Sequence record: OZ035765.1
Direction: 5' to 3' (one strand)
Length of the DNA stretch: 45,062 nt
Source: Veterinaerplatzvirus T145P1
Shown here: positions 1 through 45,062 of the stretch, one piece after another
Position numbering within the stretch: the first letter of the stretch is position 1
Layout: the number at the start of each line of letters is the position of its first letter
Translations under genes and position numbers: made by a program
The notes under the pieces: model-generated
The model's database searches: none
Told to the model about the DNA's origin: nothing
Seen by the model: only the letters and a program-made list of their open reading frames with translations

Positions 1-29
1 ATAATCTGACCCAAACAAAGGAGGATTAA

Positions 30-536
30 ATGAGCAAAGCAGCATTAAAGATGGGTGAGGGAAATTTCAAGGCGCTCTACAACAAGAAGTATGGCGATAT
101 TGCTATGGTGGCAATTAACCGCAAGTACACGCCTGAGGAAGTTTTCGATTTCGCCGTTAGGTACTTCTCATGGGCTGAAAGTACGGCAATCAAGGCCGCT
201 GAGACAGCATCATTTCAGGGCATGGTCACTGAACACCTCATACATAAACCTCGAGTATTCACATTAACCGGGCTGGCGCTCTTCATGGGTGTTAATATCA
301 ATAGGTTCGCTCGCTGGCGTACTGAGGCTGGATACTCTGACGTGATGGAATTCATTGATAACGTAATCTACGAGCAGAAATACCAGCTTGGCGTCGCAGG
401 CATCATCAACTCCACCATCGTTGGTAAAGAGCTTGGCATTGATAAGCCGCAGGAGATTACCATTAGCAACAACTCCACAGCTAACGACGTTGACAGCATG
501 AAGGAAGCGCTGGAATCTGTTATTGGTAAACTATAA
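30..536 (+). CDS. terminase small subunit (putative)
   Basis: 168-aa ORF directly upstream of the large terminase; RBS AAGGAGG before the ATG; position-based call. Confidence 0.55.
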   Translation: MSKAALKMGEGNFKALYNKKYGDIAMVAINRKYTPEEVFDFAVRYFSWAESTAIKAAETASFQGMVTEHLIHKPRVFTLTGLALFMGVNINRFARWRTEAGYSDVMEFIDNVIYEQKYQLGVAGIINSTIVGKELGIDKPQEITISNNSTANDVDSMKEALESVIGKL

Positions 537-553
537 CAATAAGAGGGTATAAC

Positions 554-2119
554 ATGTCTTTAGTATGGGAAGAAATGACCATTCAGGAAAAGATGGCGGT
601 TAAGGCGATATCAGAACACAGCTTCGAGGGGTTTCTTCGCTGCTGGTTTTCAATAACGCAAGGCGAGCGATATATCCCTAACTGGCATCACAAATATCTA
701 TGCCGAATTATCGACGAGATTATTGCAGGTGAGCGCAAGGACACTATAATTAACATAGCGCCTGGTAGCGGGAAGACAGAGATCGCATCAATCCACTTCC
801 CGGCCTACTCGATGGTTAAGCTGAAGAAGGTGAGGAACCTTAACATCTCATTTGCTGACTCCCTGGTTAAGCGCAACTCTAAGCGCGTACGTGACCTTAT
901 CAAGTCTCAAGAATTTCAATCACTATGGCCTTGCAAGTTTGGCACATGCAAAGACGATGAACTTCAGGTTCTTGATGAGAGTGGCAGGGTTAGATTTGAG
1001 TCAATATCAAAGGCGGCTGGGGGTCAGATTACTGGTGCTCGAGGTGGTTATATAACAGAAACATATAGCGGAGCCGTTCTATTGGATGATTTTGACAAAC
1101 CCGCAGATATGCTTTCTCCGGTTTATCGAGCTAACAACCACGTAATGCTTAAGAACACAATTCGATCACGTCGCGCTAGCTCTGTAAAGGGAAAGGCAAC
1201 ACCAATTATCTCTATACAGCAGCGCCTGCACGTCAATGACTCAACCTGGTTCATGATGGAAGGCGGTATGGGCATCGAATTCGATTTAATTAAGATACCA
1301 GCGCTAGTTACCGATGATTACATCGATTCACTTCCTGACTGGATTAAAGATCAGTTTGCTGAGGACGTACTAAGCAGTGAATATATTGAGCGAGATGGAG
1401 TAAAGTACTACAGCTACTTTCCTAAAAAGGAATCCGTAAACGACCTGGTGGCAATGTGGGATAGTGACCCGTACACTTTCCTTAGCCAATATCAACAATG
1501 CCCAGTGGCTCTTGGCGGTAACCTGATTAACGTGGATTGGTTCCAGCGTCTTAGTGATACATTCAGGCCTCCAGCTAAGTACGATTACAGATTCATCACA
1601 TGCGATACTGCGATGACTACAAAGAGTTATAGTGACTTCTCCGTGCTTCAGTTATGGGGCTATAAGGATGCTAAGATTTACCTGATAGACCAGCGCAGGG
1701 GAAAATGGGAAGCACCAGAGTTGGAGGCTGAACTGCTGGACTTCGAGAAGAAATCAAGGGCAACCAGTCAGTCAGATGGTATCCTCAGAAGGATTATTAT
1801 CGAGAAGAAAGCGTCTGGTATCGGCCTGATTCAATCAGCTGGCAGGGTTATGCGAACACCGATAGAGCCATACGTACCGGATAACGACAAGCTGACTCGC
1901 GTAATGAGCGCATTGCCACAGATTAAGGCTGGTAATGTCGTTCTTCCAGAGTCTGCGCCGTGGCTAAACGGATTGCTTACTGAGGTTGCTGCTTTTACGG
2001 CAGATGATAGCCACAAACACGACGACCAGATTGACTGTCTAACTATGGCAATCAACCTGGTACTTAACATTGCGGACGACCCCAAAGCGCGACTAATGCG
2101 CATAGCGGGAATTAAATAG
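554..2119 (+). CDS. terminase large subunit
   Basis: 521 aa; Walker A-like NIAPGSGKTE near N-terminus, C-terminal nuclease-like acidic residues; sits before portal. Confidence 0.85.
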   Translation: MSLVWEEMTIQEKMAVKAISEHSFEGFLRCWFSITQGERYIPNWHHKYLCRIIDEIIAGERKDTIINIAPGSGKTEIASIHFPAYSMVKLKKVRNLNISFADSLVKRNSKRVRDLIKSQEFQSLWPCKFGTCKDDELQVLDESGRVRFESISKAAGGQITGARGGYITETYSGAVLLDDFDKPADMLSPVYRANNHVMLKNTIRSRRASSVKGKATPIISIQQRLHVNDSTWFMMEGGMGIEFDLIKIPALVTDDYIDSLPDWIKDQFAEDVLSSEYIERDGVKYYSYFPKKESVNDLVAMWDSDPYTFLSQYQQCPVALGGNLINVDWFQRLSDTFRPPAKYDYRFITCDTAMTTKSYSDFSVLQLWGYKDAKIYLIDQRRGKWEAPELEAELLDFEKKSRATSQSDGILRRIIIEKKASGIGLIQSAGRVMRTPIEPYVPDNDKLTRVMSALPQIKAGNVVLPESAPWLNGLLTEVAAFTADDSHKHDDQIDCLTMAINLVLNIADDPKARLMRIAGIK

Positions 2120-2159
2120 CACGAATTGCTAAACGCTAGAGCCACGGATGGCGTATAGT
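2117..2159 (+). promoter_or_regulatory. conserved promoter/operator module
   Basis: TAGCACGAATTGCTA, 22-bp spacer, TATAGT; stop codon of terminase gene is the TAG of the palindrome. Confidence 0.5.
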
Positions 2160-2190
2160 TACTTCACACCAACAAGAGGAGAAAAGGCAA

Positions 2191-2565
2191 ATGAAAAACA
2201 AATCAAAGGCTTTATATCTTGGAAACACTTATGACGAGTGTTGTGAATTCACGCCGGGAAGAGAGTACGATTGTTACGATCTTGGTGATGGATTTATTGG
2301 TCTTTGCGATGATAATGATACTGAACGTTGCATTAAAAACGGAACGTTCTACAAGTTTAAACTAATCAATGAGGAACATTTTGTAACTGAAACTGAGTGC
2401 GCATCCATGCAGCCTAGCGCCGATAAAAAACCCGAGTTTAGATATTACATCAATGGCGAAGTGGTTACTAAGGTAAAGTTCGACGATACGCTATTGTGCG
2501 TCAAGGACTTTGAATCTAGTGGGGTTGATACATCATCAATCAAGTTCGAAGTAAAATTCGAGTAA
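2191..2565 (+). CDS. hypothetical Cys-rich protein (moron-like)
   Basis: 124 aa, N-terminal cysteine cluster; own promoter module upstream (2117-2159) and terminator downstream (2586-2609). Confidence 0.5.
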   Translation: MKNKSKALYLGNTYDECCEFTPGREYDCYDLGDGFIGLCDDNDTERCIKNGTFYKFKLINEEHFVTETECASMQPSADKKPEFRYYINGEVVTKVKFDDTLLCVKDFESSGVDTSSIKFEVKFE

Positions 2566-2585
2566 TCAAAAACCGTGTGATAAAC

Positions 2586-2609
2586 TAGCCCCCACATGGG
2601 GCTTTTTTT
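2586..2609 (+). terminator. rho-independent terminator
   Basis: AGCCCC-CACAT-GGGGCT followed by T7. Confidence 0.6.
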
Positions 2610-2623
2610 ATTGGAGAAATGCA

Positions 2624-3874
2624 ATGGTAAAGACAGACAGCTACGCCAATATCTTTCTCGGCGGCAGTGATGGTAGTGAGATTTACGGGAGCTTACAGAA
2701 TCAGGAGCCTACAATCCTGGCTTCTCTTTATGCGAATAATGCGCTGGTACGTAGAATTATCGACACAATCCCTGAGACAGCATTAGCGGCAGGATTCCAC
2801 ATTGATGGTATTGATGATGAGCCAGCATTTTGGTCGCGATGGGATGACCTGGAAATGACGCAGAATATTAACGACGCCTGGGCGTGGGCGAGATTATTCG
2901 GTGGCGCCGCTATTGTGGCTATCGTTAAGGACAATAGGGCACTAACAAGTGCGGTCAGAGAAGGTGCTGAGCTTGAAACAGTTCGCGTTTACGACCGCAC
3001 GCAAGTAAAAGTACAAACTCGCGAGGAGAATCCCCGTAACGCACGTTTTGGTAAGCCACTAACCTATCGCATCACCACAAATGAGAGCGATATGTTCTAT
3101 GATGTGCACTACAGCCGAATTCACATCATTGACGGAGAGCGAATTCCTAACGTAATGCGTCGGCAAAATGATGGCTGGGGCCGTAGCGTTCTATCCAGTG
3201 ACATTCTTGACTCAATTAAGGATTACACCAACTGTGAACGACTTGCTACGCAGTTACTGAAGCGCAAGCAGCAGGCGGTGTGGAAGGCGAAAGGTCTGGC
3301 TGAGTTATGTGATGATAGCGAAGGATTTGGTGCAGCTCGATTGAGACTTGCACAGGTTGACAACAATAGCGGCGTAGGCCAGGCGATTGGTATCGATGCG
3401 GAATCTGAAGAATACAGCATTCTCAACTCCGATATTGGCGGGATCGATGCGTTCCTGGATAAGAAGTTCGATAGAATCGTTGCCCTGAGCGGTATCCATG
3501 AAATCATCCTGAAAAACAAGAACGTTGGTGGTGTGTCATCAAGCCAGAATACAGCCCTTGAGACATTCCATAAGCTAGTTGACCGCAAACGTAACTCTGA
3601 GTTGCTTCCTATTCTTGGGTTCTTAATCCCGTTCATCGTAAATGTAGAAGAGTGGTCAGTTGAGTTTTATCCTTTAGCTCAGGAATCAAGCAAGGATAAG
3701 GCTGAGATTCTGGAGAAGAACGTAAACAGCATTGCATCACTAATTGCATCTGGCGCTATGAATGCTAACGAGGCGCGTGATACACTACGAGCCATCGCAC
3801 CAGAGATTAAGATTGGTGATGGTGATATTGAAGCTCAACAACAAGAAAAATCAGAGGAGGTTGTGATTGCTTAA
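2624..3874 (+). CDS. portal protein
   Basis: 416 aa, immediately after terminase, acidic C-terminus; typical gene order. Confidence 0.75.
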   Translation: MVKTDSYANIFLGGSDGSEIYGSLQNQEPTILASLYANNALVRRIIDTIPETALAAGFHIDGIDDEPAFWSRWDDLEMTQNINDAWAWARLFGGAAIVAIVKDNRALTSAVREGAELETVRVYDRTQVKVQTREENPRNARFGKPLTYRITTNESDMFYDVHYSRIHIIDGERIPNVMRRQNDGWGRSVLSSDILDSIKDYTNCERLATQLLKRKQQAVWKAKGLAELCDDSEGFGAARLRLAQVDNNSGVGQAIGIDAESEEYSILNSDIGGIDAFLDKKFDRIVALSGIHEIILKNKNVGGVSSSQNTALETFHKLVDRKRNSELLPILGFLIPFIVNVEEWSVEFYPLAQESSKDKAEILEKNVNSIASLIASGAMNANEARDTLRAIAPEIKIGDGDIEAQQQEKSEEVVIA

Positions 3875-3939
3875 ATTAATTGGTTACGGTGGGGGTTAAT
3901 GAATGATGAATTTGATGGCTTTTAGTGAGGAGAATTGGG

Positions 3940-5028
3940 ATGTCTAAAATCCGATATGACAACGCAAAGTTTAAGGCAACAATCGACGAGAATGGATTCT
4001 TAGTAGATACGCCAGTTGTCGCACGTCTCGGCGTGCAAGTCTACTACATGGAGGACGGCCGCACTGTTCGGGAGTTTCGCCCAGCCGAGGAGGTTTTCAA
4101 AGATGAATCTCTAGCGAGCTACCAGGGCAAGCCAATGACCATGGACCATGTTTTCGTTAACTCAGAGAATGCTAAAGAGGTGGTGGTAGGATCGGTTGCT
4201 GGAAAGGCGGAGCCATTAGGCAGCTCTGTAGTTGCTCCAATTGTTATTTACGATAGTGCCGCCATCAAGGAAGCCATGGCAGGTAATGCAAAGGAGTTAT
4301 CCGTTGGATACTCATCAGTTATTGATTACACCCCCGGCTGGGGCGACCCTGTTACTGGCGAGTACTTCCTCAAGTCTGAAAGTGAGCTATTCGACGTACC
4401 AGAAGGATGGCAGGAGTTCGACGCAATTCAGCGTGACATTAAAGTGAACCATCTGGCAATGGTGTATCGCGGTCGCGCAGGCATTGCCAAATTGAATATG
4501 GACGGTGAGCAGGAAAACCCGTATACTACTGACGTTGATATCAATAAAGAGGATAAACAGGAAATGACAGTTAAAATTAAACTCGACGGCGCGCAGGAAT
4601 TTGAGGTCGCCCCGGAAATCGCCTCTCACATCGAAGCACTGAACGCAAAGGCTGACACCGCAATCGCAGAGCGCGATTCTCTGAAAGCTAAAGTAGATGC
4701 AATGCCAGCTGAAATCGAAGCTGCCGTTGCTAAAGCGAAAGCTGATGCTGATGCCCTAGCCGCTCTGGTTGCTGTTGCTGCTGAGGCTGGTGTTAAGGCT
4801 GACGGTCTGGATGCTAAAGGCATTAAAGTTGCTTACGTTAAAGAAGTCTCCGGTCTTGATGTTAGTGAGAAGTCTGACGCATACATCGACGCGGCATTCG
4901 ACATTGCCAAAGAATCTGATAAAATGGCTGAAGTACGTAAAGCAACTACTGCTTCCGACAAATCTGACAGCGCCGATGAGCCTAAGAAATTAGACCCACG
5001 TGCTCGTTTAGCTAAAATTAAGAAATAA
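3940..5028 (+). CDS. head morphogenesis / scaffolding protein
   Basis: Start moved to ATG at 3940 (RBS GAGGAG at 3927-3932); C-terminal Ala/Lys-rich coiled-coil region typical of scaffolds. Confidence 0.5.
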   Translation: MSKIRYDNAKFKATIDENGFLVDTPVVARLGVQVYYMEDGRTVREFRPAEEVFKDESLASYQGKPMTMDHVFVNSENAKEVVVGSVAGKAEPLGSSVVAPIVIYDSAAIKEAMAGNAKELSVGYSSVIDYTPGWGDPVTGEYFLKSESELFDVPEGWQEFDAIQRDIKVNHLAMVYRGRAGIAKLNMDGEQENPYTTDVDINKEDKQEMTVKIKLDGAQEFEVAPEIASHIEALNAKADTAIAERDSLKAKVDAMPAEIEAAVAKAKADADALAALVAVAAEAGVKADGLDAKGIKVAYVKEVSGLDVSEKSDAYIDAAFDIAKESDKMAEVRKATTASDKSDSADEPKKLDPRARLAKIKK

Positions 5029-5040
5029 GGAGTTATAAAC

Positions 5041-5562
5041 ATGGCAATTCGTTCCGTAGCACTGGCTGGTATGGTTTCTGATACTTCTCTGTACAACATC
5101 GACGGCGCTTGCGTAGTTGGCGGCGCAGCAGCCATTCCGGTTGGCACTTTTGTTGGCGTTACATCAGCTCAGCCTGTAGATGGTCACAAAGTTGTTGGGC
5201 TTCCTGCTGTGACTGGCACACCAGTTAAACCTTACGGTGTTGTTGTTAAATCTCATTATGAGACTCCAGATGGCACCGCTCGCGTAAATGAAGCGGTTAA
5301 CGTGATGACACACGGTCGAATCTGGGTTCGTACAACTCTAGCGGCTGCGCCAGTTTTTGGTAGTAAGGTTTACGTAAACGCGAGTGGCGTTGTTGCTGCT
5401 AAGGCTGCTACCACTACCTGGGAAACTGGTTTTACATTTGCTGGTGGCTATGTGTCGGCTTACGCTGGCGGCGCTGACCCAATTAAGCAAGGTGAAAGCG
5501 TTGATGGTGCAATGGTTGAGGTTCAGTTGATTCAATCAGCAGACTCAACTGTCGCCGCTTAA
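5041..5562 (+). CDS. head structural protein (decoration-like, putative)
   Basis: 173 aa Gly/Ala/Val-rich; between scaffold and major capsid; strong terminator follows. Confidence 0.4.
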   Translation: MAIRSVALAGMVSDTSLYNIDGACVVGGAAAIPVGTFVGVTSAQPVDGHKVVGLPAVTGTPVKPYGVVVKSHYETPDGTARVNEAVNVMTHGRIWVRTTLAAAPVFGSKVYVNASGVVAAKAATTTWETGFTFAGGYVSAYAGGADPIKQGESVDGAMVEVQLIQSADSTVAA

Positions 5563-5577
5563 TAATTAAGATATATA

Positions 5578-5602
5578 AAGCCTCCTTCGGGAGGTTTTTT
5601 TA
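5578..5602 (+). terminator. rho-independent terminator
   Basis: GCCTCC-TTCG-GGAGG followed by T7. Confidence 0.7.
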
Positions 5603-5607
5603 TACCA

Positions 5608-5635
5608 TTGCGTGGGCTAAAAACTCGTGTATAAT
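5608..5635 (+). promoter_or_regulatory. sigma70-like promoter for major capsid gene
   Basis: TTGCGT, 16-bp spacer, TATAAT; between terminator and capsid RBS. Confidence 0.55.
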
Positions 5636-5673
5636 GAACCCGTAGACACCTAACTGAAAAGGAACAATAAAGA

Positions 5674-6618
5674 ATGGCCATTAAATTTGATGCAGAACAA
5701 GCAAAAATCACCGCTCACCTCGAGCAAATGGGCGTAGAGAAAGCAGATGCCGCTGGTATCTGGACTGTTAAGCAACTGACCGCCAATCTGGCACGAGCTT
5801 ACGAAAAAGAATATGCAGACAACTCCGTTGTTAATATCTTCCCTGTGACCAATGAAATCCCTGGTCATGCGAAATATTTCGAATATCCAGAATTTGACGG
5901 CGTTGGCATTGCTCAGATTATCGCCGATTACTCTGACGACTTGCCGCTGGTTGATGCGTTTATGACCGAGAAACAGGGTAAAGTGTTCCGCTTTGGTAAC
6001 GCGTTCCTGATCTCCACTGACGAAATCAAAGCAGGTGCGGCAACTGGTCAGCCACTGTCGGCTCGCAAACAGGCTCTGGCATTCGAAGCGCATGATAACC
6101 TGCTGGATAAACTGGTATGGTCAGGCTCTACACCACACGGAATTCCTAGCGTGTTCAATCATCCGAACATCAACAACGTTGTTTCTGGTGGTGCGTGGAG
6201 CTCTGCATCTGCCGCCATGACTGATATTACCGCACTTATTGATGCAATCGAGACTGCGACTAATGGCACTCACACCGCAACTGATATCTTGCTGCCTGCC
6301 TCCGCTCGCCGCCTGATGCAAGAACTGGTGCCGAATACATCTATCAGCTACGCCCAGCTGTTCGCTACCAATAACTCTGGTATCACTCTGCGTTATCTTC
6401 AGTTCCTGGATAACTACGACGGAGCAGGCGGTAAAGCAGCATTGGCGTTTGAAAAGAATCCTCTCAACCTTTCGATTGAGATCCCGGAAGCGACCAATGT
6501 ACTTCCAGGACAGCCTAAGGATTTGCACATCCGCTACCCTGTTACCTCCAAAGCAACAGGATTGATTTTATATCGCCCTCTGACGGTGGCCGTAATGAAA
6601 GGTATCACCTTCGCGTGA
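5674..6618 (+). CDS. major capsid protein
   Basis: 314 aa; own sigma70-like promoter (TTGCGT-16-TATAAT), strong RBS and flanking terminators indicate very high expression. Confidence 0.65.
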   Translation: MAIKFDAEQAKITAHLEQMGVEKADAAGIWTVKQLTANLARAYEKEYADNSVVNIFPVTNEIPGHAKYFEYPEFDGVGIAQIIADYSDDLPLVDAFMTEKQGKVFRFGNAFLISTDEIKAGAATGQPLSARKQALAFEAHDNLLDKLVWSGSTPHGIPSVFNHPNINNVVSGGAWSSASAAMTDITALIDAIETATNGTHTATDILLPASARRLMQELVPNTSISYAQLFATNNSGITLRYLQFLDNYDGAGGKAALAFEKNPLNLSIEIPEATNVLPGQPKDLHIRYPVTSKATGLILYRPLTVAVMKGITFA

Positions 6619-6624
6619 TAAATC

Positions 6625-6647
6625 GCCCTCTTCGGAGGGCTTTTTTT
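6625..6647 (+). terminator. rho-independent terminator (after major capsid gene)
   Basis: GCCCTC-TTCG-GAGGGC followed by T7. Confidence 0.7.
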
Positions 6648-6710
6648 ACGTCTGTACCAAATGGATTTGTTGGGTTATAATCACTCAATCAGATAACAAA
6701 GGAGACAAAA

Positions 6711-6956
6711 ATGATTCGTTTAGAACACACTGGCGCTTGCCTTATCGTTTACAGGGGTGAGAAATATTTGCCTGGTGACACTTTCGAGGTTGATGCAATT
6801 TGCGACGGACTCAAGCGTTTAATCGCAGAGGGTAAACTCACCATTGAGGGTGACGCCAAAGCAACCAAACAAATCGCGCAAGAAGTTGTTAGCAAGAAAA
6901 AGCGCAGAGAACCGAAAACCATCTCCGAGGCTGAGACTGGTAACGAGTACAAATAA
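6711..6956 (+). CDS. hypothetical protein
   Basis: 81 aa, RBS AAAGGAG, terminator downstream. Confidence 0.45.
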   Translation: MIRLEHTGACLIVYRGEKYLPGDTFEVDAICDGLKRLIAEGKLTIEGDAKATKQIAQEVVSKKKRREPKTISEAETGNEYK

Positions 6957-6961
6957 TAAAC

Positions 6962-6984
6962 AGGGCGCTTCGGCGTCCTTTATT
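6962..6984 (+). terminator. terminator-like hairpin
   Basis: GGGCGC-TTCG-GCGTCC followed by TTTATT. Confidence 0.45.
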
Positions 6985-6997
6985 GTATGGAGCTAAT

Positions 6998-7399
6998 ATG
7001 AATGATGCAATTTTGGCGTTTATGCGCTCGCTTGTACCTGCTCTCAAAGCGGCGGATGACGAATCAATTAATGTATGGATTGATTTGGCACGTCTATACG
7101 TATGCGAAAGCAAGTTTGGAGCAGACAAAGACAAGGCTGTCGGCCTTTATGCATTGCACCTGATGCTTGCTGATGGCGCGTTTAAAGGCGAGAACGAAGG
7201 TCTGGAAACATACAGTCGTAGAATGGCAAGTTACGCACTGAGCGGTGAATTCTCTATCACATATGATACCCAATCAGCAGCATCTGGTGATTTATCATCT
7301 TCTCAATTCGGTAGGATGTATAAGGCGCTTCTTCGCAAGAAAGGCGGTGGATTTGGATTAATTACTTCCGCTACTGGCGGTGGGTGCGGTTGCCGATGA
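6998..7399 (+). CDS. head-tail connector/adaptor protein (putative)
   Basis: Start moved to ATG 6998 (GGAG 5 nt upstream); position between capsid and tail genes. Confidence 0.35.
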   Translation: MNDAILAFMRSLVPALKAADDESINVWIDLARLYVCESKFGADKDKAVGLYALHLMLADGAFKGENEGLETYSRRMASYALSGEFSITYDTQSAASGDLSSSQFGRMYKALLRKKGGGFGLITSATGGGCGCR

Positions 7400-7767
7400 A
7401 CTACAGCGAAATAGAATCAATCACTCGCGAAGGAATTAACTTCTTTAGTGATGCCAATGGCGTTTACGAGATGAGTACTGGCGCTGGATATGTTGAAATC
7501 GTTAACGGCGTTGAGGTTGAGTTTCCTTCGCAAACATTCCAGCTAAAGGGTTTGGTTCGAGAAATCAAGACTCGCGATATAGATGGTGAGTTTATCCATT
7601 TTGGCGATAAGCGCGGAATCTTCACAGCTCAGGTGGAAATTAAGCAGGGTTATCAGATTAAAGTTGATGGTGAGACTTTTGTTGTTGTTGATCCGCGACC
7701 AGTTAAACCAACTGGTACAGTGGTTGGTTACAGACCGATTCTTCGTAGGGTGGCTACTTATGGCTAG
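7396..7767 (+). CDS. head closure protein (putative)
   Basis: ATGA overlap with the upstream stop; position-based. Confidence 0.35.
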   Translation: MNYSEIESITREGINFFSDANGVYEMSTGAGYVEIVNGVEVEFPSQTFQLKGLVREIKTRDIDGEFIHFGDKRGIFTAQVEIKQGYQIKVDGETFVVVDPRPVKPTGTVVGYRPILRRVATYG

Positions 7768-8197
7768 AAATATTGGAAGCGTCGCTACGTTTGAGAAATC
7801 TATTACTGACTGGATTGACAGAGCAGATAAGGGATTTGAAATTGTGGTCGCTAATACGGTCACTAAAACAGCCAACGCAATTGTGGACCTTTCCCCTGTC
7901 GACACTGGTAGATTCAAGGCTAACTGGCAAATTACCGCAAACTCACCAGCCCAGCAGTCTCTGAATGAGTACGATCAGACTGGCGGGCAGACAAAAACAT
8001 ATCTCGCCAGACAAGCCAGAGCAGTAGCCAATTCAAAAGCCACTAGTGTTATTTATATTACTAACCGACTTGATTACGCAGCCGACCTTGAGTATGGAGC
8101 TTCAAATCAGGCTCCGTCTGGTGTTTTGGGCGTGGTGCAAGCGAGGCTTGGCAGGTATTTTCAAGAAGCAGTGGAGGAGGCTCGTCGTGCAATATGA
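7760..8197 (+). CDS. neck / tail completion protein (putative)
   Basis: Start moved to ATG 7760 (track ORF has a long in-frame N-terminal extension overlapping the previous gene); DTGRFKANW motif region. Confidence 0.4.
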   Translation: MARNIGSVATFEKSITDWIDRADKGFEIVVANTVTKTANAIVDLSPVDTGRFKANWQITANSPAQQSLNEYDQTGGQTKTYLARQARAVANSKATSVIYITNRLDYAADLEYGASNQAPSGVLGVVQARLGRYFQEAVEEARRAI

Positions 8198-8588
8198 ATT
8201 ATCATTAGCAGCAAGGAAATTCGTCAACGATTTGTTGGTAAATGAATTTCCGGTCAGATATCCAGTTGCGTGGGAGAATGCTGCATTCACCCCTCCTGCG
8301 GATGGATCAATCTGGCTTAAGTACGACTACACGGAAGTTGATACTGTAACCTACGGATTAAGCAGGAAGTGCAAATACTACGTAGGCATGGTGCAGATTT
8401 CTGTTTTCTTCAGCCCTGGCACTGGAATTGATAGACCCAGACAAATCGCTAATCAATTGGCAGAATCTATCGTTGATGGTACAATGCTTGACAGCGGGAC
8501 CATTTATGAGTCTGGAGTTGTTAACCCGGTTATCAAATCCAAATCTGGGTGGTTTATCCCGGTTCGTTTTTATGTTCGTCTAGACTAA
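8187..8588 (+). CDS. tail terminator-like protein (putative)
   Basis: Probable GTG start at 8187 after GGAGGAGG; directly precedes major tail gene. Confidence 0.35.
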   Translation: MQYELSLAARKFVNDLLVNEFPVRYPVAWENAAFTPPADGSIWLKYDYTEVDTVTYGLSRKCKYYVGMVQISVFFSPGTGIDRPRQIANQLAESIVDGTMLDSGTIYESGVVNPVIKSKSGWFIPVRFYVRLD

Positions 8589-8603
8589 CAAAAGGAAAAA
8601 TAA

Positions 8604-9260
8604 ATGGCTCATCTCAGCAATGGCACGCAGGTCTTCGTAGAAGGCTCTCGCGGAGCTGCAATTGACGTAACTGCAATTTCTAACGCAGTTACCCCTGTTT
8701 TAACTGTATCTGACGCCTCTGGCTTGGTCGTTGGTGATTACTTGCTTTTCACCTCTTCTGCCTCAACTCTTCTGGCTGACAAGCAGGTTCGCGTAACTGC
8801 AATCACTGATACGTCAGTAACCGTTGAAGGTATTGATACCTCCAGCACCACTAAGTTCCCTGCTGGTCTAACTGGTGAAGTTGTTAAAATTACTTCATGG
8901 TTCGAGGTTCCTTGTGTTCAGGACGTATCTACTGACGGCGGCGAACAGCAGTTCGTTAACTTCCAGTGCTTGTCAGATGACCGCGAACAGCAGATTCCGA
9001 CTTATAAATCTGCCGTAACAAACACCTTCACCTTTGCTCACGAGTACACTAACCCGGTTTATCCGGTTCTGCGTAACTACGACGAGTCTGGCCAGGTTGT
9101 TGCGATTCGTCTGTTCGTACCTCGCGCTCAGGAAATGCGTTTACAGTCCGGCACTATCGCTTTCAACGACACCCCTACCATTGGTGTTAACGAAATCGAA
9201 ACGGTATCCATCGCAGTATCCATTCGTGGGCGCCTATCCTCTGTGGCAGCAGAAGTTTAA
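8604..9260 (+). CDS. major tail protein
   Basis: 218 aa, Ser/Thr/Val-rich; sits before chaperone pair and tape measure; terminator follows. Confidence 0.6.
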   Translation: MAHLSNGTQVFVEGSRGAAIDVTAISNAVTPVLTVSDASGLVVGDYLLFTSSASTLLADKQVRVTAITDTSVTVEGIDTSSTTKFPAGLTGEVVKITSWFEVPCVQDVSTDGGEQQFVNFQCLSDDREQQIPTYKSAVTNTFTFAHEYTNPVYPVLRNYDESGQVVAIRLFVPRAQEMRLQSGTIAFNDTPTIGVNEIETVSIAVSIRGRLSSVAAEV

Positions 9261-9266
9261 AGCACA

Positions 9267-9289
9267 AACCCTCTTAGGAGGGTTTTTTA
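9267..9289 (+). terminator. rho-independent terminator (after major tail gene)
   Basis: AACCCTC-TTAG-GAGGGTT followed by T5. Confidence 0.65.
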
Positions 9290-9294
9290 TTGCA

Positions 9295-9337
9295 TAGCAC
9301 TTTTTGCTAAAGCGGTTATTCAACTTTGCTGTATAGT
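9295..9337 (+). promoter_or_regulatory. conserved promoter/operator module
   Basis: TAGCACTTTTTGCTA, 22 bp, TATAGT, leader TACCTCATCGAAACGA. Confidence 0.5.
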
Positions 9338-9370
9338 TACCTCATCGAAACGAAATGAGAGATTAAAGAA

Positions 9371-9619
9371 ATGAATAACGTTAAAAACATCATCAAGCTC
9401 GCTGCGGTTCTGTTTGCTTTTTATGCGGTAGTTCAGATTGTAGACCCAACAGGTGAGGCTGATGCCAATATCAAGGCAAACAAATATACTGTTGAATTTG
9501 CTAAGGCTGAGCGAGCATGTCAGGAGCTTGTAGGTGGCAAAGTTGACCAAATCATGAAATACGGCAAAGAGGTTTGTAAGGACTCGGCTGCTAAGATTGC
9601 AAAAGAAAACACTAAGTAA
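9371..9619 (+). CDS. hypothetical small membrane/secreted protein (moron-like)
   Basis: 82 aa with N-terminal hydrophobic segment; own promoter module at 9295-9337. Confidence 0.5.
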   Translation: MNNVKNIIKLAAVLFAFYAVVQIVDPTGEADANIKANKYTVEFAKAERACQELVGGKVDQIMKYGKEVCKDSAAKIAKENTK

Positions 9620-9657
9620 TAGAATACATACTCACAAACAATAAGAGGATTAACAAA

Positions 9658-9972
9658 ATGGCAAAGTTCAAACTTTCACTGGCAGCACTCCCAGACTTTA
9701 AGCTACCAGTAAAATTTAAGCTGGCTAACGACCAGGATGTAGAGGTTATCTTTACAGTCAAGCATAAGAAAACATCTGAGTTGCAGGAGCTGCTTAGCAA
9801 GGAAGACTTGAGCACAAAAGAGCTTATTATGGCAATTGCTTCTGATTGGGATCTGGAAGAAGAATACAACGAAGATAACGTTAATGAGTTCTCAGACCTT
9901 TTCCCGGCCTCAACTGTTGCACTGACAACTGCTTACATGCAAGCGCTTGCTGGTCAGCGAGTAAAAAACTAA
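9658..9972 (+). CDS. tail assembly chaperone (G-like)
   Basis: 104 aa acidic protein directly upstream of tape measure; ends at slippery AAAAAAC. Confidence 0.6.
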   Translation: MAKFKLSLAALPDFKLPVKFKLANDQDVEVIFTVKHKKTSELQELLSKEDLSTKELIMAIASDWDLEEEYNEDNVNEFSDLFPASTVALTTAYMQALAGQRVKN

Positions 9973-10292
9973 AACGAGCGGTGTATCTACAGTACCAGTC
10001 AGAGCCAACTGATGCCGAACTGGAAGCTATTGGGATGCGCCGCTCTGATTACGAAGATGAAGAGCCTGAGGTTTTACACTTCGACGACAACATGATGAAG
10101 GCGTGGGACATTTATTGTTCAATGGCTACGCAGTGGAGAGTAGGAGCCAATGGAGCTACAGGGTTAGATTACAACGTGCTAAATTTCCTCTTTAGAGTGT
10201 ATAATGTTTCTGAAGAAGAATTGGTACTCAGCGATTTACGCATCCTTGAAGCTAAGGCTCTTGAGATGATGGATAACCTGAGAAAAAAATAA
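9658..10292 (+). CDS. tail assembly chaperone frameshift fusion (G-T-like, -1 shift at 9963-9969)
   Basis: Heptamer A_AAA_AAC sits in the 0 frame at the 3' end of the upstream ORF; the -1 frame continues into the 9981-10292 ORF. Confidence 0.55.
9963..9969 (+). other. -1 programmed ribosomal frameshift slippery heptamer (A_AAA_AAC)
   Basis: Heptamer in the 0 frame immediately before the chaperone stop; -1 frame open through 10292. Confidence 0.6.
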
Positions 10293-10314
10293 CCCGCTTC
10301 GGCGGGTTTTCTAT
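10292..10314 (+). terminator. terminator-like hairpin before tape measure gene
   Basis: ACCCGC-TTCG-GCGGGT followed by TTTC. Confidence 0.45.
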
Positions 10315-10327
10315 TATGGAGGCTTAG

Positions 10328-13309
10328 ATGGCAACAAATGAATTAGCCGGAATCACACTAGCCGTAGATGTCTCGCAAGTAGACAGGGGAACGCAATCCC
10401 TGCAAAAGTTCAGACAGGCAAACCAGCAAGCCGCTTCCGGTATTAGTGAATTCGTCAACGCTGAGCAGGTTGCTAAAAAACAGGCGAGAGATACGGCTCG
10501 TGCACTTTCTGAGCAGCAAGCGTCACTAGCTAAATTGCAAACAGCTATCGACCCAACTGCTGCAAAGTTCCGCAAGCTGCAAGAGGCAGCGGTGGGTCTT
10601 GATAAGGCATTCGCTGCTGGCGTAGTTCCTGACGAGGAATTTTTCCGCTTAGGTGAGGCGCTAGAAACTCAAAACGCAAAACTTGCTCGTTCACGTGCGG
10701 CGCTAACTGAAGAGGGTAGGGCGGCAGCGCAGGCTGCAAAGGATAAGGCAAAAGCAAAGGCTGAAGCGGATAGATTCATTGCATCACTTGAGCGTCAGGC
10801 TCAAGCGGCAACATTGACGCGTGAGGAGTACTTAAAGTTACAAGCGGCCCAGCTTGGCGTTAGTTCTCAGGCAGCACCCATCATTGACAGAATCGCCGAC
10901 GCATCACAGAAGGCAAACACCCAGTTAATTGCTCAGAGTAATGCTTTTCAGAAATCAGGATTAAGCGCCGGGCAATACAAGAATGCCATATCTCAACTAC
11001 CAGCGCAGATTACTGATATTGGCACGTCGCTTGCTGGTGGCATTCCGATTTGGCTTATTGCAATTCAGCAAGGTGGGCAGATCAAGGATGCATTTGGCGG
11101 CATTGGTAACACCTTTAGATTCGCACTTGCAGCCTTAAACCCATTCAATGTAGCTGTTGGTGTTTTGGGTGGGGTACTTGTAGCTCTTGGTGTTGGTGCG
11201 GCTCAGGCTGAAAGTGAATTCAGAGCATTAAACTCTGCCATTGCATTTTCCAACAACTCTACAATCGCATCAATCTCGCAGGTTAGAGAGTTGGTTAGCT
11301 CTGTTTCTGATGCAACAGGTGCCACCAGAGGGCTTGTGACTAGCATCGCAACAAGCCTTATTGAGCAAGGGAACCTTACGCTGACGCAGATTGACAAGAT
11401 TACTAAATCGACCGCAAGATGGGCACAGTTGACAGGCAAGGATGCGAAGGAAATTACTGGTTACTATAACCAGATTGCGAGCGACCCAATACAGGGATTG
11501 GTTGATTTGGATAAGCGCTTTAACTTCCTCACTCAGGGGCAGTTGACGACAATCGAAAACCTGAGCAAGACAAAGGGAGAGGTCGAGGCCGTTACCGCCG
11601 CAATTGACATTTTCAGCAAGTCGCAGGAAGCAAACCTTAACGACATAGCAGCGCAGTTAACTCCACTTGAGTTAGCCTGGAATGACTTTAGAAAGTACAT
11701 CTCTGACATTTGGGATGCAATTAGCCGCAGAACGGTTGGGGCGCTAAACCTGTTTGTTGACGTAATTGCCGGAACAATTGAGCAGATCAGGGTCTTCATT
11801 AACCAGGGTGACGTACTGATTGGTGAATTCGTAATTAGCGCAACGCAAGCGCTGCAAAACATTCCTGGTCTTGATGGTGTTGGTGATGATGTCATAAAGA
11901 GCCAGCAGAAGATTATCGATGCAGCCAAGAAGCAAAACCTTGAGCTAGAAAAGTCTATCAAGGAGCGCGATGCCAGAATAAGAGAAGGAGAACTTGGTTA
12001 CGTTACTCGCAGAGAAAATCAGAATACCAATGAGCAGTCAGGCACGGATGAGGAGTTTGCAAAAAGGAAGAAGGCGCTTCAGGATGAACTTGATGCGATC
12101 AAGAAGAACAGGAAAGAAGAAAATGGCAGGGTTAAAGAGCAAAGAGACCTTACAATTGGTTACGAATCTGGCGTACTGGCACTTCAGGCTCAACTCAAGG
12201 TTCTTCAGGAAAATAGGGATATTGGCGCAGTAATAAGTAATGAGCGCAAGCAGTATCTTCAGGATGAAGCCAAATTCAGGATTCTTGAGCAGAGGCAGCT
12301 TGATGGTTCAATCACCAAAGAGCAGTCAAGACTTCTTCTTGAGAAGGATAAAGTCCTCGAATTGGCAAGGCAGAAGGCTGAACTTGGAGATCAGATTGTT
12401 TTGCAGGAGCGAGCCAATAAGTTAGCTGAAGATAACCGCAAGAAGATTCTTCAGATTAACAACGAAGCAAAAAACATTGATTTGGGGGCTGGTCTATCTT
12501 CTCGTGAACAACAGAGAGCCAAAGAGATTCAGGCTCTTCAGTCCAATCAGGTTAATGCTGGTGGCGCAATTGATGACGTGGATTTTCAGCAGCTTCTCGA
12601 GGCAAGACGTAACTTTTATGCTCAGGAAGATGCGCTACGTGAAAACTGGCTTGCTGGTGTGAACCAATCCTTTGCTAATTGGGCTGAGAGCGCGAAGGAT
12701 GCATTCTCAATTGCTGGAAGTTTAACCACCACAGTATTTGAAGGCATTACTGACCAGATTACTGACCTTGTAACAACTGGTGAAACTAACTTCAGAGAGT
12801 TCACTGTTAACATCCTTAAACAGATTGCTAAGATTGCGGCTCAGCTTCTTATTGTTAAGGCTATCGAGTCTAGTTTAAGTAGCTTTGGTGGTACTGGTGG
12901 CGCGATTGGCTCTATCGCATCTGCGATTGGTGGTGGATTCGCTAACGGTGGTTATACTGGTAATGGAGGGAAATACCAACCAGCAGGAACCGTACACCGT
13001 GGTGAGTTTGTATTCACAAAAGAAGCAACTAGTCGAATCGGTGTTAAGAACCTTTACGCTCTAATGAAAGGTTACGCAAACGGTGGTGTCGTTGGTGGTC
13101 CCTCTGGCTATGCAAATGGTGGCTTGGTTTCTGGAGGCACAGATGTTAATGTTAGTGGAATTACGGTTAACGTTAATAGTGGAATTGGAAGTGACCCAGA
13201 GCAGGCCAAGGCGCTGCAAAATGGCGTTAAGGCAATTGTAGCTGAAGAGATTTCTCAGTCTTTCCAGCAGGGTGGCAGAGCTTATCAGTACCTGCGCGGA
13301 TTTAACTAA
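10328..13309 (+). CDS. tail tape measure protein
   Basis: 993 aa, long coiled-coil, Gly-rich C-terminus; canonical position. Confidence 0.9.
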   Translation: MATNELAGITLAVDVSQVDRGTQSLQKFRQANQQAASGISEFVNAEQVAKKQARDTARALSEQQASLAKLQTAIDPTAAKFRKLQEAAVGLDKAFAAGVVPDEEFFRLGEALETQNAKLARSRAALTEEGRAAAQAAKDKAKAKAEADRFIASLERQAQAATLTREEYLKLQAAQLGVSSQAAPIIDRIADASQKANTQLIAQSNAFQKSGLSAGQYKNAISQLPAQITDIGTSLAGGIPIWLIAIQQGGQIKDAFGGIGNTFRFALAALNPFNVAVGVLGGVLVALGVGAAQAESEFRALNSAIAFSNNSTIASISQVRELVSSVSDATGATRGLVTSIATSLIEQGNLTLTQIDKITKSTARWAQLTGKDAKEITGYYNQIASDPIQGLVDLDKRFNFLTQGQLTTIENLSKTKGEVEAVTAAIDIFSKSQEANLNDIAAQLTPLELAWNDFRKYISDIWDAISRRTVGALNLFVDVIAGTIEQIRVFINQGDVLIGEFVISATQALQNIPGLDGVGDDVIKSQQKIIDAAKKQNLELEKSIKERDARIREGELGYVTRRENQNTNEQSGTDEEFAKRKKALQDELDAIKKNRKEENGRVKEQRDLTIGYESGVLALQAQLKVLQENRDIGAVISNERKQYLQDEAKFRILEQRQLDGSITKEQSRLLLEKDKVLELARQKAELGDQIVLQERANKLAEDNRKKILQINNEAKNIDLGAGLSSREQQRAKEIQALQSNQVNAGGAIDDVDFQQLLEARRNFYAQEDALRENWLAGVNQSFANWAESAKDAFSIAGSLTTTVFEGITDQITDLVTTGETNFREFTVNILKQIAKIAAQLLIVKAIESSLSSFGGTGGAIGSIASAIGGGFANGGYTGNGGKYQPAGTVHRGEFVFTKEATSRIGVKNLYALMKGYANGGVVGGPSGYANGGLVSGGTDVNVSGITVNVNSGIGSDPEQAKALQNGVKAIVAEEISQSFQQGGRAYQYLRGFN

Positions 13310-13339
13310 TTAACGGGGCTTCGGCCCCTAAGGATTTTT

Positions 13340-13690
13340 ATGGCAATAGATAATTTTACATGGTGTACACAAATCCAGAATGGTGGAGCTGCATTTTCCA
13401 ATACAAACAATGTTCGTATTGTTAGCTTTGGCAATGGTTTTGAGCAAAGAGGAACAGGGGGCTACCGCAGTAATAAGCGCAGCTACCAGATGACCTATAC
13501 AAACAAGGACTGGCGTGAGGTTATGGATTTCTGCTTCAATCACATCATCACACCATTCTTCTGGAAAACACCGCAAGGTGATACTTCTATGTTTGTTATT
13601 CAGCAGGATAGCATTTCAGTTACACCAATTAGTAGCGAAGTTCAGACTGTAAACATGCAATTCGTAGAAGTTTTTAGCTCAATGCGTTAA
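13340..13690 (+). CDS. minor tail protein (lambda M-like)
   Basis: 116 aa immediately after tape measure; canonical order. Confidence 0.8.
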   Translation: MAIDNFTWCTQIQNGGAAFSNTNNVRIVSFGNGFEQRGTGGYRSNKRSYQMTYTNKDWREVMDFCFNHIITPFFWKTPQGDTSMFVIQQDSISVTPISSEVQTVNMQFVEVFSSMR

Positions 13691-13693
13691 ACT

Positions 13694-13715
13694 AAGCCCC
13701 TATATGGGGCTTTTT
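13694..13715 (+). terminator. terminator-like hairpin
   Basis: AGCCCC-TATAT-GGGGCT followed by TTTTGTT. Confidence 0.5.
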
Positions 13716-13728
13716 GTTGGAGAAATAT

Positions 13729-14484
13729 ATGTTAAGTCCAAAGTTTGAAAATCAGTTGCAAAGCCTTTTCCCTGGTGAGATTGTGACACTAATCCAGGTT
13801 GACGGCACGTCCTTCGGGGGTCTCGTTTATTCGTTCCACAATGAGAACATCTCATACACTCCAGAAGAAATCATGCTGGCTCAAATGAATGGCGAGCCAC
13901 TACCAGAGAAAACCATCACATTTCGTGGTGAAGAGTACGGGCCTAGACCATTTGGAATCTCTGGCATAAATATGACTTCTGACGGAAAGGCCAATAAGGT
14001 TACATTAACGGTATCAAACGTTGACCAGCGTATTAGTGCGTTAATCCGAACATACAACGGACTTGTTAAAGCTAAGGTTACAATCTGGATTACTACGCGC
14101 GATAACATCAATGAGGATGGAAGCATTGCTGACGGGGACTATCGCAGATTCGTTTACTTTATTGAGCGACCGAAGCAGGTTGACTACAAGACCGCATCGT
14201 TTGAGCTAAGCAGCCCGATGGATATGGATGGTATTTATATCCCCGCAAGACTTGTTCAGTCTGTTTGCTATTGGGCTTCTAGGGGTTGGTATCGCAGCGG
14301 TAATGGATGCGACTACGCTGGCAATCGTTATTTTGACAAAGACGACAACCCGGTAAGTGATCCGTCTCTAGATTTCTGCGCCGGAACAGTTAATAGCTGT
14401 AAGATTAGATTTGGAGAGAATAACCAGCTTTCATTTGGTGGATGCGCAGCAGCAAGCCTTCAAGCTAAAGCGAATCAGAGCTAA
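13729..14484 (+). CDS. minor tail protein (lambda L-like)
   Basis: Start moved to ATG 13729 (GGAG upstream); canonical order. Confidence 0.8.
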   Translation: MLSPKFENQLQSLFPGEIVTLIQVDGTSFGGLVYSFHNENISYTPEEIMLAQMNGEPLPEKTITFRGEEYGPRPFGISGINMTSDGKANKVTLTVSNVDQRISALIRTYNGLVKAKVTIWITTRDNINEDGSIADGDYRRFVYFIERPKQVDYKTASFELSSPMDMDGIYIPARLVQSVCYWASRGWYRSGNGCDYAGNRYFDKDDNPVSDPSLDFCAGTVNSCKIRFGENNQLSFGGCAAASLQAKANQS

Positions 14485-14493
14485 GGGGGAACA

Positions 14494-15252
14494 ATGTTAA
14501 CACCAAAAGTTAAACTGGAAATCTTCCAGCACGCAAAGGAAGTTTACCCGCATGAGTGCTGTGGAGTTGTTACGCAGAAGGGTCGCGCTCAGAGGTATCA
14601 CAGAATCACCAATGTCAGCAAGGACCCGGAGAATGAGTTTATCCTTGATTCGAATGAGTATGCAGATGTTCTCTTTGAGTTGGCTCACAATGAATCTATT
14701 GTTTACGTAGTTCACTCTCATACGGGTGATGGCGCAACAACAAGGCCTAGCCCAGCGGATATTTGCAGCTGTAATGAATGCGAGGTTCCTTACGTTATTG
14801 TAAGCATCCCAGAGTTGGACATGAGAATCCTTGAGCCATCAACCATGCCTCTGATTGGTCGACCTTGGGGGCTTGGTAGCTTTGATTGCTGGGAGTTGGT
14901 AATGGCGTTCCACAAGAAATACGGCGTCAAACTGAATGACTACCGAGTTAATTACCCGTGGTGGGAGAAGCGGTACAATGAAAATATCTATGACGACAAC
15001 TGGATTAAGGAAGGATTTGAGTTGGTGAAAACTTCAGATATTACTGTTGGCTCAATGATTATGATGCAGGTCCAGAGTGAAGTAACAAACCACGCCGGAA
15101 TCTACATTGGCAACAACAGATTCATTCACCATCTTTATGGTAAAATGAGTTCCATTGATATCTATTCCGATTACTGGCGAGAGCGCACAGTGAGAATCGT
15201 TCGCCATAAGGATTTACCAGAGGATGTAATCTATGACCCAGAAACTGATTGA
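14494..15252 (+). CDS. tail assembly protein (lambda K-like, MPN/JAMM plus NlpC/P60)
   Basis: JAMM-like HSHTGDG...SPAD motif and C-terminal Cys/His NlpC-like residues. Confidence 0.85.
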   Translation: MLTPKVKLEIFQHAKEVYPHECCGVVTQKGRAQRYHRITNVSKDPENEFILDSNEYADVLFELAHNESIVYVVHSHTGDGATTRPSPADICSCNECEVPYVIVSIPELDMRILEPSTMPLIGRPWGLGSFDCWELVMAFHKKYGVKLNDYRVNYPWWEKRYNENIYDDNWIKEGFELVKTSDITVGSMIMMQVQSEVTNHAGIYIGNNRFIHHLYGKMSSIDIYSDYWRERTVRIVRHKDLPEDVIYDPETD

Positions 15253-15805
15253 TATTAAGTTAGGTCTGTCTCTAGGCCGCAAGTTTGGAAAGATTCACCA
15301 GATGGCAGTGAATAGCGTGCCGGAGGCAATGAGAGCACTTTGCTCACAGATTCCTGCATTCAAGGAGTTCATGAATAGCCACGTTGGTCAAAATACAAGG
15401 TACGCCGTGTTCGTTGATGGTAAAAATGTGAACGAGCATCGAATTTCTGATTTTAGTGCCGTTCAGGAGATACGAATCTTGCCAATTCCGCAGGGTCGCA
15501 AGTCAGGCGGCTTGTTTCAGACAATTTTAGGTGCAGCCCTTATCGTTGTTGGTATCTACACTGGCCAGGCTTATCTTGTTGGTGCAGGTATCTCTCTTGC
15601 TGCTGGCGGTGTTGCTCAGTTGCTTTCACCTCAAGCTACTGGGTTGAAAGACCAAAGTAACCAGACAAGTAACAGGGCATCTTACGCATTCGGCTCGGCT
15701 GTAAACACGGTAGCCGCTGGCTACCCGGTTTGCCTACCGTATGGCTATCGAACGGTTGGAGGTTCGGTGTTTAGCGCCGGCTCGTATAGTGAAGACATTG
15801 CTTAA
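15233..15805 (+). CDS. tail assembly protein (lambda I-like)
   Basis: 190 aa, hydrophobic Gly-rich segment; overlaps K-like gene. Confidence 0.75.
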   Translation: MTQKLIDIKLGLSLGRKFGKIHQMAVNSVPEAMRALCSQIPAFKEFMNSHVGQNTRYAVFVDGKNVNEHRISDFSAVQEIRILPIPQGRKSGGLFQTILGAALIVVGIYTGQAYLVGAGISLAAGGVAQLLSPQATGLKDQSNQTSNRASYAFGSAVNTVAAGYPVCLPYGYRTVGGSVFSAGSYSEDIA

Positions 15806-15812
15806 ATACCAT

Positions 15813-15836
15813 ACCCGCCTAGTGCGGGTTTTTTAT
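15813..15836 (+). terminator. rho-independent terminator between I-like and J-like genes
   Basis: ACCCGC-CTAGT-GCGGGT followed by T6. Confidence 0.6.
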
Positions 15837-15885
15837 TTAGTGTAGAATGGCACAAATGATCAAAACAAACATGAGGCTTTGTGAT

Positions 15886-18800
15886 ATGGCTGAAGATATT
15901 AAGATTTATGGTGCTAAGGGTGGTAGCCAGAAGCAGCACCAACCAGTGGAACAAGAAGACAACCTGATTTCATTAAACAAGGTCAAGGTATTACTTGCGG
16001 TTGCTGACGGCGAGGTTGACCCTAACTTCTCAATGAAAGATTTATACCTTGCTGACGTTCCGGTGCAAAACCAGGATGGTAGCTACAACTATGATGGTGT
16101 TCGCGCTGAGTTCCGTGCTGGCACGCAGTATCAGGACTATATCGCCGGGCTTGACGGTGCTAACTCAGAGATTCAGGCATCCAGAGAAATCAAGAACGAT
16201 ACCCCGTACATCATTGCGGTTAACAATACTCAGCTTTCAGCAATTCGAGTTAAGCTATTTTGGCCTCGACTGGTTAAGCAAGAAAACAACGGAGACCTGA
16301 ACGGAACAACTTGCGAGTACGCAATTGACCTTTCTGTTAATGGTGGTGCTTACCAGGAATACACTCGCGGAGTTGCTAACGGCAAGACAACTACAGGTTA
16401 CGACCGAAGCATTCGCGTAAACCTTCCGGCAGAGTTTGATAGTGCGCTTGTTCGCATCCGTAAGATTACAGCTGACTCAACGAGCAGCACACTGGTTAAC
16501 GGAATGCAGATTACAACCTATCAGGAAGTAATCGACGCCAAATTCCGCTACCCGCTTACGGCTCTGGTCTATGTTGAGTTTGGTTCTGACTTGTTCCCTA
16601 ACGGCATCCCGACAATCTCAATAAAGAAGCGTTGGAAGCTAATTCAGGTACCGACAAACTACGACCCGGAGACAAGGACTTACAGCGGGACATGGAATGG
16701 CTTATTCAAGATGGCATGGTCGAATAACCCGGCATGGGTTCTCTATGACCTGGTGACAAACCGACGCTATGGGCTTGACCAGCGAGAGTTGGGTGTAGAG
16801 ATTGATAAATGGGGCTTGTATGAAGCCGCGCAATTCTGTGACCAGATGGTTCCAGATGGTAAGGGTGGTTTAGAGCCGCGTTACCTTTGCGATATGGTTG
16901 TGCAAAACAAGGTTGAGGCCTACACGCTAATTCGTGATATCTGCTCAATCTTCCGTGGTCTGACTTTCTATGACGGTGAAAAGATTGGTATCGTGGTTGA
17001 TAAGCCTCGCAACCCATCTTACATCTTCACCAATGATAACGTTGTAAACGGATTGTTCAGTCGAACCTTTGCCAGTGATAAAAGCCTTTACACCACGGCA
17101 AACGTCCAGTTTGATGATGTAGAGAACAACTATCAACAGGATGTTGAGCCGGTATTTGAATTAGAGGCAACTCGTCGTTTTGGATTTAACCCTGTAGATT
17201 TAACTGCGATTGGATGCACTCGCAGAAGTGAAGCAAACAGACGTGGCAGATGGCTCCTGAAAACAAACCTGAGAAGCGAAACTATCAGCTTCACTACTGG
17301 GTTGGAAGGTATGATTCCGATGATTGGCGAGGTAATTGCGGTCAATGACGCTGCATGGTCTAGCAACTATCAGTTAAACCTTTCCGGTCGTATTGAGTCA
17401 GTTCAGGGGTTGCAGGTTTTTACCCCTTTTAAAGTTGACGCAGCGCCTGGTGACAGAATTCTTCTGAACAAGCCAGACGGAAGTCCAGAGGCAAGAACTA
17501 TTGCCAGCGTTTCGGAGGATGGAAGAACAATCAACCTTAACACTGCTTTTAGTTTTGTAGCTCAACCTGACACTGTTTTCGCAATCGATAAGGATAATCT
17601 CGCGCTTCAACAGTATGTTGTGACCGGGATTCAAAAAGCAGATTCTGATGGCTCTGATTCATTCCAGTATACGATTACCGCAGTAGAGTATGACCCGAAC
17701 AAGTATGATGAGATTGATTATGGTGTAAACATTGTTGACCGCCCAACATCAATTGTTGAGCCTGATAGATTGTCGCCACCTGAGAACTTAACAGTATCAA
17801 GCTACAGTAAGGTTGTTCAAGGGTTGTCAGTTGAGACGATGGTTATCGGATGGGATAAAGCTCCATACGCTAAAACATACAATGTTCAGTGGAGGAAAGA
17901 AAATGGCAACTGGATTAACGTACCCAGAACGGCAAGTACAGAGGTTGATATCGAAGGTATTTACGCAGGAATCTATGACGTTAGGGTTCGCAGCGTATCA
18001 GATACTGAAAACGTGTCTTCCTGGTCTGGCATTGTAACCGTATCGCTAACTGGCAAGATTGGTCGCCCATCGGCACCTACTGTTATCACGGCATCAACAG
18101 ATGAGGTATTTGGCATCCGTGTTAAGTGGGGTTTCCCTGAGGGTTCTGGTGACACTGCTTACACTGAACTTCAGCAGGTCCCTGATAATGGTGACGGCAC
18201 TTACAATCCTGATAACGCAAGTTTGCTGACGTTACTGCCTTATCCAGCCTATGAATACTGGCACACGCCAATTCAGCCGGGTAAGGTCATCTGGTATCGC
18301 GCAAGATTGATTGACAGAATCGGCAATACCTCTGATTGGTCTTATTTCGCTAGAGGTATGAGTACTGACGACGCCAACATCATCAACGATTATATCAAGG
18401 TTGATATTGAAGGCTCGGAGGGTTTTAAATACCTAGAGCAGAATGCGATTCAAAAGAACCAGGACATTCAGAATCAAGCCGAGGCAATCATCGAGAACGC
18501 GCTGGCTAATGATGGCGATGTTCGTCGCATGACTAAGGAGAACGGCAAGCGTAAGGCTGAATATGTTCAGGCTGTGAATCTCATAGCTGATGAAACTCAG
18601 GCGCGTGTAGAGGCTCTTACGCAGCTTAAAGCGCAGATTGATGATGAGGTTGTTTCATCGATTACAGAAGTTCAGACTGCATTAGCAACAGAGACAGAAG
18701 CAAGAACTACTGCGGATACGGCTCTATCAGCAAGACTTGGTGAAAACGAGGCTGCACTAAACCAGAAGCTGGACGCTTTTTCTAACGCCACATCGACTGG

Positions 18801-19272
18801 TGTACAGTATGGGATTAGTCTTGGCCTGAAATACAACGGACAGACTTATTCATCCGGCATGAGTATGGAGCTTGTTGGCACTGGTGGGAATGTTCGCAGT
18901 CAGTTCATCTTTGACGCAAACAGATTCGCAATCAGTAACGGCATTGGTTCTGGTTCCGGTCAGTGGCAACTCCCATTCGTTGTAGAGAATGGAAACGTAA
19001 TAATCCAAAGCGCAGTAATCGGCGATGGCTCAATTACTAACGCTAAGATTGGTAATATAATTTCATCAAATGATTATGTGGCAGGCTCTCAGGGATGGGC
19101 GATACTGAAAAGTGGTGCGTCAGAGTTCAATAACACAACTGTAAGGGGCAATCTTTACGCTAACAATGGTAACTTTGCTTTTAACGGAACCAATAACACG
19201 GTTCAGATTAACAATAACGGAATCACTGTAAACTTACCGAACGGAGGAAGAGTGGTAGTTGGAGTGTGGTAA
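15886..19272 (+). CDS. tail tip / host specificity protein (lambda J-like)
   Basis: Start moved to ATG 15886 (GAGG RBS; the track extension overlaps the terminator); 1128 aa. Confidence 0.85.
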   Translation: MAEDIKIYGAKGGSQKQHQPVEQEDNLISLNKVKVLLAVADGEVDPNFSMKDLYLADVPVQNQDGSYNYDGVRAEFRAGTQYQDYIAGLDGANSEIQASREIKNDTPYIIAVNNTQLSAIRVKLFWPRLVKQENNGDLNGTTCEYAIDLSVNGGAYQEYTRGVANGKTTTGYDRSIRVNLPAEFDSALVRIRKITADSTSSTLVNGMQITTYQEVIDAKFRYPLTALVYVEFGSDLFPNGIPTISIKKRWKLIQVPTNYDPETRTYSGTWNGLFKMAWSNNPAWVLYDLVTNRRYGLDQRELGVEIDKWGLYEAAQFCDQMVPDGKGGLEPRYLCDMVVQNKVEAYTLIRDICSIFRGLTFYDGEKIGIVVDKPRNPSYIFTNDNVVNGLFSRTFASDKSLYTTANVQFDDVENNYQQDVEPVFELEATRRFGFNPVDLTAIGCTRRSEANRRGRWLLKTNLRSETISFTTGLEGMIPMIGEVIAVNDAAWSSNYQLNLSGRIESVQGLQVFTPFKVDAAPGDRILLNKPDGSPEARTIASVSEDGRTINLNTAFSFVAQPDTVFAIDKDNLALQQYVVTGIQKADSDGSDSFQYTITAVEYDPNKYDEIDYGVNIVDRPTSIVEPDRLSPPENLTVSSYSKVVQGLSVETMVIGWDKAPYAKTYNVQWRKENGNWINVPRTASTEVDIEGIYAGIYDVRVRSVSDTENVSSWSGIVTVSLTGKIGRPSAPTVITASTDEVFGIRVKWGFPEGSGDTAYTELQQVPDNGDGTYNPDNASLLTLLPYPAYEYWHTPIQPGKVIWYRARLIDRIGNTSDWSYFARGMSTDDANIINDYIKVDIEGSEGFKYLEQNAIQKNQDIQNQAEAIIENALANDGDVRRMTKENGKRKAEYVQAVNLIADETQARVEALTQLKAQIDDEVVSSITEVQTALATETEARTTADTALSARLGENEAALNQKLDAFSNATSTGVQYGISLGLKYNGQTYSSGMSMELVGTGGNVRSQFIFDANRFAISNGIGSGSGQWQLPFVVENGNVIIQSAVIGDGSITNAKIGNIISSNDYVAGSQGWAILKSGASEFNNTTVRGNLYANNGNFAFNGTNNTVQINNNGITVNLPNGGRVVVGVW

Positions 19273-19277
19273 TAAAT

Positions 19278-19305
19278 AAAGCCCCTTAATTGGGGCTTTT
19301 CTTTT
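19278..19305. terminator. bidirectional terminator (J gene and convergent minus-strand operon)
   Basis: A-run, AGCCCC-TTAAT-TGGGGCT, T-run. Confidence 0.65.
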
Positions 19306-20275
19306 AGTAGAAGTTTGGGATAAATGGAAGTGCCATTGATATGTTCGTGTCGAAAGGAAACTGAGCGCCTGTCTGAGTTGAGTAGTTACCTATTACAGAT
19401 CCAGGAACAGCCCTAACGGAGCCTCCAGACATGCAAACACCCTTGTATCGTAAGTTGTTATACCCTCCGGTAACTCTAGTTGTAGCGCCGCACCTAAGCA
19501 GCGGGAAGAAACCACCATTTATTGACTGATATCCATTGCTTATTTGTATAAATCCACCAAGAACGAATGGGCGGCGAACACTTGAAAAAACAATCTGACC
19601 AGAACTATTTGACATTGTGAGTCCAGGCCCGGCCGGTGGTGGTTCATTCCTGAATATCACCAGCTGAACATGGGTACTTGCCGCAACATCATCTGTACCT
19701 CCGTAGGTTATATCCCTACACCATATTGTTGATCCATCTGATTCAAGTGATACGTTTGGATTATCCCACTTGCCGAATGGTATTCCGCTAACTGGTAGCG
19801 ATGCTGCACCGTTAACCTGTATGCCCCCAACCCAGGCCGCAGACATTAGCCGCGAGTTGCTTGATATAGCAAGGAAATCAGTTGAGTTCTCAACAAGTAT
19901 TCCAGGACTTGATGAGGATGAAGCCGGTAGTATCTCAAAGCAATTACCAGCAAAGTCAATTATTCGACCATTAGCACCATTGAAGTTGCTGATAGTTATC
20001 CTGCCAGTTCCGTCATTTACCTTTTGAAACCCGTTCATGTAATAAACTTCGGGTATAACATCGTAAGCGTCAACGTGGACTGCCTTCGTTGGTAGGCAGA
20101 AAGCCGTAGAGCCAGGAAACATTGTCAATCCAAAATCCCACGAGATTGCCGGGGTTGAAAGTCCATTGGTATTTATTGATCCAGTCACAGCAGGTGCCCT
20201 TAATCCTGCCGTGATTTCCATCGCTGGTCTTCCGTCATTGAGGTCAATCAATATACCCTGCGGCATTATTTCCAC
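19304..20275 (-). CDS. hypothetical beta-rich protein coupled to cor-like gene
   Basis: 323 aa, Gly/Asn/Ser-rich; start overlaps the stop of the upstream lipoprotein gene. Confidence 0.5.
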
Positions 20276-20511
20276 TCCTTACTGCCGTGATCTGCAACAG
20301 AACCGCCGTAACCGCCGCCAGATTTGCTTTCAATGCCAGCGTAGCGAATATCAACCTCACCAGCCGGAACAACTACACCGCCTTTCCACTTAGCTACGCA
20401 CACGCCGTTTGCTTGTGTTGCACACCACCCATCAGGTCGAGGACCAGAAGAACAACCTACTGTCATGATTACTGCCGCCGAGATGATTGCTGATTTGATG
20501 AAGTTAGTCAT
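20266..20511 (-). CDS. cor: Cor-like outer-membrane lipoprotein (superinfection exclusion, putative)
   Basis: Start moved to ATG at 20511 (AAGGAA RBS); signal peptide plus lipobox-like TVGC; located beside the J gene as cor is in FhuA-using phages. Confidence 0.5.
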
Positions 20512-20550
20512 TTTGTATTCCTTATTAAGTTGTTTCGTTTTGATGTAGTA

Positions 20551-20594
20551 ATAATACAACCGTCAGTGCGGAATGTCTTTAGCTATTCGTGCTA
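20551..20594 (-). promoter_or_regulatory. conserved promoter/operator module (cor operon)
   Basis: Minus strand TAGCACGAATAGCTA, 23 bp, TATTAT, leader TACTACATCAAAACGA. Confidence 0.45.
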
Positions 20595-20652
20595 TTGCAT
20601 ACACGTAACCGATGTAACTCGATGTATACAATCTCATCCGCGGAAAATGATA

Positions 20653-20678
20653 TACGCACTGTTACGCAAATTTACGCA
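20653..20678. repeat. three TACGCA motifs at exact 10-bp phasing
   Basis: TACGCA at 20653, 20663 and 20673. Confidence 0.6.
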
Positions 20679-20694
20679 TTGGTTACATTAAAAT

Positions 20695-20751
20695 ATCTAT
20701 ATATATCAACCTTTTACTCTTATTATTATTATATATATATTACTGTGTATA
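20695..20751. repeat. AT-rich block, copy 1 (divergent control region)
   Basis: ATCTATATATATCAACCTTTTACT-(ATT)n-ATATATAT-TACTGTGTATA; near-identical to 39509-39574. Confidence 0.7.
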
Positions 20752-20852
20752 TCATGTAACTACTTCTATAGAGTGTTCCGGTTATAATTTTAATATCATG
20801 TGGATTTATACAGTATTGCGCTGCAGCTATACCAATGCACCCTCAGCAATAA

Positions 20853-21251
20853 ATGATATACACGATATACACGATGGTTACATTGAGCTATAGCTGGGCC
20901 GAGATGCCAAAAAACGTAACTAGTGCCAATGCCTACACGGAATTACAAGGATTCACGCGTAAACTTAAATCAACGATTGGCAAAACCAATTGGACTGGTT
21001 ACGGTGCCGAATATATAGTTAACTCATCGAAAGCAAACAACCAGAGAGATACAGAAATGACCTACTACATTATCAAAGAGAAAAACAACGCACTGTTCGG
21101 TGATTGCTACTTTGGCGGCCCTGCTGGATATACCACAGATAAGAAAGAGGCTGACAGATTCGAGACTAAAGAAGAAGCCCGAGATGTGCTGACTGGTTAC
21201 TTCACTGAAGAAGATTTGAAGTCTGTTAAAGTGGTTAAGGTTAAGGAATAA
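20853..21251 (+). CDS. hypothetical protein (start uncertain)
   Basis: First ATGs lie inside the GATATACAC tandem repeat; alternative starts at about 20874 or further downstream. Confidence 0.35.
   Translation: MIYTIYTMVTLSYSWAEMPKNVTSANAYTELQGFTRKLKSTIGKTNWTGYGAEYIVNSSKANNQRDTEMTYYIIKEKNNALFGDCYFGGPAGYTTDKKEADRFETKEEARDVLTGYFTEEDLKSVKVVKVKE
20855..20872. repeat. tandem GATATACAC x2 (related copy at 39480-39502)
   Basis: GATATACACGATATACAC; related CGATATATACACACGATATACAA in the second control region. Confidence 0.6.
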
Positions 21252-21254
21252 AAT

Positions 21255-21452
21255 ATGAAGGCTTTTATAGACATAAATAAGTCACCATACAACGACGAGA
21301 AAGATCCTGAGGTAAGATTAAGGGTAAAATTTAGCACAGGAAGGGAGATAAATATAACAACTACATGTTCTGATTTAGCGAAAGCACTTATGGGTTGTAG
21401 TGAAGTTCCTGTTACTGTTTCAACGAGAAATGTTGAGGTGAAAATAAAATGA
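21255..21452 (+). CDS. hypothetical protein
   Basis: 65 aa, RBS AAGGAA. Confidence 0.4.
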   Translation: MKAFIDINKSPYNDEKDPEVRLRVKFSTGREINITTTCSDLAKALMGCSEVPVTVSTRNVEVKIK

Positions 21453-22414
21453 CTTTCAGGGTTTACACACGAGAGGAGCTAAGCAACGAGGATTACCACT
21501 CAGAGCAAGATCATATCTCCGGCAGCTCACTTGTCGAGATTATCCAAGGATCACCAGCTAAGTGGAAGTTCAAGCAACGCAATAGAGATAGCAAGGCGCT
21601 TAAGTTTGGTACCTTATCTCACTGCATGATTCTCGAACAAGATGTATTCGACAAGGAGTATTTGCGAGCAGTAGACCTTGACGCGATTGAAGGCTTAATT
21701 ACAAGCCAGGCAGGATTAGCAGCAGCACTTAAAAAAGTCGGTGTGGCTGGAACATCAGGGAAGGGCTATAGCGAGCTTGTAGAGATGATGTATCGTTCTG
21801 GCGAGGACTGGCCCATTAAGTGGCTAATTGATCAGCTGGAAAGCGCTCAAGCGCTTGTGGAGGGTAAGGAGCTAGTTAGCGCAGCAGACTATGACAAAGT
21901 TGTGGCTATGCGTGAGGTTCTTTGCAATATTCCGGCATACAATGCAATCGTGAATAGTGAGACGGCGCAGAAAGAGTTATCAATCTTCGGTGAGATTCTC
22001 GGCGTCGGCGTTAAGATTCGAATTGACCATGTTGATGTTGTTGATGGCGTCGTTCGGATCACGGATTATAAAACGACAGCCGACGCAAGCCCTGAAGGAT
22101 TTGGTAAGTCTGCATTTAATCACGGATACCTTGCAAAAATGGCGCTTCAGCGCGATCTGTTTGTGAAAGCATTTAACGAGAAGCGCAAGGTTGTTGTAGG
22201 ATTGCTGGCGCAGGAGAAGGTGGAGCCATACCTACCAATGCTGTACACACTAACCGACGAACAGCTGCGAATTGGTCGCCTTCAGTATCTTGAGGCACTT
22301 GCAACTTACAAGAAGTGCAAGGAGCTTGATATTTGGCCTGGATATTCTAACGGCATTACAGAGCAAGAGCTATTGGTTCCTGATTGGGCCATTAAACAAT
22401 ATAGAGAGATATAA
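21449..22414 (+). CDS. PD-(D/E)XK recombination exonuclease (putative)
   Basis: IDHVD...ITDYKT motif (D...D/E-x-K); located with Erf and SSB. Confidence 0.65.
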   Translation: MTFRVYTREELSNEDYHSEQDHISGSSLVEIIQGSPAKWKFKQRNRDSKALKFGTLSHCMILEQDVFDKEYLRAVDLDAIEGLITSQAGLAAALKKVGVAGTSGKGYSELVEMMYRSGEDWPIKWLIDQLESAQALVEGKELVSAADYDKVVAMREVLCNIPAYNAIVNSETAQKELSIFGEILGVGVKIRIDHVDVVDGVVRITDYKTTADASPEGFGKSAFNHGYLAKMALQRDLFVKAFNEKRKVVVGLLAQEKVEPYLPMLYTLTDEQLRIGRLQYLEALATYKKCKELDIWPGYSNGITEQELLVPDWAIKQYREI

Positions 22415-22415
22415 A

Positions 22416-22880
22416 ATGAACAAAGATTGCTGGCAGACTCCTTTAGACTTATTCAAACCGATAGATGATAAATACAAATTCAAGGTTGACGTGTGCGCAA
22501 GCCAAGAAAACGCGCTTTGTAAATATTACTGGACTGTAGATGATGACTGCTTGCAACAGGATTGGGGAGATGATGGTGGTTTCGTTTGGTGCAATCCACC
22601 ATATAGCAATCCATTACCATTTGTTGAAAAGTGCCAGCAATACGGCTATGCGGTCATGCTATTGAATCAGGATACGTCAACAAAATGGGCTAAGATAGTC
22701 TTTGAAAAAGCATCAAAGGTTATACTTTTATCAGACAGGGTTAGGTTTATAAATCCAGTAACAATGGAGGTTGGTAAGTCAAATCCTAAATGCCAGATGA
22801 TTGTAGTTTTCGACAGGCGTAGCAATTCTGGAGTTGATATACGTTGGTGTTCAATAAAAGAAATTCATAAGCAAATTTAA
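22416..22880 (+). CDS. dam: DNA N6-adenine methyltransferase (phage Dam family)
   Basis: Start moved to ATG 22416; catalytic NPPY motif (WCNPPYSN); about 154 aa. Confidence 0.8.
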   Translation: MNKDCWQTPLDLFKPIDDKYKFKVDVCASQENALCKYYWTVDDDCLQQDWGDDGGFVWCNPPYSNPLPFVEKCQQYGYAVMLLNQDTSTKWAKIVFEKASKVILLSDRVRFINPVTMEVGKSNPKCQMIVVFDRRSNSGVDIRWCSIKEIHKQI

Positions 22881-22881
22881 A

Positions 22882-22925
22882 TAGCATGAATTGCTAAAGA
22901 CAAAACTAAAGGGTGTGGGTATGAT
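22882..22925 (+). promoter_or_regulatory. conserved promoter/operator module (erf)
   Basis: TAGCATGAATTGCTA followed by a TGGGTA/TACCCA hairpin; -10 weak. Confidence 0.4.
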
Positions 22926-22954
22926 TACCCAATCAACAACGAACGAGGTTAAAG

Positions 22955-23605
22955 ATGAAAATTTCAGAATCATGCAAGTCAATTTTAAACGCTCTACACA
23001 CCGCCAAATCGCTATTTGCGAAGGCTGAAAAATCAAAACAGAACTCACACCTCAAGAACAGATACAGCACCCTTGATGATGTTCTTGCCGCTGTAGAACC
23101 AGGCCTTGAAGAATGTGGTCTTGTAATGTTTCAGAGCGTAATTGATAGCGAAGCTACTGGACTGCTGAAGGTTGAAACGAAGTTGTTCCATGCAGAGTCA
23201 GGCGAGTGGGTTAGCTTCTTAATGATTGTCCCTATCAGCAAGAATGATGCTCAAGGTTACGGATCTGCGCTTACATATGCTCGACGCTACGGAATTACAG
23301 CAGCTTTAGGTCTTAGTCAGGCAGATGACGATGGTAATCTCGCAGCTAAAGGCGTTAAAGACTTTAAACGTGAGCTTGAGAAGTGTAATAGTCTTGATGA
23401 GCTACGTAACGTATGGAAAGAGGCTAAGCAATCACTAGACGCTGCGGGATGGAAGGTTTTTGAACCTCACATTATCGAGCGCAAGGCAGAGATTGAAGCA
23501 AATGCAGCAACTGGCTTTAACCCTGCAACACCAAAGAAAGTTGCAGAAAAAAGTAGTACTGAAGAAAAGACTGAAGTAGAATCACAACAAATCGACACAT
23601 TCTAA
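22955..23605 (+). CDS. erf: Erf-family single-strand annealing protein
   Basis: NRYSTLDDVLAAV and GSALTYARRYG motifs. Confidence 0.85.
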   Translation: MKISESCKSILNALHTAKSLFAKAEKSKQNSHLKNRYSTLDDVLAAVEPGLEECGLVMFQSVIDSEATGLLKVETKLFHAESGEWVSFLMIVPISKNDAQGYGSALTYARRYGITAALGLSQADDDGNLAAKGVKDFKRELEKCNSLDELRNVWKEAKQSLDAAGWKVFEPHIIERKAEIEANAATGFNPATPKKVAEKSSTEEKTEVESQQIDTF

Positions 23606-23646
23606 ATTTAACGGGGCTGCGGCCCCAACCAATAGAGAGATAAAAC

Positions 23647-24072
23647 ATGCACGTAATTACTGGTCAGATTCGACGCGCTCCATTCACTAAAGAAGGTCAT
23701 AATGCTAATGGTACCTGGAAAATGTTTGCGGTTGATTTGAGTGAGCGATACAAAGATAAAGATGGTCAGACTCAGTATAGTAACTATCGCGCAGTCTTCT
23801 TCGCGAAAGAGTCAATGTTAGATTGGTATAATGAAGCTTTTCAAGAGGGTAAAGTTGTTAGCGTTAGCGCAGAGACTCTTTCTGTTGATGTTAGAGATAA
23901 AGATGGCAAGACTTACGTTACTGTCAACATGAACAATCCTAGACTTGAGTTTAGTCAGCGCGGTGAAGGTGGCGTGCAGCAGCAACCTAGACAACAGCAA
24001 CAAGCACAACAGCAACAACAGAATCAACAGCCAAAACAGCAAAAGCAATTCGAAGATGATATTCCTTTCTAA
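23647..24072 (+). CDS. ssb: single-stranded DNA-binding protein
   Basis: OB-fold-like N-terminus, Gln-rich linker, C-terminal acidic tail ...FEDDIPF. Confidence 0.85.
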   Translation: MHVITGQIRRAPFTKEGHNANGTWKMFAVDLSERYKDKDGQTQYSNYRAVFFAKESMLDWYNEAFQEGKVVSVSAETLSVDVRDKDGKTYVTVNMNNPRLEFSQRGEGGVQQQPRQQQQAQQQQQNQQPKQQKQFEDDIPF

Positions 24073-24076
24073 AGAT

Positions 24077-24101
24077 AAGGCCCCTTTTGGGGCCTTTTTT
24101 A
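24077..24101. terminator. bidirectional terminator (ssb and convergent tail fibre gene)
   Basis: AAGGCCCC-TTTT-GGGGCCTT followed by T-run. Confidence 0.65.
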
Positions 24102-26684
24102 TTAACCTATTTTAGTGTAAGTCCATTGGTATGTTGCAGCTCCCTTGGCAGTTATCCCGACAGTTCTTCCACTTACATCCATTGAAGTGAAAGCGCCAGT
24201 TTTTGTAATTGTTATTGATGATGTGGAACCATCAAAAAGTACGTCAGCAATTACACTATAGTTAGGTCCAGCACCAGTAACCCAGGTCGAAACCTTGTAT
24301 AAACCAGCGTTGTTTGGCAACTCAAAAAGACCAGTTGAAACATTCGCCTGAACAGCCATCGCGCCCTTTCCGGTGTACACACCGTCAGTTTTAAGACCTA
24401 ATGATGAATATGTTTGCTTATAGCCACCAATGATGGCACCACCCATAGGTTCAGTAAACCAGTTCACATTACCCTGACTAACAACAGATATCGCTGGAGA
24501 CCCCCCTTTAGCTGACTGAAACCTACCGCTTAAAATGTCAATTCTAGATGCTGAGTCCTGGGCGTAGATAGTTACAGGATACCCACCAGAACCAGTGTAA
24601 ACCAAGCCGTTATCATTAATGTCATCTTCAGACGAGTCAATGATTACATGGGAAGTTCCAGACGCCTTGATGAACGAAACAACACCGCTAGAACCAGCAC
24701 CTGTTGTTCTAACTTCATTCTTCCATGATGTTAGGCCTGAAATTCTGCCATTTGAGTTATTAAACCTAATCAGGCAACAATCTTGCGATCCGTTGGTGTC
24801 AATAATGTTACCTTCAACGTCCATCCCTAGTATGTTTACGCTATGGCTGTTGATGAAGTTAATCCCAGCACCACCGTAAGAACCAGATGTTGATGATATA
24901 TTACTGGCATCCATTGCGCAGTTAATCATTGTAACGCTCATTACCGAACCAAATTCATAAGGTGAAATGCAATCTGATGCGTAACAAGTCTCAAGCAATA
25001 TTGTCGTTCCTGTCGCCTTTATGAATCCAGTCCTGCAATTCCTGGCCCAAACATTCTGTAGCTTAGTCTGGTATGTTCCAGTGGTGTCCGTGTAGCAACC
25101 CCATGCTCCATGGACTGTGCAATCTTTGATACATGAATTTTCTAGCCCTGTTGCAGAACCAACATTAGAAACGAAGTTAAATGCTATCTTTTGATCATTC
25201 CCTGATGCTGAGGTAGGTGTAGTGCCTGGGTTATAAAAAATGTAAAGTCCCTCAATAAACACTTGATACATTCTTATGTTTTGCGCATCACCCTGAACCA
25301 GGGCGAATAGGTTTATGTTCCCATCAACTGAGATAAATGTTTGCGCCCTGTTAATTTGGTTTGTTCCCTCGCCAATAATTCTTGTACTGTTGCCAATCCT
25401 CACCGTCCTGTTAATGAACATAAAACCTTTTGGTATGTATACAGTTTTACCGGTATTAACTGCCGCCTGAAGCGCAACTGCGTCAAGTGACTCGTTAAGG
25501 TTTGATGCAAATGGATAAACAAACCGCGCATCCTCAATTGTCGAGAATTTAGATGAAAGAGGAACTAAAGTACCATTGTTTGTAGCACCAAAATCCATGA
25601 CGTTAACAAAGTCACCAAGTTTACTATCCTTACTCCTTTCTACAAATGAGGCCAATGTAGATTTGTAATTCATCGAACTGAATTGTGATTGAGCCTCTGT
25701 CTTTGAATAAACATCTGATCTTGGGTAAACCTCTGATTTTGAATAAACATCAAGCAAACCCCTAGCTCTTTCAGCAGTAGCGCCGCCAACCGACTCCCCG
25801 CCTTCAACCATAATGTATTCGCGTAAGTAGAAGTTTCTTGATCCTTTAGCGCCCGTCATCCTGAGGTGAGTAGCCCTATATGATGAATCAGAATTCAATG
25901 CCGGATATATATCAATCTCATAAGAGCCTTGAGCTCCACTTGTGCCCCTAACACATATAAAAAGCGTAGCGTTGGCTGTAGTGTATGTCGCAGCTAGTGA
26001 TGCTGGAACGTTTGTCATGTTAGATACTACAACTCGATAATTACCACCACTTTTAAATTCAACTTGCTGCCAATCCAATGATGGCATAGCTATTGTCGAT
26101 GTGCTTGCGATACCCTCATTGGCTAGAGTAACCAAAGTTGCAGCATCACCAGCGTTGGCAATGACATTAACTGTGTTGTTGTATGCCTCCTGCGCACTAC
26201 TTGCGCTTGATTCAGCCTGAGCCTTGCTTGTAGCGGCAGCTTGCTGGCTGGCAGATGCAGCCGATTCGCTTGAAGCCGCATTTGTTTCGCTTGCCTTCGC
26301 CTCATCAACTAATCGTTGTAACTTATCGAAATCAAAATCACCAGATTCAGCCAACTCAACAAGTGACGCAACCTCAGTTTCACGTGACTGATAGTAACGA
26401 AGAGTTTCCGCAACATCCTGAGCTAGCCCCTGAACGGTAATTCCATCATGCGCAAGGATAGCGTAACCAGTTCCAGCAGGAACAGTTTCGGAGTTAGGGT
26501 TGTAAACATTAATCTGCGTATCGCTGATAATTTCTGAGATGGTGTAAATCTGTACTGGTTCAGTTTTAAATACAATGGTTGCACCTACACGAATCAGTGT
26601 AAGAGGTGCTTTCCATGTTGTCCCGACGCCAGTCACCTCACCACTTGCTGCTAGAGAAGCTGTTCCTGAGTCATAAATTGCCAT
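24102..26684 (-). CDS. tail fibre / tailspike with beta-helix-like domain
   Basis: Probable ATG start at 26684; N-terminal anchor-like region, Ala/Ser-rich coiled coil, then repetitive G/N/S/T-rich region resembling a parallel beta-helix. Confidence 0.75.
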   Translation of the reverse strand: MAIYDSGTASLAASGEVTGVGTTWKAPLTLIRVGATIVFKTEPVQIYTISEIISDTQINVYNPNSETVPAGTGYAILAHDGITVQGLAQDVAETLRYYQSRETEVASLVELAESGDFDFDKLQRLVDEAKASETNAASSESAASASQQAAATSKAQAESSASSAQEAYNNTVNVIANAGDAATLVTLANEGIASTSTIAMPSLDWQQVEFKSGGNYRVVVSNMTNVPASLAATYTTANATLFICVRGTSGAQGSYEIDIYPALNSDSSYRATHLRMTGAKGSRNFYLREYIMVEGGESVGGATAERARGLLDVYSKSEVYPRSDVYSKTEAQSQFSSMNYKSTLASFVERSKDSKLGDFVNVMDFGATNNGTLVPLSSKFSTIEDARFVYPFASNLNESLDAVALQAAVNTGKTVYIPKGFMFINRTVRIGNSTRIIGEGTNQINRAQTFISVDGNINLFALVQGDAQNIRMYQVFIEGLYIFYNPGTTPTSASGNDQKIAFNFVSNVGSATGLENSCIKDCTVHGAWGCYTDTTGTYQTKLQNVWARNCRTGFIKATGTTILLETCYASDCISPYEFGSVMSVTMINCAMDASNISSTSGSYGGAGINFINSHSVNILGMDVEGNIIDTNGSQDCCLIRFNNSNGRISGLTSWKNEVRTTGAGSSGVVSFIKASGTSHVIIDSSEDDINDNGLVYTGSGGYPVTIYAQDSASRIDILSGRFQSAKGGSPAISVVSQGNVNWFTEPMGGAIIGGYKQTYSSLGLKTDGVYTGKGAMAVQANVSTGLFELPNNAGLYKVSTWVTGAGPNYSVIADVLFDGSTSSITITKTGAFTSMDVSGRTVGITAKGAATYQWTYTKIG

Positions 26685-26705
26685 TGTGTAGAGTCTCCAT
26701 TTGTA

Positions 26706-26745
26706 AAATAGCACGAATTGCTAAAGTGGATTGTAGCATCTTTGA
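26706..26745 (-). promoter_or_regulatory. palindromic operator copy at tail fibre 5' end
   Basis: TAGCACGAATTGCTA lies between a TACAAT-like box and the fibre start; operator rather than promoter geometry. Confidence 0.35.
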
Positions 26746-26768
26746 GTCATAAAAAAACCTCCCGTAGG
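26742..26768 (-). terminator. rho-independent terminator after primase gene
   Basis: Minus strand CCTCC-TACG-GGAGG followed by T7. Confidence 0.6.
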
Positions 26769-26771
26769 AGG

Positions 26772-27698
26772 TTAGTCTAGCAATTCGCTTGCCTTGTATA
26801 TTCGCTTTCTTATGCCTGACTTGAAAAAATTATCATCATTTGGCATTACCACATCAAGATCGCGATCGTCAGCAACGGCGAGTAAATCAAAATCGTTGCG
26901 AGTACAAGCGATGCGTAACTTGTATTTTCTAAGCGAGTAAGCAACCATTTCCATGTTGTAGCTGGAGTAGCAAACAAGCACGCAGCGGTTGCCAGTAGCA
27001 ATGTGAACACGATAGCCGTCAATGAGATTATCGACCAGATAAGCGTACTCATCATCCTTAAAGGAACCAATAACAGCAACAGACTGGCGAGTATAATCTT
27101 TTGCAGCATAACTAACATCTCCCTCTTCATTGATAAACATTACATTACACATTTCTTCTGATATACCGTCATTATAAGCCATAAAACACGGTACTGCGTG
27201 TATCAGTTCGCCTGATTTTGTCCTGCCAACATCAAAACCAAACTCGCTATAGATGCCCTCGTATGTGCTGAGCGGAGTTGATTCCACTCTTTCCGTCCTT
27301 TCCATTATCTCTAAGCATCTTTCGTGGTCAATCTGAGCGCCCATTTTGTATGGTGATGTTCTTGAAGCTCTTTTGTTTGCTTTTGATATAACCTCTACTG
27401 GAACGAGATTCAGCCAATCACCAAGCGTATCTATTGTTTCACTATAACTCATTCCAGAACACTTCATTACCCAACCAACACCAGAATCATTTCCACACTG
27501 GTTGCATATTGCTGCGCCATTTCCCTTTTCTTGACCTAACTCATCAGTGAAGCGAAACCTATCCTTGCCAAAGCAGTAAGGGCACGGACCATGTTTCTTG
27601 CTGAGATTCTCCTTTGTCCATCCAAGATGCGATGAGTAGAACTCACTCCACATCCCTTTCATCTTGGCTATCACTTCGTTCTTATCATGTTGACTCAT
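26772..27698 (-). CDS. DNA primase (zinc-finger type, putative)
   Basis: Start moved to ATG 27698 (GGAGGT RBS); CPYC...CNQC zinc ribbon; acidic DxD-type motifs. Confidence 0.6.
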   Translation of the reverse strand: MSQHDKNEVIAKMKGMWSEFYSSHLGWTKENLSKKHGPCPYCFGKDRFRFTDELGQEKGNGAAICNQCGNDSGVGWVMKCSGMSYSETIDTLGDWLNLVPVEVISKANKRASRTSPYKMGAQIDHERCLEIMERTERVESTPLSTYEGIYSEFGFDVGRTKSGELIHAVPCFMAYNDGISEEMCNVMFINEEGDVSYAAKDYTRQSVAVIGSFKDDEYAYLVDNLIDGYRVHIATGNRCVLVCYSSYNMEMVAYSLRKYKLRIACTRNDFDLLAVADDRDLDVVMPNDDNFFKSGIRKRIYKASELLD

Positions 27699-27753
27699 AA
27701 TTACCTCCATAAACAATAAAGGCACTATACATAATGCAAAGCGCCATTGTTTA

Positions 27754-28233
27754 TCAAATCGTGCTGTTTTGCTCTTTCTTCTTTTGGTTCTCTAATTTTA
27801 TCTTGCGCCATGAACGACACTCTGGCTTAGTGGCTAATTCAGCCTCAGTGACGACTCGCAGCATATGGCGCTTTTTGCACCGAAGTGTCAGCGGTTTCCC
27901 GTTGCCGTCGAATTGCAGGTCTGGTCGGCAGAATGTAGCGCGAAAACCTTCTCCATTTCGCTTATAGTAGTTGTGAGAAAGTTGAGCCCCACGCGCAGAA
28001 ATCATACCGCGCTTAAACCATTCTTCTACAGCCTGTGGTGTTACCTTTAACTGCTTTGCGATATTCGCCTTTGTGCCGAAGAAATCAAGAACTATCTCTA
28101 GCCGCGCGCGTAGCCCGGCTCTTACTTCATCTTTTAAAACATAGTAGCCTGAAGGTCGTTTACGTTGCTTTTTGTCTTCGGTGCGGATGGTTCCGTTATT
28201 GCCGTTAATTGTTCGCTTGTCGACTGTATTCAT
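27754..28233 (-). CDS. HTH DNA-binding protein (Cro/YdaS-like), candidate early regulator
   Basis: FGTKANIAKQLKVTPQAVEEWFKRG helix-turn-helix; own canonical sigma70 promoter; palindromic operator abuts its RBS. Confidence 0.55.
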   Translation of the reverse strand: MNTVDKRTINGNNGTIRTEDKKQRKRPSGYYVLKDEVRAGLRARLEIVLDFFGTKANIAKQLKVTPQAVEEWFKRGMISARGAQLSHNYYKRNGEGFRATFCRPDLQFDGNGKPLTLRCKKRHMLRVVTEAELATKPECRSWRKIKLENQKKKEQNSTI

Positions 28234-28246
28234 TTCATTACCTCAA

Positions 28247-28289
28247 TAGCATTTTTTGTTAAAAGTCATCCTGATTTGATGGTATTATT
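28247..28289 (+). promoter_or_regulatory. conserved promoter/operator module (helicase) overlapping HTH gene 5'UTR
   Basis: TAGCATTTTTTGTTA, 22 bp, TATTAT-like; same palindrome abuts the RBS of the divergent HTH gene. Confidence 0.45.
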
Positions 28290-28315
28290 GTACTCAATTA
28301 AACGCTACAAGACAA
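28287..28315 (-). promoter_or_regulatory. sigma70-like promoter for HTH regulator gene
   Basis: Minus strand TTGTCT, 17-bp spacer, TACAAT upstream of the 27754-28233 gene. Confidence 0.5.
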
Positions 28316-28334
28316 TTTTTATAGGAATTTAGAT

Positions 28335-30329
28335 ATGTTGCCTATCGAGAAGCTGGTTGCAAATTTCGATAAAGAAAGAATCAAACAGATTCAGAGAGAT
28401 TATCAGTTTGGCGAGATAACCCCTTACGAATTCCAGTGCGTAACATTTGATGCAATCGGGAAGGCTATTGGTAAGTATGAAGCGCCATTTATCGCTGACC
28501 TTTCAGTATCTGCGGGTAAGACAATCATTCTTGCCATGATTGGTAAGCGCATGGAGCAGCTTGGGCTTCCATATATGGTTCTCTCTCGCCAGTCAGAGAT
28601 TATCAGCCAGAACTCAGAAGAGCTTCGTAATTTCGGCATCCGTAATAGCGTCTATTGCGCTGGCCTTAACGTCAAATCAGTTTACTACCCAACTATAGTG
28701 GCCAGTGAGGGTACGGCAGCCAACGGCTTGTTTAAGGGGCTTGGTGACTATGTTCCGGCAGTTATCGCTATAGATGAGTGTCACATGGTCGATCACATGG
28801 ATATCGTGGAGGCTGAAGAGAATGAAGAAACATTTGAGCAAATGAGCACAAAGAAAGGCGATATGGTTTTTAAGGATGGCGTAAACACAGGATTGCTTGG
28901 TACTGGTCGTGCTCAGTACACGCTAATTATCACCGAGATGAAACGTCGTTGTCGTGAGAAGTACGGGCGTGAGCTTCGTATATTCGGTCTTACTGGCAGC
29001 CCGTATCGTAACAACGATCATATCGTCGTTAGCAACCCAAACATCCGTGGATTCTGGCGCAAAACAGTGATTCAGGTGCCAACAAATTATCTGGTTGATT
29101 TGGGCTTCGTGGTTCCTACTGTTTATGGTGAAGTTGGTGACCTGGGTTATGACCTTAGTGAGTTTGCGCCAGACGGAAGCGATGGCGTTAAAGACTTCAG
29201 CAAGAAAGAAATGGATGCAATGGCTGCAAAGATTCACGACAACCAATCAATGACCCAAAAGATAATGGGTTTTGTTGTGAAAATACTCGAGACTCGTAAC
29301 GCTGCATTGGTAACATGCGCTGGCAAACTCCATTGTGATGAGGCTGCTGCGGCACTACCAGATGGATACCCTTACGCCATCATCACAGACTCTACGGGAG
29401 AGAGGAAGCGCAGGGAGATTCTGGCTGATTGCCAGACAGGTAAGTACAAAATAATATTCCAGATTGGTTGTCTTACTACGGGCGTAAACCAGCCGCTGTG
29501 GGATACTAGCGTCATACTACGCAAGATTGGCAGCCTAACGCTTATGATTCAGCTTCTTGGTAGGGGGATGCGCAAACTTAAGAGATCTCATATTGATGCT
29601 GGTTTTCATAAAGAAGATCACCTTGTGCTGGATTTTGCTGGCGCACTTGATGATATGGCTGAGCTTTACTTTGACCCAATTATTGAAGAGATTCAGGCTG
29701 AGAAGTTTAAATCCTCAAGAAAAGGTGGCGATGAGGTTCGTCAGTGTCCGCAATGTGGATATGAAAATTCCCCATTCGCTCGTCGCTGTAGCAATAAGAT
29801 TGATGGCGTTAGATGCGATCACTTCTTTCAGTTCACAATTTGCGAAGACATTACCGACGCGCAAACTAAATCGGTAATTAAAAAGGGTTGTGGCGCTCGC
29901 AATGACATAGCAGCAAAGGTTTGCAGGGAATGCGGCGAGATGCTTAAAGACCCAAATGCTAACCTGACTGGCAAAATGTATCGTCGTGGTGATTACCTTC
30001 GTGTTTATGATTTTCAAGTTGGGTTAAGTAAGAATCAGACAGGCATTGTAGTTAAGTACAATATAATGGCTCATAACGGAGAGAGATTTAACGCTTGGGA
30101 GTTCTTTAATCCAGAATCAGACCATCGAGTTTGCAGTGTGCTCTGGAAGAACTTTTGCTTAGCTCATATTGATAATCGCACGGAAGCGGCACGAATTGGC
30201 AGGCTTAAAAATGCCAGAATGATTATGACTAACGTAGATAAGTTCCGTGCGCCAGTTCAGGTTACGCATCGCCGGAATGCAAAAGGAAAGGACGTGATAG
30301 CGTTTAAGAATTTTGGAGAATTATTATGA
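28335..30329 (+). CDS. SF2 DEAD/DEAH-box helicase
   Basis: Walker A VSAGKT, DECH box (AIDECHMV), C-terminal Cys-rich zinc-ribbon-like region. Confidence 0.8.
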   Translation: MLPIEKLVANFDKERIKQIQRDYQFGEITPYEFQCVTFDAIGKAIGKYEAPFIADLSVSAGKTIILAMIGKRMEQLGLPYMVLSRQSEIISQNSEELRNFGIRNSVYCAGLNVKSVYYPTIVASEGTAANGLFKGLGDYVPAVIAIDECHMVDHMDIVEAEENEETFEQMSTKKGDMVFKDGVNTGLLGTGRAQYTLIITEMKRRCREKYGRELRIFGLTGSPYRNNDHIVVSNPNIRGFWRKTVIQVPTNYLVDLGFVVPTVYGEVGDLGYDLSEFAPDGSDGVKDFSKKEMDAMAAKIHDNQSMTQKIMGFVVKILETRNAALVTCAGKLHCDEAAAALPDGYPYAIITDSTGERKRREILADCQTGKYKIIFQIGCLTTGVNQPLWDTSVILRKIGSLTLMIQLLGRGMRKLKRSHIDAGFHKEDHLVLDFAGALDDMAELYFDPIIEEIQAEKFKSSRKGGDEVRQCPQCGYENSPFARRCSNKIDGVRCDHFFQFTICEDITDAQTKSVIKKGCGARNDIAAKVCRECGEMLKDPNANLTGKMYRRGDYLRVYDFQVGLSKNQTGIVVKYNIMAHNGERFNAWEFFNPESDHRVCSVLWKNFCLAHIDNRTEAARIGRLKNARMIMTNVDKFRAPVQVTHRRNAKGKDVIAFKNFGELL

Positions 30330-30745
30330 AGATTACAGATAAAGAAGATTACATTGAGTTTTACCAGGGTCCGGTTAAGTCATGCCCTAAAGAGGATGAC
30401 GAACAAATCTTTTGCTCTGATTGGGTTAAGTATAACTACCCAGATATGGTATTTTTCCATTGCGTGAATGAGGGAAAGAAAACCATTGGTCAAGCAAGAA
30501 AAGACCAGGCTAAGGGGCTTCTAAAAGGCGTATCAGACTGTATGTTTCTTATTCCTGAATCACTTCGAGGTAAGTATCCTTTCGGAGCTATAGAGCTAAA
30601 GAGGGCTGGCAAAACTCAAGCAAGTCCAGTCAGCGAAGAACAGAAAGCATTCCTGAAAAGTGTAATGGAATCAGGCGGTTTCTCGGCAGTCGCCTACGGA
30701 CGTGAGGGTTTTCTTGCAGCATTCAAAGAAATGATTTCAAAATAG
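30326..30745 (+). CDS. VRR-NUC-like nuclease (putative)
   Basis: 139 aa; D...E-L-K type motif (DCMFLIP...AIELKR); ATGA overlap with helicase. Confidence 0.5.
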   Translation: MKITDKEDYIEFYQGPVKSCPKEDDEQIFCSDWVKYNYPDMVFFHCVNEGKKTIGQARKDQAKGLLKGVSDCMFLIPESLRGKYPFGAIELKRAGKTQASPVSEEQKAFLKSVMESGGFSAVAYGREGFLAAFKEMISK

Positions 30746-30785
30746 CACGAATTGCTAAAGACGATTTTAAAAGATGGGGTATAGT
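30743..30785 (+). promoter_or_regulatory. conserved promoter/operator module
   Basis: TAGCACGAATTGCTA, 22 bp, TATAGT, leader TACTCCATCGAAACGA. Confidence 0.5.
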
Positions 30786-30821
30786 TACTCCATCGAAACG
30801 AAACACAAAGAGAGTAATAAA

Positions 30822-31022
30822 ATGGCTACTATCTACACTGGAAAATTCTACGAATCACGCAAAACTGGTTACGAATATGAGTTGGTCATCACAGAAGATG
30901 GTTACATCCTCATTGATGTAATGGATGGAGATTACTCTTTCGAAGTTAGCCCAACCTACAAGGATGATTTAGAGACTGTTAAAAACGCATTCGGCGAAAA
31001 ATTTGATGAGGTACCAGAATGA
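30822..31022 (+). CDS. hypothetical protein
   Basis: Start moved to ATG 30822 after the conserved leader; promoter module at 30743-30785. Confidence 0.4.
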   Translation: MATIYTGKFYESRKTGYEYELVITEDGYILIDVMDGDYSFEVSPTYKDDLETVKNAFGEKFDEVPE

Positions 31023-31177
31023 GAGTGGTAGTTGTAAACTGGAAAACTGGAGAGGATTCAGAATTCTTCTTCAATACATTCCTGCAATACATTGATAAGT
31101 ATGTTTTCGTTATTGATGGTGAGTGTGAGGTTGTTGTTCCTATTAAGCTAATTGATGGATTGGGAGTATCAGGATAA
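31019..31177 (+). CDS. hypothetical protein (52 aa)
   Basis: Short ORF bridged by overlapping stop/start codons on both sides. Confidence 0.3.
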   Translation: MRVVVVNWKTGEDSEFFFNTFLQYIDKYVFVIDGECEVVVPIKLIDGLGVSG

Positions 31178-31398
31178 TGGCAATTTTTACATTTGAGAAT
31201 CAATGGGAAGTGTTTAAGTTAATGGTGTTACAGGAGCTAAATAAAGCAGGATATCAACCAAACCCATATGACCTAGCTGAGTCATTAGACTATAGTTTCG
31301 AGGAAGAATACCTAAACACTGATGTTGAAACATGGCGCGACCGTATGGTCGTTGATATAGAAGAAATGAAAAAAGATTGCCCGGAGGATTTCTTATGA
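31177..31398 (+). CDS. hypothetical protein
   Basis: 73 aa acidic; TAATG overlap. Confidence 0.4.
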   Translation: MAIFTFENQWEVFKLMVLQELNKAGYQPNPYDLAESLDYSFEEEYLNTDVETWRDRMVVDIEEMKKDCPEDFL

Positions 31399-31583
31399 TT
31401 GGCTTCTGCGTAAAAACAAATGGGCGATTTACACTATTTGATGATTACGAAATCAACTTTGATTCAGGCGGCGCAATAACAGTAAAAGGGGACGATGAAT
31501 TACATTGGTTCCTTAGTTATCAAGGTGATGGCTACTACGGATGCATTGATGCAAACGCAAAAGAAGTTAGTTTCTTAGTCTAA
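31395..31583 (+). CDS. hypothetical protein
   Basis: Start moved to ATG 31395 (GGAGG RBS). Confidence 0.4.
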   Translation: MIGFCVKTNGRFTLFDDYEINFDSGGAITVKGDDELHWFLSYQGDGYYGCIDANAKEVSFLV

Positions 31584-31626
31584 TAGCACTTTTTGTTAAA
31601 ACTAAAATCCACGGATGGATTATATT
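31584..31626 (+). promoter_or_regulatory. conserved promoter/operator module
   Basis: TAGCACTTTTTGTTA, 22 bp, TATATT; ATCCACGGATGGAT hairpin in spacer. Confidence 0.45.
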
Positions 31627-31657
31627 AAGCACATCAACAACACAGGGGGTTAAAAAA

Positions 31658-31858
31658 ATGAAGGCAGTTGTTGTTTACAACAAGAAAGGTCGTAATTACT
31701 TTACTGTTGGGAATATTTACGATGTTTCACCAGCTTACCCTAAAGATGAAGAACAGTTATTATTTGATGTTACTGACGATGAAGGCGATCGTGTCTCAAT
31801 AATAATTAGCGAATCTGCTGATTGCGCTCATGGTTTCGTTTGGGAGCTTTTAGAATGA
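31658..31858 (+). CDS. hypothetical protein
   Basis: 66 aa; promoter module at 31584-31626. Confidence 0.4.
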   Translation: MKAVVVYNKKGRNYFTVGNIYDVSPAYPKDEEQLLFDVTDDEGDRVSIIISESADCAHGFVWELLE

Positions 31859-31980
31859 AAATCGTAGACAAAGAAATGTTTGAAATTGCACAGACTTATG
31901 CAAATGAAGCAGTTAAAACCGGCTCATATTTCTACTGGATGTGCGCTAAAGAATACCTGAAAATGGCTTACGGGTTATGA
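31855..31980 (+). CDS. hypothetical protein (41 aa)
   Basis: Short ORF with ATGA overlaps on both sides. Confidence 0.25.
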   Translation: MKIVDKEMFEIAQTYANEAVKTGSYFYWMCAKEYLKMAYGL

Positions 31981-32225
31981 TAATTGAAACTGGGCGCGAA
32001 GCTGTATGGGCGCATTGCGGGGAGGCTGGATTGCAAGATGACATTAAGCAGATATCCCGCTTCTTTGAAATAAAAGATATCAGCGTTGTCTTTAATGGTA
32101 AATTCTCATACATGGATGAGAGACCAAGAAAATACGTAAGAGTTAAGCCAGGTGTCAGGATTGATGTTAATGAATTCCTTAAATCTGAGGGATTCAAGTT
32201 TAAGATAACGAAGTCTAAGGATTAA
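31977..32225 (+). CDS. hypothetical protein
   Basis: 82 aa. Confidence 0.4.
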   Translation: MIIETGREAVWAHCGEAGLQDDIKQISRFFEIKDISVVFNGKFSYMDERPRKYVRVKPGVRIDVNEFLKSEGFKFKITKSKD

Positions 32226-32227
32226 GT

Positions 32228-32479
32228 ATGTTGGGTTTAGATTTTCAGCCAGAGCATTATGATTTAGTGTATGGGCAAAGTGGATCGAAGTTTAGAGCGA
32301 TACCTATTGCTGACTGGTTCCCTCCTGACTATGTTGATGTGAACGCAAAAACTAAAGAAGGAAAGTGGGTACAGATTTACTACTCCCCGGCATGCGGAAA
32401 CCTTTGCATGACTGACCTTGATCAGAAATTAGCAATTAGTGCGGAAGTGATAGACTACTGGTTGAAAGAAGTTGAATGA
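32228..32479 (+). CDS. hypothetical protein
   Basis: 83 aa. Confidence 0.4.
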   Translation: MLGLDFQPEHYDLVYGQSGSKFRAIPIADWFPPDYVDVNAKTKEGKWVQIYYSPACGNLCMTDLDQKLAISAEVIDYWLKEVE

Positions 32480-32562
32480 CGAGCCTAATACTAGTAGCAT
32501 CGTTACCACTGTTTAGCTTTACTATCTTATACTTTATCGTAATGAATTAAGGAACTTTTATA

Positions 32563-33693
32563 ATGGCAACCGCAAAAATCACCAACGAACAATTGCGCGA
32601 AGAGTTAGCAAATGGCATGACCAACAAGGCAATCGCAGAGAAGTACGGAATGAACATTCGCAACGTTGAATTGCGTCGCAGTAAATTAGCTAAACAAGGC
32701 GAAGGGCATGGTCGCGATGTAAGCAACTTAATCCCTCAGGGCTATGCAGTTAAAGGCGTCTCCAGCTTAATTGGTGCTGATGGCGAGATTAAGCAACAGT
32801 GGGTTAAATCAGATATCGACAAGGAGAAGCAAGAAGAGATGATGCTTCAGGCAATTCAGGCCCTAACTGATGAGTTGCCGCGTGAGAAAGCTAAAGCTTT
32901 AAGGGTTGGTTTATGGGAAGATACTTTAAGCCTTTACCCCGTGTTCGACCTCCACATTGGAGCAATGGCTCATCATGCTGAGTGTGGTGAGAACTATAGT
33001 ACTGAAATCGCTGAGAGAGTTCTTAATGATTACTTTGATTACGCGGTTGCAAAGGCCCCCAACTCCAAGAAAGCTGTATTGCTGATTGGGGGTGACTTCC
33101 TTCACTCTGACGGAATGGAAGCGGTAACACCAACCAGTCGTCATGTTCTTGATCAAGATAGCCGTTATCACAAACTTGTTTACGTAGCAGTGCGATCGAC
33201 ACGTCGAGCAATTAGCCGCATGCTTGATAAGCACGCCGAGGTTGAGGTTCAGATTATTCCAGGTAACCACGATCTCTCAGGTATGATTTGGCTTCGTGCT
33301 GCAATGGCAGCTTTCTATATGGATGAGCCTCGAGTTAATGTTGATGCGTCCCCCGCTGCGCTTCACGTAACGCAATTTGGGAAGACGCTGCTTGGTTACT
33401 GCCATGGGCACGAACTCAAAAAGCCTGATACCCGACTATCAGCACTGGCTCGTGACCATCGCAAAGCATTTGGTGAATCAGAGTATGTTTACACCCATTC
33501 AGGCCACTATCACCATCAAACTATTACGGAAGGAAATCTGGGTATTGATGAATCACACGGCCAGCTTGGAGCGAAAGATGCGTACAGTGCTAACGGAGGT
33601 TATCGCTCTTACCGACAGGCTTCGGTGATAATTTATAGTCCTGAGTTTGGTGAGATTGGACGATTTACTTGCCGCCCGGAAATGTTTAGTTAA
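32563..33693 (+). CDS. calcineurin-like metallophosphoesterase with N-terminal HTH
   Basis: Motifs D-L-H, GGDFLHSDG, GNHD, GHxH (SGHYHH); N-terminal MTNKAIAEKYGMNIRNV HTH-like segment. Confidence 0.6.
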   Translation: MATAKITNEQLREELANGMTNKAIAEKYGMNIRNVELRRSKLAKQGEGHGRDVSNLIPQGYAVKGVSSLIGADGEIKQQWVKSDIDKEKQEEMMLQAIQALTDELPREKAKALRVGLWEDTLSLYPVFDLHIGAMAHHAECGENYSTEIAERVLNDYFDYAVAKAPNSKKAVLLIGGDFLHSDGMEAVTPTSRHVLDQDSRYHKLVYVAVRSTRRAISRMLDKHAEVEVQIIPGNHDLSGMIWLRAAMAAFYMDEPRVNVDASPAALHVTQFGKTLLGYCHGHELKKPDTRLSALARDHRKAFGESEYVYTHSGHYHHQTITEGNLGIDESHGQLGAKDAYSANGGYRSYRQASVIIYSPEFGEIGRFTCRPEMFS

Positions 33694-33737
33694 TAGCACT
33701 TTTTGCCTAACGCATGCCGTAGAAATGAGGCATAATT
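33694..33737 (+). promoter_or_regulatory. conserved promoter/operator module
   Basis: TAGCACTTTTTGCCTA, CATAAT, leader TACCACATCGAAACGAG. Confidence 0.45.
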
Positions 33738-33777
33738 ACCACATCGAAACGAGATGAACTAAACGAGGAAACACAAA

Positions 33778-33954
33778 ATGACTAAAATGATTTATTGCAC
33801 CAAAAACAACTCCAAAACGCTGCCATTTACAGTTAACCAGCCGTACAATGCAGAGTACCAGGGTGATGGATATTACAAGATTTACGGTGACGATATGACG
33901 TGGATTTTAGCGCCGATTGAAGGTTCACTGGTTGAATTTATTATCGCTGACTAG
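33778..33954 (+). CDS. hypothetical protein (58 aa)
   Basis: Follows promoter module 33694-33737; terminator after the stop. Confidence 0.35.
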   Translation: MTKMIYCTKNNSKTLPFTVNQPYNAEYQGDGYYKIYGDDMTWILAPIEGSLVEFIIAD

Positions 33955-33980
33955 CACAGAAAAAACATAGCGTTACGCAC

Positions 33981-34006
33981 GGGGGGCCTTTTGGCTCCCC
34001 TTTTTT
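33981..34006 (+). terminator. rho-independent terminator before lysis cassette
   Basis: GGGGGCC-TTTT-GGCTCCCC followed by T6. Confidence 0.6.
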
Positions 34007-34085
34007 ATGCTTCTTTTCCGAGCATGGCTCCTGTATCATGTTTACACTAACTTAAACATTGACAAATAAATAAATGGAGGATCAC

Positions 34086-34301
34086 ATGAGGGAAGTAATC
34101 AACGCCGCTACAGCGTCAACCGGCGGGGCTGCGGTAACTGGCGCAGCAACTGGTCAAATGACTATAGCAATAATCAGCCTTATCGCTTTAATCATTTTTG
34201 GCGCATGGGGTGCTTACTGGAAGTTTAAAGATAGCCAGGCGATTCGGCGTGCCATTGAATCTGGCGACCTAAAGACAGCAATCAAGATAAGGAGCAAGTA
34301 A
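34086..34301 (+). CDS. holin (single TMD, pinholin-like; possible dual start at 34074/34086)
   Basis: 71 aa with one hydrophobic TMD and a charged C-terminus; directly upstream of endolysin; two in-frame ATGs 4 codons apart. Confidence 0.6.
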   Translation: MREVINAATASTGGAAVTGAATGQMTIAIISLIALIIFGAWGAYWKFKDSQAIRRAIESGDLKTAIKIRSK

Positions 34302-34787
34302 ATGAAGCAGAAGCTGCTAATTAGCGCCGCTACGGCTGCGGCAATATACATCGCAGCACCGCTTATTGAGCTCGTAGAGGGTGTGGAGAACAAGCCTTAC
34401 ATGGACATTGCCGGGGTGAAAACCGTATGCGCAGGTATTACTGGCTCTGACGTTGTTTGGGGTAAGACTTACAGTAATAGGGAGTGCCGGAACCTGCTGG
34501 AGAAGCACATCCAGATTCATGGTAAGTATGTTCAGGATGCAGTTACCTACCCAATTGCACCACAGACAAGAGCTGCATTAATCAGCTTTAGCTATAACGT
34601 TGGCGGCAATGCAATGAGGAAGTCTACCGCTGTAAGGCTAATCAACCAGGGTAAAGTTGAGAAGGGTTGCAACGCTCTCGGGATGTGGAACAAAGCAAGA
34701 GTTAACGGAAAGCTGAAGGTAGTTAAAGGCTTGGTGAATCGCAGGAATGAGGAGATTAAGTTATGTTTAAGTGGATTGCAGCGTTAG
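34302..34787 (+). CDS. SAR endolysin (T4-type lysozyme fold, putative)
   Basis: N-terminal hydrophobic signal-anchor segment followed by E...D...T lysozyme-like catalytic region. Confidence 0.8.
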   Translation: MKQKLLISAATAAAIYIAAPLIELVEGVENKPYMDIAGVKTVCAGITGSDVVWGKTYSNRECRNLLEKHIQIHGKYVQDAVTYPIAPQTRAALISFSYNVGGNAMRKSTAVRLINQGKVEKGCNALGMWNKARVNGKLKVVKGLVNRRNEEIKLCLSGLQR

Positions 34788-35152
34788 TAGTGTGCGTAGC
34801 TTTATCTGGATGTTCGGCAACTGATGCACTGACTGGATTGATTGGAAGCAAGCCGGAAGTTACAGCTCAGGTCGGGGCTGAGAACAACAAGGTTGGCGTT
34901 GGGTTAACGAATAAGGTCGATTCCAGCAGCTCCAGTGAAGCCACGGTTAAAGATTCTAAAGTTGGGTCACTTGATAGCTCAAGCGGGAAAAAGACTGCTG
35001 ACAACTCGATTAAGGCATCTACAATCACTGCCGAAAAGATTGAGATTACCAACAACGACTCATCCGCGCCTCCATGGATTGTAATGGGAGCTATGGGGTT
35101 GCTGTTTTTTGTTCCACTTACCGCAATCTTAAGACGCAAAAAAGCCTCCTAA
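34763..35152 (+). CDS. unimolecular spanin (T1 gp11-like)
   Basis: N-terminal lipoprotein signal (LSGC) and C-terminal transmembrane helix followed by RRKKAS; overlaps endolysin 3' end. Confidence 0.7.
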   Translation: MFKWIAALVVCVALSGCSATDALTGLIGSKPEVTAQVGAENNKVGVGLTNKVDSSSSSEATVKDSKVGSLDSSSGKKTADNSIKASTITAEKIEITNNDSSAPPWIVMGAMGLLFFVPLTAILRRKKAS

Positions 35153-35168
35153 TGGAGGCTATATTTTT
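35137..35168. terminator. bidirectional terminator (spanin stop codon in loop)
   Basis: A6-GCCTCC-TAAT-GGAGGC followed by T-run. Confidence 0.65.
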
Positions 35169-35502
35169 AGCTAAATAACTCGTCGTCAGTCATTGTTCCT
35201 ATATTCATCATCTCTTTTATGTACTTGCTTTGATACCCGTTAAGCGCCTCGAAGTTAAACTCAAATGGCCTCTTCAAGCTACCATTGCTAGCAAACTCAC
35301 CGCACTTACCATCAATGTATCCCATGCTAAGCATCTTCGCGCAGAACTCCTTTGAAGCCGCGCTGCAAAACTCCCTATGCGATAATCCTGCCGCCTTACT
35401 GAATCTCTGAGAGTCCTTATGCTGGTAGATGAATCGCGCCAAATGCTGTCGCGTGAAAAAGCTGTAAGATTCGCAGAACCGGTACAAGTCAAGGATGAAC
35501 AT
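35167..35502 (-). CDS. hypothetical protein
   Basis: 111 aa, last gene of the minus-strand NTPase operon; bidirectional terminator after it. Confidence 0.45.
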   Translation of the reverse strand: MFILDLYRFCESYSFFTRQHLARFIYQHKDSQRFSKAAGLSHREFCSAASKEFCAKMLSMGYIDGKCGEFASNGSLKRPFEFNFEALNGYQSKYIKEMMNIGTMTDDELFS

Positions 35503-35504
35503 AA

Positions 35505-35591
35505 TTAACTCCTGAGCACTGCCAAAACAAATAGAAGCATCGAAATTGTTACAACAAAACCAAGTATTATCAGTAGTATCGATTCAATCAT
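35505..35591 (-). CDS. hypothetical 28-aa hydrophobic peptide
   Basis: ATG 4 nt after the NTPase stop; MIESILLIILGFVVTISMLLFVLAVLRS; stop abuts the next start. Confidence 0.3.
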   Translation of the reverse strand: MIESILLIILGFVVTISMLLFVLAVLRS

Positions 35592-35594
35592 AAA

Positions 35595-37178
35595 TCACCC
35601 CAGCAATCTCGGATTAATGTAAACTTTATCACCAATCAGGCACGTATAGTTTTTCTCATCAAGCATTGGCAGTAAGTGATCTTTAATCTTCGTCATCACT
35701 CCAGCCTGAGCCTCGAACGGCTTAACCTTTCGCGCCGCTTCATACAATGAGCGAATGCCAACAACACCCTTACCGTTTTTACCCTGCTTGATCAGGATAT
35801 CAATCAGCTTATTCATCTCGGCATTGTCGCCAGCGTGACCAGCCGCGTTGGCAGATGACAAATAAGTCTTGCTAAGCTCCTGGAACATGATTACAGCTTC
35901 TTGCATGGTATCAAGCTCAATCTCTCTGGATTTCTGTGGACTCCCACCGCTAGGGTTGAACCAGTTGCGCACTGTGTGAAGAACAGCAGCAATCCTGATA
36001 GCCTGCTTATCGAATTTACCCAGCGCGCCGCGCAACATTGTGTGGGAATACTTACCGCCGTCCGCAAGGTGCGGCTCCATTTCCTGACGTGCCCGGTTTA
36101 GATATTTCATCGCTGAGTTGCTAACCGTCAACTTTACTTCTTGCTCATTCATGATTTCGTGAACCAGGCGGAAGTAGTTAGCCTTAAGCTCACCATCAAT
36201 TGGCTCGTAAGTTGAGTTGCCATTCTCATCGACGAATACACGCTCGCCAAGGAATGATTTTTCACGCACAAGTAGAAAACGTTCCGACACACCAATACCA
36301 CGAGCACCAGCATTCATGATTGCGTTTATTGTCTCATCTTGCGCAATTACAGAGATGCATCCCATAGCGACGAAGCTCATGTTGTTTTCTGCGTTCGCAC
36401 GCGCAATGGACACGTTACCAGCATCCCACGCCTTGAGTACGAGCTCGCTGTTCGTTTTCTTTGAGCCATCACCATAGGTCATACCTAGCAGAGAGTTCAC
36501 GCTCGTTGCTTCATCAGAGATAACCGCGAAGTTGCCCTGGCGGTTGTTTATTCGCGCAAGACCTTCAGGTGTCGTATCTGATACTGGAAATACGATATCG
36601 CACATCTTTTCCAGCTTCTCCTCTAAATCCTCTTTCTCCTCAAAGAGAGACGCCATCTCTGATGGTGACTTTTCCTGCTTCATCTCTTTGGATAATGCAG
36701 ACAGCTTTGCCATAATCTTTTTACGCTCACGCTTTCGCACTTCATTAAGCCGCTCAGTCTCAGCAATCATTGGCGCAATAGAAAGCGAGTTAATTGCTGA
36801 TTTACCTGTGGATGGTGGCTGACTGGTTACTACGTATAGAGAGGTCGGTTGCTGGGTTCCGTGATACTCTACTGTAAAACGTCCCAGCATGGCGGCAGAA
36901 ATACACCCCAGAAAGTGCATATAAGCTGAAGACTCTGGAAATTGAACAGAACGGGCAATATTGGCTGACAGCTTACCAACAACATCAATGTCATTACCGA
37001 GTGAGATTACGGGATACTTGTCATTAGCCGCATCAATCTCAACTGGCGCTTTCCAGAATGATTGAGACTGACGATATCCATTGGCATTAATAGCGACGCG
37101 CAGGGGTGGGAGGTTGTCTGCGGCAGCAATTGCCATAACCTGTTCAACAGATAGCTTATCTTCGTTGAAATCAAACAT
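35595..37178 (-). CDS. P-loop NTPase of unknown function
   Basis: Walker A-like SQPPSTGKS and Walker B-like FAVISDEA separated by a charged coiled-coil insertion; own promoter module upstream. Confidence 0.6.
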   Translation of the reverse strand: MFDFNEDKLSVEQVMAIAAADNLPPLRVAINANGYRQSQSFWKAPVEIDAANDKYPVISLGNDIDVVGKLSANIARSVQFPESSAYMHFLGCISAAMLGRFTVEYHGTQQPTSLYVVTSQPPSTGKSAINSLSIAPMIAETERLNEVRKRERKKIMAKLSALSKEMKQEKSPSEMASLFEEKEDLEEKLEKMCDIVFPVSDTTPEGLARINNRQGNFAVISDEATSVNSLLGMTYGDGSKKTNSELVLKAWDAGNVSIARANAENNMSFVAMGCISVIAQDETINAIMNAGARGIGVSERFLLVREKSFLGERVFVDENGNSTYEPIDGELKANYFRLVHEIMNEQEVKLTVSNSAMKYLNRARQEMEPHLADGGKYSHTMLRGALGKFDKQAIRIAAVLHTVRNWFNPSGGSPQKSREIELDTMQEAVIMFQELSKTYLSSANAAGHAGDNAEMNKLIDILIKQGKNGKGVVGIRSLYEAARKVKPFEAQAGVMTKIKDHLLPMLDEKNYTCLIGDKVYINPRLLG

Positions 37179-37208
37179 TACTTCTCTCCGTGTTGTTTCT
37201 GAGCGGCC

Positions 37209-37251
37209 ATTATAACAACGACCGCTTATAAAGCATTATCAATTTGTGCTA
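37209..37251 (-). promoter_or_regulatory. conserved promoter/operator module (NTPase operon)
   Basis: Minus strand TAGCACAAATTGATA, 22 bp, TATAAT. Confidence 0.5.
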
Positions 37252-37418
37252 TTAATTGTTCTTAATCCACTTTAGACACATCCACAATCCAGCCCCATAG
37301 AATGCAATCTTGAGAACTTCAGCTAAGACAAGGATAATAAAGTATCCACCACCAAGTAAATCAATCATTTTTTAATCTCCATTTCCACAATTTCATAACT
37401 TATGTAATTATTTATCAT

Positions 37419-37604
37419 TCAAATAAGTGATTTTGGGTATGTCTTCATATGATTCTTGGCGGAATCTTCATCAAGATGTGCTGATATGTTGTGAAAATTG
37501 TATTCATAATCCATGCCAATTAGTATGTATATCTTATCGTGAGCATTAATGAAGTTATTTGATTTTATTTCCCCAAGCGACCAGCCCTTTCCTTTTCTAA
37601 TCAT
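37419..37604 (-). CDS. hypothetical protein
   Basis: 61 aa; ATGA overlap with the upstream gene. Confidence 0.4.
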   Translation of the reverse strand: MIRKGKGWSLGEIKSNNFINAHDKIYILIGMDYEYNFHNISAHLDEDSAKNHMKTYPKSLI

Positions 37605-37954
37605 TTGTATTGAGCCTCAAATCTGTAGTCGCCGCAGATTGTAATAAATCCAACCTCATCATCCCTTAAAAGCTGCCAAGCATTACCCTCTTTATCGTAA
37701 ATGCATCCAGCGCGCTGCCCAAGTCCAGCATGGAGATCTACTTGATATCGCTTACCTTCAGTAAAGTATTTTCGAATAGATGAGCGATGATTGACCTTTG
37801 TGCAATAAATTGTCTTTGTCTTAATATACTTTCCGCGCTCTTCCAGGTTAATCCATTTGCCATCTTTCTTGATTTGCTCTACACCATCTTTAACGCGAGA
37901 TTTGTAGAGTACGTTTTCGTTGCTGATCCAGTTTTTGGTAATCGTAGTAGTCAT
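37601..37954 (-). CDS. hypothetical protein
   Basis: 117 aa; promoter module on minus strand at 37996-38038. Confidence 0.45.
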   Translation of the reverse strand: MTTTITKNWISNENVLYKSRVKDGVEQIKKDGKWINLEERGKYIKTKTIYCTKVNHRSSIRKYFTEGKRYQVDLHAGLGQRAGCIYDKEGNAWQLLRDDEVGFITICGDYRFEAQYK

Positions 37955-37995
37955 TTCTTTTACCCTTCGTTGTTTCGTTTCGTTTCGATTGGATA

Positions 37996-38038
37996 ACTAT
38001 ACATTGAAAGCCCCGAAGGGCTTTAGCAATTAGTGCTG
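37996..38038 (-). promoter_or_regulatory. conserved promoter/operator module
   Basis: Minus strand TAGCACTAATTGCTA, 22 bp, TATAGT, leader TATCCAATCGAAACGAAACG. Confidence 0.5.
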
Positions 38039-38187
38039 TTTCGTGCTTTCTCTATCGCCTTGAGCATGATTTCGTGACTCTCAAGCAAATCCTCATTGAA
38101 CCAATCTCCGCAAGGCCAGCCCTTTCCGCTATACGCACTTATGACTTCCAGATCGAAATAATTTATCTCAGATGGCAGGAGCATCAT
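38023..38187 (-). CDS. hypothetical protein (54 aa)
   Basis: Translationally coupled; stop codon lies inside the operator palindrome. Confidence 0.3.
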   Translation of the reverse strand: MMLLPSEINYFDLEVISAYSGKGWPCGDWFNEDLLESHEIMLKAIEKARNSTNC

Positions 38188-38426
38188 TTCACCTCATCAA
38201 AAGTTGCAATCCCAGGAATAAACATCCCAACCTTCCAGCCTGCAATGGCAATCCATCCAGAATCGTGCTTGTGCGGTCGCTCAGCGCCATTAATCACCCA
38301 TTCGTTCGGGATTGTCTTGCCGTTAATGATTAGAGGCTCAGCGTCGTATACAGAGCCTTTAACGAATGGTGTTAAGGCTTTCTTGTCAGTGCTATTGATA
38401 ACGTTAGTGCAGATTATTTTAGTCAT
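38184..38426 (-). CDS. hypothetical protein
   Basis: 80 aa, GAGG RBS. Confidence 0.45.
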   Translation of the reverse strand: MTKIICTNVINSTDKKALTPFVKGSVYDAEPLIINGKTIPNEWVINGAERPHKHDSGWIAIAGWKVGMFIPGIATFDEVK

Positions 38427-38610
38427 TTACAACCTCGTACTCACCTTTATAAACAGCGACCTCTTCATTCACATTGTTTACAATCACTGCTAAACAAAGA
38501 GCACCCAAATATTTTACCACTTCGTACTCGCAGCCAAGCGTCAGACCATAGTCCTCACATGAACGTCCACTGCAATCTAAATCTTCGAATTTAACTAACT
38601 TAATTTTCAT
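38419..38610 (-). CDS. hypothetical protein
   Basis: 63 aa, GAGGA RBS. Confidence 0.45.
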   Translation of the reverse strand: MKIKLVKFEDLDCSGRSCEDYGLTLGCEYEVVKYLGALCLAVIVNNVNEEVAVYKGEYEVVND

Positions 38611-38620
38611 ATCTCAATCC

Positions 38621-38800
38621 TCAAATAAATGGCAAGCATTCGACGCAGCCAAGCCCATCACAGCACATGAATTCATCTTCTGACTGGAATTGCTTTGCTA
38701 AATCAATGTCTAGCCTTCCGCGCACCACAAGGTCGGTGTAATCTTCATTAAGCCCAATCAGTGCGCACTCGTTACGTAACTCATCTTTATTCTTTTTCAT
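38621..38800 (-). CDS. hypothetical Cys-rich protein (59 aa)
   Basis: C-terminal CCDGLGCVEC cluster; ATGA coupling with the upstream gene. Confidence 0.35.
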   Translation of the reverse strand: MKKNKDELRNECALIGLNEDYTDLVVRGRLDIDLAKQFQSEDEFMCCDGLGCVECLPFI

Positions 38801-38964
38801 TTATCCTGGCCTTTTAAATTATAACGCTCTCTCAGAACTTCAACCCATTCTTGCGCGTCATTCTCTCTCATGAAGAAACTTAAATTTGGGTACTTGTGAA
38901 ACCCTTTAAGTTCAACTATCCAATGACCACCTTCGTAACTATAACTAACTTTCTTCTCTGTCAT
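38797..38964 (-). CDS. hypothetical protein (55 aa)
   Basis: First gene of the minus-strand operon after a long structured leader. Confidence 0.35.
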   Translation of the reverse strand: MTEKKVSYSYEGGHWIVELKGFHKYPNLSFFMRENDAQEWVEVLRERYNLKGQDK

Positions 38965-39175
38965 TTTGTTACCTTTTGAGTTTTTTTATTATCGACATCT
39001 CTTCAACGTACTCGCTACAACTCGGGATTTTACTCCCGGCCCGGCATCCTAACAAAAGGACCCGATCGGCGCTTTGGTGGGTGAGGTAACGCTTCCTCAC
39101 ATTGCGCGGTAGTATTTACTCCTTTTGGTCTCTTTCGAGAGTGACTCAGAGTCTGCTACCGTGTCGATGAGATTA

Positions 39176-39219
39176 AGTATACGCATAGTTAGCCACACTG
39201 TCTTTAGCAAAAAGTGCTA
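39176..39219 (-). promoter_or_regulatory. conserved promoter/operator module (minus-strand small-gene operon)
   Basis: Minus strand TAGCACTTTTTGCTA, 23 bp, TATACT; followed by about 200 nt leader. Confidence 0.45.
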
Positions 39220-39232
39220 TTCGTTAGATTTA

Positions 39233-39321
39233 TGTATTGTTGCAGATATTGCAATGATTCACTTGATTATTGCACATACAGCAATATTGCTTCCGATGCA
39301 ATGATGTTTTTGATTGTTGCG
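39233..39321. repeat. iteron-like array of ATTG(N)TGCA / ATTGCAAT motifs
   Basis: At least six related motifs spaced 14-18 bp apart. Confidence 0.5.
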
Positions 39322-39508
39322 AAAAGTGAAATTAAGTGGTGAGTGAGTGAATGAAAGATGGATGGACTACCATACAAGTTGATTTTTACCAATCTATGGG
39401 AGCCTCACGGATATACGCGTATCCTCCGTATACTCAGTGTCGTCACAAAAGTTAGTGACCACTAACCTACGTTTTTACGCGATATATACACACGATATAC
39501 AATATAAT

Positions 39509-39574
39509 ATCTATATATATCAACCTTTTACTTTATTATTATTATTATTATTATATATATGTATACTGTGTATA
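39509..39574. repeat. AT-rich block, copy 2 with longer (ATT)n tract
   Basis: Same core as 20695-20751 with two to three extra ATT units. Confidence 0.7.
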
Positions 39575-39614
39575 CCGGTAATTGGTGAGATTATTGATAT
39601 GTTCCGCGCAGATA

Positions 39615-39632
39615 TTCTGACACCTGTCAGAA
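39615..39632. promoter_or_regulatory. perfect 8-bp-arm inverted repeat TTCTGACA-CC-TGTCAGAA
   Basis: Directly readable palindrome downstream of the AT-rich block and upstream of the 39850 gene. Confidence 0.45.
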
Positions 39633-39849
39633 ATGGATGGCATTGTAGGAATAAAAGGCACATATATAGGGAATGGCTTCAAAAATCTGTACACATCGGA
39701 TACGGCACATTTACAACCAGCAATGGAGGGGCCTCTGGAGGCAAGAAGCGTATCCATGATAAAATAGACGAAAATATACATTGACCGACACGTAAATAGA
39801 TGGCAATATAGCAGTCACTGAAACGAAGTAAAACAAACGAGGTATCAAC

Positions 39850-40398
39850 ATGCAGAAAGTAACACTAGGTGAAGTTATCCGTGAGATGGTGCGCAACGCG
39901 ATGGTGTCCGAGAGTGGTGAGTTTAAAGTTCCGGTTAGCCAGATATTCAAACTGGTTCGAGGCAAGGAATACCCTGAAATGGTGTATGACGAAGATACTA
40001 GTGAGATCCTCAACCTGGCAGATAGGGCGATGCCGGAACTAAAGAACTCATACATCTATAACACAGTGTCGAGAATGACAGAGCTTCGCGATGCTAATAA
40101 GCGAGCGAGATATAAGTTCATCTGGATTGATGATGACGGAGAGCAAACAAGGCCCGGTAGCTTCGACGGTGATGGCGCTGATAAATACCTGGTCATATAC
40201 ATTGAGAACGGCGCGCACTGGACTGGGAGTCGCGAAAAGAAAAAGCAGGAAGCGGAGAAAGAGGCGGCTATCATTGAAAAGTTCAAGTCTAGACTGCTCA
40301 AGCTGTCACCAAGTGTTGCTGGCTTGGAAGGTGAAGAACTTAAGGGCGCTGTTACAATGATTAATGCTTATCAGGAAATGATTAAGGAGACTAAGTAG
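39850..40398 (+). CDS. hypothetical protein
   Basis: 182 aa; first plus-strand gene after the divergent control region. Confidence 0.5.
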   Translation: MQKVTLGEVIREMVRNAMVSESGEFKVPVSQIFKLVRGKEYPEMVYDEDTSEILNLADRAMPELKNSYIYNTVSRMTELRDANKRARYKFIWIDDDGEQTRPGSFDGDGADKYLVIYIENGAHWTGSREKKKQEAEKEAAIIEKFKSRLLKLSPSVAGLEGEELKGAVTMINAYQEMIKETK

Positions 40399-40489
40399 TA
40401 GACTACCATACCACTTGCGGTACAGCGAGGAAGAGGTTGAGGTGGCCATTGAGTTCTATCGGAAAGCTAAATCACTACTGAATGGTAAA

Positions 40490-40533
40490 TAGCACTTTTT
40501 GCCTAACGCGGTAATGCCATGGATGGCATAATA
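40490..40533 (+). promoter_or_regulatory. conserved promoter/operator module
   Basis: TAGCACTTTTTGCCTA, CATAAT, leader GCCTCATCGAAACGAG. Confidence 0.45.
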
Positions 40534-40570
40534 GCCTCATCGAAACGAGATACGTAAATGAGGATTTAAA

Positions 40571-40789
40571 ATGAGCAAGACAATCACGCTGCAATGCCTT
40601 AAGACAAATAACCCAGAGTTCTTAAAAGGTCACAAATATGTGGCAACCCTGGTGGATGGGAAAACATGGGCGGTTAAGGGTGGATTCCAGGATTACAAAT
40701 TCCCACTTGAGCACATACCTGGCGGAAACCTTGGTTTTGTTAGTGACTGCCGCTCAGTTAAGTTTGTTTTTGAGGTTGTAATGAAATAG
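40571..40789 (+). CDS. hypothetical protein
   Basis: 72 aa; promoter module at 40490-40533. Confidence 0.45.
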   Translation: MSKTITLQCLKTNNPEFLKGHKYVATLVDGKTWAVKGGFQDYKFPLEHIPGGNLGFVSDCRSVKFVFEVVMK

Positions 40790-40829
40790 CAATAATTGCT
40801 AAATCTTCCGCAAGGCCATTTGATATAGT
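40787..40829 (+). promoter_or_regulatory. conserved promoter/operator module
   Basis: TAGCAATAATTGCTA, 22 bp, TATAGT. Confidence 0.45.
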
Positions 40830-40870
40830 GGCCTTGTTGAAGCAAAACAACCAATCACGAGGTATAAATT

Positions 40871-41098
40871 ATGGCTATCAATAGTGTTCGAATCTCTGAC
40901 GACTACAACGAGCAGGCTGAGGTTCTTGTTTACAAAGTCTTCAATATCGATCGGGATACAATGAAGGTTAAGCTCGACCTCAATCCTGATAACGAATCAT
41001 ATCCGTCAACATACATGCTGTACACGCCAGACCAGGCTCGCCAGTTAGCAGCGTATCTGATGGAAGCGGCCCACCGAGCTGATAAGGGGGTTTTATGA
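40871..41098 (+). CDS. hypothetical protein
   Basis: 75 aa; promoter module at 40787-40829. Confidence 0.45.
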   Translation: MAINSVRISDDYNEQAEVLVYKVFNIDRDTMKVKLDLNPDNESYPSTYMLYTPDQARQLAAYLMEAAHRADKGVL

Positions 41099-41310
41099 TT
41101 ACCGATCGCAAGCTCTTTAAAGACATGGAAGGCGATGACTGCTGGATTGACACGATGACAAATTTCGGAGATGTCACTGTCGAGATTGTAATTGACGATG
41201 AATCTGGAACCTTTCCCGTGCAAGATGCGGATACCGTACGCGCAATGGGTGAGCACTTAATCAAGATGGCTGACTACATGGAGAGCCAGGGGAAATTAGC
41301 TGTAAATTAA
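41095..41310 (+). CDS. hypothetical protein
   Basis: 71 aa; ATGA overlap. Confidence 0.4.
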   Translation: MITDRKLFKDMEGDDCWIDTMTNFGDVTVEIVIDDESGTFPVQDADTVRAMGEHLIKMADYMESQGKLAVN

Positions 41311-41342
41311 TCAAGATTCGCATTATCAATAACAACGAGGAA

Positions 41343-41552
41343 ATGAAGATGGAAAATATTCGTATTGAAGATGTTCACTTTGACCAAGCTGAGGTCGGAA
41401 TCACAAAAAGCGCTCGCGGAGACGTTGTATATCTGGACTTTAATCCGGATGACTACGGGGACGGCCAGATGCTGATGCACTACAGTCCTGATAAGGCGCG
41501 CAAATTGGCGGCAGCATTAATCCTGGCGGCGGAGGAGGTGGAGAAGCAATGA
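41343..41552 (+). CDS. hypothetical protein
   Basis: 69 aa; its Y/DxDxxM/xYxPDxARxLAAxLxxAA pattern resembles the 40871-41098 product, suggesting paralogues. Confidence 0.4.
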   Translation: MKMENIRIEDVHFDQAEVGITKSARGDVVYLDFNPDDYGDGQMLMHYSPDKARKLAAALILAAEEVEKQ

Positions 41553-41809
41553 AACGTTTAATGAAATGCATGACTATTATTGCGGCAATGATTGCTCTTA
41601 CTGGTTGCGAGAAGGCACCTGAGGTTCAGATTCAGTCAGGTGAATTCAATGTGGAGCGCCTATTCACAGTGGATGGATGTACCGCCTACCGATTCCGAGA
41701 TAGCTATAGAGCCATCTACTACACAAATTGCAATGGCAGTACGCAGAGTGAGTACAGGCACGGCAGGGCCATGAGACAAGAAACAGTTCAGACAGATCGC
41801 ACTAATTGA
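41549..41809 (+). CDS. hypothetical lipoprotein
   Basis: Signal peptide with lipobox LTGC; stop codon lies inside a promoter module. Confidence 0.45.
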   Translation: MKRLMKCMTIIAAMIALTGCEKAPEVQIQSGEFNVERLFTVDGCTAYRFRDSYRAIYYTNCNGSTQSEYRHGRAMRQETVQTDRTN

Positions 41810-41839
41810 TAAAAGGGGATCCATCCTGACTGGTATAAT
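41798..41839 (+). promoter_or_regulatory. conserved promoter/operator module (variant)
   Basis: CGCACTAATTGATA, 22 bp, TATAAT, with GGGGAT/ATCCCC hairpin enclosing the -10. Confidence 0.4.
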
Positions 41840-41992
41840 CCCCAGCATCAACCACATGAATGGAAGTTAAGTGACGATATACGAACATAAATTCAGTAGC
41901 AGGGGTATTGATATGCTCCTGCGCTATGTAGACGAAAAATACGCAAATCTCATGCTTAAGACGCATGGCGGCACAATAACGAGGATTGAGAT

Positions 41993-42322
41993 ATGAGTAA
42001 ATACGATCGCAAGATTATTGGCATTGATGGCACAGTAACAACAGTAGATGTTTATCGTGTTCTTGATGCGTTTGGCGTATCTGACCCAGCCACTCAGCAT
42101 GCGGTAAAGAAGATGCTTTGCACTGGCCTGCGTGGACACAAGGATTACTTAACTGACCTTAATGACTCCATTGAGTCACTACAGAAGGCTAAAGAGATTT
42201 ACTGGCAGAAGATGATTCATGAATCCGATAAAATCACTGATTCAATTTTAAATCCACCAAAAGAAGCGAGATTTAGTACTGCTAATGGTTCAGAATTCAC
42301 TTTCGGAAAGGTTAGAGTCTAA
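41993..42322 (+). CDS. hypothetical protein
   Basis: 109 aa. Confidence 0.45.
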   Translation: MSKYDRKIIGIDGTVTTVDVYRVLDAFGVSDPATQHAVKKMLCTGLRGHKDYLTDLNDSIESLQKAKEIYWQKMIHESDKITDSILNPPKEARFSTANGSEFTFGKVRV

Positions 42323-42323
42323 A

Positions 42324-42366
42324 TAGCACGAATTGCTAAACCCGCTCCTGCGGGTTTTGTTATAGT
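42324..42366 (+). promoter_or_regulatory. conserved promoter/operator module
   Basis: TAGCACGAATTGCTA, 22-bp spacer that is itself a terminator-like hairpin, TATAGT. Confidence 0.5.
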
Positions 42367-42394
42367 TAGTTCACACCAATCGAGAGGTAAGAAA

Positions 42395-42487
42395 ATGAAG
42401 CAATACACATCAAGCAATCACCATAACGGTCACATCATGCAGTTCTATCGCCACAATCTGAAGACTAAGGTAGTGTTTGGAAAATGA
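42395..42487 (+). CDS. hypothetical peptide (30 aa)
   Basis: Follows module 42324-42366; ATGA-coupled to next gene. Confidence 0.25.
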
Positions 42488-42702
42488 TTACAATTAACCT
42501 GTCAGAAAAGCAAGCAGCAGAACTCAAGTGCATGCTGTCAATCTTTGAGAAGACAAGTGACCGAGCAATTGCAAAAGAGGTCACGACTCAAATCAACAAC
42601 CAGCAGTTCGACGTCAGTGACTTCGAGTCGTCACGGCAGTACGAAGCATTAAGCGTCAACGCTGCATACCTGGCTAACTGGGATAAGGCAACGAAGAAAT
42701 GA
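42484..42702 (+). CDS. hypothetical protein
   Basis: 72 aa. Confidence 0.4.
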
Positions 42703-42836
42703 TTTACATCCACACGTACTACACTGGTAAGTTTAATAGCGTCAAACATGTCCGTGTTCACGATAACTACGAGAGCGCAAAAGCTCAATGGTTGGTTCTT
42801 GGTGGTGACATTAATTCATACAGAGTTGCTGAGTAG
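42699..42836 (+). CDS. hypothetical protein (45 aa)
   Basis: ATGA-coupled; stop TAG is the first triplet of the next module. Confidence 0.3.
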   Translation: MIYIHTYYTGKFNSVKHVRVHDNYESAKAQWLVLGGDINSYRVAE

Positions 42837-42876
42837 CACTAATTGCTAAAACAGTATTGGGGTAATTTGTTATAGT
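42834..42876 (+). promoter_or_regulatory. conserved promoter/operator module
   Basis: TAGCACTAATTGCTA, 22 bp, TATAGT, leader TACCCCATCGAAACGAGAGAGG. Confidence 0.5.
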
Positions 42877-42906
42877 TACCCCATCGAAACGAGAGAGGAA
42901 TAAGAA

Positions 42907-43086
42907 ATGACATTTCAACAAAGTGAGCCAAAGCTCCAGGCTAATCACTTCGATGGTTATTCGACCTTTATCATTGCCCAGGCCTGCGGGATGCGTGACG
43001 AACCACAGGTTCACACAATTCACTTAACCGAAGAGCAGGCTCGAGAGATTGCTTACGAAATTCTTGAGCAATTGAACCGAATTTAA
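42907..43086 (+). CDS. hypothetical protein (59 aa)
   Basis: Follows module 42834-42876. Confidence 0.35.
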   Translation: MTFQQSEPKLQANHFDGYSTFIIAQACGMRDEPQVHTIHLTEEQAREIAYEILEQLNRI

Positions 43087-43135
43087 CGCGACTAAAGCGC
43101 ATTCTAACTAACGATAATTTAAGTAAGGTAATTCT

Positions 43136-43297
43136 ATGATTAAGATTGTTTATGTTGGCGAGAGTGATTATGTGGCGCTCATTCAGCGTGGTGATGTGTT
43201 CTTCGCTGAGCTAAGTGAGGATGGAAAATATTACATTGTAAAGAATAAGAATGGCGAGGATATTTACCTATCAAAAGATGAGGTCATAGTTCACTGA
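43136..43297 (+). CDS. hypothetical protein (53 aa)
   Basis: Short ORF in the early-gene string. Confidence 0.3.
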   Translation: MIKIVYVGESDYVALIQRGDVFFAELSEDGKYYIVKNKNGEDIYLSKDEVIVH

Positions 43298-43428
43298 TGG
43301 ATAACTACGAATCACCAAGCCAGTGGGCCAAACGAATGCAGGACGAAGCCAAGACTGGTGAAGAGGCGATGGCTTACTACGAGATAGCGCAAATTTGGAT
43401 GAAGCGGGAGGGCAAGAGCAATGATTAA
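43297..43428 (+). CDS. hypothetical protein (43 aa)
   Basis: Overlapping stop/start. Confidence 0.25.
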   Translation: MDNYESPSQWAKRMQDEAKTGEEAMAYYEIAQIWMKREGKSND

Positions 43429-43573
43429 CACTTGCATTTATTTTTATGGCCATGAATTTATTGATGACTTAATGTACTTTCACGAAAAGTATGGCGACAC
43501 ATTCGAATGCGATGGTGACAATCTTGAGGTTCTAGCGACATTCAACAGGGGTGGCAAAAATGAGTTTCACTGA
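43421..43573 (+). CDS. hypothetical protein (50 aa)
   Basis: Overlaps neighbours; Cys/His-containing. Confidence 0.25.
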   Translation: MINTCIYFYGHEFIDDLMYFHEKYGDTFECDGDNLEVLATFNRGGKNEFH

Positions 43574-43703
43574 ATATGTTATCGCATGTGAACGACTGGT
43601 CTTTGATATGAAGACTTTTCACTGGTTCATAATTAAGGATTTAGTTAAGCCTTATAAGAAAGGTGTTATGCCAGAGCAGTTTGTTAAGTCGTTCTACAAA
43701 TAG
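43560..43703 (+). CDS. hypothetical protein (47 aa)
   Basis: Stop TAG embedded in module 43701-43743. Confidence 0.25.
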   Translation: MSFTEYVIACERLVFDMKTFHWFIIKDLVKPYKKGVMPEQFVKSFYK

Positions 43704-43743
43704 CACGAATTGATAAACCAGATCGCCACGGATGGCATATAAT
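43701..43743 (+). promoter_or_regulatory. conserved promoter/operator module
   Basis: TAGCACGAATTGATA, 22 bp, TATAAT. Confidence 0.5.
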
Positions 43744-43776
43744 CACCATATCAATACAACGAGAGAGATAAAGCAA

Positions 43777-43974
43777 ATGAACAACAAATCAAATGAAGTG
43801 ACAAAGGTTAAATCACATATCGCAGAAAATAATTATGATGAGTCTTTGGATTTAGGTTTCAATTCAAGAAAAGTAGTTGTTAACGGAATCATGGGTTTTC
43901 ATTCTCGCTGCGTTATGGCTAAACCAGTTATTGGCTTTGAGTCTCGATGCGTCTTTGTTGGTGGAGTCTTATAA
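43777..43974 (+). CDS. hypothetical protein
   Basis: Start moved to ATG 43777 (purine-rich RBS). Confidence 0.4.
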   Translation: MNNKSNEVTKVKSHIAENNYDESLDLGFNSRKVVVNGIMGFHSRCVMAKPVIGFESRCVFVGGVL

Positions 43975-44213
43975 TGTTCGGATTATCAGAAGCACACTTC
44001 AACGCAGTTAAACGTCAGGCCGCAAAGTTGAACGAAGAGTACAGCAAGCTATCGCCAAAGCAGCGTAAGGACGATAGGCATGTTGCGACGTTGATTTCTA
44101 AGATGTGGGAGCCAGTTTTTACAATCATTAGTCGAGATCGCTTTGTTTGGACCAGTGGTTATCTTAAGGGTCGCGTCGGTCATGATGAGAATGGGAACAG
44201 CCTTTATGAGTGA
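43974..44213 (+). CDS. hypothetical protein
   Basis: Start moved to ATG 43974 (TAATG overlap). Confidence 0.4.
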   Translation: MFGLSEAHFNAVKRQAAKLNEEYSKLSPKQRKDDRHVATLISKMWEPVFTIISRDRFVWTSGYLKGRVGHDENGNSLYE

Positions 44214-44270
44214 GTTAACAATCTGGTTTATCGCGGGACTGATTACTTGGGCTTACTTTATGGTGGCGGC

Positions 44271-44495
44271 ATGAGAACATTGAGGCAGATTTTATTCGGT
44301 TGCAAGAAGCATCACTACGTTTACTATCGTGATATTAAATGGTTCGAGGAGGCTCATTGCAAGGGTGGTTACAAGACGAAGTTGATATGTAAGAAATGCA
44401 GGCACGTGACCAACAGCAAGGTTGATATGATGATTTGCCGTAGCACTCTTGATTATATGCGTTACGGGCTCATAAAACCGCCAGTTAAGCCTTAA
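44271..44495 (+). CDS. hypothetical Cys/His-rich protein
   Basis: CKKHH...CKKCRH suggests a small zinc-binding protein; start uncertain (44247 or 44271). Confidence 0.35.
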   Translation: MRTLRQILFGCKKHHYVYYRDIKWFEEAHCKGGYKTKLICKKCRHVTNSKVDMMICRSTLDYMRYGLIKPPVKP

Positions 44496-44509
44496 TTGTT
44501 AAAAATAGC

Positions 44510-44538
44510 TTGCATCACTGACCGGAATTATCTAATAT
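44510..44538 (+). promoter_or_regulatory. sigma70-like promoter upstream of tRNA-Arg
   Basis: TTGCAT, 17-bp spacer, TAATAT. Confidence 0.5.
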
Positions 44539-44704
44539 TAACCACGTAGACAAACGAGCCATCCAAGATGGAACGGCGCACGGAGCGCAACTACTAAGTC
44601 CGTTGCTCATTAAGTAGCGTATGCGGCATTAAGACCTAGCGCAAATAGGCAGATTAATCGGCTGTATCAGGCAGCCCCGGAGCCGTAACCGTGACTAATT
44701 CAAG

Positions 44705-44781
44705 GCTCGAGTGGCGAAAGTGGATATCGCAAGAGACTTCTAATCTCTAGATTGCTGGTTCGAATCCAGCCTCGAGCGCCA
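44705..44781 (+). tRNA. tRNA-Arg (anticodon UCU)
   Basis: Hand-folded cloverleaf: 7-bp acceptor GCTCGAG/CTCGAGC, D-arm GCGA/TCGC with GG loop, anticodon stem AGAGA/TCTCT with loop CTTCTAA, T-arm GCTGG-TTCGAAT-CCAGC, discriminator G, encoded CCA. Confidence 0.85.
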
Positions 44782-44796
44782 ATCAAGGAGTTCATT

Positions 44797-44979
44797 ATGT
44801 GGGATGTGAAGTTGTCCATTCGCTTAATGGGCCGCTCGTGCAATAGCTGCACCCAAGATTATGTCGCGTCAGTTGCCGCAATCAGCGCTGAGGATGCGGT
44901 AGCGAAAGTAAAGGAGATGTCAGGCGCTGACCCTGACACTCACAAATTCCTGGTAGCTTACGTTCGTGAGCGAAAGTAA
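44797..44979 (+). CDS. hypothetical protein (60 aa)
   Basis: Start moved to ATG 44797 (AAGGAG RBS) because the track ORF's 5' part is the tRNA. Confidence 0.4.
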   Translation: MWDVKLSIRLMGRSCNSCTQDYVASVAAISAEDAVAKVKEMSGADPDTHKFLVAYVRERK

Positions 44980-45023
44980 AAAGTGTTATACCCTCGTTAA
45001 GTTTCGTTTCTCTCGTTGTTTTT

Positions 45024-45047
45024 AGCCCTCTCTTGAGGGCTTTTTTT
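45024..45047 (+). terminator. rho-independent terminator
   Basis: AGCCCTC-TCTT-GAGGGCT followed by T7. Confidence 0.65.
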
Positions 45048-45062
45048 CGTCTGCAATATGGT

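Follow-up and report, generated by a model that had tools for sequence, protein, structure and literature searches.

The region is very probably the late lysis cassette of a T1-like coliphage (Drexlerviridae, Braunvirinae, Veterinaerplatzvirus), which would carry out three-step lysis via a SAR endolysin, a 71-aa holin and a unimolecular spanin (u-spanin). This module of holin, SAR endolysin and u-spanin has already been described in T1-like coliphages and is of an ordinary type. The first-pass annotation had proposed a lysis cassette with this gene order, which was borne out by PHROG and Pfam matches and by orthology of the three genes to T1 genes 13, 12 and 11. Judged by their PHROG and Pfam E-values, the three ORFs are genuine genes, not chance ORFs. 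DNA identity to Veterinaerplatzvirus T145P1 in the region is 98.7%. Matches spanning 80% or more of the region come from 80 phage records, and the annotations found there are holin, endolysin and u-spanin. The features are listed below, with coordinates relative to the window (i.e. the whole stretch of 45,062 bp that was analysed).

33981..34000, + strand: upstream intrinsic terminator; 8-bp stem (7 GC) followed by T6; -20.6 kcal/mol, z -4.2
34074..34085, + strand: upstream in-frame ATG and the next three codons (MEDH); leader, most probably untranslated, containing GGAGG
34074..34301, + strand: holin ORF from the first ATG; 75 aa
34086..34301, + strand: holin; 71 aa; T1 gp13 orthologue; phrog_2877
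34302..34787, + strand: endolysin; 161 aa; GH24 lysozyme; SAR, R21 type
34314..34367, + strand: predicted SAR domain, residues L5-I22 (LLISAATAAAIYIAAPLI); weakly hydrophobic, no Cys, after MKQK
34377..34424, + strand: predicted catalytic triad E26-x8-D35-x5-T41; aligns with the equivalent R21 residues
34763..35152, + strand: unimolecular spanin; 129 aa; T1 gp11 orthologue; phrog_1804
34802..34813, + strand: lipobox LSGC, after MFKWIAALVVCVA; Cys17 is the predicted lipidated residue, with Ser at +2
35075..35131, + strand: C-terminal transmembrane helix predicted from hydropathy, residues 105-123 (WIVMGAMGLLFFVPLTAIL); then a basic tail, RRKKAS
35143..35160, both strands: bidirectional intrinsic terminator, AGCCTCC-TAAT-GGAGGCT

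Gene layout and comparison with phage T1

The endolysin ATG immediately adjoins the holin stop codon, and the 5′ end of the spanin gene overlaps the 3′ end of the endolysin gene by 25 nt in a different frame. The Shine-Dalgarno (SD) duplex energies at the holin, endolysin and spanin starts are -9.3, -8.5 and -9.4 kcal/mol, respectively; duplexes of -8 kcal/mol or below are found at just 3.9% of all ATGs in the window. Relatives were surveyed in 65 IMG/VR loci, comprising 49 distinct endolysins and 53 distinct spanin ORFs. Measured from the conserved ATG, the holin is 71 aa long in 64/65 of these loci, and a recognisable endolysin gene follows it in 63/65.

Gene order is the same as in T1 genes 13, 12 and 11, with products of 71/161/129 aa here and 71/162/133 aa in T1, and identities to gp13, gp12 and gp11 of 56%, 44% and 39-44%. 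The flanking genes are also shared, namely those for an exonuclease and a DUF7244 protein on the upstream side and a small convergent gene and a helicase on the downstream side. In T1, too, a terminator sets gene 14 apart from the holin, although its hairpin sequence is unrelated to the one here, and both spanins carry an LSGC lipobox. The two cassettes differ in the endolysin/spanin overlap, which is 1 nt in T1, and in the SD region, which here happens to hold an in-frame ATG that is absent in T1. Moreover, the C-terminal helix of the spanin is divergent in sequence here and contains Pro. Spanins of the T1gp11 family reside in cassettes with a pinholin and a SAR endolysin (Kongari 2018, Young laboratory survey, PMC6139136), and the cassettes of T1 and KanT1 likewise combine a pinholin, a SAR endolysin and a u-spanin (PMC13164509).

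Terminators and promoter search

The upstream terminator lies between the DUF7244/SH3-like gene and the holin and forms the 5′ boundary of the lysis unit. At the other end, the hairpin at 35143-35160 folds on either strand (-15.6 kcal/mol with z -4.3, and -15.0 kcal/mol with z -3.6) and is common to the cassette and a convergent minus-strand gene (35167..35502). The spanin stop codon had been placed in the loop of this terminator, and this was confirmed (TAA, 35150-35152); the T1 spanin stop codon likewise lies within the loop of the terminal hairpin. A relative (L013) shows a compensatory change in the stem, and the record of phage EC3a has terminators annotated on both strands of this hairpin.

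No sigma-70 promoter for the cassette was found by a consensus scan. A conserved TTGACA at 34060-34065 was considered as a -35 box for holin expression and was rejected, since the matching -10 box, 17 nt further on, would run into the start codon. Separately, a putative promoter annotated by BPROM in SU57 corresponds to positions ~34011-34039 of the window, with a weak -35 and a TATCAT -10.

Endolysin

The endolysin matched Pfam Phage_lysozyme (PF00959, E 7.9e-35) and the PHROG endolysin profile (E 5.5e-47), while its matches in NCBIfam were sub-threshold only. A T4-lysozyme-like catalytic region, as proposed from the sequence, is borne out by the Pfam family and by the E26-x8-D35-x5-T41 triad; the E-x8-D-x5-T pattern is present in 49/49 distinct family endolysins surveyed. 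The best solved relatives are RrrD (4zpu, 1.2e-27) and R21 (3hde, 5.4e-27). The HMMER alignment reaches the R21 SAR domain, placing endolysin residues 12-24 on R21 residues 20-33. The SAR segment has a hydrophobicity sum of 0.99 with 50% G/A/S/T; the SAR domain of R21 has 0.78 and 63%. There is no Cys before Glu26, and a Cys-free SAR domain is what sets the R21 type (class II) apart from the disulfide-caged P1 Lyz type. The suggestion of a SAR-type endolysin is therefore supported, both by the weakly hydrophobic Cys-free N-terminal segment and by R21 and RrrD being the closest solved relatives.

With R21 (phage 21; 3hde, 3hdf) and RrrD (DLP12; 4zpu) the enzyme shares the GH24 fold family, the triad, the type of SAR segment, four Cys at matching aligned positions and 43% identity. 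It differs from R21 in having a SAR segment richer in Ala and poorer in Gly, 3-4 residues instead of about 8 between the end of the SAR segment and the catalytic Glu, and a 4-residue insertion near the C-terminus. A close counterpart is 57_3Lys of Veterinaerplatzvirus vB-EcoS_57-3, a phage of the same genus with a genome of 45,774 bp as against 45,062 bp for the window; its N-terminal 20 residues (MKQKLLISAATAAAIYIAAP) and E26, D35 and T41 are identical to those here. Lysis by 57_3Lys is reported to be azide-sensitive (i.e. Sec-dependent), evidence which the authors themselves call indirect (2026 preprint, bioRxiv 10.64898/2026.09.09.750462).

It is very unlikely that the N-terminus is instead an ordinary cleaved Sec signal peptide, which would make the enzyme a secreted, soluble periplasmic lysozyme and not a membrane-tethered one. 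The layout does resemble the n, h and c regions of such a signal (MKQK, a hydrophobic core, and the small residues AAA at 12-14 and IAA at 17-19), and SignalP 6.0 and DeepTMHMM give a signal of ~20 aa at the endolysin N-terminus (bioRxiv 10.64898/2026.09.09.750462). However, identity to R21 and RrrD is 43%, the alignment enters their SAR domain, the segment resembles that of R21 both in its weak hydrophobicity and in its content of small residues, and homologues in GenBank are annotated as SAR endolysin. Cleavage sites follow the -3/-1 rule, and Pro at +1 blocks signal peptidase I. The IAA site has Pro at +1, whereas cleavage at the sole other small-x-small site past the core (V-E-G27) would cost the enzyme its catalytic Glu26. 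Moreover, a free and active periplasmic lysozyme would be expected to cause premature host lysis and would leave the adjacent small holin pointless. An uncleaved SAR domain is the reading retained below.

Holin start site

Two in-frame ATGs, four codons apart, had been noted at the start of the holin ORF, and these were confirmed (34074 and 34086, 12 nt apart, with the extension MEDH). The extension was also confirmed to be acidic and not basic (M-E-D-H, that is Glu, Asp and His, with no Lys/Arg). The resemblance to a holin/antiholin dual-start motif, on the other hand, was not supported. The first ATG is most likely an ATG within the ribosome-binding site of the true start. The Shine-Dalgarno sequence GGAGG lies at 34076-34080, with a 5-nt spacer to ATG 34086, and its first base is the G of ATG 34074, such that the two overlap.

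Well-studied dual starts are those of lambda S107/S105 and S21 71/68, in which the antiholin extension is defined by an added basic residue. In the dual-start motif the SD serves the upstream start, and RNA structure sets the ratio of both starts. A functional dual start of this kind, with a 75-aa regulator (antiholin or pro-holin) made from ATG 34074 and the 71-aa holin from ATG 34086, is highly improbable here. The two ATGs are in frame within a single ORF, but the first is without an SD of its own (duplex energy +0.7 kcal/mol versus -9.3 for ATG 34086) and shares bases with the GGAGG of the second. The leader 5′ of the first ATG is very A/U-rich and unstructured, which could permit some SD-independent initiation; yet no sdi-like regulatory RNA hairpin was predicted, positions 34050-34110 being unstructured (MFE -2.1, z +1.7), and the extension is without the basic residue typical of known antiholins.

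Conservation of the upstream ATG can be read on both sides of the question. Counterparts of ATG 34074 are kept in 3/65 IMG/VR loci (including L015 and L016, whose contigs also bear the handles L005 and L006) and in three GenBank near-relatives (L079-L081). However, sister clades have AAGGTGG at the position of ATGGAGG, and no upstream in-frame start was found at this position in T1 or five other upstream types. Upstream NTGs across types are in frame in 3 cases and out of frame in 4; in-frame ones are not commoner. The holin is of 71 aa in nearly all of the relatives (see above), the PHROG holin profile begins at the second Met (Met5 of the 75-aa version), and those curated GenBank records that bear ATGGAGG annotate a 71-aa holin. 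Furthermore, 5/33 strong-SD ATG starts in the window also have an in-frame ATG 1-6 codons upstream, and therefore the in-frame pair does not exceed chance. A single start at ATG 34086 is the reading used from here on.

Holin family and topology

The holin matched the PHROG holin family phrog_2877 (E 1.1e-36) and is 56% identical to T1 gp13 (E 2e-31). No family was matched in Pfam or NCBIfam, the Pfam TatA match being sub-threshold only. Residues 4-24 form a weakly hydrophobic stretch rich in Gly/Ala/Ser/Thr (segment 1); a strong TMD follows at 25-45 (segment 2), and the protein ends in a charged tail on the cytoplasmic side. S21 and lambda S served as reference sequences for the hydropathy comparison. 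Summed hydrophobicity is 6.7 for segment 1, with 80% G/A/S/T, compared with 6.4 for TMD1 of S21, and -0.56 for segment 2. Because just Gly-Gln lies between the two hydrophobic segments, a hairpin topology of the holin is uncertain.

The holin had been called pinholin-like, and this description stands in part: its hydropathy and its SAR endolysin partner fit, but it has no similarity to the phage-21 pinholin S21 (BLASTP E 3.1). Because of this lack of similarity, we infer the label 'pinholin' only from partner and hydropathy. Pinholins of the S21 type form holes of ~2 nm, by which the membrane is depolarised and proteins are not passed. Like S21 68/71, the holin is small, with a marginally hydrophobic first segment of small residues, a stable second TMD and a basic C-terminal tail, and it adjoins the gene of an R21-type SAR endolysin. 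Unlike S21, it lacks a polar loop between the segments, a functional dual start and a basic antiholin extension. No experiments on any T1-type holin were found in the literature examined.

A different view is that the holin has a single TMD in an N-out/C-in orientation and is of the canonical large-hole type, with the SAR endolysin being freed by the loss of membrane potential. We regard this as unlikely. According to its record, the T1 holin has a single transmembrane domain, the two segments here are separated by two residues only, and S21 similarity is lacking. Segment 1, with its sum of 6.7, could also be seen as too polar for a stable TMD; TMD1 of S21 is nevertheless as polar and inserts transiently. 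Moreover, charged residues are absent from segment 1 in all of 38 distinct homologues, and its conservation exceeds that of the TMD (mean entropy 0.65 vs 0.97); neither would be expected if it were a passive periplasmic tail. The Young laboratory survey also puts such cassettes under pinholin and SAR endolysin (PMC6139136).

Unimolecular spanin

The spanin matched the PHROG Rz-like spanin family phrog_1804 (E 4.4e-49), with a sub-threshold match only in NCBIfam. It is 44% identical to T1 gp11 over 108/129 aa (E 9e-26), which lies above the threshold for the T1 gp11-type family of at least 40% identity over at least 40% of the length (Kongari et al. 2018). The proposal of a unimolecular spanin with the layout of T1 gp11 is supported by this homology and by the presence of an LSGC lipobox and a C-terminal TMD in one polypeptide. 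The lipobox of wild-type T1 gp11 is the same, LSGC (PMC6139136). Sorting of the spanin to the outer membrane is implied by the Ser, in place of Asp, at +2.

A lipobox is found in 51/53 distinct spanin ORFs of the family, together with a C-terminal TMD; here that TMD has a hydrophobicity sum of -0.11. The periplasmic part is 87 aa long and contains 0 Cys. It is Cys-free in all 51 lipobox-bearing family spanins, with a length of 84-90 aa in nearly all. A single-sequence AlphaFold2 model of the spanin (mean pLDDT 55.6) contains only two terminal helices, one of them at 104-127, and at this low pLDDT no secondary structure is assigned to the middle part. The periplasmic domain of u-spanins is expected to consist mainly of beta strands. 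A compensated frameshift was considered as the origin of the divergent C-terminal helix and was rejected, as the DNA comparison revealed same-length substitutions and no indels.

A u-spanin is annotated in phages JeanPiccard and SU57, and T1 gp11 complements lambda RzRz1 mutants (Kongari 2018, PMC6139136). By homology to T1 gp11, the spanin would serve the same last lysis step as lambda Rz/Rz1, namely disruption of the outer membrane. In contrast to Rz/Rz1, both membrane anchors are on one polypeptide, there is no periplasmic Cys and no coiled-coil prediction, and the evolutionary origin is unrelated (PMC6139136).

Proposed lysis mechanism

The three genes would be translationally coupled; a strong Shine-Dalgarno sequence precedes every one of them, and intrinsic terminators flank the set. 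Sec would export the endolysin, and its uncleaved, weakly hydrophobic N-terminal SAR helix would tether the inactive enzyme to the inner membrane. The 71-aa holin, made from ATG 34086 only, would meanwhile build up in the inner membrane and depolarise it at a set time. Its N-terminal Gly/Ala/Thr-rich segment may resemble the releasable first helix of a pinholin, while the second helix would act as stable membrane anchor and pore element. Upon depolarisation the SAR helix would be released, and the enzyme would refold like R21 and degrade the peptidoglycan. R21 is activated through SAR release, as others have shown. In the last step, the spanin, held in the outer membrane by the lipid on Cys17 and in the inner membrane by its C-terminal helix, would be able to disrupt the outer membrane after loss of the peptidoglycan mesh, probably via fusion of both membranes. 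Homology, motifs, hydropathy, SD strengths, terminators and conservation were established in this analysis; we infer the pinhole nature of the holin, the non-cleavage of the SAR domain and membrane fusion by the spanin.

Implications

Beyond correct annotation the significance of the cassette is small, dozens of GenBank records of close relatives already giving holin, endolysin and spanin. The useful outcome is a negative one: annotations should start the holin at 34086, giving 71 aa, and should not carry the apparent dual start forward. It is exceedingly improbable that the ATGGAGG-bearing subclade of Veterinaerplatzvirus and Guelphvirus makes a minor 75-aa isoform via SD-independent initiation which acts as a lysis accelerator; through its acidic extension, such an isoform could promote export of the N-terminal segment. 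If true, the accelerator would have a polarity opposite to that of antiholins with basic extensions, and would represent a new control of lysis timing in a T1-type holin.

A T1-like lysis cassette

Three plus-strand genes were found in the ORF table where the first-pass annotation had placed a lysis cassette.

34074..34301, plus strand: holin ORF, 75 aa if read from its first ATG, 71 aa if read from ATG 34086 in the same frame
34302..34787, plus strand: endolysin ORF, 161 aa; its ATG directly abuts the holin TAA
34763..35152, plus strand: spanin ORF, 129 aa; its first 25 nt lie within the endolysin gene in a different reading frame
33981-34000, plus strand: upstream intrinsic terminator (-20.6 kcal/mol), preceding the holin
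35143-35160, both strands: bidirectional terminator hairpin, AGCCTCC TAAT GGAGGCT, with an A-run before and a T-run after

The identity of the cassette is borne out by profile searches, in which the holin matched phrog_2877 (1.1e-36, the profile starting at the second methionine), the endolysin matched GH24 phage lysozyme (PF00959, 7.9e-35; phrog_7, 5.5e-47) and the spanin matched the Rz-like phrog_1804 (4.4e-49). Phage T1 has the same arrangement in genes 13, 12 and 11, with identical neighbours, and its orthologues share 56% (gp13), 44% (gp12) and 39-44% (gp11) identity with the window proteins. Veterinaerplatzvirus T145P1 matches the DNA at 33700-35300 with 98.7% identity, and at least 80% of this stretch is covered in 80 phage records, nearly all from Drexlerviridae Escherichia phages, many with holin, endolysin and u-spanin already annotated. 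Every part of the cassette has been described before in T1-like phages and most of it is annotated in close relatives; nothing in it is new.

Upstream, within 33778-34000, lies a 58-aa DUF7244/SH3-like gene (PF23896, 2.6e-29); the corresponding stretch of the related phage locus L011 is 6584-6808. A recent proposal makes this gene an auxiliary part of the Drexlerviridae lysis module (PMC13164509). The strong terminator at 33981-34000 stands between it and the holin, and T1 carries a terminator-like hairpin with an unrelated sequence at the matching position before its holin. This arrangement suggests that the gene is the last of the preceding transcription unit and that the lysis genes are transcribed separately from it. 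A TTGACA hexamer at 34060-34065 occupies the same position in related loci L017, L018, L052 and L054, with near matches in T1 (TTGTTC) and L021 (TTAACA); the hexamer or a near match recurs 20-23 nt before the holin ATG in clades that otherwise diverge. As a -35 box for a holin mRNA promoter it was rejected, being too near the start codon. Downstream, a convergent 111-aa gene (35167-35502, minus strand; phrog_2794, 1.7e-55) has its terminator in common with the spanin and matches T1 gene 10 in position, upstream of the helicase gene. One tRNA-Arg gene (anticodon TCT, 44705-44781) lies near the window's right end; a single arginine tRNA is likewise reported for Veterinaerplatzvirus vB-EcoS_57-3.

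Spanin and terminator

The third gene encodes a unimolecular spanin of the T1 gp11 type, as had been proposed, with lipobox and C-terminal helix in one polypeptide. The lipoprotein signal MFKWIAALVVCVA-LSGC (Cys17, Ser at +2) is followed by 87 Cys-free residues, the helix WIVMGAMGLLFFVPLTAIL and a basic tail, RRKKAS; 51 of 53 distinct homologous spanin ORFs share this plan. T1 gp11 also has an LSGC lipobox and complements lambda RzRz1, u-spanins have no periplasmic Cys, and spanins of the T1gp11 family are located in cassettes with a pinholin and a SAR endolysin (PMC6139136). Identity to gp11 is 44% over 108 residues, which places the protein in that family under the threshold of Kongari et al. 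(40% identity over 40% length; PMC6139136). Relatives were found in 1169 phage records (tblastn). A single-sequence AlphaFold model (pLDDT 55.6) was too poor to judge the predicted beta-rich middle domain. The helix at 35075-35131 reads ..GLLFFVPLTAIL, containing Pro, versus ..GLLVLILMALIL in close relatives, with seven consecutive residues differing between identical flanks. Since the DNA is of equal length, these are substitutions, and a frameshift is ruled out as their cause. The closest relative, OZ035767, has an identical spanin protein.

The spanin TAA (35150-35152) does sit in the loop of the bidirectional terminator, as first read, and the hairpin has folding energies of -15.6 and -15.0 kcal/mol (z -4.3 and -3.6) on the two strands. 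The T1 spanin stop likewise lies in a terminal hairpin loop, and the EC3a record annotates terminators on both strands at the equivalent of 35143-35160. In the related locus L013 (IMGVR_UViG_2974571423_000001), the stem GCCTCC...GGAGGC is replaced by GCCCCC...GGGGGC, a compensatory double change that keeps pairing and also replaces the terminal Ser of the spanin by Pro; here, spanin coding sequence and terminator constrain each other.

Endolysin

The best solved relatives of the endolysin are RrrD (4zpu, 1.2e-27) and R21 (3hde, 5.4e-27), the paradigm SAR endolysins, and the HMMER alignment reaches into their SAR domain. R21 shares 43% BLASTP identity, with four Cys at matching aligned positions. 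Summed hydrophobicity of the N-terminus, MKQK-LLISAATAAAIYIAAPLI, is 0.99, close to the 0.78 of the R21 SAR domain (Hessa biological scale); the segment LLISAATAAAIYIAAPLI has 50% small residues and no Cys, and precedes the catalytic triad E26-x8-D35-x5-T41, a layout common to all 49 distinct endolysins of related loci. These features uphold the assignment to the SAR type.

The rival reading, raised in the first-pass annotation, is a cleaved signal peptide. 57_3Lys, the vB-EcoS_57-3 endolysin characterised in a September 2026 preprint, is identical to the window endolysin in its N-terminal 20 residues and E26/D35/T41; SignalP and DeepTMHMM call a signal of ~20 aa on it, sodium azide suppresses lysis upon its expression, and it was classed as a class II SAR endolysin (bioRxiv 10.64898/2026.09.09.750462). 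A signal is thus predicted for this homologue. In the window endolysin, however, Pro occupies +1 of the candidate cleavage site that follows IAA, and cutting at the sole alternative, VEG27, would remove the catalytic Glu. Predictors, moreover, routinely label SAR domains as signal peptides. Taken together, these points make it likely that the predicted SAR domain stays uncleaved.

Holin

The 71-aa holin has four parts: an MRE N-terminus, a 21-residue segment 1, a helix (M25-W45) and a charged tail. Segment 1, VINAATASTGGAAVTGAATGQ, is 80% Gly/Ala/Ser/Thr, and its best 19-residue window sums to 6.7 versus 6.4 for TMD1 of S21, the phage-21 pinholin, a helix that is releasable. M25-W45 is strongly hydrophobic (21-residue segment 2 sum -0.56; all on the Hessa scale). 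The alignment of 38 distinct homologues (54-100% identity) is free of gaps and shows no charged residue at positions 4-45, and mean column entropy is 0.65 in segment 1 versus 0.97 in the TMD. Being uncharged throughout and better conserved than the TMD argues that segment 1 is more than a passive tail.

The pinholin-like label given earlier is reasonable as far as hydropathy and usage go, "pinholin" being applied to T1-type cassettes by Kongari et al. 2018 (PMC6139136) and the 2026 KanT1 paper (PMC13164509). Homology to S21 does not hold. The holin does not resemble S21 68 in sequence (E 3.1) and matched no Pfam or NCBIfam family, the gap between segments 1 and 2 is Gly-Gln only, and the T1 record describes the gp13-type holin as a single-TMD protein. 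Judged by sequence, it falls outside the S21 family; a pinholin-like function can reasonably be inferred.

Holin start

ATG 34074 and ATG 34086 are in frame, four codons apart (context aaATGGAGGATCACATG), and the extension MEDH adds Glu, Asp and His, acidic and not basic, as had been noted. In lambda S107 and S21 71, the antiholin extension acts via an added basic residue. The G of ATG 34074 is the first base of a GGAGG lying 5 nt upstream of ATG 34086, and the SD duplex with the 16S rRNA 3' end is +0.7 kcal/mol (no SD) for ATG 34074 versus -9.3 for ATG 34086; the endolysin and spanin starts reach -8.5 and -9.4, and just 3.9% of plus-strand ATGs across the window reach -8. RNA folding of the holin initiation region gave no lambda sdi-like hairpin, the region folding less stably than its shuffled counterparts (MFE -2.1 kcal/mol, z +1.7).

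Counted from the conserved ATG, the holin is 71 aa in 64 of 65 related IMG/VR loci. The upstream in-frame ATG is found in three (the window's own contig type, L015 and L016), and also in the near-identical GenBank relatives L079-L081. A sister clade has AAGGTGG in place of ATGGAGG, giving an in-frame GTG one codon later, and Webervirus-like phages have GAGGTTG at this position; T1 has an ATG and a GTG out of frame, and several other clades have none. Across upstream sequence types, NTG triplets are no commoner in frame (3) than out of frame (4), so it is the purine-rich SD that is conserved and not a second start codon. EC3a, 2725-N35 and SU57 share ATGGAGG with the holin annotated as 71 aa, and the SU57 record annotates GGAGGA as its RBS. 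Such pairs also arise by chance: 5 of 33 strong-SD ATG-start ORFs in the window carry a further in-frame ATG 1-6 codons before the start.

The suggested holin/antiholin dual start is therefore not supported, its first ATG lacking an SD, being rarely conserved and adding an acidic extension, with no hairpin and a pattern reached by chance. We conclude that the motif looks like a dual start because the SD happens to contain an ATG, although the A/U-rich leader may permit low-level SD-independent initiation at ATG 34074. In practice, the holin annotation should cover 34086..34301. An in-frame ATG also lies 3-5 codons upstream at four other strong-SD ATG-start ORFs (1268 and 16091, plus strand; 27698 and 27109, minus strand), where the choice of start codon needs equal care.

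Follow-up and report, generated by a model that had tools for sequence, protein, structure and literature searches.

Two module-headed cassettes of small coupled genes in the leftward arm of the Rtp-like coliphage T145P1

Introduction

About half of a T1-like genome consists of small genes to which no function has been assigned, and the locus analysed here raises the question of what one compact string of them does for its phage, and whether its members are of a single kind. The string lies in the genome of Veterinaerplatzvirus T145P1 (OZ035765.1), examined as one stretch of 45,062 nt (hereafter the window), and its source is an Rtp-like coliphage (Braunvirinae, Drexlerviridae; T1/Rtp-like). 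Our reading, to which we assign a probability of roughly 60%, is that the string is the promoter-proximal part of a leftward non-structural arm and consists of two coupled cassettes, each headed by a module, whose products are mixed in kind. The region is an ordinary one that offers some useful leads, and current views of such phages are not overturned by it.

Results

Seven coupled genes in two cassettes

The seven minus-strand ORFs described in the initial annotation, here called A to G, run from 38964 to 37419 and have exactly the reported size range of 54–117 aa (Table 1). The arm that contains them leads from an 885-nt divergent non-coding region (38965–39850) towards the DUF3987 helicase gene.

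Table 1. Coordinates of the genes and candidate regulatory elements of the string and its flanks, in minus-strand order.
Feature	Position	Strand	Size	Description
Module heading cassette 1	39176..39220	(-)		21-nt repeat ATAGCACTTTTTGCTAAAG, 23-nt spacer, TATACT; 212 nt upstream of A's ATG
gp01-like ORF	38969..39115	(-)		Homologue of ACG-M12 gp01 (85% over 48 aa)
A	38797..38964	(-)	55 aa	Neutral charge; sporadic accessory gene
B	38621..38800	(-)	59 aa	Acidic (pI 4.3); phrog_9053; orthologue of rtp74
C	38419..38610	(-)	63 aa	Acidic; phrog_14327; sporadic (9 records)
D	38184..38426	(-)	80 aa	phrog_4448; orthologue of rtp73; 136 records
E	38023..38187	(-)	54 aa	Acidic; phrog_4548; orthologue of rtp72; last codons inside 21-nt repeat
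Internal repeat-type module	37996..38039	(-)		Repeat ACAGCACTAATTGCTAAAG (38039-38019), 22-nt spacer, TATAGT (38001-37996)
Stem-loop	38007..38024	(-)		AAAGCCC-UUCG-GGGCUUU; 7 bp, UUCG tetraloop; inside module spacer
Leader box	37972..37989	(-)		ATCGAAACGA, then GAAAC x3 repeat; conserved; in 5′ UTR of F
F	37601..37954	(-)	117 aa	Basic (pI 9.3); phrog_2684; orthologue of rtp69 / T1 gp07-like
G	37419..37604	(-)	61 aa	Orthologue of rtp68; 10 records
H	37252..37368	(-)	38 aa	Hydrophobic (GRAVY 1.1); C-terminal half conserved in Rtp
Module heading helicase gene	37209..37252	(-)		ATAGCACAAATTGATAAT, 22-nt spacer, TATAAT
DUF3987 helicase gene	35595..37178	(-)		phrog_2373 'DNA helicase' (T1 gp09-like); conserved anchor gene downstream of string

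Chaining by start/stop overlaps had been proposed for the whole string and holds at four of the six junctions: A/B and F/G overlap by ATGA, C/D by 8 nt (ATGACTAA), and D/E by ATGA, or by TGATG if the second ATG of E is its start, whereas B/C and E/F are separated by gaps of 10 and 68 nt. Every ORF from A to G carries an SD-like GAGG/AAGG/GGAG motif 3–10 nt 5′ of its ATG, homologues of all seven were found in related phages, and PHROG families could be assigned to B–F. Comparison with relatives gave dN/dS values of 0.07–0.24 for B, 0.04–0.20 for D, 0.10–0.17 for F and 0.01–0.07 for E, the most constrained of the small genes, whose lower value (about 0.01) resembles that of the helicase gene; the values of 0–0.41 for A, C and G come from one or two comparators each with very few differences. 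The overlaps, SD-like motifs, conservation and purifying selection together support the initial view of these ORFs as real, tightly packed and translationally coupled genes, and they lie in a recombination-prone accessory arm.

The picture of a single string did not survive: the seven genes are not one operon, and a stem-loop and a promoter module split them into two cassettes. Cassette 1 (A-B-C-D-E) would start at the module at 39220–39176 and end at the UUCG stem-loop in the spacer of the next module, and cassette 2 (F and G, probably with H) would start at that next module, 38039–37996.

Two further ORFs had been overlooked, H and the start-damaged gp01-like ORF upstream of A. H is probably a small membrane peptide. 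In the gp01-like ORF the ATG has become ATA in the window, which leaves a GTG at 18 nt from the SD motif as the sole start, and it is possibly a decaying or weakly translated leader ORF.

Mosaicism at the modules

Two other Braunvirinae, Rtp (rtp68–rtp74) and vB_EcoS_ACG-M12 (gp02–gp08), have direct orthologues of these genes, which keep order and strand, likewise precede the DUF3987 helicase gene and are annotated as hypothetical proteins only. B, D, E and F are represented in both phages (rtp74/gp03, rtp73/gp05, rtp72/gp06 and rtp69/gp08, respectively), G corresponds to rtp68, and A and C to gp02 and gp04. The Rtp genes rtp70, rtp71 and rtp75 are missing from the window, which, with A and C as in ACG-M12 and G as in Rtp, is thus a mosaic of both. 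Nucleotide divergence from ACG-M12 is 0.5–3% across A–D and 15–28% in E and F. Sister genomes hold an extra 83-aa gene at the joint between E and the module, and six different cassettes occupy the E/F junction among relatives.

A comparable arrangement, the promoter-early stem-loop (PeSL) mobile regulatory cassettes of T4-type phages, was reportedly described by Arbiol et al. in 2010. There, as here, small ORFs of unknown function are said to be flanked by a repeated unit of promoter and stem-loop, which reportedly forms the joint for gene insertion, deletion and replacement; the counterparts here are the presence or absence of the 83-aa gene and the variable cassettes between E and F. The phage family and the motif differ between the two systems, and for T145P1 we infer recombination at the repeats from the breakpoints. 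A, C and G would be sporadic cassette genes that are gained and lost through recombination at the modules, and D and E subfamily-wide genes under strong constraint. A paper on the prophage sRNA svsR that mentions Veterinaerplatzvirus names no phage target.

A repeated module with a fixed hexamer

The internal promoter module that had been placed at 37996–38038 stands as a regulatory element repeated across the genome and falls short as a canonical sigma-70 promoter. The window has seven exact matches to TTGCTA-N22-TATAGT where 0.03 would be expected. Copies of the full 21-nt repeat number 19; each points the same way as the ORF that follows it, and in 17 of the 19 the -10-like position is 13–60 nt from the next ATG. 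The 22 nt between TTGCTA and TATAGT exceed the canonical spacing of 16–18 nt, a consensus scan omits the site, no conserved hexamer was found at 17-nt spacing among the repeat copies, and a TGn extended -10 is present in only 4 of the 19.

The repeat itself has been published for TLS, T1, Rtp and Rogue1 with the consensus aaATAGCACnnnTTGnTAAAA, its function left unknown, and in TLS it lies between genes, along the direction of transcription and about 76 nt before the start codon (PMC11447400). The copy ahead of F at 38039–38019 (ACAGCACTAATTGCTAAAG) matches these DR elements of TLS (German, Kropinski, Misra et al. 2024, PMC11447400) with one mismatch to the core consensus; it agrees with the Drexlerviridae repeat in direction (it is co-oriented with F) and in start-codon distance, beginning 85 nt before F's ATG. 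It departs from the TLS description in that the final codons of E run into its 5′ part. The options considered for TLS were a stoperator, an enhancer site and an UP element (PMC11447400); in the window, by comparison, a TATAGT/TATAAT-like hexamer follows the repeat at a constant 22 nt, and the repeat is also coupled to an CATCGAAACGA leader box.

The functional unit would be the 21-nt repeat aaATAGCACnnnTTGnTAAAA plus a -10-like hexamer exactly 22 nt after TTGnTA, and it would be read by host RNA polymerase. The missing -35 element at 16–18 nt speaks against recognition by the host enzyme, which is suggested by one plasmid experiment on a phage of another subfamily, Bas11, in which the same module architecture stands directly upstream of gp54: the gp54 'native promoter' is active in E. 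coli without infection, and phages escape through mutations immediately 5′ of gp54 that reduce its expression (PMC11578894). The Bas11 repeat copy coincides with this experimentally active promoter region, and by analogy the modules of T145P1 may act as promoters. Two other readings of the repeat were set aside. As a sigma-54 site (TAGCAC-N3-TTGCT, cf. TGGCAC-N5-TTGCW) it lacks 2 nt of spacing, has AG in place of the -24 GG and varies at the C of TTGC; the reading as a palindromic class-II activator site (TAGCA-N5-TGCTA, centre near -42) is weakened by a right half-site that varies (TG[C/A/T]TA) opposite an invariant partner G.

The 5′ arm of the stem-loop in the module spacer overlaps the stop codon of E, and relatives have hairpins of different sequence at the same site. 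It is likely a weak terminator or a 3′-end stabiliser for cassette 1; its tail has 3 U only, and the terminator scan did not call it. Rfam searches returned no RNA family in 37150–39900, with one sub-threshold ES003 match (E 0.37), and only a tRNA in the whole window.

F, a core gene with the fold of Gp54

Gene F encodes a protein of net charge +7 and is a family-wide core gene, present in essentially all Drexlerviridae (797 phage records). In 39 of 39 loci with a full-length helicase gene, F lies within one small gene of it. An exhaustive search with the F HMM yielded 26 cluster representatives only; among them, P0272 is a chimera of a helicase N-terminus and an F C-terminus, and the sole large match, P0273 (512 aa), is an FG-GAP-type repeat protein that looks like a low-complexity artefact.

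The structural model of F comprises a variable N-terminal beta domain (about residues 1–44) and a conserved C-terminal six-stranded barrel (about 45–117) of SH3/KOW/FeoA-like type, to which the closest structure is Bas11 Gp54. In the model, the barrel resembles Gp54 in fold, and the similarity is structural only. The Gp54-family HMM (16 loci) matched no window ORF at E ≤ 10, hhalign against Gp54 gave probabilities of 0.0–1.1% for all eight small-protein families, and D and both halves of F scored no better against the Gp54 HMM than shuffled sequences did. Sequence homology of D or F to Gp54, proposed by eye from 'LTPxFxKG' and 'GxxW', is thus unsupported by hhalign and the shuffle test; the model of D is beta-rich and of low confidence. 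The positions agree, since F, bas10_0057 and bas11_0054 all lie in the leftward arm upstream of the DUF3987 helicase gene, and gp54 and F each follow a 21-nt-repeat module (for F, 38039–37996). Gp54 (Bas11 = JohannLBurckhardt; PDB 9AXB) is an acidic, stand-alone, non-essential protein of 66 aa found in some Tempevirinae only, whereas F has 117 aa, is basic, has two domains and occurs family-wide; Bas10 and Bas11 encode both Gp54 and an F orthologue.

Core status, basic charge and the constant place beside the DUF3987 helicase gene favour a housekeeping or replication-associated role for F, which suits its profile better than that of an anti-defence accessory. An extension of this, tentative but the strongest of the alternatives to our main reading, would assign cassette 2 (F, perhaps with G and H) to the replication module, with F as a nucleic-acid-binding or helicase-associated accessory factor for the DUF3987 helicase/primase block and not directed at the host. 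The fixed adjacency in the 39 loci, the charge and the core status agree with it, as do the many nucleic-acid binders in the SH3/KOW/FeoA-like fold class and an NCBIfam match to the ssDNA binder Sul7s that is weak (E 0.017) and far below the cutoff. Against this, the module ahead of F is separate from that of the helicase gene, F matched no nucleic-acid-binding family significantly, and Gp54, the closest structure, is a protein binder. Within the two-cassette reading, the most likely role of F is that of an adaptor which binds protein or nucleic acid and is linked to the replication-gene block.

Are the small genes host-directed effectors?

The initial annotation regarded the string as early genes of the kind that serve host takeover and anti-defence. 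Since no time-course transcriptome giving expression timing in Drexlerviridae was found in the literature, early expression is a positional argument, drawn from the place of the string beside the divergent control region. Pfam, NCBIfam, PADLOC and PDB sequences gave nothing significant for the eight small proteins, and PHROGs gave 'unknown function' families only. No match was obtained to anti-defence, toxin or host-takeover families (Ocr, Ard, Acr, Tad, Gad, Dmd, as far as these are in Pfam/PHROGs); weak DUF6150 (E 0.074) and Sul7s (E 0.017) matches, far below the cutoffs, were disregarded.

The strongest form of this idea, in which each of the seven is an early effector that serves takeover or anti-defence by neutralising a host defence or housekeeping target, is in our view doubtful, though several features speak for it. 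The genes are small, adjoin the divergent control region and gave no enzymatic domains, and A, C and G are sporadic in distribution. The syntenic arm of Bas11 and Bas10 encodes the non-essential Gp54, which triggers the CapRelSJ46 defence and is bound by that immune sensor (Zhang et al., Nature 2024, PMC11578894). Bas11 escape clones lacking gene 54 and nearby genes are still viable, and Gp54 may, according to its authors, inhibit another defence system (PMC11578894). The scheme sits poorly with F, which is in essentially all Drexlerviridae at a fixed synteny to the helicase gene, and with E, whose dN/dS of about 0.01 is like that of the helicase gene; conservation of this pattern in F and E is typical of core functions and not of arms-race genes, and the proteins have no known-family matches. 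The string is not uniform, F being basic, a core gene and a neighbour of the helicase gene, and host-takeover or anti-defence roles for its members are inferred. The seven or eight small proteins would be non-enzymatic and most likely act by stoichiometric binding, without being of one kind.

A further reading, which we consider unlikely, treats the leftward arm of Drexlerviridae as a reservoir of one rare six-stranded beta-barrel host-protein binder that is recognised by sensors such as CapRel, with F or D of Rtp-like phages as a hitherto unrecognised defence trigger or inhibitor and the module as both promoter and recombination joint, by which the cassettes would pass from phage to phage. 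The scaffold would then be the C-terminal domain of F, stand-alone proteins of 64–75 aa such as Gp54, and possibly D. Gp54 homologues that are close to it but carry three substitutions do not activate CapRelSJ46 (PMC11578894).

A reading of equally low probability takes A, C, G, H and the gp01-like ORF for annotation noise or for what is left of decaying genes. Compared with its 79-aa counterpart in Rtp, G ends early at a stop codon (GGA to TGA), and in the gp01-like ORF the ATG is gone. Each of A, C and G was found in just 9–10 phage records (A in 9 of 50,697), and the selection tests for these three rest on a handful of substitutions. Their frames are nevertheless intact, with SD motifs and start/stop coupling kept. 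C has a PHROG family, homologues at about 43% identity, which do not preserve its four cysteines, and a dN/dS of 0.36. Phage IMM-001 (of unrelated length) encodes a homologue of A at 65% identity, and G is 85–93% identical across six differently named phages, its first 61 codons free of frame damage.

The cysteine tail of B

An 'IGLNED' helix region lies in the N-terminal part of the B protein, which also has an acidic stretch and, at the C-terminus, the motif CC-x4-C-x2-C-LPFI. The Cys-rich sequence that had been given as its C-terminus is present (...FMCCDGLGCVECLPFI) and is not the end, as the four residues LPFI follow it. Every intact member of the close family retains C46, C47, C52 and C55, and among Tempevirinae and other relatives the four recur in the patterns CxC-x5-CxxC and Cx3C-x5-CxxC; C12 lacks conservation outside Braunvirinae. 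From its sequence, B represents an acidic protein found across the family, in which a Cys4-Leu/Ile/Phe-Pro-Phe/Trp tail is conserved.

Metal binding, which the initial annotation had suggested, receives partial support. Four paired cysteines are conserved family-wide, from Braunvirinae to Tempevirinae, despite changes in spacing and neighbours, and this conservation across subfamilies makes a zinc knuckle plausible. As in short Cys4 zinc knuckles and ribbons, B has two cysteine pairs, C-x(0-3)-C and C-x2-C, 4–5 residues apart. The likeness is limited by the first pair, which in B is CC, adjacent cysteines being an unusual zinc ligand pair that argues against zinc binding, and by the profile searches, in which B had no Pfam match at E ≤ 1 and none in NCBIfam, zinc-finger and ribbon profiles included. 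Matches to GH30 xylanase in a PDB profile search (E 0.09) were judged to be chance. B would most likely be a Zn-stabilised docking peptide for a host protein.

The last residues of B invite comparison with a single-stranded DNA-binding protein (SSB). E. coli SSB ends ...DFDDDIPF, and partners that recognise this tail depend on a free carboxylate at the terminal Phe. Among window ORFs of at least 30 aa, only the phage SSB (23647–24072; ...FEDDIPF) and B (...VECLPFI) close with [LIFVM]-P-[FW] followed by no more than one residue. In Tempevirinae, the relatives of B have an acidic run and then exactly ...DFDPxCxRCFPF as their last residues, and 13 of 79 B-family members end in ...CIPF. That B mimics the SSB C-terminal tip, its acidic stretch and terminal Leu/Ile-Pro-Phe being held in shape by the Cys knuckle and docking into the SSB-tail pockets of host genome-maintenance proteins such as ExoI, RecQ, PriA or chi to block or hijack them, is the least probable of the alternatives, being a post-hoc pattern match at odds with the extra residue (LPFI) or LPW end of most Braunvirinae members, that of T145P1 included.

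Discussion

The analysis yields three testable leads: the coupling of repeat and hexamer, the Gp54 fold of F and the Cys4 tail family of B. The 21-nt repeat was listed as an open question by the TLS authors (PMC11447400). Its fixed 22-nt coupling to the hexamer, taken with the Bas11 promoter, the only experimentally active one known in the family, offers a hypothesis for how these phages may transcribe genes without a canonical -35. Apart from F, the fold of Gp54 is almost without parallel, and Gp54 is the only protein of the arm with a known host partner. For the small genes of the leftward arm, the result narrows which experiments are worthwhile.

Seven small genes in a phage accessory arm

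The seven minus-strand ORFs (A-G) reported in the initial annotation lie exactly where it placed them, and its observation as a whole was confirmed. The proposed chaining by overlaps holds for A/B, D/E and F/G (ATGA) and for C/D (8 nt), but not for B/C and E/F, which are separated by gaps of 10 and 68 nt. An SD-like motif precedes each of the seven. The ORFs recur across relatives: among 50,697 phage records, A and C are found in 9 each, G in 10, B in 98, E in 123, D in 136 and F in 797, the last across Klebsiella, Escherichia, Shigella, Salmonella and Citrobacter phages. In tblastn comparisons with 39 related loci, collected via the downstream helicase gene, F is present in every locus with a full-length helicase gene, D in 20 and E in 17 (nearly all Braunvirinae), B in 13, and A, C, G and the eighth small ORF H in one to three each. 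Pairwise dN/dS is 0.07-0.24 for B, 0.04-0.20 for D, 0.01-0.07 for E and 0.10-0.17 for F, compared with 0.01-0.04 for the helicase gene; for A, C and G, with frames, SD motifs and couplings intact, divergent comparators are too few for a firm dN/dS test. The ORFs of the string are real genes. The suggestion that they encode early host-takeover or anti-defence proteins, one of them metal-binding, was partly supported: the genes are real and the cysteines of B conserved, but no function could be assigned to any gene, and early timing, host targets and metal binding are putative.

Relatives of the 2-kb region are T1-like siphoviruses (Drexlerviridae, subfamily Braunvirinae). The region shares 99.0% identity with Veterinaerplatzvirus T145P1 (OZ035767), and parts of it share 86-91% with ACG-M12 and Rtp. 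We regard it as an ordinary accessory arm of a phage, its genes already annotated 'hypothetical protein' throughout in Rtp (rtp68-rtp74) and ACG-M12 (gp02-gp08), where a T1 gp09-like 'DNA helicase' likewise comes after the string. Because the 885-nt stretch upstream lacks a convincing ORF and the small genes beyond it run rightwards, we take the string to open the leftward arm of a divergent control region. This stretch is the counterpart of the Rtp record ends, a match suggesting that it may hold the pac/terminal region. It also contains a perfect (TTA)7/(TAA)7 microsatellite. The antisense GTG ORF is most likely a by-product of coding-strand composition. Two records, MG065688 and MG065679 ('Campylobacter phage A110b / A13a'), contain this arm of E. 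coli-type Drexlerviridae (85-86% identical), and their Campylobacter jejuni host label looks doubtful.

Features of the arm and related elements in the window
Feature	Position	Strand	Remarks
A	38797-38964	-	
B	38621-38800	-	
C	38419-38610	-	
D	38184-38426	-	
E	38023-38187	-	
F	37601-37954	-	
G	37419-37604	-	
H	37252-37368	-	
Helicase gene	35595-37178	-	DUF3987, E 6e-42; phrog_2373
ORF upstream of A	38969-39115	-	homologue of ACG-M12 gp01, 85% over 48 aa
Upstream stretch	38965-39850		885 nt
Microsatellite	39533-39554		
GTG ORF, 139 aa	38074-38493	+	antisense to C, D and E
SSB-like ORF, 141 aa	23647-24072	+	Gln-rich linker; host-type tail ...FEDDIPF
tRNA gene	44705-44778	+	Rfam 66 bits; among rightward small genes
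Example module copies	2116, 9294, 30742, 40786, 42323, 42833	+	looser repeat scan
Example module copies	39220, 38039, 37252, 27767, 20595	-	looser repeat scan
Stem-loop AAAGCCC-UUCG-GGGCUUU	38024-38007	-	internal module spacer; 5' arm overlaps E stop codon

Proposed repeat-type promoter modules

The internal promoter module proposed between E and F proved to be a genuine repeated unit, but not a canonical promoter. Past the E stop codon, 22 nt separate TTGCTA from TATAGT, and a sigma-70 consensus scan does not report the site. The window has seven occurrences of TTGCTA-N22-TATAGT where 0.03 would be expected. A looser scan extended the unit to aaATAGCACnnnTTGnTAAA, a 22-nt spacer, TATAGT/TATAAT and then tac..CATCGAAACGA; it has 19 copies in the window, each co-oriented with the next ORF and 17 having the -10-like position 13-60 nt ahead of the next ATG. 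The Drexlerviridae 21-nt repeat (aaATAGCACnnnTTGnTAAAA) is followed here, at a constant distance of 22 nt, by a TATAGT/TATAAT-like hexamer, often with the CATCGAAACGA box downstream. Together the left and right parts of the repeat make up TAGCA-N5-TGCTA, an imperfect palindrome with its centre near -42, and no -35 element was found at normal spacing in the window's copies.

The upstream half of the module is the '21-nt intergenic direct repeat' of TLS, reported there also for T1, Rtp and Rogue1, whose function the TLS paper lists as an open question (PMC11447400). Copies of the unit are likewise present in Bas10 and Bas11 (Tempevirinae), one of them immediately ahead of Bas11 gene 54, which encodes the trigger of the CapRelSJ46 defence system. 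In work by Zhang et al., gp54 cloned 'with its native promoter' yielded detectable protein in E. coli cells free of phage, and escape mutations of the phage just ahead of the gene reduced its expression (PMC11578894). This is the one functional result on the unit, and for the present phage an indirect one. Given the repeat's fixed spacing and this native-promoter expression, the module may be read, by analogy, as a promoter, unusual in its geometry, for the host polymerase. Modules at 39220-39176, 38039-37996 and 37252-37209 split the arm into three units: A-E (cassette 1), F-G(-H) (cassette 2) and the helicase gene onwards.

The stem-loop in the internal module has a short U tail and was not called by a terminator scan; it may be a weak terminator or 3'-end stabiliser of cassette 1. 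Hairpins of other sequence occupy the same position in relatives, e.g. CGCA-AGGA-TGCG in Rtp. A terminator-like hairpin lies in the spacer of copy 42323, and an inverted repeat flanks the -10 in copies 40786, 42833, 30742 and 37252. Many copies contain strong hairpins of differing sequence (40786-40850, 42833-42895, 30742-30805, 37252-37190, 41796-41860, 42323-42366). Some have the -10 hexamer bracketed by an inverted repeat (e.g. AAGGCCA...TGGCCTT, z = -6.4), others a terminator-like stem-loop within the spacer (AACCCGC-TCCT-GCGGGTTTT). Structure seems to be kept while sequence changes.

Probable gene gain and loss at the modules

A-D differ from ACG-M12 by 0.5-3% of nucleotides and E and F by 15-28%, and the closest relative of G is the Rtp version. 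The closest sister genomes, OZ035786 and OZ035793, have a 246-bp insertion between E and the module (window ~38044-38050), encoding an 83-aa protein (L045 1319-1570 in OZ035786) whose 3' end enters the 21-nt repeat. Window E and this protein end alike (...ARNSTNC vs. ...INSTNR), so the E C-terminus here is a chimera left by deletion of the 83-aa gene. The E/F junction of relatives holds none to two cassettes, out of at least six different ones (rtp70-like, rtp71-like, 83-aa, 59-aa, 100-aa and 222-227-aa proteins). The patchwork divergence, the 83-aa gene indel and these cassettes suggest that the module serves as well as a site where genes are gained and lost, which recalls the PeSL cassettes known from T4-type phages.

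Proteins of the string

The close family of B is narrow (87 proteins, mostly ≥70% identity), and C12, C46, C47, C52 and C55 are kept in all its intact members. A motif scan of fetched loci revealed syntenic 74-86-aa proteins in Tempevirinae and other subfamilies, all with an acidic run, the segment 'AGLN(K/R)E' and, at the C-terminus, either CxC-x5-CxxC-FPF or Cx3C-x5-CxxC-IPFW; profile links to B are weak (E 0.004-0.09, small database). What is conserved in B across subfamilies is thus two cysteine pairs together with a hydrophobic-Pro-Phe/Trp end. This pattern would suit a small zinc knuckle that displays a docking peptide at its C-terminus; Pfam and PDB profile searches gave no match to a known zinc-finger family. 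Mimicry of the SSB tail by B is a low-probability alternative, raised because only one other window ORF, the phage SSB, has such an ending.

F belongs to a small family (26 clusters at 50% identity among 1.84 billion proteins) and gave no significant match in profile searches of protein families and structures. Its AlphaFold2 model (37-sequence alignment) is all-beta, with pLDDT 80, and the fold of its C-terminal six-stranded barrel was likened to Gp54. Sequence homology between the two is unsupported, and Gp54 of Bas11 is acidic whereas F is basic (pI 9.3). The arm of Bas10 and that of Bas11 each encode Gp54 as well as an F orthologue (bas10_0050, 38% identity).

E is acidic, extremely constrained and without similarity to anything known, and the cysteines of C are not kept in homologues. 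G ends at a TGA where rtp68 reads GGA and goes on 18 codons further; given this early stop, the G/H 'intergenic' stretch (37368-37421, minus strand) is former coding sequence. The 38-aa peptide H is hydrophobic, and Rtp retains its C-terminal half. In the gp01-like ORF upstream of A, the ATG is ATA in both the window and the sister genome, with a good SD 4 nt before that codon; it may be a gene with a lost start.

The useful outcomes are a two-cassette anatomy in which repeat-type promoter modules would double as recombination joints, the pan-family Cys4 tail of B, and a model-based structural link of the family-wide F to the CapRel trigger Gp54.

Follow-up and report, generated by a model that had tools for sequence, protein, structure and literature searches.

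An earlier note on this phage DNA had proposed, from the letters alone, that the small-gene operon on the minus strand is preceded by a long 5' leader rich in structure, which might be a regulatory RNA. This raises the question of whether the leader holds a real, conserved RNA structure and, if so, what such a structure might do at the start of an early phage transcript.

Genome context and promoter of the leader

The window (the whole stretch of DNA analyzed, 45,062 nt) is the complete genome of a T1-like coliphage of the Drexlerviridae, subfamily Braunvirinae, and its leader region is 100% identical to the Veterinaerplatzvirus T145P1 record OZ035767. The window opens with the terminase genes. 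A non-coding region of 630 bp (39222-39849), a candidate operator or origin region, divides a rightward operon from the leftward (minus-strand) operon that bears the leader. Downstream in the leftward operon, the product of 35595-37178 matches DUF3987 in the precomputed Pfam hits of its homologues. A tRNA (44705-44778) was the sole Rfam match above the gathering threshold in the whole window. The intergenic region contains three ATTGTTGCAnATATTGCAAT-like repeat copies (39236-39332) and TATATA-rich tracts (about 39480-39570), and positions 39199-39500 are about 90% conserved across many phage records (the query matched 105 records). The features of this setting are:

44705-44781, plus strand: tRNA-Arg(TCT), identified by ARAGORN near the end of the rightward small-gene operon
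39199-39221, minus strand: conserved upstream promoter motif AATAGCACTTTTTGCTAAAGACA, which includes the -35-like AAGACA (promoter scan)
39204-39199, minus strand: -35-like hexamer AAGACA (promoter scan, sigma-70-like)
39181-39176, minus strand: -10 hexamer TATACT, separated from AAGACA by a 17-nt spacer (promoter scan)
38797-38964, minus strand: gene of a 55-aa protein, partner of the RNA by co-occurrence

The earlier note had placed a promoter about 200 nt upstream of the first start codon, and the scan agreed with this, identifying a sigma-70-like AAGACA-17-TATACT arrangement. The predicted transcription start lies at 39169/39168, 7-8 nt downstream of the -10 hexamer, which gives an untranslated leader of about 205 nt ahead of the ATG at 38964. 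The AATAGCACTTTTTGCTAAAGACA motif was found in four copies in the window compared with 0.03 expected, at 39199-39221(-), 38019-38037(-), 9296-9314(+) and 30744-30762(+). The recurring module consists of AATAGCACTTTTTGCTAAAGACA, 17 nt, TATAnT and then the conserved first-transcribed sequence (T)CATCGAAACG(G)AGGAG; it recurs in many Drexlerviridae (for example, loci L140, L141, L142, L150, L152 and L170), and the motif stands at the head of short-leader operons in other members of this group. AAGACA, the best -35-like hexamer, is weak, and the strongly conserved part of the module lies upstream of it, a pattern that may reflect an UP-like element or a phage-specific factor. An internal promoter candidate (TTGTTA-17-TAAAAT, 39055-39027) was rejected because its hexamers vary among homologues.

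A separate observation concerns the copy of the promoter motif at 38023-38040(-), which apparently encodes the last codons (...RNSTNC*) of the open reading frame at 38023-38187 (AAT AGC ACT AAT TGC TAA). The hexapeptide RNSTNC also terminates P0008, a remote homologue of the 55-aa protein (L198, about 1630-1650). The open reading frame was considered as a paralogue and rejected, with only this C-terminal hexapeptide in common with P0008. Promoter modules seem to overlap the 3' ends of genes and may mark mosaic joints.

The leader contains a conserved RNA structure

Comparison of homologous leaders defined a multi-helix element followed by a short spacer. The parts are listed below, with the 5' and 3' strands of each helix separated by a slash:

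38991-39168, minus strand: structured RNA element of 178 nt, in which the closing helix P1 surrounds about eight further helices
39168-62 / 38997-91, minus strand: P1, compensatory changes
39160-57 (+39155-54) / (39114-13+) 39111-08, minus strand: P2, compensatory changes
39152-48 / 39122-18, minus strand: P3, compensatory changes
39140-37 / 39132-29, minus strand: P4, with a GAAA tetraloop at 39136-33, compensatory changes
39107-04 / 39072-69, minus strand: P5, uncertain and invariant
39100-39095 / 39086-39081, minus strand: P6, compensatory changes
39064-57 / 39050-42, minus strand: P7, compensatory changes
39041-34 / 39027-19, minus strand: P8, compensatory changes
39017-13 / 39008-04, minus strand: P9, invariant
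38965-38990, minus strand: A-rich unstructured spacer with a weak Shine-Dalgarno sequence, AAGGT (38975-38971)

The three hairpins that the earlier note had read in the leader are all present and correspond to P6, P7 and P8. In P1, transcribed bases 1-7 pair with bases 172-178, and the 3' end of the element lies about 26 nt ahead of the ATG at 38964. Four different promoter contexts all place the -10 hexamer 6-7 nt ahead of the first base of P1, and one of them, at locus L197, is an unrelated canonical TTGACT-17-TACATT. Given this constant distance, the RNA begins at or next to +1.

Folding of the leader gave a minimum free energy of -60.3 kcal/mol compared with -48.3 +/- 4.0 kcal/mol for 200 dinucleotide shuffles (z = -3.0), and 2 of the 200 shuffles were as stable. 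Since the opposite strand folds equally well (z = -3.45), the thermodynamic evidence alone is weak, and we regard the comparative evidence as decisive for the structure. Structure prediction and covariance analysis across related phages had been suggested as a check; when 24 copies of the element (20 distinct) were aligned by fitting to a covariance model, the fold was conserved in the 24 copies, with 96.5% of pair cells paired and compensatory double changes in 18 of the 53 pairs. Sliding the 3' partners by 1-3 columns reduced pairing to 35-42%, with at most 4 compensated pairs. The covariation score was 0.206 compared with 0.098 +/- 0.007 in shuffles, and none of 500 shuffles equaled the observed value. 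As this alignment was itself fitted to the model, the test was repeated with MAFFT and RNAalifold on 14 sequences, which recovered P1-P4 and P6-P9 with 16 compensated pairs. The MAFFT alignment gave a different pairing for the P5 bases, which is a possible alternative, and P5 and P9 are invariant and hence lack covariation support. The sequences fall into few clades, so that the number of independent events is modest, and a naive all-against-all search for covariation and pseudoknots was dominated by phylogenetic correlation.

Individual changes illustrate how the helices are maintained. The first five distinct homologues align over 188 columns without gaps, and their differences lie in loops or are compensatory. 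In P1, ATCGACA/TGTCGAT is replaced by ATCGAAA/TTTCGAT; in the GAAA-capped hairpin, CTCTC/GAGAC is replaced by CTCCC/GGGAC and CTTCC/GGAAC; a further paired change converts GGTAG/CTACC to GGTG/CACC. The most diverged clade (L198, L201 and L202) compensates in P1, P2, P4, P6 and P7, and its P4 loop is changed from GAAA to GCGA, both of which are GNRA tetraloops. The loop change in this clade (39136-39133; alignment columns 40-43) coincides with a change of two adjacent P7 pairs from CC:GG to CU:AG (39059-39058/39049-39048; columns 123-124 / 133-134), and this co-change matches the known tetraloop-receptor preference for GNAA or GNGA. Such a match would suggest docking of P4 on P7; the co-change happened only once, and one of the two pairs varies in L196, L181 and L193 with the loop unchanged.

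Strand and coding capacity of the element

Compensatory changes of this kind would also preserve hairpins in DNA. The region could in principle act as a DNA-level signal, such as the single-strand hairpins of an origin or priming site or a protein-binding array, and both its position beside the 630-bp repeat-rich divergent intergenic region and the replication genes downstream in the operon (35595-37178, DUF3987) are in line with this. The two strands are, however, not equivalent. The mirrored structure on the plus strand had 86.6% of cells paired compared with 96.5% on the minus strand, a difference that arises because 12.4% of cells are G-U pairs, and this asymmetry fits an RNA on the transcribed strand. 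Under unrelated promoters, too, the first base of the element coincides with the predicted transcription start; most relatives with the same replication genes lack the element, and it travels with one small gene. A DNA-level role is thus very improbable.

The earlier note had also seen no open reading frame in the leader. As a literal statement this did not stand, since mechanical open reading frames are present at 38969-39100 (43 aa, GTG) and 39097-39210 (37 aa, TTG); the region is nonetheless effectively non-coding, as the frame is not conserved. One of these frames is annotated in ACG-M12 as gp01 (51 aa; YP_006987896, L002:147-302), and GenBank coding sequences over the element are likewise annotated in IMM-001 (ATI17140, L003:100-246) and in G8, as an N-terminal extension of EcG8_035 (L001:1728-1928). 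These annotations and the mechanical frames are what a small protein-coding gene at this site, as annotated in ACG-M12 and IMM-001, would have in its favor. Against it, in-frame stops occur in L196, L199, L200 and L198; of the homologues, ACG-M12 and ECH1 alone have an ATG, and poly-A indels shift the C-terminal frame. The changes in IMM-001 would, in frame, be D to L, L to P, S to F and M to I with one synonymous; in the RNA they lie in loops or are compensated by their pairing partners. A coding gene here is therefore the least credible reading of the region, with next to no probability, and the coding sequences annotated over the element in ACG-M12, IMM-001 and G8 are very probably spurious, which corrects the database annotation over the element in these three phages.

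Taken together, the long structured leader proposed earlier is borne out as a fold that is conserved, supported by covariation, on the transcribed minus strand and starting at the predicted +1. Comparative sequence analysis confirms the element as a real, conserved RNA structure.

The RNA is more constrained than the gene behind it

Between the window and IMM-001, identity was 86.5% in the element compared with 70% in the gene (nucleotide) and 64% in the protein. At loci where the protein is only 46% identical to that of the window, the RNAs were about 97% identical, with a handful of differences and scores of 222-232 bits against the window-type model. Substitutions within the element fall in loops or are compensated. 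Several unpaired segments were invariant in all 20 distinct sequences, among them the P6 loop AAGCGUUA, CUGAGUCAC, and GAGUUGUAGCGA...GUUGAAGAGAU. The element shows near-zero indels, in contrast to the spacer between it and the start codon, which ranges from 25 to 32 nt among homologues with variable sequence and poly-A indels.

The element and the 55-aa gene form an accessory module

To define the distribution of the element, we searched phage, bacterial and metagenomic collections. In blastn searches it was present in only 9 of 50,697 phage records: three T145P1 isolates, G8, ACG-M12 (two records), SCS31, ECH1 and IMM-001. In INPHARED, blastn with the RNA and tblastn with the 55-aa protein returned the identical 9 records, and tblastn with remote members of the protein family gave only records within the same nine. 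At each of the 24 loci that encode a member of the protein family, the RNA lies directly upstream, with model scores of 125-239 bits, and ends 25-32 nt ahead of the start codon. No copy of the RNA without the small gene was found in any collection searched. Exact-pattern scans of IMG/VR did not find the element among the matches listed; a scan gave either no match or matches only in contigs unrelated to this phage group, which were taken as chance. A scan of JGI metagenomes gave 9 chance matches with the element absent, and no match to the element was found in GTDB genomes or in E. coli genomes and plasmids. The covariance models R1 and R2 detected nothing real over 39 other Drexlerviridae loci; one weak candidate (L156:4116-4318, 15.6 bits) was rejected because it extends over a promoter motif and over the 3' end of a gene that encodes 236 aa.

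Relatives that carry neither the RNA nor the gene show how the two are placed. In CEB_EC3a (L141), L142, L150 and L152, the same promoter is followed by a short leader of about 25 nt (CTCATCAAAACGAGGAGATAGATATG) and then directly by the gene that corresponds to the second gene of the window; the beginning of this standard short leader and the 5' strand of P1 are homologous. By comparison with these relatives, the extra unit between the promoter and the second gene is the RNA together with the 55-aa gene (38964-38797), and since the relatives have neither, this unit is an inserted accessory module. The earlier note had described the leader as standing ahead of the operon; its upstream position holds, but the link is to the first gene (38964-38797) and does not extend to the whole operon, which relatives possess without RNA and gene.

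Two further loci are of interest in this respect. At L197 (a Logan SRR32406211 contig of 11.5 kb), the module stands behind a different canonical sigma-70 promoter and among different neighbors, with a Phage_pRha/ANT-domain gene downstream; on this setting, the RNA and the small gene move between genomic contexts as a unit. In Rtp (L140:59-520; AM156909 about 45750-46161), the same position is occupied by about 410 nt without annotated genes and with two tandem promoter modules. This stretch is not unusually structured (z = +0.88) and shares only a 19-nt patch (GAGTCACTTCCGAA...), which has about 95% identity with the P3/P4 part of the element of IMM-001 type; the patch may be a relic of the module.

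The 55-aa protein is a poor candidate RNA binder

The 55-aa protein matched no family in Pfam or PHROGs, and only four close homologue clusters were found among 5.8 billion proteins. A HMMER scan of 1.84 billion representatives combined with a profile search added remote members of 49-58 aa with 38-48% identity. The AlphaFold2 model (pLDDT 83.4) predicts a beta-beta-beta-alpha fold. With this model, Foldseek found nothing under E = 0.29 in the PDB, a search of BFVD returned only the ACG-M12 orthologue, and the fold searches revealed no resemblance to a known RNA-binding fold. The protein has a net charge near zero, K24 and R47 as its only invariant basic residues, and no arginine-rich stretch. 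Its near-neutral charge and the presence of only two invariant basic residues argue against RNA binding, and make the protein appear a poor candidate for this role.

Possible functions of the element

We examined the leader for features through which a structured RNA could control the gene behind it. The terminator scan of the minus strand (38000-40600) found no terminator-like site and no U-tail, and a canonical Hfq-type small RNA is unlikely for lack of an intrinsic terminator or U-tail. Pairing between the element and the translation start region was not conserved, and duplex energies in diverged members were no better than those of shuffles. An inverted repeat (I7, 39061-39050 / 38971-38960) was tried as an anti-start-codon pairing and rejected as not conserved, being no better than shuffles in IMM-001 and L182; extended folds were rejected as a switch since the alternative pairings were inconsistent. 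With no terminator, no conserved pairing to the start region and no consistent alternative fold, a classical riboswitch platform is absent.

The reading that fits best is a leader that acts in cis on the small early gene, as a regulator or sensor, and whose 5' end is base-paired, because the element has a fixed place at +1 and a fixed short distance to one gene family; we hold it tentatively, with a probability somewhat short of one half. Under this proposal, positions +1 to about +178 would adopt a compact fold while RNA polymerase moves away from the promoter, and the invariant loops and junctions would bind a partner that is constant in the host, either a host protein or machine or a small molecule. 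A constant E. coli host factor or small molecule is the more likely partner because the RNA is near-constant while the protein drifts; the 55-aa product of the phage itself would be less likely. Binding of the partner would set the output of the first cistron via translation initiation on the adjacent spacer, mRNA lifetime, or both. RppH and the 5' sensor of RNase E need unpaired 5' nucleotides, and the fully paired 5' end may shield the transcript from decay that depends on these enzymes. Several points stand against a cis-acting leader: there is no conserved expression platform; the small protein appears a poor RNA-binder candidate; an association with one gene family and a very narrow distribution are atypical of metabolite riboswitches; and a 5'-end stabilizer or a protein operator usually needs much less than 178 nt and about nine helices.

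The main rival of the cis-acting leader is an independent non-coding RNA, or the RNA component of an RNA-protein particle. Cleavage, perhaps by RNase E within the A-rich spacer, would release it from the 5' end of the early transcript, and it would act in trans, either alone or with the 55-aa protein, as for instance a decoy or inhibitor of a host factor or defense system. The RNA outconserves the gene behind it, its invariant loops and junctions suggest a binding surface, and it lacks an expression platform. Its borders at P1 are sharp and self-contained and give way to a variable AU-rich linker, and the pairing of RNA and protein is strict in both directions. It also comes first after the immediate-early promoter, a place in which phages often put accessory anti-host functions. 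These features would suit an RNA acting in trans. However, the element has no terminator or other defined 3' end, the constant 25-32 nt to the start codon is leader-like, the protein is neutral and unlike known RNA-binding folds, and the RNA was never found without the gene. We consider a trans-acting RNA possible but clearly less likely than the cis-acting leader.

RNAs this large and conserved are usually riboswitches, ribozymes or the cores of RNA-protein particles. To our knowledge, almost no such RNAs have been reported in virulent T1-group coliphages, in which early gene control is largely uncharacterized. Here, an RNA and a tiny orphan protein are swapped as a unit at the first position behind an immediate-early promoter. 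The element might be the founding member of a new functional class of RNA (a riboswitch-like sensor, a ribozyme or an RNA that binds a host factor) within a two-part module with its 49-58-aa partner, a doubtful though serious possibility. If true, this module would be the first that T1-like coliphages express in an infection, perhaps as a means of sensing or countering a host defense or physiological state. The system is compact and genetically tractable (a 45-kb E. coli phage with natural relatives that do and do not carry the module) and could help both to uncover a new function of RNA and to learn what the protein does.

Comparison with known RNAs and regulatory systems

An Rfam scan had been suggested as a further check on the leader. 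With the 4227 covariance models of Rfam 15 at the gathering threshold, no match was found in the leader, in keeping with an RNA that has no described family; at E <= 10 over 38700-39900, the best match within the leader was c4-a1b1, with 15.7 bits compared with a gathering threshold of 46.7. ARAGORN found no tRNA or tmRNA in the leader. Our literature search found no paper that describes the element. A 2023 catalogue of structured phage RNAs was built from IMG/VR 3.0 and holds motifs of 29-151 nt (PMC10690425); the element is probably not among them, because our scans of IMG/VR gave no element among the matches listed.

Among host mRNAs, the closest precedents are the ompA-type 5'-terminal stem-loops that stabilize transcripts in E. 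coli, and the first transcribed bases of the element are similarly held in a helix. By this precedent, the element could be a passive 5' stabilizer or insulator that protects the 5' end and keeps Rho and RNases off the untranslated stretch without any sensing. P1 begins at the predicted +1 in all promoter contexts, and the need of RppH and RNase E for unpaired 5' nucleotides points in the same direction. However, a single terminal hairpin would suffice for this purpose, and a leader of about 25 nt is enough in the relatives. The element is far larger than an ompA-type stem-loop, its sequence constraint goes far beyond what a stabilizer needs, and the invariant unpaired segments, the scarcity of indels, the GNRA loop and the exclusive link to one gene would be left unexplained. 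Protection as the sole function is thus unlikely.

Phage lambda provides another precedent, in which the N gene follows nutL; here too, a structured RNA starts an early phage transcript and a small protein gene comes next, regulatory in the case of lambda. By analogy with lambda N-nut or HK022 put, the element could modify RNA polymerase as nascent RNA and confer resistance to pausing or termination along the early operon. Its position directly after the early promoter, where a long operon of small genes begins, would suit such a role, as would the small gene that follows it. In HK022, putL likewise lies just downstream of PL (PMC9378689). The put RNA, which binds the zinc-binding domain of the RNA polymerase beta' subunit and suppresses terminators, is about 70 nt with two stem-loops (PMC9378689), unlike the 178 nt and about nine helices of the element. 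Unlike lambda nut, no boxA (CGCUCUUA-like) is readable, and the 4-bp stem of P4 is capped by a GAAA or GCGA tetraloop in place of the GNRA-like pentaloop of boxB; unlike N, the 55-aa protein has no arginine-rich motif. No terminator-like site was found on the minus strand from 38000 to 40600. Relatives appear to run the same operon from the same promoter without the element, and antitermination is therefore not needed there. We judge this explanation improbable, slightly more so than passive protection.

The 5'-UTR RNA motifs of acr-aca operons, which serve the translational autorepression of phage anti-CRISPR genes, begin right at the transcription start and stop about 20 nt short of the start codon; Aca1 or Aca2 binds them and represses translation (PMC13551039). 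The layout is the same in the present locus, in which a promoter is followed by an RNA motif that runs from the transcription start to shortly before a small early phage gene, and both systems are accessory. The acr-aca motifs are single hairpins, with inverted repeats of about 20 nt, in contrast to the 178 nt and about nine helices found here. They are also bound by a helix-turn-helix regulator encoded in the operon, whereas the first four genes here contain no helix-turn-helix or Pfam domain.

In architecture, the element resembles riboswitch aptamers and the large leaders of ribosomal-protein operons. It is a multi-helix junction closed by P1, with invariant junctions and loops and a GNRA tetraloop, and it forms a covarying domain that is always upstream of homologous genes and is better conserved than the gene behind it. 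It departs from riboswitches in having no Rfam match and no expression platform, and in being restricted to one gene family, of no assigned function, and a few coliphages. On the sequence comparisons made here, the element is apparently a new RNA family among the structured 5' leaders of phage early genes, and an unusually large and tightly constrained one for a leader of this kind.

Follow-up and report, generated by a model that had tools for sequence, protein, structure and literature searches.

We have analysed the whole 45,062-nt sequence of record OZ035765.1, hereafter the window, and a sequence search with the 1-kb stretch around the finding returned Veterinaerplatzvirus T145P1 as a 100% match. 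T145P1 is a T1-like coliphage (Drexlerviridae, Braunvirinae), and the part of the stretch that has homologues, from about 39199 to 39900, showed 88-99% identity to other coliphages of Drexlerviridae, Braunvirinae. The locus is a non-coding gap of about 880-885 bp that separates two divergent operons. To its left begins a leftward operon, the first gene of which has its start codon at 38964; to its right, a DUF7174 gene (39850-40398) opens a rightward operon of small early genes. The rightward operon continues into terS (30-536) and terL, with which the window begins, and a DUF3987 helicase gene belongs to the leftward operon.

An earlier note on this DNA had seen no convincing open reading frame in the gap, and our results agree. 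In an alignment with four close relatives, the gene at 39850-40398 showed 45, 25 and 126 variable sites at codon positions 1, 2 and 3 and 0 indels. On the other hand, the longest open reading frame in the gap (39437-39784) gave flat counts of 33, 35 and 35, and the relatives carry 1-nt indels and in-frame stops in it. A coding or small-gene reading of the gap was ruled out on these codon-position and indel statistics. No Rfam family reached its gathering score in the region, where the best scores (21.4 and 15.7 bits) were far under threshold, and the sole tRNA found by a tRNA search is Arg-TCT at 44705. No copies of the region, such as satellites borrowing the site, were found in E. coli genomes.

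The gap is non-coding yet constrained, with conservation on par with the adjoining genes. In the alignment with the four close relatives, invariant columns amount to 54-80% per 50 bp rightward from 39200, except for 44% at 39700-39749, compared with 40-84% in the adjoining gene and 10% to the left of 39200. The homology begins abruptly at 39200, and 38965-39199 is a leader specific to T145P1. An alignment of 15 phages (Braunvirinae, Rogunavirinae, Nouzillyvirus and T1) divides the region into a module A (about 39225-39408) and a module B (39409-39580), with promoters on both flanks. The two predicted promoters are:

39176-39220, minus strand: leftward promoter PL, with the 18-nt element ATAGCACTTTTTGCTAAA at 39220-39203 and a -10 TATACT at 39181-39176
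39781-39809, plus strand: rightward promoter PR, with TTGACC, 17 nt and (TGg)CAATAT, predicted to drive the DUF7174 gene at 39850

The PL copy of ATAGCACTTTTTGCTAAA is exact, and the genome holds 25 matches to the element when up to 3 mismatches are allowed, against 6.1 expected; 19 of the 25 stay within 1-2 mismatches. The PL element is kept in all 14 non-T1 relatives. When the copies were lined up, a (TGn)TATAGT-type -10 appeared about 22 nt downstream. The element itself is palindromic (TAGCA-N5-TGCTA) and centred near -42, as class II activator sites are. Phage TLS has a 21-nt intergenic repeat, aaATAGCACnnnTTGnTAAAA, which is the same element as that heading the T145P1 leftward operon (39203-39220, with about 19 genome copies), and it corresponds to the promoter part of the region only. 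The function of this TLS repeat has been listed as an open question (PMC11447400). For PR, conservation covers the -35 and the extended -10 but not the spacer; Rtp and CJ19 carry TTGATA followed by TGGTAATAT. PR was not among the reports of a consensus promoter scan.

Module A and its candidate protein comprise the following features:

39226-39233, plus strand: AGATTTAT, from which the TLS authors placed pac because of its likeness to the P22 pac
39240-39254, 39270-39284, 39287-39301 and, in degenerate form, 39317-39331, no strand assigned: four palindromes TTGC-N7-GCAA at offsets 0/30/47/77
39334-39408, plus strand: conserved asymmetric block GTGGTGAGTGAGTGAATGAAAGATGGATGGACTACCATACAAGTTGATTTT, which contains the putative first packaging cut
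30-536, plus strand: small terminase TerS of the P22 gp3 family (PF16677, E = 9e-13; phrog_606), candidate protein for module A

The repeats in module A had been described as an array of ATTG(N)TGCA iterons at 14-18 bp spacing. The repeats are real, but instead of direct iterons they are palindromes of the form TTGC-N7-GCAA, which can alternatively be written as TTGCW-N5-WGCAA, comprising three exact 15-bp palindromes and one degenerate copy (GAAA for GCAA). Three of the four exact matches in the genome fall inside 62 bp, where 1.65 would be expected per 45-kb genome, and the chance of such clustering, estimated from this rate, is about 4e-6. The lone fourth exact match lies inside terS (100-114) and is probably there by chance, because it is conserved solely in the closest relative. 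The half-site centres in the array are spaced 10, 20, 10, 7, 10, 20 and 10 bp, and therefore the array itself is two-fold symmetric about the junction of 39285 and 39286.

Alignment against related phages, which had been proposed as a check on the array, showed that the palindromes are kept at the same fixed offsets across Braunvirinae, Rogunavirinae and Nouzillyvirus. Half-site columns are invariant in 23/32 cases versus 7/28 for spacer columns (p = 6e-5), and conserved half-sites with free spacers are what a protein-binding site should show. In T1 there are two TTGC-type sites, 30 bp apart. Other clades carry, at the same place, either TTTC-N7-GCAA twice 30 bp apart or GTGATT-N5-AATCAC, and TLS-like phages have only GATTTGATT-type direct repeats there. 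In the alignment, module A contains the leftward promoter element, GATTTAT, the four palindromes and the asymmetric block GTGAGTGAGTGAATGAAAGATGGATGGACTACCATACAAGTTGATTTT. GATTTAT within AGATTTAT is invariant in the relatives, and the 8-mer AGATTTAT is unenriched (4 in the genome, 2.5 expected).

The genome ends of relatives bear directly on module A. T1-like phages package by the headful mechanism from a pac site (TLS paper), and their pac lies in this untranslated region (SU57 paper), where the literature places its sequence only approximately. PhageTerm assigned headful packaging to phage MSK, running forward from record position 36,862, with peaks within 20 nt (p = 1.6e-9). In MW057918 this start falls between GATGGATGGACTA and CCATACAAGTTGATTTT, corresponding to the junction of 39369 and 39370 in the window. 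The SU57 end was picked by its authors among PhageTerm candidates by an abrupt step in read depth, and the SU57 record boundary, between CAAGTTGATTTTA and CCAATC, corresponds to the junction of 39388 and 39389. The two ends are 19 bp apart; the fourth palindrome lies to their left, at distances of 38 and 57 bp. The ends of UDF157lw, CEB_EC3a and ZL19, taken from record ends alone, map to about 39362, 39405 and 39408. The 2.8-kb terminal repeat of the T1 record starts at position 1, which also opens a palindrome like those of the array, GTTGCATGGTGTGCAAC; the T1 start falls at a palindrome rather than 50 bp to the right of one. The TLS record opens at its restriction-mapped pac, for which a single submolar fragment was described, and comparison with the window showed that its start is the homologous repeat region.

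Because the MSK and SU57 ends map beside the array and the T1 and TLS records start there, we consider module A to be the pac region and not an origin. This location is well supported by the ends of relatives, the T1 and TLS records, the family of TerS and the uniqueness of the array: the palindrome cluster occurs once, and nothing at 20.6 kb matches module A. Accordingly, pac, which was coarsely located before in the family, is narrowed here to specific motifs. The palindromes would be what the terminase recognises, and we propose that the array is a recognition platform on the non-packaged side of pac.

In the earlier note, the whole region was read as one origin, with the ATTG..TGCA array as initiator iterons and the AT-rich block of module B as the unwinding element. 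It is true that the repeats adjoin the least stable DNA of the genome between divergent promoters, and that replication genes lie in the leftward operon. However, the array consists of palindromes, the AT-rich block is 160-250 bp away from it, and a second copy of the AT-rich module lacks it; the ends of relatives fall between the array and the block, and T1 and TLS were opened here at a mapped pac. We therefore consider a single origin improbable. All the features listed in the note exist, although several had been mis-described, and its origin reading is supported in part, through elements other than the ones it named: the iteron-plus-AT-rich layout holds for module B, but not for the array, which, at 40-70 bp from the mapped ends of relatives, bears the marks of a packaging start, a function absent from the note.

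The palindromes could also be operators for a Cro-like regulator (27754-28233) or a host factor, controlling PL and early transcription, in which case the terminase would read nearby sequence. The palindrome form suggests a dimeric helix-turn-helix protein: palindromes of 15-17 bp at spacings of 30 and 17 bp are typical of such proteins, the phage encodes the Cro-like helix-turn-helix regulator, and the palindromes lie just upstream of PL. TTGCA-N5-TGCAA is also one base per half-site away from TAGCA-N5-TGCTA, the promoter element found throughout the genome. We also considered a host CytR site as a possible identity of the TTGCA half-sites. On the other hand, no recognisable promoter overlaps the palindromes as in a lambda-type operator array, none of them stands at -42 relative to a -10, and the only helix-turn-helix regulator gene is 11 kb off. 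The T1 palindromes lie between two leftward promoter elements, TLS-type phages retain the regulator and the promoter element without having the palindromes, and the array is unique and adjoins mapped ends. An operator function thus seems unlikely. The palindromes as activator sites of hidden promoters were dropped as a candidate, there being no -10 at a suitable distance.

We compared the N-terminus of TerS with the palindrome type at 42 loci, and this survey separates neither the terminase nor the Cro-like regulator as the binder. Likewise, protein divergence among T145P1, T1 and TLS singles out no protein as the reader of the repeats.

Module A resembles the pac sites of SPP1, P1 and P22 in being a unique cis site beside the first cut, with unidirectional headful packaging and terminal redundancy. 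As in SPP1 (pacL-pacC-pacR) and P1, repeated short elements stand beside the cut, and as in P22, TerS belongs to the gp3 family. However, the P22 pac lies inside terS, whereas the T145P1 site is non-coding and 5.7 kb upstream of terS; the former is an asymmetric 22-mer, whereas the latter consists of 15-bp palindromes in a two-fold symmetric array. A P22-type 22-bp pac (GAAGATTTATCTGAAGTCGTTA) was not found inside terS, and only AGATTTAT (39226-39233) resembles the P22 pac.

To the right of the mapped ends lies module B, which occurs a second time in the genome. The features concerned and the candidate protein are:

39409-39459, no strand assigned: left edge, with the palindrome GGATATACGCGTATCC (core ATACGCGTAT) and GTCAC-N8-GTGAC
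39467-39504, plus strand: four phased units (T/A)TAC(G/A)C, with TAC starts at 39468, 39476, 39487 and 39498; candidate iterons
39495-39564, no strand assigned: AT-rich block, with TATAAT (39503-39508), the core and (TTA)7; candidate unwinding element
39561-39580, minus strand: inverted units GTATACTGTGTATAC, reading ATACACA and ATACATA on the minus strand, which close module B
20596-20790, plus strand: second module B copy, preceding the recE operon, with core, (TTA)n and inverted units
35595-37178, minus strand: DUF3987 replicative helicase, superfamily 6, MCM-like, with a C-terminal winged-helix; candidate protein for module B

The left edge holds a perfect 10-bp palindrome, ATACGCGTAT, at 39413-39422, and its ACGCGT/ACACGT box is kept in relatives and in the second copy. 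The hairpin GGATA-TACGCG-TATCC, formerly placed near 39388, exists at 39409-39424. The palindrome GTCAC-N8-GTGAC was present as described, at 39442-39459, as was the CGATATA repeat, in two copies at 39480 and 39493. The TAC units of this first copy (TACGT, TTACGCG, ATACACA and ATACAAT) are spaced 8, 11 and 11 bp, and the relatives have three to four TTACGC(C) units with a period of 10-11 bp. The units of copy 1 are short and degenerate, and the two T1 copies have only the TTAC(G/A)C core in common. Of 44 genome matches to [AT]TAC[GA]C[AG], 12 fall in the two module B copies, or 13 counting the one at 39179 in PL. At the far end of module B, relatives have one or two inverted copies of the unit.

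The AT-rich block with its microsatellite was confirmed and is stronger than had been claimed. At 39495-39564 it has 90% A+T, and no other 60-100 bp of the window are as unstable (about 5.5 sd from the mean). Its 27-bp core, AATATCTATATATATCAACCTTTTACT (39506-39532), includes an exact match to the IHF consensus, TATCAACCTTTTA, at 39518-39530, and this consensus has only 4 matches in the genome. TRF reported (TTA)7.3 at 39533-39554; (TTA)5-7 is present in every non-T1 relative, and TATAAT is conserved. An IHF-like site at 39372-39384 was discarded as it fails the consensus, and no exact DnaA boxes were found in the region.

In the second copy, the TAC units begin at 20653, 20663, 20673 and 20684, and 20650-20770 reads GATATACGCAC TGTTACGCAA ATTTACGCAT TGGTTACATT, followed by the core AATATCTATATATATCAACCTTTTACT, (TTA)n and inverted units. 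The core, at 20692-20718, is identical in 27/27 positions to that at 39506-39532, and 20678-20777 is the second least stable stretch of the genome after 39495-39564. The second copy lacks TTGC-N7-GCAA palindromes. It shows 97% identity to its Rtp counterpart and forms a local peak of conservation (94-97%). Equivalent second copies occur in Rtp, T1 and TLS, those of T1 and TLS being upstream of recE, and both TLS copies carry the units TGTTCAC/GTGAACA. No paralogy was found between the genes downstream of the two module B copies.

The recurrence of module B bears on two further explanations. Firstly, module B could be the encapsidated half of a bipartite pac, comparable to SPP1 pacR or the second hexamer set of P1, with the copy at 20.7 kb as a secondary or pseudo-pac. 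The pac sites of P1 and SPP1 have repeats on both sides of the cut, the cut here falls between modules A and B, and ATATA repeats were tied to the T1 pac by earlier authors (cited with MSK). However, a module B copy without module A is present in all genomes examined, and the cut lies about 100 bp from the AT-rich block. Because TLS shows only the one submolar pac fragment, the two-copy module B is unlikely to be pac, and we regard a bipartite site as highly unlikely.

Secondly, module B could be a strong early promoter or enhancer cassette, used for both the rightward early operon and the recE operon. A sigma-70-like arrangement (TTTACT, 16-17 nt, TATTAT/TATATT) is found in both copies, both stand upstream of rightward operons, an UP element and the IHF site would fit, and T1-like phages depend on host RNA polymerase (SU57 and TLS papers). 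However, the conserved PR is already 40 bp from the gene at 39850, so that the AT-rich block is not needed as a promoter. No positionally conserved -35 accompanies the conserved TATAAT across the family alignment, and promoter-like matches are expected by chance in DNA of 90% A+T. Moreover, the conservation of about 170-200 bp at 94-97% goes beyond the needs of a promoter, and inverted units beyond the AT-rich block are not a promoter feature. We consider the cassette explanation somewhat unlikely, although it is the chief competitor of the origin reading.

Considering the layout of module B itself, both copies have the arrangement of an iteron origin: direct repeats in helical phase, at least three being looked for (39468/76/87/98 and 20653/63/73/84), and an adjacent AT-rich element that is easily melted (39495-39564 and 20678-20777). 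The replication origin of T1-like phages is stated in the literature on such phages not to have been found. Module B is a new candidate origin, present twice, and from its sequence the chances that it serves as a replication origin seem about evenly balanced. GC skew turns wherever gene orientation changes and is therefore uninformative on the origin.

Replication genes had been described as lying nearby. This holds for the helicase gene, which is 1.8 kb off, but not for the primase gene (26772-27725), which is 11 kb off. The structure model of the helicase (pLDDT 88.9) had structural matches in the PDB to MCM proteins only (E = 4e-6 to 1e-3), and its C-terminus is a helix-strand-helix-helix-strand-strand domain; the winged-helix domain spans residues about 450-526. 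Sequence searches with the helicase and the primase against the PDB gave nothing useful, and the MCM likeness came from structure prediction. Ring helicases of the MCM kind are often loaded at pairs of binding sites that flank AT-rich DNA. The T145P1 primase has a homologue in the primase part of P4 alpha (26% over 259 aa, E = 4e-12). DUF3987 proteins have been treated as MCM-like replicative helicases in the literature (PMC4889955, PMC11724360).

The closest likeness in layout is to P4, the repeats of which we took from the annotated NC_001609. The P4 ori has three TGTTCACC units 10-11 bp apart plus one inverted unit, followed by an AT-rich gap and two more units, and there is crr in addition as a second cis region. 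On the one hand, P4 and T145P1 have in common the 10-11 bp unit period, the AT-rich gap followed by further units, and two separate cis regions; they also have homologous primases and a ring helicase with a C-terminal DNA-binding domain (winged-helix in T145P1), and the TLS unit TGTTCAC(G) matches 7/8 bases of the P4 type I repeat. On the other hand, the T145P1 unit is TAC(G/A)C and type I repeats (TGTTCACC) were not found; its helicase is separate and of superfamily 6 (DUF3987), whereas alpha has a fused SF3 helicase. The module B copies of T145P1 are 19 kb apart, and their origin function is a prediction. Module B is thus a plausible origin because of its layout resembling P4 ori/crr, the MCM-like helicase and the P4-alpha-like primase.

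Module B is also similar to pSC101, R6K gamma and lambda ori, in that phased direct repeats adjoin an AT-rich unwinding element and an IHF-consensus match lies between the two. It differs from these origins in having neither an adjacent initiator gene nor an exact DnaA box, in the inverted units on the far side and in its duplication.

Taken together, we slightly favour a composite control region as the best explanation, in which pac (module A) and an origin-like element (module B) stand side by side between flanking promoters. During packaging, a TerS of the P22 gp3 type would assemble on the palindrome array and the adjacent asymmetric block, and the large terminase would make the first cut around 39360-39410 on the concatemer, with headful packaging then proceeding rightward. 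For replication, we infer that the TAC(G/A)C units may be bound by the DUF3987 helicase through its winged-helix domain, or by another phage protein. With the DNA bent by IHF and the AT/(TTA)n block melted, priming would fall to the P4-alpha-like primase and extension to host Pol III. A leftward promoter of the activator type and a rightward promoter with an extended -10 would bracket the modules.

More tentatively, and with some doubt, T1-like phages in general may use two paralogous iteron/IHF/(TTA)n origins with a self-loading MCM-like helicase and a P4-alpha-like primase, the array being the recognition sequence of the terminase. In this two-origin case one origin would abut pac and would therefore lie in the terminal redundancy.

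T1 belongs to the seven classical T phages, and its relatives are common laboratory and fermenter contaminants as well as candidates for therapy. The value of these results is that two old questions on T1-like phages, pac and the origin, become directly testable. Packaging is reduced to a testable 92-bp palindrome array and a cut zone about 50 bp wide, and replication to two testable modules of roughly 170-200 bp. These elements may be of use for engineering T1-like phages and transducing vectors, for reading genome termini and for understanding the loading of bacterial MCM-like (DUF3987) helicases.

Between module B and PR there is one further feature, formerly described as a perfect 18-bp palindrome:

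39615-39632, no strand assigned: palindrome with 8-bp arms, TTCTGACA CC TGTCAGAA

This palindrome is imperfect, as its arms surround a non-symmetric CC. In the alignment it is clade-specific, occurring in close relatives and CJ19 only.

At the pac-side position, the clade-specific array of other Drexlerviridae (records L055/L067/L071, L063 and L042/L046/L072) lies 250-400 bp to the left of the respective AT-rich block. The array types in these other clades include two copies of TTTC-N7-GCAA placed 30 bp apart, GTGATT-N5-AATCAC palindromes and direct repeats of GATTTGATT. Considering that each clade has a different array, the sequences suggest that recognition specificity at this position switched between Drexlerviridae clades. 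Outside the pac-side array, the genome of T145P1 holds a sole exact match to the TTGC-N7-GCAA palindrome:

100-114: TTGC-N7-GCAA (TTGCTATGGTGGCAA), inside the small terminase gene terS

We considered this palindrome as a meaningful site and rejected it. Beyond the window it was seen only in vB_EcoS-12210I, with which it is shared, and in the comparison of relatives it was absent from T1, TLS and other clades; accordingly, it is probably a chance occurrence.

The TLS-type 21-nt repeat ATAGCACnnnTTGCTAAA, a palindrome of the form TAGCA-N5-TGCTA, is present in about 19 copies in the window, for example at:

2116, 9294, 26708, 30742 and 42323, plus strand
20595, 38039 and 39220, minus strand

The conserved (TGn)TATAGT -10 element implies a start with the centre of the palindrome about 42 nt upstream, and this distance gives the repeat the appearance of a class II activator site. 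As its binder, a Cro-like HTH protein is the obvious candidate:

27754-28233, minus strand: Cro-like HTH protein

A single base separates the half-site of the repeat from the half-site of the pac-side palindromes (TTGCA).

The candidate origin module is also present in a second copy:

20596-20930: second copy of the iteron/IHF/AT-rich module

A tandem GATATACAC (2.3 copies, 20855-20875) and the segment TACATTGAGCTATAGCTGGGC both fall within the annotated start of ORF 20853-21251. In Rtp, the counterpart of this segment is non-coding and lies 5' of rtp1, and the true start codon may therefore be downstream of the annotated one. In TLS, a short repeat flanks each of two AT-rich modules, and it was compared with a region of the satellite phage P4:

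413-428, 28769 and 28997 (TLS record): TGTTCAC(G)/GTGAACA, beside the AT-rich modules
9310-9413 (P4 record): region compared

Of the 8 bases of TGTTCACC, the type I origin repeat of P4, the TLS repeat matches 7. T1-like primases are homologous to P4 alpha.

Two features belong to the leftward operon:

35595-37178, minus strand: DUF3987 helicase
38965-39170, minus strand: 5' leader, about 200 nt

The helicase structure model is confident (pLDDT 88.9), and in the PDB it matches only MCM2-7 and archaeal MCM; between the window, T1 and TLS, divergence is greatest in the N-terminal 50 and C-terminal 80 residues. The leader is exclusive to T145P1 records, with relatives having about 60 nt at the same place. 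Its predicted fold (MFE -59 kcal/mol, z = -2.6) has several hairpins, and the leader also holds a 43-codon GTG ORF lacking a well-placed ribosome-binding site.

Elsewhere, the window contains:

25703-25751: 18-bp tandem repeat TTGAATAAACATCTGATC (2.7 copies), within an 870-aa gene (24102-26714)
37357-37456: stretch ranking third in the genome for AT content, surrounded by small leftward genes
44705-44781, plus strand: tRNA-Arg (anticodon TCT), present likewise in other T1-like phages

Follow-up and report, generated by a model that had tools for sequence, protein, structure and literature searches.

A palindrome with phased repeats in the early control region of a T1-like coliphage, a possible operator array for the host regulator EvgA

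An 18-bp palindrome (IR1) marks the early control region of Veterinaerplatzvirus T145P1. The best reading of the sequence comparisons is that it represents the primary, high-symmetry site among two to three candidate sites for a dimeric helix-turn-helix protein, phased at ~20 bp. The candidate binder is probably EvgA, the host response regulator of the NarL/FixJ family which is the output of the EvgS/EvgA acid-stress two-component system. That the array works as an EvgA operator modulating the rightward early operon is proposed tentatively, with a likelihood set somewhat short of even.

The early control region and its palindrome

The window, i.e. the whole stretch of 45,062 nucleotides analyzed here (record OZ035765.1), is from a T1-like coliphage of the family Drexlerviridae. 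Over 1.3 kb around the palindrome, many Escherichia and Shigella phages of this family (the T1-like siphoviruses) are 86–99% identical to it. The control region measures ~750 bp, and separates divergent gene blocks: leftward genes stop near 39100, rightward genes start at 39850. Some open reading frames cross the palindrome (39437–39784, 39633–39767, and frames on the minus strand), but were rejected as coding sequences, being interrupted by single-base indels in relatives, where the ATG at 39633 is also lost. Because these frames are broken and their start codons lost, the ~750-bp region is regarded as non-coding. Its main features are listed in Table 1.

Table 1. Features identified in and next to the early control region (positions in the window)
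Feature	Position	Strand	Basis or remarks
AT-rich block; contains a (TAT)n run and, at 39560–39577, the tandem 9-mers TGTATACTG/TGTATACCG	39480–39577		directly left of the array
IR1, palindrome TTCTGACA-CC-TGTCAGAA	39615–39632		14/16 specified positions of the EvgA consensus
IR2, spacer/degenerate left half GGATGGCA, then T, then perfect EvgA-type half-site TGTAGGAAT (39644–39652)	39634–39652	+	homologue alignment
IR3, weak fourth site, AAGGCACA-TA-TATAGGGAAT	39654–39674	+	identified by eye in the sequences
Inferred sigma-70 promoter of the rightward early operon	39781–39809	+	-35 TTGACC at 39781–86, 17-bp spacer, -10 CAATAT at 39804–09
DUF7174 gene, first rightward early gene, 182 aa	39850–40398	+	PF23796, E 5e-49; ATG 217 bp downstream of IR1

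The AT-rich block is kept in every T1-like phage compared, including those in which the repeats described below are missing. For the 39850 gene, the best promoter candidate is the inferred TTGACC/17/CAATAT element, the position of which appears to be conserved across lineages: TTGATA/17/TAATAT is found at the same alignment columns (233–262) in CJ19-type phages. A TG dinucleotide at 39801–02 precedes the inferred -10 hexamer, and the element scores below threshold in a simple consensus promoter scan. The palindrome is located ~150 bp upstream of the inferred -35 hexamer, and the implied start site ~190 bp downstream of the palindrome. A hairpin in the 5'UTR, as considered in the initial annotation, is at odds with a transcript starting at this promoter.

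The palindrome itself, perfect over 18 bp, with 8-bp arms and the 2-bp spacer CC, was found exactly where it had been annotated (TTCTGACACCTGTCAGAA), and its placement between the AT-rich block (~39480–39575) and the ATG of the 182-aa ORF was equally borne out. By count alone it is not above chance, as the window includes 5 perfect palindromes (arm ≥8 bp, spacer ≤6 bp), against 4.7 ± 2.3 in dinucleotide-preserving shuffles; any functional claim must therefore rest on the comparison with relatives. The 4 remaining palindromes are GC-rich, terminator-like hairpins. The half-site TGT[C/A][A/G]GAA occurs 7 times in the window, versus 6.6 expected by chance, and 3 of the 7 copies are found within 38 bp, at the array. 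Outside of this cluster both TGTMRGAA and TGTNNGAAW occur at chance frequency, hence neither makes a dispersed regulon motif. A promoter overlapping the palindrome was also rejected: the CTGACA arms are -35-like, yet a usable -10 is found on neither strand, and the arm variant TTCCTACA is not -35-like.

Conservation of the array

The comparison drew on 19 versions of the region, taken from phage records in GenBank and from metagenomes; scans of IMG/VR and metagenome data contributed just 6 further homologues. The half-sites of IR1, 10 bp apart centre to centre, are arranged head-to-head in the same 8-2-8 layout in all 19 phage versions. Perfect TTCTGACA/TGTCAGAA arms are found in 8 versions. 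Arms are perfect also in OzMSK, PH1062, XT34 and BUCT-XGG-1, where they read TTCCTACA/TGTAGGAA, both central pairs being altered on both sides. Mixed, non-palindromic arms, such as TTCTGACA/TGTAGGAA or TTCTGACA/TGTAAGAA, are found in the other 7. The 2-bp spacer of IR1 is free to vary among phages (CC, CT, CA, AG).

Two additional sites, beyond the single palindrome of the initial annotation, are located to the right of IR1. The third half-site, TGTAGGAAT, is a direct copy of the right arm, conserved in 18/19 homologues and replaced by TGTCAGAAT in phiA2-1. The left half of IR2 reads GGATGGCA in the window, GGATGACA in most relatives; the spacer GGATGRCA is conserved, and the centre of IR2 is ~19.5 bp to the right of that of IR1. 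In IR3 the right-hand copy, TATAGG(G)AA(A/T), spans ~39665–39674, and begins ~21 bp past the third half-site. IR3 reads TATAGGAAA in JeanPiccard, Sd1, 12210I, A110b, phiA2-1, mgL033 and mgL037; it is conserved within the window-type lineage only, identity across lineages being 44–61%. Since a degenerate left half ending in ACA precedes each right-hand copy, the module reads as three inverted-repeat-type units, with centres ~19.5–20 bp apart. This phasing would set the units on roughly one face of the helix.

When window-type sequences are compared to those of the CJ19/OzMSK type, identity amounts to 80% in IR1 and 83% in the spacer plus third site, versus 43–45% in the flanks; the inferred promoter is 60% identical. 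This island of conservation is the main evidence on the module, and suggests that it is functional. It also bears on the possibility that the palindrome has no function of its own, and is either a chance palindrome or a decaying remnant in a conserved non-coding region. Such an origin would suit a number of palindromes equal to chance expectation, and the occurrence of imperfect versions in several lineages. Moreover, the whole 750-bp region is ~87% identical within the window-type lineage, so conservation within the lineage is uninformative. The module was found neither in T1, Rtp and IME542 nor in EB49, AHS24 and phiKP26, all of which keep the AT-rich block; it is therefore accessory and dispensable. 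We nevertheless hold a palindrome devoid of function to be unlikely, in view of the island shared by divergent lineages, of 3–4 half-site copies phased at ~20 bp, and of the 16/16 match to a host regulator site in four phages, expected by chance at ~1e-9 per position.

The initial annotation had suggested either an operator for a dimeric regulator or an RNA hairpin. Comparison favors the former: half-sites spaced by 10 bp, a free spacer, arms changing together in some lineages, repeats at ~20 bp, and the fit to the EvgA box in relatives are all consistent with binding by a dimer. The hairpin, which might form in single-stranded DNA or in an RNA (a small one, or a long 5'UTR transcribed from a promoter of the AT-rich block), is in our judgement highly improbable. 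Perfect complementarity of the arms speaks for it, as does the isolated 34-nt palindrome segment, more stable than its shuffles (z -2.1 to -2.5); a transcript through the palindrome might start at weak promoter-like sites in the AT-rich block, which includes a -10-like TACAAT at 39498–503. The stem, however, has just 7 bp and closes a loop of 4 nt, at -8.3 to -8.8 kcal/mol, and within 81 nt of context the RNA is no more stable than shuffles (z -1.0, -0.3). In an alignment of 14 sequences 93.8% of the cells pair, and two base pairs feature compensatory double changes. These changes are found, though, in 2 related sequences only, the central pair (pair 5) is mismatched in 5 of the 14 sequences, and 9/500 shuffles equal the observed pairing score. 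A hairpin also leaves unexplained the third and fourth direct copies and the GGATGRCA spacer. In the alignment, no covariation speaks for pairing with the third copy instead. An Rfam search at E ≤1 gave nothing near the palindrome, and two sub-threshold matches elsewhere in the region. The degenerate half-site TGT[C/A][A/G]GAA(T/A), as the target of a dimeric protein, appears to fit the data better than an obligatory hairpin. An intrinsic terminator was also rejected: 3 of the 7 stem pairs are G-C, a T-run follows on neither strand, and terminator-like sites number 0 in 38900–40500. With no U-run behind the stem, the palindrome is not a terminator.

Phased repeats next to AT-rich DNA are featured also by lambda ori, in which four 18–19-bp inverted-repeat sites for the O protein lie beside an AT-rich region, inside the initiator gene, and a phage-encoded initiator is needed. 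The phage array is similar, in that three inverted-repeat-type sites, spaced by ~20 bp, adjoin an AT-rich block of ~100 bp. It differs in that an initiator-like gene co-occurring with the module was not found, and in that the AT-rich block of T1, Rtp and IME542 has no such array beside it. Array and AT-rich block could be read together as a replication origin (lambda-ori-like iterons and a DNA-unwinding element), or as part of the pac region, but we give this reading very little credit. A DUF3987 helicase-like gene is close by. Papers on T1-like phage genomes give neither the origin nor an exactly mapped pac site (PMC11447400, PMC7718038), and genome ends and pac of these phages map to the same intergenic region (PMC7718038). 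An iteron-type origin was rejected, since repeats and AT-rich block are present but the cognate initiator was not found. Recognition by the small terminase, as at a pac site, was rejected because the module does not covary with this protein, and packaging starts elsewhere. The small terminase is 99% and 93% identical to that of the window in Rtp and IME542, which lack the module, versus 94% and 55% in OzMSK and CJ19, which carry it.

Marks of packaging are clustered to the left of the array. Position 1 of the T1 record (the start of its annotated 2.8-kb terminal repeat), as that of the Rtp and OzMSK records, corresponds to ~39280–39290. These starts fall inside a cluster of TTGCA/TGCAA repeats at 39236–39332, and the P22-pac-like sequence AGATTTAT is located at 39226–39233; record starts and pac-like sequence are 330–390 bp left of the array. 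The end of SU57, supported by PhageTerm, maps to ~39389. The SU57 authors placed pac within this untranslated region (PMC7718038), and the TLS authors assigned pac by a similar likeness to the P22 pac (PMC11447400). Given genome ends and a pac-like site at 39226–39389, packaging functions are assigned to DNA 230–390 bp left of the palindrome.

Candidate binding proteins

The EvgA box of E. coli reportedly conforms to the consensus TTCYTACA-NN-TGTARGAA, as described by Masuda & Church in 2002/2003 and by Itou et al. in 2009. This consensus was checked on 34 kb of the E. coli K-12 MG1655 genome, around evgAS/yfd and ydeP/safA. All of the 5 matches with ≤2 mismatches are intergenic, upstream of EvgA-activated operons, while we estimate that ~0.03 would be expected. 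They precede frc/yfdW (TTCTTACAACTGTAAGAA, no mismatches), yfdX (GTCTTACAATTGTAGGAA, 1 mismatch), safA-ydeO (TTCTTACAGCTGTAGGCA, 1 mismatch), ydeP (TTCTTACAGGTGTAGGCT, 2 mismatches) and emrK/evgA (TTCTTACGCCTGTAGGAT, 2 mismatches). A second box, with 3 mismatches, is 38 bp away from that of yfdX, and a second imperfect repeat is found ~20 bp downstream of the frc box. Mismatches in the functional E. coli boxes (0–2) are at outer positions. Inverted repeats upstream of yfdX and yfdW are bound by EvgA, and ydeP is EvgA-regulated (PMC3720670); ydeO is activated by EvgSA (PMC4222967).

Sites with ≤3 mismatches to this consensus number exactly one per module-bearing genome (IR1 in the window), and zero in scans of the T1, Rtp and IME542 genomes. 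The match is complete (16/16) in OzMSK, PH1062, XT34 and BUCT-XGG-1; CJ19, mgL036, BEK6, mgL030 and mgL031 have 1 mismatch (15/16), the window and 8 other phages 2, phiA2-1 3. In the window, the two half-sites of IR1 deviate symmetrically, each at a single position (T5 to G; A14 to C), and each matches at 7/8 positions. Position 4 of both half-sites is C (TGTC), versus A in 12/12 E. coli half-sites examined, and the affinity of EvgA for this IR1 may consequently be lower. IR2 keeps a perfect half-site, and is thus unlike IR1 in being free of the C deviation: the third site, TGTAGGAA, is a perfect EvgA half-site in 18/19 phages, window included. When the window palindrome alone (7/8 per half-site) is set against ~200 known E. 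coli factors, its fit is not significant (p ~0.1 after correction, by our own estimate). The case for EvgA is made by the relatives and by the third site.

In the window the box precedes the start codon by 217 bp, against 111–251 bp at the E. coli EvgA targets. Nearly all module-bearing isolates list Escherichia or Shigella as host, an exception being the UNVERIFIED 'Campylobacter phage A110b'; the T145P1 record states no host. E. coli K-12 MG1655 has both of the genes, evgA and evgS. The geometry of an activator-dependent promoter was not recognised beside the array, the inferred promoter being ~150–190 bp off; box-to-(-10) spacing across the E. coli EvgA targets follows no single consistent geometry against which the phage could be set. 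Searches of the literature retrieved nothing linking EvgA with T1-like phages. Among other E. coli regulators, LexA, CRP, FNR, FadR, TyrR, NarL, DnaA, IHF and Fis were rejected on account of unlike geometry or sequence. RcsB and UvrY/GacA, rejected as well, share the half-site, but this has the opposite orientation in the former, and is outward-facing with a 6-bp gap in the latter.

The same array of phased operators or iterons might be bound by a protein other than EvgA, either a different host regulator or a core phage protein recognizing the half-site TGT[C/A][A/G]GAAT; the fit to the EvgA box in some lineages would then be in part coincidental. We regard this as a possible, less probable alternative. 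The island of conservation argues for some binding factor, whatever its identity. TGTCAG, off-consensus for EvgA, is kept in one or both arms in 9 of the 19 phages, and positions 4–5 of the half-site tolerate CA, AG and AA. The exact window variant TTCTGACANNTGTCAGAA is not enriched in Enterobacterales genomes. Its matches in bacterial genomes, at least 120, are in unrelated taxa and at chance level, with none in Escherichia among the matches listed, which counts against the alternative, and is also a caveat on the EvgA reading. Against a binder other than EvgA stands also the 16/16 match in four phages.

As to phage proteins, a T1 gp23-like Cro/HTH regulator is encoded at 27754–28233 on the minus strand (the match to PF14549, P22_Cro, is below threshold at E 4e-6). 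Rtp and IME542, however, encode this regulator at 97% identity though the module is missing from both, and copies of the motif were not found near its own gene. DUF7174 was rejected as binder, its identity being 35–36% in the module-bearing OzMSK and CJ19 versus 44–51% in Rtp and IME542. Nor is the module tracked by the identities of the primase, the two helicases, the small terminase or the Cro-like HTH regulator. No ORF of the window is shared by OzMSK and CJ19 while missing from Rtp, IME542 and T1, and hence no phage ORF co-occurs with the module. A phmmer search for EvgA homologues in the six-frame translation of the window gave nothing below E = 3. With neither an EvgA homologue nor a phage ORF tracking the module, a host factor is the simpler candidate.

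The preferred reading, an array bound by EvgA, may be compared to known systems. EvgA boxes and the phage module have in common the 8-2-8 head-to-head geometry, seen in all E. coli boxes found, and a half-site type which is matched perfectly in OzMSK, PH1062, XT34 and BUCT-XGG-1, and at 7/8 positions in the window; they are intergenic and upstream of a start codon, and may be accompanied by additional weaker sites nearby, as at yfdX and frc. The former are found in the host chromosome, the latter in the genome of a virulent phage; and E. coli half-sites carry A where IR1 of the window, a candidate EvgA box, carries C. BvgA is the closest studied homologue of EvgA. At the Bordetella fha and ptx promoters it occupies a primary inverted repeat of TTTCYTA-type heptads, followed by lower-affinity sites about two helical turns apart, and the arrays are filled cooperatively towards the promoter. 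The succession IR1, IR2, IR3 may follow the same logic. Organism and regulator differ, and BvgA arrays reach the -35 region, while the phage array stops ~110 bp short of the inferred -35.

In the proposed mechanism, activation of EvgS would lead a dimer of phosphorylated EvgA to bind IR1, and further dimers would then fill cooperatively the weaker IR2 and IR3 on the same helix face, spreading rightwards. The array, once bound, would alter transcription of the rightward early operon (39850 onwards), EvgA in all likelihood activating it from upstream, its role at every known E. coli target. Early phage expression would thus be tied to the acid-stress state of the host. We infer binding by EvgA, or by any protein, from sequence comparison, as we do the promoter affected and the direction of the effect.

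Boxes for host factors are used by other phages, as LexA in coliphage 186 or CTXphi, and DnaA or IHF in P1 and lambda. As proposed for the array, these examples feature a consensus site for a host regulator in a phage control region, by which development follows a host signal. They concern mostly temperate phages, and SOS or architectural proteins, whereas phages of the T145P1 type are strictly lytic. The array would be a host-regulator operator, of a known kind, although a strictly lytic phage is an unusual setting for one, as is the early control region. Searches of the literature brought up no T1-like, strictly lytic phage with a box for a two-component response regulator.

Host regulators and transcription in T1-like phages

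The marbox, the site of MarA, SoxS and Rob, has the consensus AYNGCACNNWNNRYYAAAYN; the classical mar marbox of MG1655, ATGCCACGTTTTGCTAAATC, differs from it by 1 mismatch. The 21-nt intergenic repeat aaATAGCACnnnTTGnTAAAA fits this consensus at all specified positions. This is the repeat left without explanation in the TLS genome paper, in which just three sigma-70-like promoters are listed (PMC11447400). Sites with ≤3 mismatches to aaATAGCACnnnTTGnTAAAA number 25 in the window, versus 6.1 expected. Among the 15 sites with ≤1 mismatch, 13 are followed by a strong -10, mostly TATAGT, the distance being exactly 18 bp at 11 of them and 19 bp at the other 2. The composite of marbox, 18–19 bp and -10 was found 12–18 times per genome in six T1-like phages, T1 included, against 0.3–0.8 in shuffles. 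The layout is similar in E. coli micF, which we take to be a class II Mar/Sox/Rob promoter: ACAGCACTGAATGTCAAAAC is followed by 18 bp, TAGAAT, and 7 bp to the annotated +1. In class II promoters the marbox, in forward orientation, overlaps the -35 (PMC6900184). About 17 promoters per genome thus look like class II marbox (MarA/SoxS/Rob) promoters, and their sequences suggest that most promoters of the T1 family may depend on Rob, MarA or SoxS, or on some mimic. Literature searches found nothing linking marboxes with T1-like phages.

The marbox is another element of the host-activator type, and its presence at ~17 promoters lends support from the same genome to the EvgA reading: where promoters are of the marbox type, the use of a second host regulator becomes more plausible. 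By extension, T1-like virulent coliphages may wire their transcription to host stress through both the EvgA array and the class II marbox promoters, although we consider this broader proposal doubtful. The ~17 marbox promoters of each genome would rely on MarA, SoxS or Rob instead of a -35 element. The Mar/Sox/Rob and EvgS/EvgA states of the host would then gate or tune phage development, for instance while the host passes through the gut, or when it is stressed by antibiotics or oxidants. Individual lineages could adjust the EvgA input by symmetric changes of the half-sites (TGTAGG to TGTCAG), or lose it with the module, as T1 and Rtp.

Regulation in Drexlerviridae is almost unstudied, though these phages rank with the most common coliphages, and collections for phage therapy are widely supplied with isolates of them. 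A marbox repeat placed as in micF is a possible explanation for the apparently missing promoters of the T1-like family, and predicts dependence on Rob, MarA or SoxS. Should the array be an EvgA operator, a strictly lytic phage would read at its early control region a two-component signal of the host, mild acid, which is relevant to the gut; this would bear on the performance of T1-like phages in acidic niches.

A marbox-type repeat in the intergenic regions

Multiple copies of an intergenic element, ATAGCAC-N3-TTG-N-TAAA, mark the genome in the window. The DNA sites recognized by MarA, SoxS and Rob conform to the marbox consensus AYNGCACNNWNNRYYAAAYN, and the phage element fits this consensus. 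Elements of the marbox type reside also in the genomes of the T1-like phages T1, Rtp, IME542, CJ19 and OzMSK. The element is the 21-nt repeat left unexplained in the TLS phage paper (PMC11447400).

Features of the window, sorted by type (for marbox-type 20-mers, start and strand)
Feature	Position	Strand	Description
Marbox-type 20-mers	2116+, 9294+, 20595-, 27767-, 30742+, 31583+, 33693+, 38039-, 39220-, 40489+, 40786+, 42323+, 43700+		
GC-rich perfect palindromes	9266-9285, 19278-19299, 24077-24096, 42338-42357		flanked by A-runs and T-runs
DUF3987 protein gene (527 aa)	35595-37178	minus	DUF3987 match, E 6e-42
Candidate leftward early promoter	39176-39220	minus	marbox ATAGCACTTTTTGCTAAAGA (39220-39201), 19 bp, TATACT (39181-39176)
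TTGCA/TGCAA palindromic repeat cluster	39222-39340		ATTGTTGCAGATATTGCAAT, ATTATTGCACATACAGCAATATTGCTTCCGATGCAAT, GATTGTTGCG
P22-pac-like motif	39226-33		AGATTTAT, precedes the TTGCA/TGCAA repeats
GTATCC and GTATAC motifs	39412-39433		
Tandem 9-mers	39560-39577		TGTATACTG and TGTATACCG, at the right end of the AT-rich (TAT)n block
GGATACG/CGTATCC inverted repeat	39698-39755		arms 39698-39704 and 39749-39755
Inferred rightward promoter	39781-39809	plus	sigma-70-like, no marbox

Repeats and putative promoters of the control region

The two candidate early promoters of the control region, the non-coding stretch separating leftward and rightward genes, are listed in the table; the leftward one appears to be of the marbox type. 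The TTGCA/TGCAA cluster is widely conserved, and position 1 of the T1, Rtp and OzMSK records, which in T1 is the start of the terminal repeat, corresponds to a point within the cluster (~39280-39290). In T1-like phages, the interval spanned by the cluster probably serves as the pac region, or the region recognized by the small terminase (PMC11447400, PMC7718038).

Other repeats flank the putative operator array, made by the palindrome IR1 and two weaker sites at its right. Arms of the GGATACG/CGTATCC inverted repeat, located between the array and the putative rightward promoter, are conserved in phages of the window type, and the 44-nt interior is variable; GTATCC is found again, along with GTATAC, at the left of the array. 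The tandem 9-mers are jointly replaced by TGTAGATAA TGTAGATA(A/G) in the divergent lineage of CJ19, PH1062 and mgL036. Two direct repeats changing in concert suggest a further protein site. The complement of the DnaA box has the consensus TGTGNAWAA, matched by the replacement at 8 of 9 positions.

The DUF3987 protein gene, ~2 kb to the left of the control region, is conserved in all T1-like phages (gp09 in T1). Annotated as helicase, ATPase or hypothetical, its product may be the replicative helicase.

Copies of the T1-like coliphage control region, 79-97% identical, were found in three records with non-enterobacterial hosts, MG065688 (Campylobacter phage A110b, UNVERIFIED), PP134917 (Pseudomonas phage PsgS01F) and PQ433353 (Enterococcus phage vB_EfeBG-143), which are probably contaminants, or have mislabelled hosts.

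Marbox/-10 composites and adjacent palindromes

The four GC-rich palindromes look like bidirectional intrinsic-terminator hairpins, and some adjoin marboxes. The palindrome at 42338 falls within the 18-bp spacer between a marbox (42323-42342) and its -10 (42361-66), and the marbox at 9294 begins 8 bp past the end of the palindrome at 9266. Packing of terminators and promoters in this manner agrees with the 'transcripton' concept that PMC11447400 quotes for T1.

A strong -10 hexamer is found exactly 18–19 bp after the marbox-type element, the same layout featured by the class II promoter of E. coli micF. Marbox/-10 composites number 12–18 per genome in six T1-like phages, versus 0.3–0.8 in shuffled sequences. 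In the searchable literature, no link was found between marboxes, or Rob/MarA/SoxS, and promoters of the T1 family. Fit to the marbox, spacing of the -10 and excess over shuffled sequences, taken together, suggest that most T1-family promoters depend on Rob/MarA/SoxS.

Follow-up and report, generated by a model that had tools for sequence, protein, structure and literature searches.

The window, the whole 45,062-nucleotide stretch analysed here (sequence record OZ035765.1), is the complete Rtp-like Drexlerviridae genome of Veterinaerplatzvirus T145P1. The coding sequence of a DUF4884-family prolipoprotein lies on its plus strand at 41549..41809, running from ATG to TGA over 86 amino acids and preceded by the Shine-Dalgarno run GGAGGAGGTGGAG (41531..41543, +). 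The start codon shares ATGA with the stop of the upstream ORF (41549-41552), while the terminal TGA (41807-41809) lies within the hexamer TTGATA (41806-41811) and is directly followed by a second in-frame stop, TAA (41810-41812). An earlier note on this DNA had described an 86-aa ORF with a signal peptide and the lipobox LTGC, whose stop codon falls inside a TTGATA half-site, and on both points the present analysis agrees. The end of the feature, placed by that note at 41839, has to be moved to 41809, since 41839 is the last position of a -10-like block, TGGTATAAT.

The first 60 nucleotides of the gene (41549..41608, +) encode a predicted lipoprotein signal peptide, comprising the n-region MKRLMK with its three basic residues, the hydrophobic core CMTIIAAMIA as h-region, and the lipobox LTGC (41597-41608). 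Lipoprotein signals were defined by a basic n-region, an h-region, and a lipobox of the form [LVI][ASTVI][GAS]C within the first ~35 residues, and the sequence L17-T18-G19-C20 fits both the PROSITE PS51257-type pattern and a stricter regular expression, so that the check proposed earlier, applied by pattern matching, finds a canonical signal. The candidate residue for lipidation is Cys20 (41606-41608), which is followed by Glu at position +2. In E. coli, the Lol-avoidance rule, by which Asp at +2 matters, concerns outer-membrane sorting; the Glu found here in place of Asp would by this rule direct the lipoprotein to the outer membrane. Matches to NCBIfam cover residues 1-30 only and correspond to signal-peptide segments of assorted lipoprotein models.

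The lipoprotein gene is the last of a four-gene unit flanked by two copies of a repeat/-10 module, which places it, as had been claimed, in a string of small accessory genes. The upstream copy (40784..40829, +) consists of a 21-nt repeat, a 22-nt spacer, and TGATATAGT, and is the presumed promoter of the unit; between it and position 41809 no further module or terminator-like site was found. The three small ORFs that precede the lipoprotein gene (40871-41098, 41095-41310, and 41343-41552, all +) are chained through overlapping or close start and stop codons, and two of them, 40871-41098 and 41343-41552, both match phrog_13316. Downstream, a 41-aa ORF starts with GTG at 41871. Position and synteny suggest the early expression that the earlier note had attributed to the lipoprotein gene.

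The module that receives the stop codon begins with a copy of the Drexlerviridae 21-nt direct repeat (41794..41814, +), which reads agATcGCACtaaTTGaTAAAA against the consensus aaATAGCACnnnTTGnTAAAA, and the lipoprotein gene has its final codons and its stop in the first 16 nt of this copy. The consensus was published for phage TLS, and the repeat has also been reported in T1, Rtp, and Rogue1, with proposed roles as a stoperator, an enhancer site, or an UP element (PMC11447400). The copy at 41794..41814 differs at one position of the ATAGCAC block, where A is replaced by C, and scores weakest of the 13 copies in a leave-one-out comparison, at 17.4 bits. The deviation to ATcGCAC was considered as avoidance of an in-frame TAG, an explanation that was rejected because the consensus reads AAT AGC, which is non-stop, in this frame. 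From the start of the repeat to the next start codon, GTG 41871, the distance is 77 nt, co-oriented with transcription, compared with about 76 nt upstream of the start codon for the TLS repeat (PMC11447400). The copy next to the lipoprotein gene is conserved in Rtp, SU57, JeanPiccard, and CEB_EC3a.

The second half of the module is the extended -10-like block TGGTATAAT (41831..41839, +), a TGnTATAAT motif presumed to be the promoter core for the unit of the 41-aa ORF. TTGATA (41806) and TATAAT (41834) stand 22 nt apart, and the same spacing recurs in all 13 modules of the genome, every one of which is co-oriented with the genes. Genome-wide, TTGATA-N15-25-TATAAT is matched three times against 0.17 expected, and TGnTATAAT alone is not enriched (4 found, 2.2 expected). 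A canonical sigma-70 promoter was defined by -35-like and -10-like hexamers 16-18 nt apart; TTGATA, lying 22 nt from TATAAT, is therefore not a canonical -35, and a sigma-70 consensus scan called no site at 41806-41839. A literature search found no transcriptome of a T1-like phage. The description of the site as a promoter module thus holds in that the stop does lie in a repeat/-10 module, and has to be modified in that the upstream half is the published repeat rather than an established -35. We retain the term as a fair working label, with promoter activity suggested by position and synteny.

Several features of the module are new here, namely the invariant 22-nt spacing between the 21-nt repeat and the TATA(A/G)T block, the conserved leader tacc.catcgaaacga, the TGn extended -10 in 6 of the 13 copies, and the observation that upstream genes often take their stop from a TAG, TGA, or TAA of the repeat. 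Two frames of the 21-nt repeat contain stop codons (TAG, TGA/TAA), and the upstream stop codon lies within or abuts the module in about 10 of the 13 copies. The overlap of stop and module is consequently routine in the T145P1 genome and not peculiar to the lipoprotein gene. It would reflect genome compaction, with most upstream genes terminating in or against the repeat.

The ORF is a genuine conserved lipoprotein gene and not a chance reading frame, judging by its 22 close homologues, its distant homologues in ~1,400 clusters, an invariant core, and a conserved lipobox. The orthologues rtp3 of Rtp, SU57_0006, and bas02_0065 of JeanPiccard are 84-90% identical to the T145P1 lipoprotein, occupy the same genomic slot, and show the same overlap of stop and module. 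The T145P1 allele is one codon shorter than the rtp3 type, through a change of TGG to TGA that turns TTGGTA into TTGATA and is common to other T145P1 isolates.

By homology to bona fide members, the T145P1 lipoprotein belongs to DUF4884 (PF16225), a family of ~1,400 clusters at 50% identity. The protein alone falls under the Pfam gathering cut-off (20.9 versus 30 bits, E=3e-4, residues 32-58), and this sub-threshold hit is its only Pfam match. Precomputed PF16225 assignments are carried by all 22 close matches and by all 120 of those listed among 773 profile matches, PF16225 is matched at E<=0.001 by 119 of 129 aligned relatives, and relatives are labelled 'DUF4884 domain-containing protein' by PGAP. 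With these relatives the protein has in common the lipobox, the core LFTVDGCT.YRF.D, and two conserved Cys; it differs from 75 of 171 relatives in lacking a second cysteine pair, CGKxC. The lipobox Cys is kept in 165 of the 171 family members, and Asp at +2 occurs in only 10.

Relatives are found among the small accessory genes of very diverse phages, including jumbo-phage contigs, the nin region of a Cupriavidus prophage, Serratia MyoSmar, and Tempevirinae, with homologues in Serratia, Pseudomonas, and Xanthomonas phages. Around the homologue, FritzSarasin, MyoSmar, and a jumbo-phage contig have mutually unrelated genes, and the only neighbour in common is the DUF7174 gene, the first in the Drexlerviridae region. 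A scan of a genome collection with narrow patterns returned one locus only, a chromosomal, apparently non-prophage member in a Segetibacter MAG (Bacteroidota) that scores 45.5 bits against PF16225; because such a member exists, DUF4884 is not intrinsically a phage competition factor. No annotated homologue bearing on function emerged from PHROG, Pfam, NCBIfam, or PADLOC: the PHROG families matched (phrog_6360, 902, 1754, and 8372) are all of 'unknown function', and PADLOC gave no match for the lipoprotein. A literature search on the function of DUF4884 found nothing, and tblastn against PLSDB for plasmid-borne entry-exclusion analogues returned no match.

The mature domain after Cys20 (41609..41806, +) is predicted from AlphaFold2 and alignments to consist of a ~12-residue tether and a six-stranded antiparallel beta meander, in a model with a pLDDT of 89.9 and a pTM of 0.70. 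Its invariant core reads F33..V35..LFTVDGCT.YRF.D..Y.TNC. A disulfide between C44 and C61 is probable, since both Cys are more than 90% conserved and are placed at neighbouring hairpin turns. Most of the conserved DUF4884 residues have structural roles, being turn glycines, the two Cys, or core aromatics, and strands 4 to 6 are variable. Fold searches of the PDB returned no solved or annotated structural relative of the model, and the sole match to PDB sequence profiles was a spurious one to an alginate-lyase repeat.

Additionally, the family shows allele exchange within a single phage species. In Warwickvirus, the lipoprotein swap is confined to the stretch from codon 21 to the end, the flanking proteins being 100% identical, so that the exchanged cassette is the whole mature domain, lying between the conserved signal-peptide sequence and the downstream repeat. 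A specificity determinant under diversifying selection would be expected to show exchange of this kind. Among close relatives, in-frame dN/dS is 0.4-0.9, reaching 0.86 in one pair, with only 16-21 substitutions per pair, values that, together with the invariant core, are consistent with a relaxed or diversifying pattern. Two loci with which the alleles might co-vary were considered. Co-variation with the receptor-binding locus was rejected because FritzSarasin and tonijn carry different lipoprotein alleles, their receptor-binding loci being 88-92% identical; co-variation with the lateral tail fibre, hinted at by the same pair, is refuted by tonnikala, which combines a tonijn-type lipoprotein allele with a FritzSarasin-type lateral fibre.

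The T145P1 gene is very probably a functional accessory gene, the last of its four-gene unit, that encodes a small, outer-membrane-anchored periplasmic DUF4884 lipoprotein. The earlier note had offered exclusion or receptor masking as its purpose, and the second of these has a well-defined precedent. Rtp45 is a structurally characterised LptDE-binding exclusion lipoprotein (PDB 9RPS), and Rtp45, Llp of T5 (FhuA), and Cor of T1/phi80 (FhuA) block receptors from the periplasmic side (PMC12685063). The T145P1 lipoprotein could likewise bind LptDE or another receptor of its own phage from the periplasm and block adsorption as Llp and Rtp45 do; it is of the same size class and design, a phage-encoded and beta-rich lipoprotein of ~6-7 kDa when mature, with a disulfide and a predicted position in the outer membrane's inner leaflet (PMC12685063), and all homologues of at least 78% identity occur in LptD-type Braunvirinae such as Rtp and JeanPiccard.

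T145P1, however, already has an orthologue of Rtp45, an 81-aa protein with the lipobox TVGC (20266..20511, -), immediately downstream of an Rtp44-like receptor-binding gene (19304-20275); by its 74% identity to Rtp45, this orthologue would be the phage's receptor-linked (LptD) exclusion lipoprotein, and because it already fills the role, masking of its own receptor by the DUF4884 lipoprotein is very unlikely. The two show no similarity, BLASTP against Rtp45 yielding no alignment. Apart from the signal peptide, Pfam and NCBIfam reveal nothing shared with Cor, Llp, or EexN, the NCBIfam Cor model does not match the T145P1 protein (relative P0025 matches it weakly, E=0.084), and Rtp45, Llp, and Cor are all absent from the PDB fold-search lists for the model. 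In the T145P1 genome, 21 kb separate the gene from the receptor-binding locus, and in the homologue contexts examined no DUF4884 gene adjoins a receptor-binding gene. Many Rtp45-bearing phages are without DUF4884, homology to Guelphvirus-type phages starting only at the module, and none of the DUF4884-positive hosts is among the 43 phages with Rtp45 that were isolated on E. coli DSM 12242. Conversely, homologues occur in the Serratia, Pseudomonas, and Xanthomonas phages and in FritzSarasin (Bas04) and PeterMerian (Bas05), which belong to the 11 of 13 BASEL Drexlerviridae whose terminal receptor is FhuA, BtuB, YncD, or TolC and not LptD. With alleles that assort independently of the receptor-binding locus, the masking proposal is unsupported.

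For a lipidated, disulfide-containing periplasmic domain of 66 residues, an envelope-directed role seems the only reasonable reading, and the polymorphism of the mature domain suggests competition or specificity at another envelope target; a more general exclusion or competition function is possible. From established lipoprotein pathways, the precursor would be exported by Sec, diacylglycerylated at Cys20 by Lgt, cleaved before Cys20 by LspA, and N-acylated by Lnt, after which the ~12-residue tether would hold a ~55-residue beta-meander domain stapled by the DsbA-formed C44-C61 disulfide. In the infected cell, the mature domain would then serve as a binding module for an envelope component exposed to the periplasm, altering that component for the competitive gain of the phage, either by excluding other phages or bacteriocins or by protecting against an envelope-acting host factor; the target would not be the terminal receptor LptD, which would be left to the Rtp45 orthologue. 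Such a competitive binding module with a target other than LptD is possible rather than probable, and the account as a whole, from identity and biogenesis to function and stop overlap, is held tentatively, at somewhat less than even confidence. T4 Imm and Sp/spackle, early envelope proteins that bring about receptor-independent exclusion after receptor binding, have the same kind of role as the one proposed. The analogy is functional only, for they are not lipoproteins and PHROG, Pfam, and NCBIfam searches gave no homology between them and the T145P1 lipoprotein.

That phages of Enterobacteria, Pseudomonas, Xanthomonas, and Cupriavidus all keep the core might just as well point to a housekeeping target that is itself conserved. 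The lipoprotein might then serve host takeover without any part in phage-phage competition, inhibiting or redirecting a conserved periplasmic or outer-membrane function such as a peptidoglycan hydrolase, an envelope protease, Lpt, Bam, or Tol-Pal, and so stabilising the cell or timing lysis. An invariant core in phages of very different Gram-negative hosts, the chromosomal member in Bacteroidota, and the strings of small genes around the DUF4884 gene, which are typical of host-takeover genes, all speak for this reading, yet one conserved target fits poorly with the cassette-like exchange of the mature domain inside a single phage species, many Drexlerviridae dispense with the gene, and no structural similarity to known periplasmic inhibitors appears (PliC scored only E=5.5), so that takeover is considered unlikely. 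An accessory lysis function, as a second spanin-like or lysis-regulating lipoprotein, would recall that spanins and u-spanins are likewise small phage outer-membrane lipoproteins; it is scarcely credible given that T145P1 has a lysis cassette with a u-spanin-like lipoprotein at 34763-35152, that the DUF4884 gene lies 6.4 kb from this cassette in a different transcription unit and has neither the proline-rich nor the C-terminal transmembrane features that spanins show, and that homologues in other phages do not adjoin lysis genes. The ORF might also be a functionless passenger, kept because it lies between recombinogenic repeats, with the module overlap as the selected feature. The highest pairwise dN/dS, the absence of the gene from many relatives, and the coincidence of the C-terminal TDRTN(W) tail with the repeat would fit, but retention of the 30-residue core, the lipobox, and both Cys across ~1,400 clusters, a confidently predicted fold, and intact ORFs in phages that share no nucleotide similarity make this highly improbable.

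T1/Rtp-like phages serve as model siphophages and are notorious as contaminants in laboratories. The receptor-linked exclusion lipoproteins Cor and Rtp45 are now understood structurally, and many T1/Rtp-like phages, along with many unrelated ones, also encode a second conserved lipoprotein, apparently directed at something other than their own receptor. If this protein is an exclusion or envelope-modifying factor, it would represent a new and very common component of phage-phage competition as well as a means of reaching a periplasmic target that is conserved. The broader proposal, that DUF4884 lipoproteins are widespread, unrecognised envelope effectors conferring receptor-independent exclusion or anti-competitor immunity, with cassette-swapped specificity alleles co-circulating within one phage species, is doubtful at present; a swap limited to the mature domain lends itself to allele exchange and cross-exclusion tests. 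The T145P1 gene itself is real and of ordinary annotation status (hypothetical, DUF4884), and the overlap of its stop codon with the module is a general feature of genome compaction.

The ORF at 41549..41809 (+) comprises 86 codons followed by TGA, and its product begins with MKRLMK (three basic residues) and continues through a ten-residue hydrophobic core to the lipobox LTGC and Cys20. The N-terminus fits a PS51257-type pattern (PROSITE) as well as a more stringent lipobox expression, which, together with the ORF coordinates, confirmed the earlier note's reading of an 86-aa ORF with signal peptide and lipobox. The gene is preceded by a strong, GGAGG-rich ribosome-binding run, and its ATG shares ATGA with the stop of the upstream ORF, an overlap that indicates translational coupling. 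The same note had placed the stop codon inside a promoter module, and this was borne out: the TGA occupies 41807-41809 within TTGATA 41806-41811, with a TAA next in frame, and since two further T145P1 isolates have the identical sequence, it is no sequencing error. In the orthologues of Rtp (rtp3), SU57 (SU57_0006) and JeanPiccard (bas02_0065), the hexamer is TTGGTA and the protein gains one residue (…TNW, stop TAA); the stop falls within the same element in all relatives compared. Coordinate 41839, the end originally assigned to the feature, marks where the TGGTATAAT block ends. Codon 53 (41705-41707) encodes Tyr here, Asp in two other T145P1 isolates, and Asp, Gly or Ser elsewhere among the relatives; it belongs to the variable turn after the invariant D51.

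Sequence search recovered 22 clusters with 45-100% identity to the lipoprotein, every one of them precomputed as PF16225/DUF4884, and their alignment displays an invariant core consisting of C20, F33, V35, LFTVDGCT, YR, D51, Y57 and TNC. A profile search covering 1.84 billion representatives yielded 1,423 clusters at E<=0.001, including 365 at E<=1e-10. Among the 171 sequences having the core motif, the lipobox Cys lies 21-28 residues upstream of it in 165, Asp occurs at +2 in just 10, and an extra CGKxC pair, which the window allele does not carry, is found in 75. Pfam DUF4884 matched 119 of 129 aligned members; the window protein itself scored 20.9 bits, under the 30-bit cut-off. The gene adds a new member to a family that is known but uncharacterised; DUF4884 is mentioned in two papers, in neither of them from a functional angle. 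Comparison of close relatives in the annotated frame gave dN/dS values of 0.41-0.86; the changes cluster in residues 50-80 and the signal peptide, and residues 25-49 are invariant.

By tblastn, DUF4884 is present in 119 phage records, several of whose matches bear the name "DUF4884 domain-containing protein". Just about nine exceed 60% identity (T145P1, SU57, Rtp, ZL19, JeanPiccard), and the remainder are Tempevirinae and other Drexlerviridae (38-57%), Serratia myophages, Pseudomonas phage Dolphis and Xanthomonas jumbo phages. The genomic contexts include strings of small unannotated genes in 351-kb and 166-kb phage contigs, a nin-like region adjoining NinB in a Cupriavidus necator prophage, a small-gene run that follows the primase of Serratia phage MyoSmar, and, for one member, a chromosomal position amid housekeeping genes in a Segetibacter MAG. 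A tblastn search of PLSDB found none on plasmids.

An AlphaFold2 model built from 129 diverse sequences reached pLDDT 89.9 and pTM 0.70, compared with pLDDT 68 from a shallower alignment. It predicts a signal helix and a short tether, followed by six antiparallel strands (26-30, 33-41, 44-51, 54-59, 63-71, 74-82). C44 and C61 would share one end of the sheet, in adjacent hairpin turns, and D51/G53 and G72/K(R)73 would lie at the opposite end; since these positions come from strand boundaries and the alignment, the C44-C61 disulfide is a putative one. Neither Rtp45 (9RPS) nor Llp appeared in the fold-search lists, and the fold is one predicted with confidence but without a characterised relative.

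Masking of the phage's own receptor was assessed against the other lipoproteins of the genome. A lipobox scan of all ORFs revealed three credible lipoproteins, namely the DUF4884 protein, a 129-aa u-spanin-like protein (34763-35152, +; lipobox LSGC) whose gene closes the lysis cassette, and an 81-aa protein (20266-20511, -) with 74% identity to Rtp45. The spanin-like protein matches a spanin family weakly (26.5 bits; cut-off 80) and is presumably a T1-type unimolecular spanin. Rtp45 is an exclusion lipoprotein, and the cryo-EM structure of Rtp45-LptDE shows how binding of the receptor-binding protein is prevented (PMC12685063); in BASEL, Rtp-type receptor-binding and exclusion gene loci specify LptD and travel horizontally as units (PMC8594841). 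The Rtp45 orthologue lies directly downstream of an Rtp44 homologue (19304-20275, -; 39% identity), just past the J-like gene, and is far better conserved than this receptor-binding partner.

The window therefore already encodes an Rtp45 orthologue adjoining its receptor-binding gene, and no similarity between the DUF4884 protein and Rtp45 was detectable. The distributions of the two genes are likewise uncoupled. Of the 307 phage records with an Rtp45 homologue, 43 come from phages whose isolation host was E. coli DSM 12242, and none of these belongs to the DUF4884-positive set of phage records found by tblastn; nucleotide homology of these phages to the window starts exactly at the module start, 41793/41799, and in CEB_EC3a another gene precedes the same module (L008 1900-1960). 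Conversely, DUF4884 is present in FritzSarasin (Bas04) and PeterMerian (Bas05), which are among the 11 of 13 BASEL Drexlerviridae with FhuA, BtuB, YncD or TolC, not LptD, as terminal receptor (PMC8594841). Of the suggestion that this lipoprotein modifies the envelope for exclusion or receptor masking, action on the envelope is supported, while masking of the own receptor has become very unlikely.

In Warwickvirus, the gene occupies one fixed slot, second after the divergent intergenic region and directly 3' of a DUF7174 homologue. FritzSarasin (L014 2561-2755) and tonijn (L016 4062-4267) have flanking proteins 100% identical on both sides, and the lipoproteins share just 49%. Their 96% nucleotide homology ends 60 nt into the gene, just past the lipobox Cys (codon 18), and restarts at the stop codon, the TAG of the next repeat; the swap is thus limited to the mature domain. 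Whole-genome comparison of the two gave 88-92% identity at the receptor-binding and exclusion loci and a replaced distal lateral tail fibre (32%). Co-variation of lipoprotein and lateral fibre, suggested by this pair, was refuted by tonnikala (L021), which combines a tonijn-type lipoprotein with a FritzSarasin-type fibre (94% identity). The alleles accordingly assort independently of both host-recognition modules, and both alleles occur within the species Warwickvirus tonnikala. The lipoprotein is independent of the receptor-binding, exclusion and lateral-fibre modules.

Conserved DUF4884 positions are mostly structural, and variation falls in the strands; this and the cassette swap suggest a putative binding scaffold with diversifying specificity, a pattern that provides the main, indirect argument for a role in competition or specificity. 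According to established pathways, the protein would be exported by Sec, processed by Lgt, LspA and Lnt at Cys20, delivered to the outer membrane by Lol, given Glu at +2, and oxidised by DsbA at C44-C61. It is possible, though short of an even chance, that the protein is a tethered periplasmic binding domain that alters an envelope component other than LptD and thereby shuts out competitors or counteracts a factor acting on the envelope. An inhibitor of a conserved envelope function, serving host takeover, is an unlikely explanation; a mere passenger gene is more improbable even than receptor masking, and a lysis accessory is the least probable of all. The finding is of moderate interest because it combines a very common phage family, a confidently predicted fold without a characterised relative, and cassette polymorphism.

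The module that follows the gene is present in 13 copies, all co-oriented with the downstream gene, with TTG starts at 2126, 9304, 30752, 33703, 40499, 40796, 41806, 42333, 42843 and 43710 (+) and at 38029, 37242 and 27757 (-). Its consensus reads AATAGCAC-nnn-TTGcTAAA, followed by a spacer that is always 22 nt long, by TATA(G/A)T and by the leader tacc.catcgaaacga. The first 21 nt are a direct repeat already published for Drexlerviridae, aaATAGCACnnnTTGnTAAAA, which was described in TLS, where it occurs 18 times between genes and some 76 nt ahead of start codons, is also noted in T1, Rtp and Rogue1, and has been proposed to act as a stoperator, enhancer site or UP element (PMC11447400). The fixed 22-nt spacing and the -10 block go unmentioned in the passages on the repeat in that account (PMC11447400). 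Because the spacer is 22 nt, TTGNTA is no normal -35, and a sigma-70 scan of the window called no module; one SU57 module bears a BPROM promoter annotation. TAGCA-N5-TGCTA forms a 15-bp palindrome centred near -42 from the presumed start. A TGn extended -10 is confined to six copies (37242, 40499, 40796, 41806, 42333, 42843), all within 37.2-42.9 kb, next to or inside the small-gene region. In copy 41806 the repeat is the weakest of all (17.4 bits; others 18.4-33.4), but the extended -10 matches the consensus.

The stop of the upstream gene lies in or against the repeat in about 10 of the 13 copies, so that the overlap at the lipoprotein gene is real but routine. The repeat supplies its own TAG as the stop at 2126 (large terminase), 30752, 40796, 42843 and 43710, and the TGA/TAA of TTGATAA/TTGCTAA at 41806, 27757 and 38029; at 33703 and 42333 the stop is an abutting TAA. 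The repeats carry stop codons in two frames. GC-rich terminator-like hairpins within the spacer at 42333-42366 (AAACCCGCTCCTGCGGGTTT) and 38029-37996 (-) (aagcccttcggggcttt) give these modules, judging by sequence, a combined terminator/promoter-like arrangement. Homology to Guelphvirus, as to the DSM 12242-isolated phages, begins exactly at the module starting at 41793/41799, and Rtp has a polynucleotide kinase gene inserted directly after it; the repeats thus coincide with mosaic junctions. Such a kinase is encoded by Rtp, FritzSarasin and tonijn, but tblastn found no homologue of the Rtp kinase rtp4 in the window.

No module or terminator-like site was found between module 40796-40829 and 41809, so that the lipoprotein gene probably comes fourth and last in its unit, after ORFs 40871-41098, 41095-41310 and 41343-41552 (+). 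Early timing is putative, based on synteny and the extended -10 motifs. The first and third of these match phrog_13316, share an A(R)(K/Q)LAA.L..AA C-terminal motif and are apparent paralogues. The next unit begins with a 41-aa ORF (GTG 41871) conserved in SU57. Further along, a 30-aa ORF (42395-42487, +) has 93% identity to rtp6, for which the Rtp record notes a similarity to Stp of T4, the protein that activates the anticodon nuclease PrrC.

As a whole, the window (45,062 bp) is the complete genome of an Rtp-like siphophage with one tRNA-Arg and the usual T1-like layout of left-end terminase, J-like tail tip gene, lysis cassette and a small-ORF string at 39.8-45 kb. The region around the lipoprotein gene shares 99.9% identity with Veterinaerplatzvirus T145P1 (Drexlerviridae, Braunvirinae) and, in segments, 90-93% with SU57, Rtp and JeanPiccard. 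A long divergent intergenic region (38964-39850), separating the leftward from the rightward small-gene strings, contains a 20-nt repeat (ATTGTTGCAGATATTGCAAT-like) three times, at 39236, 39266 and 39313, along with several weak promoter-like sites, and may be a control or origin region.
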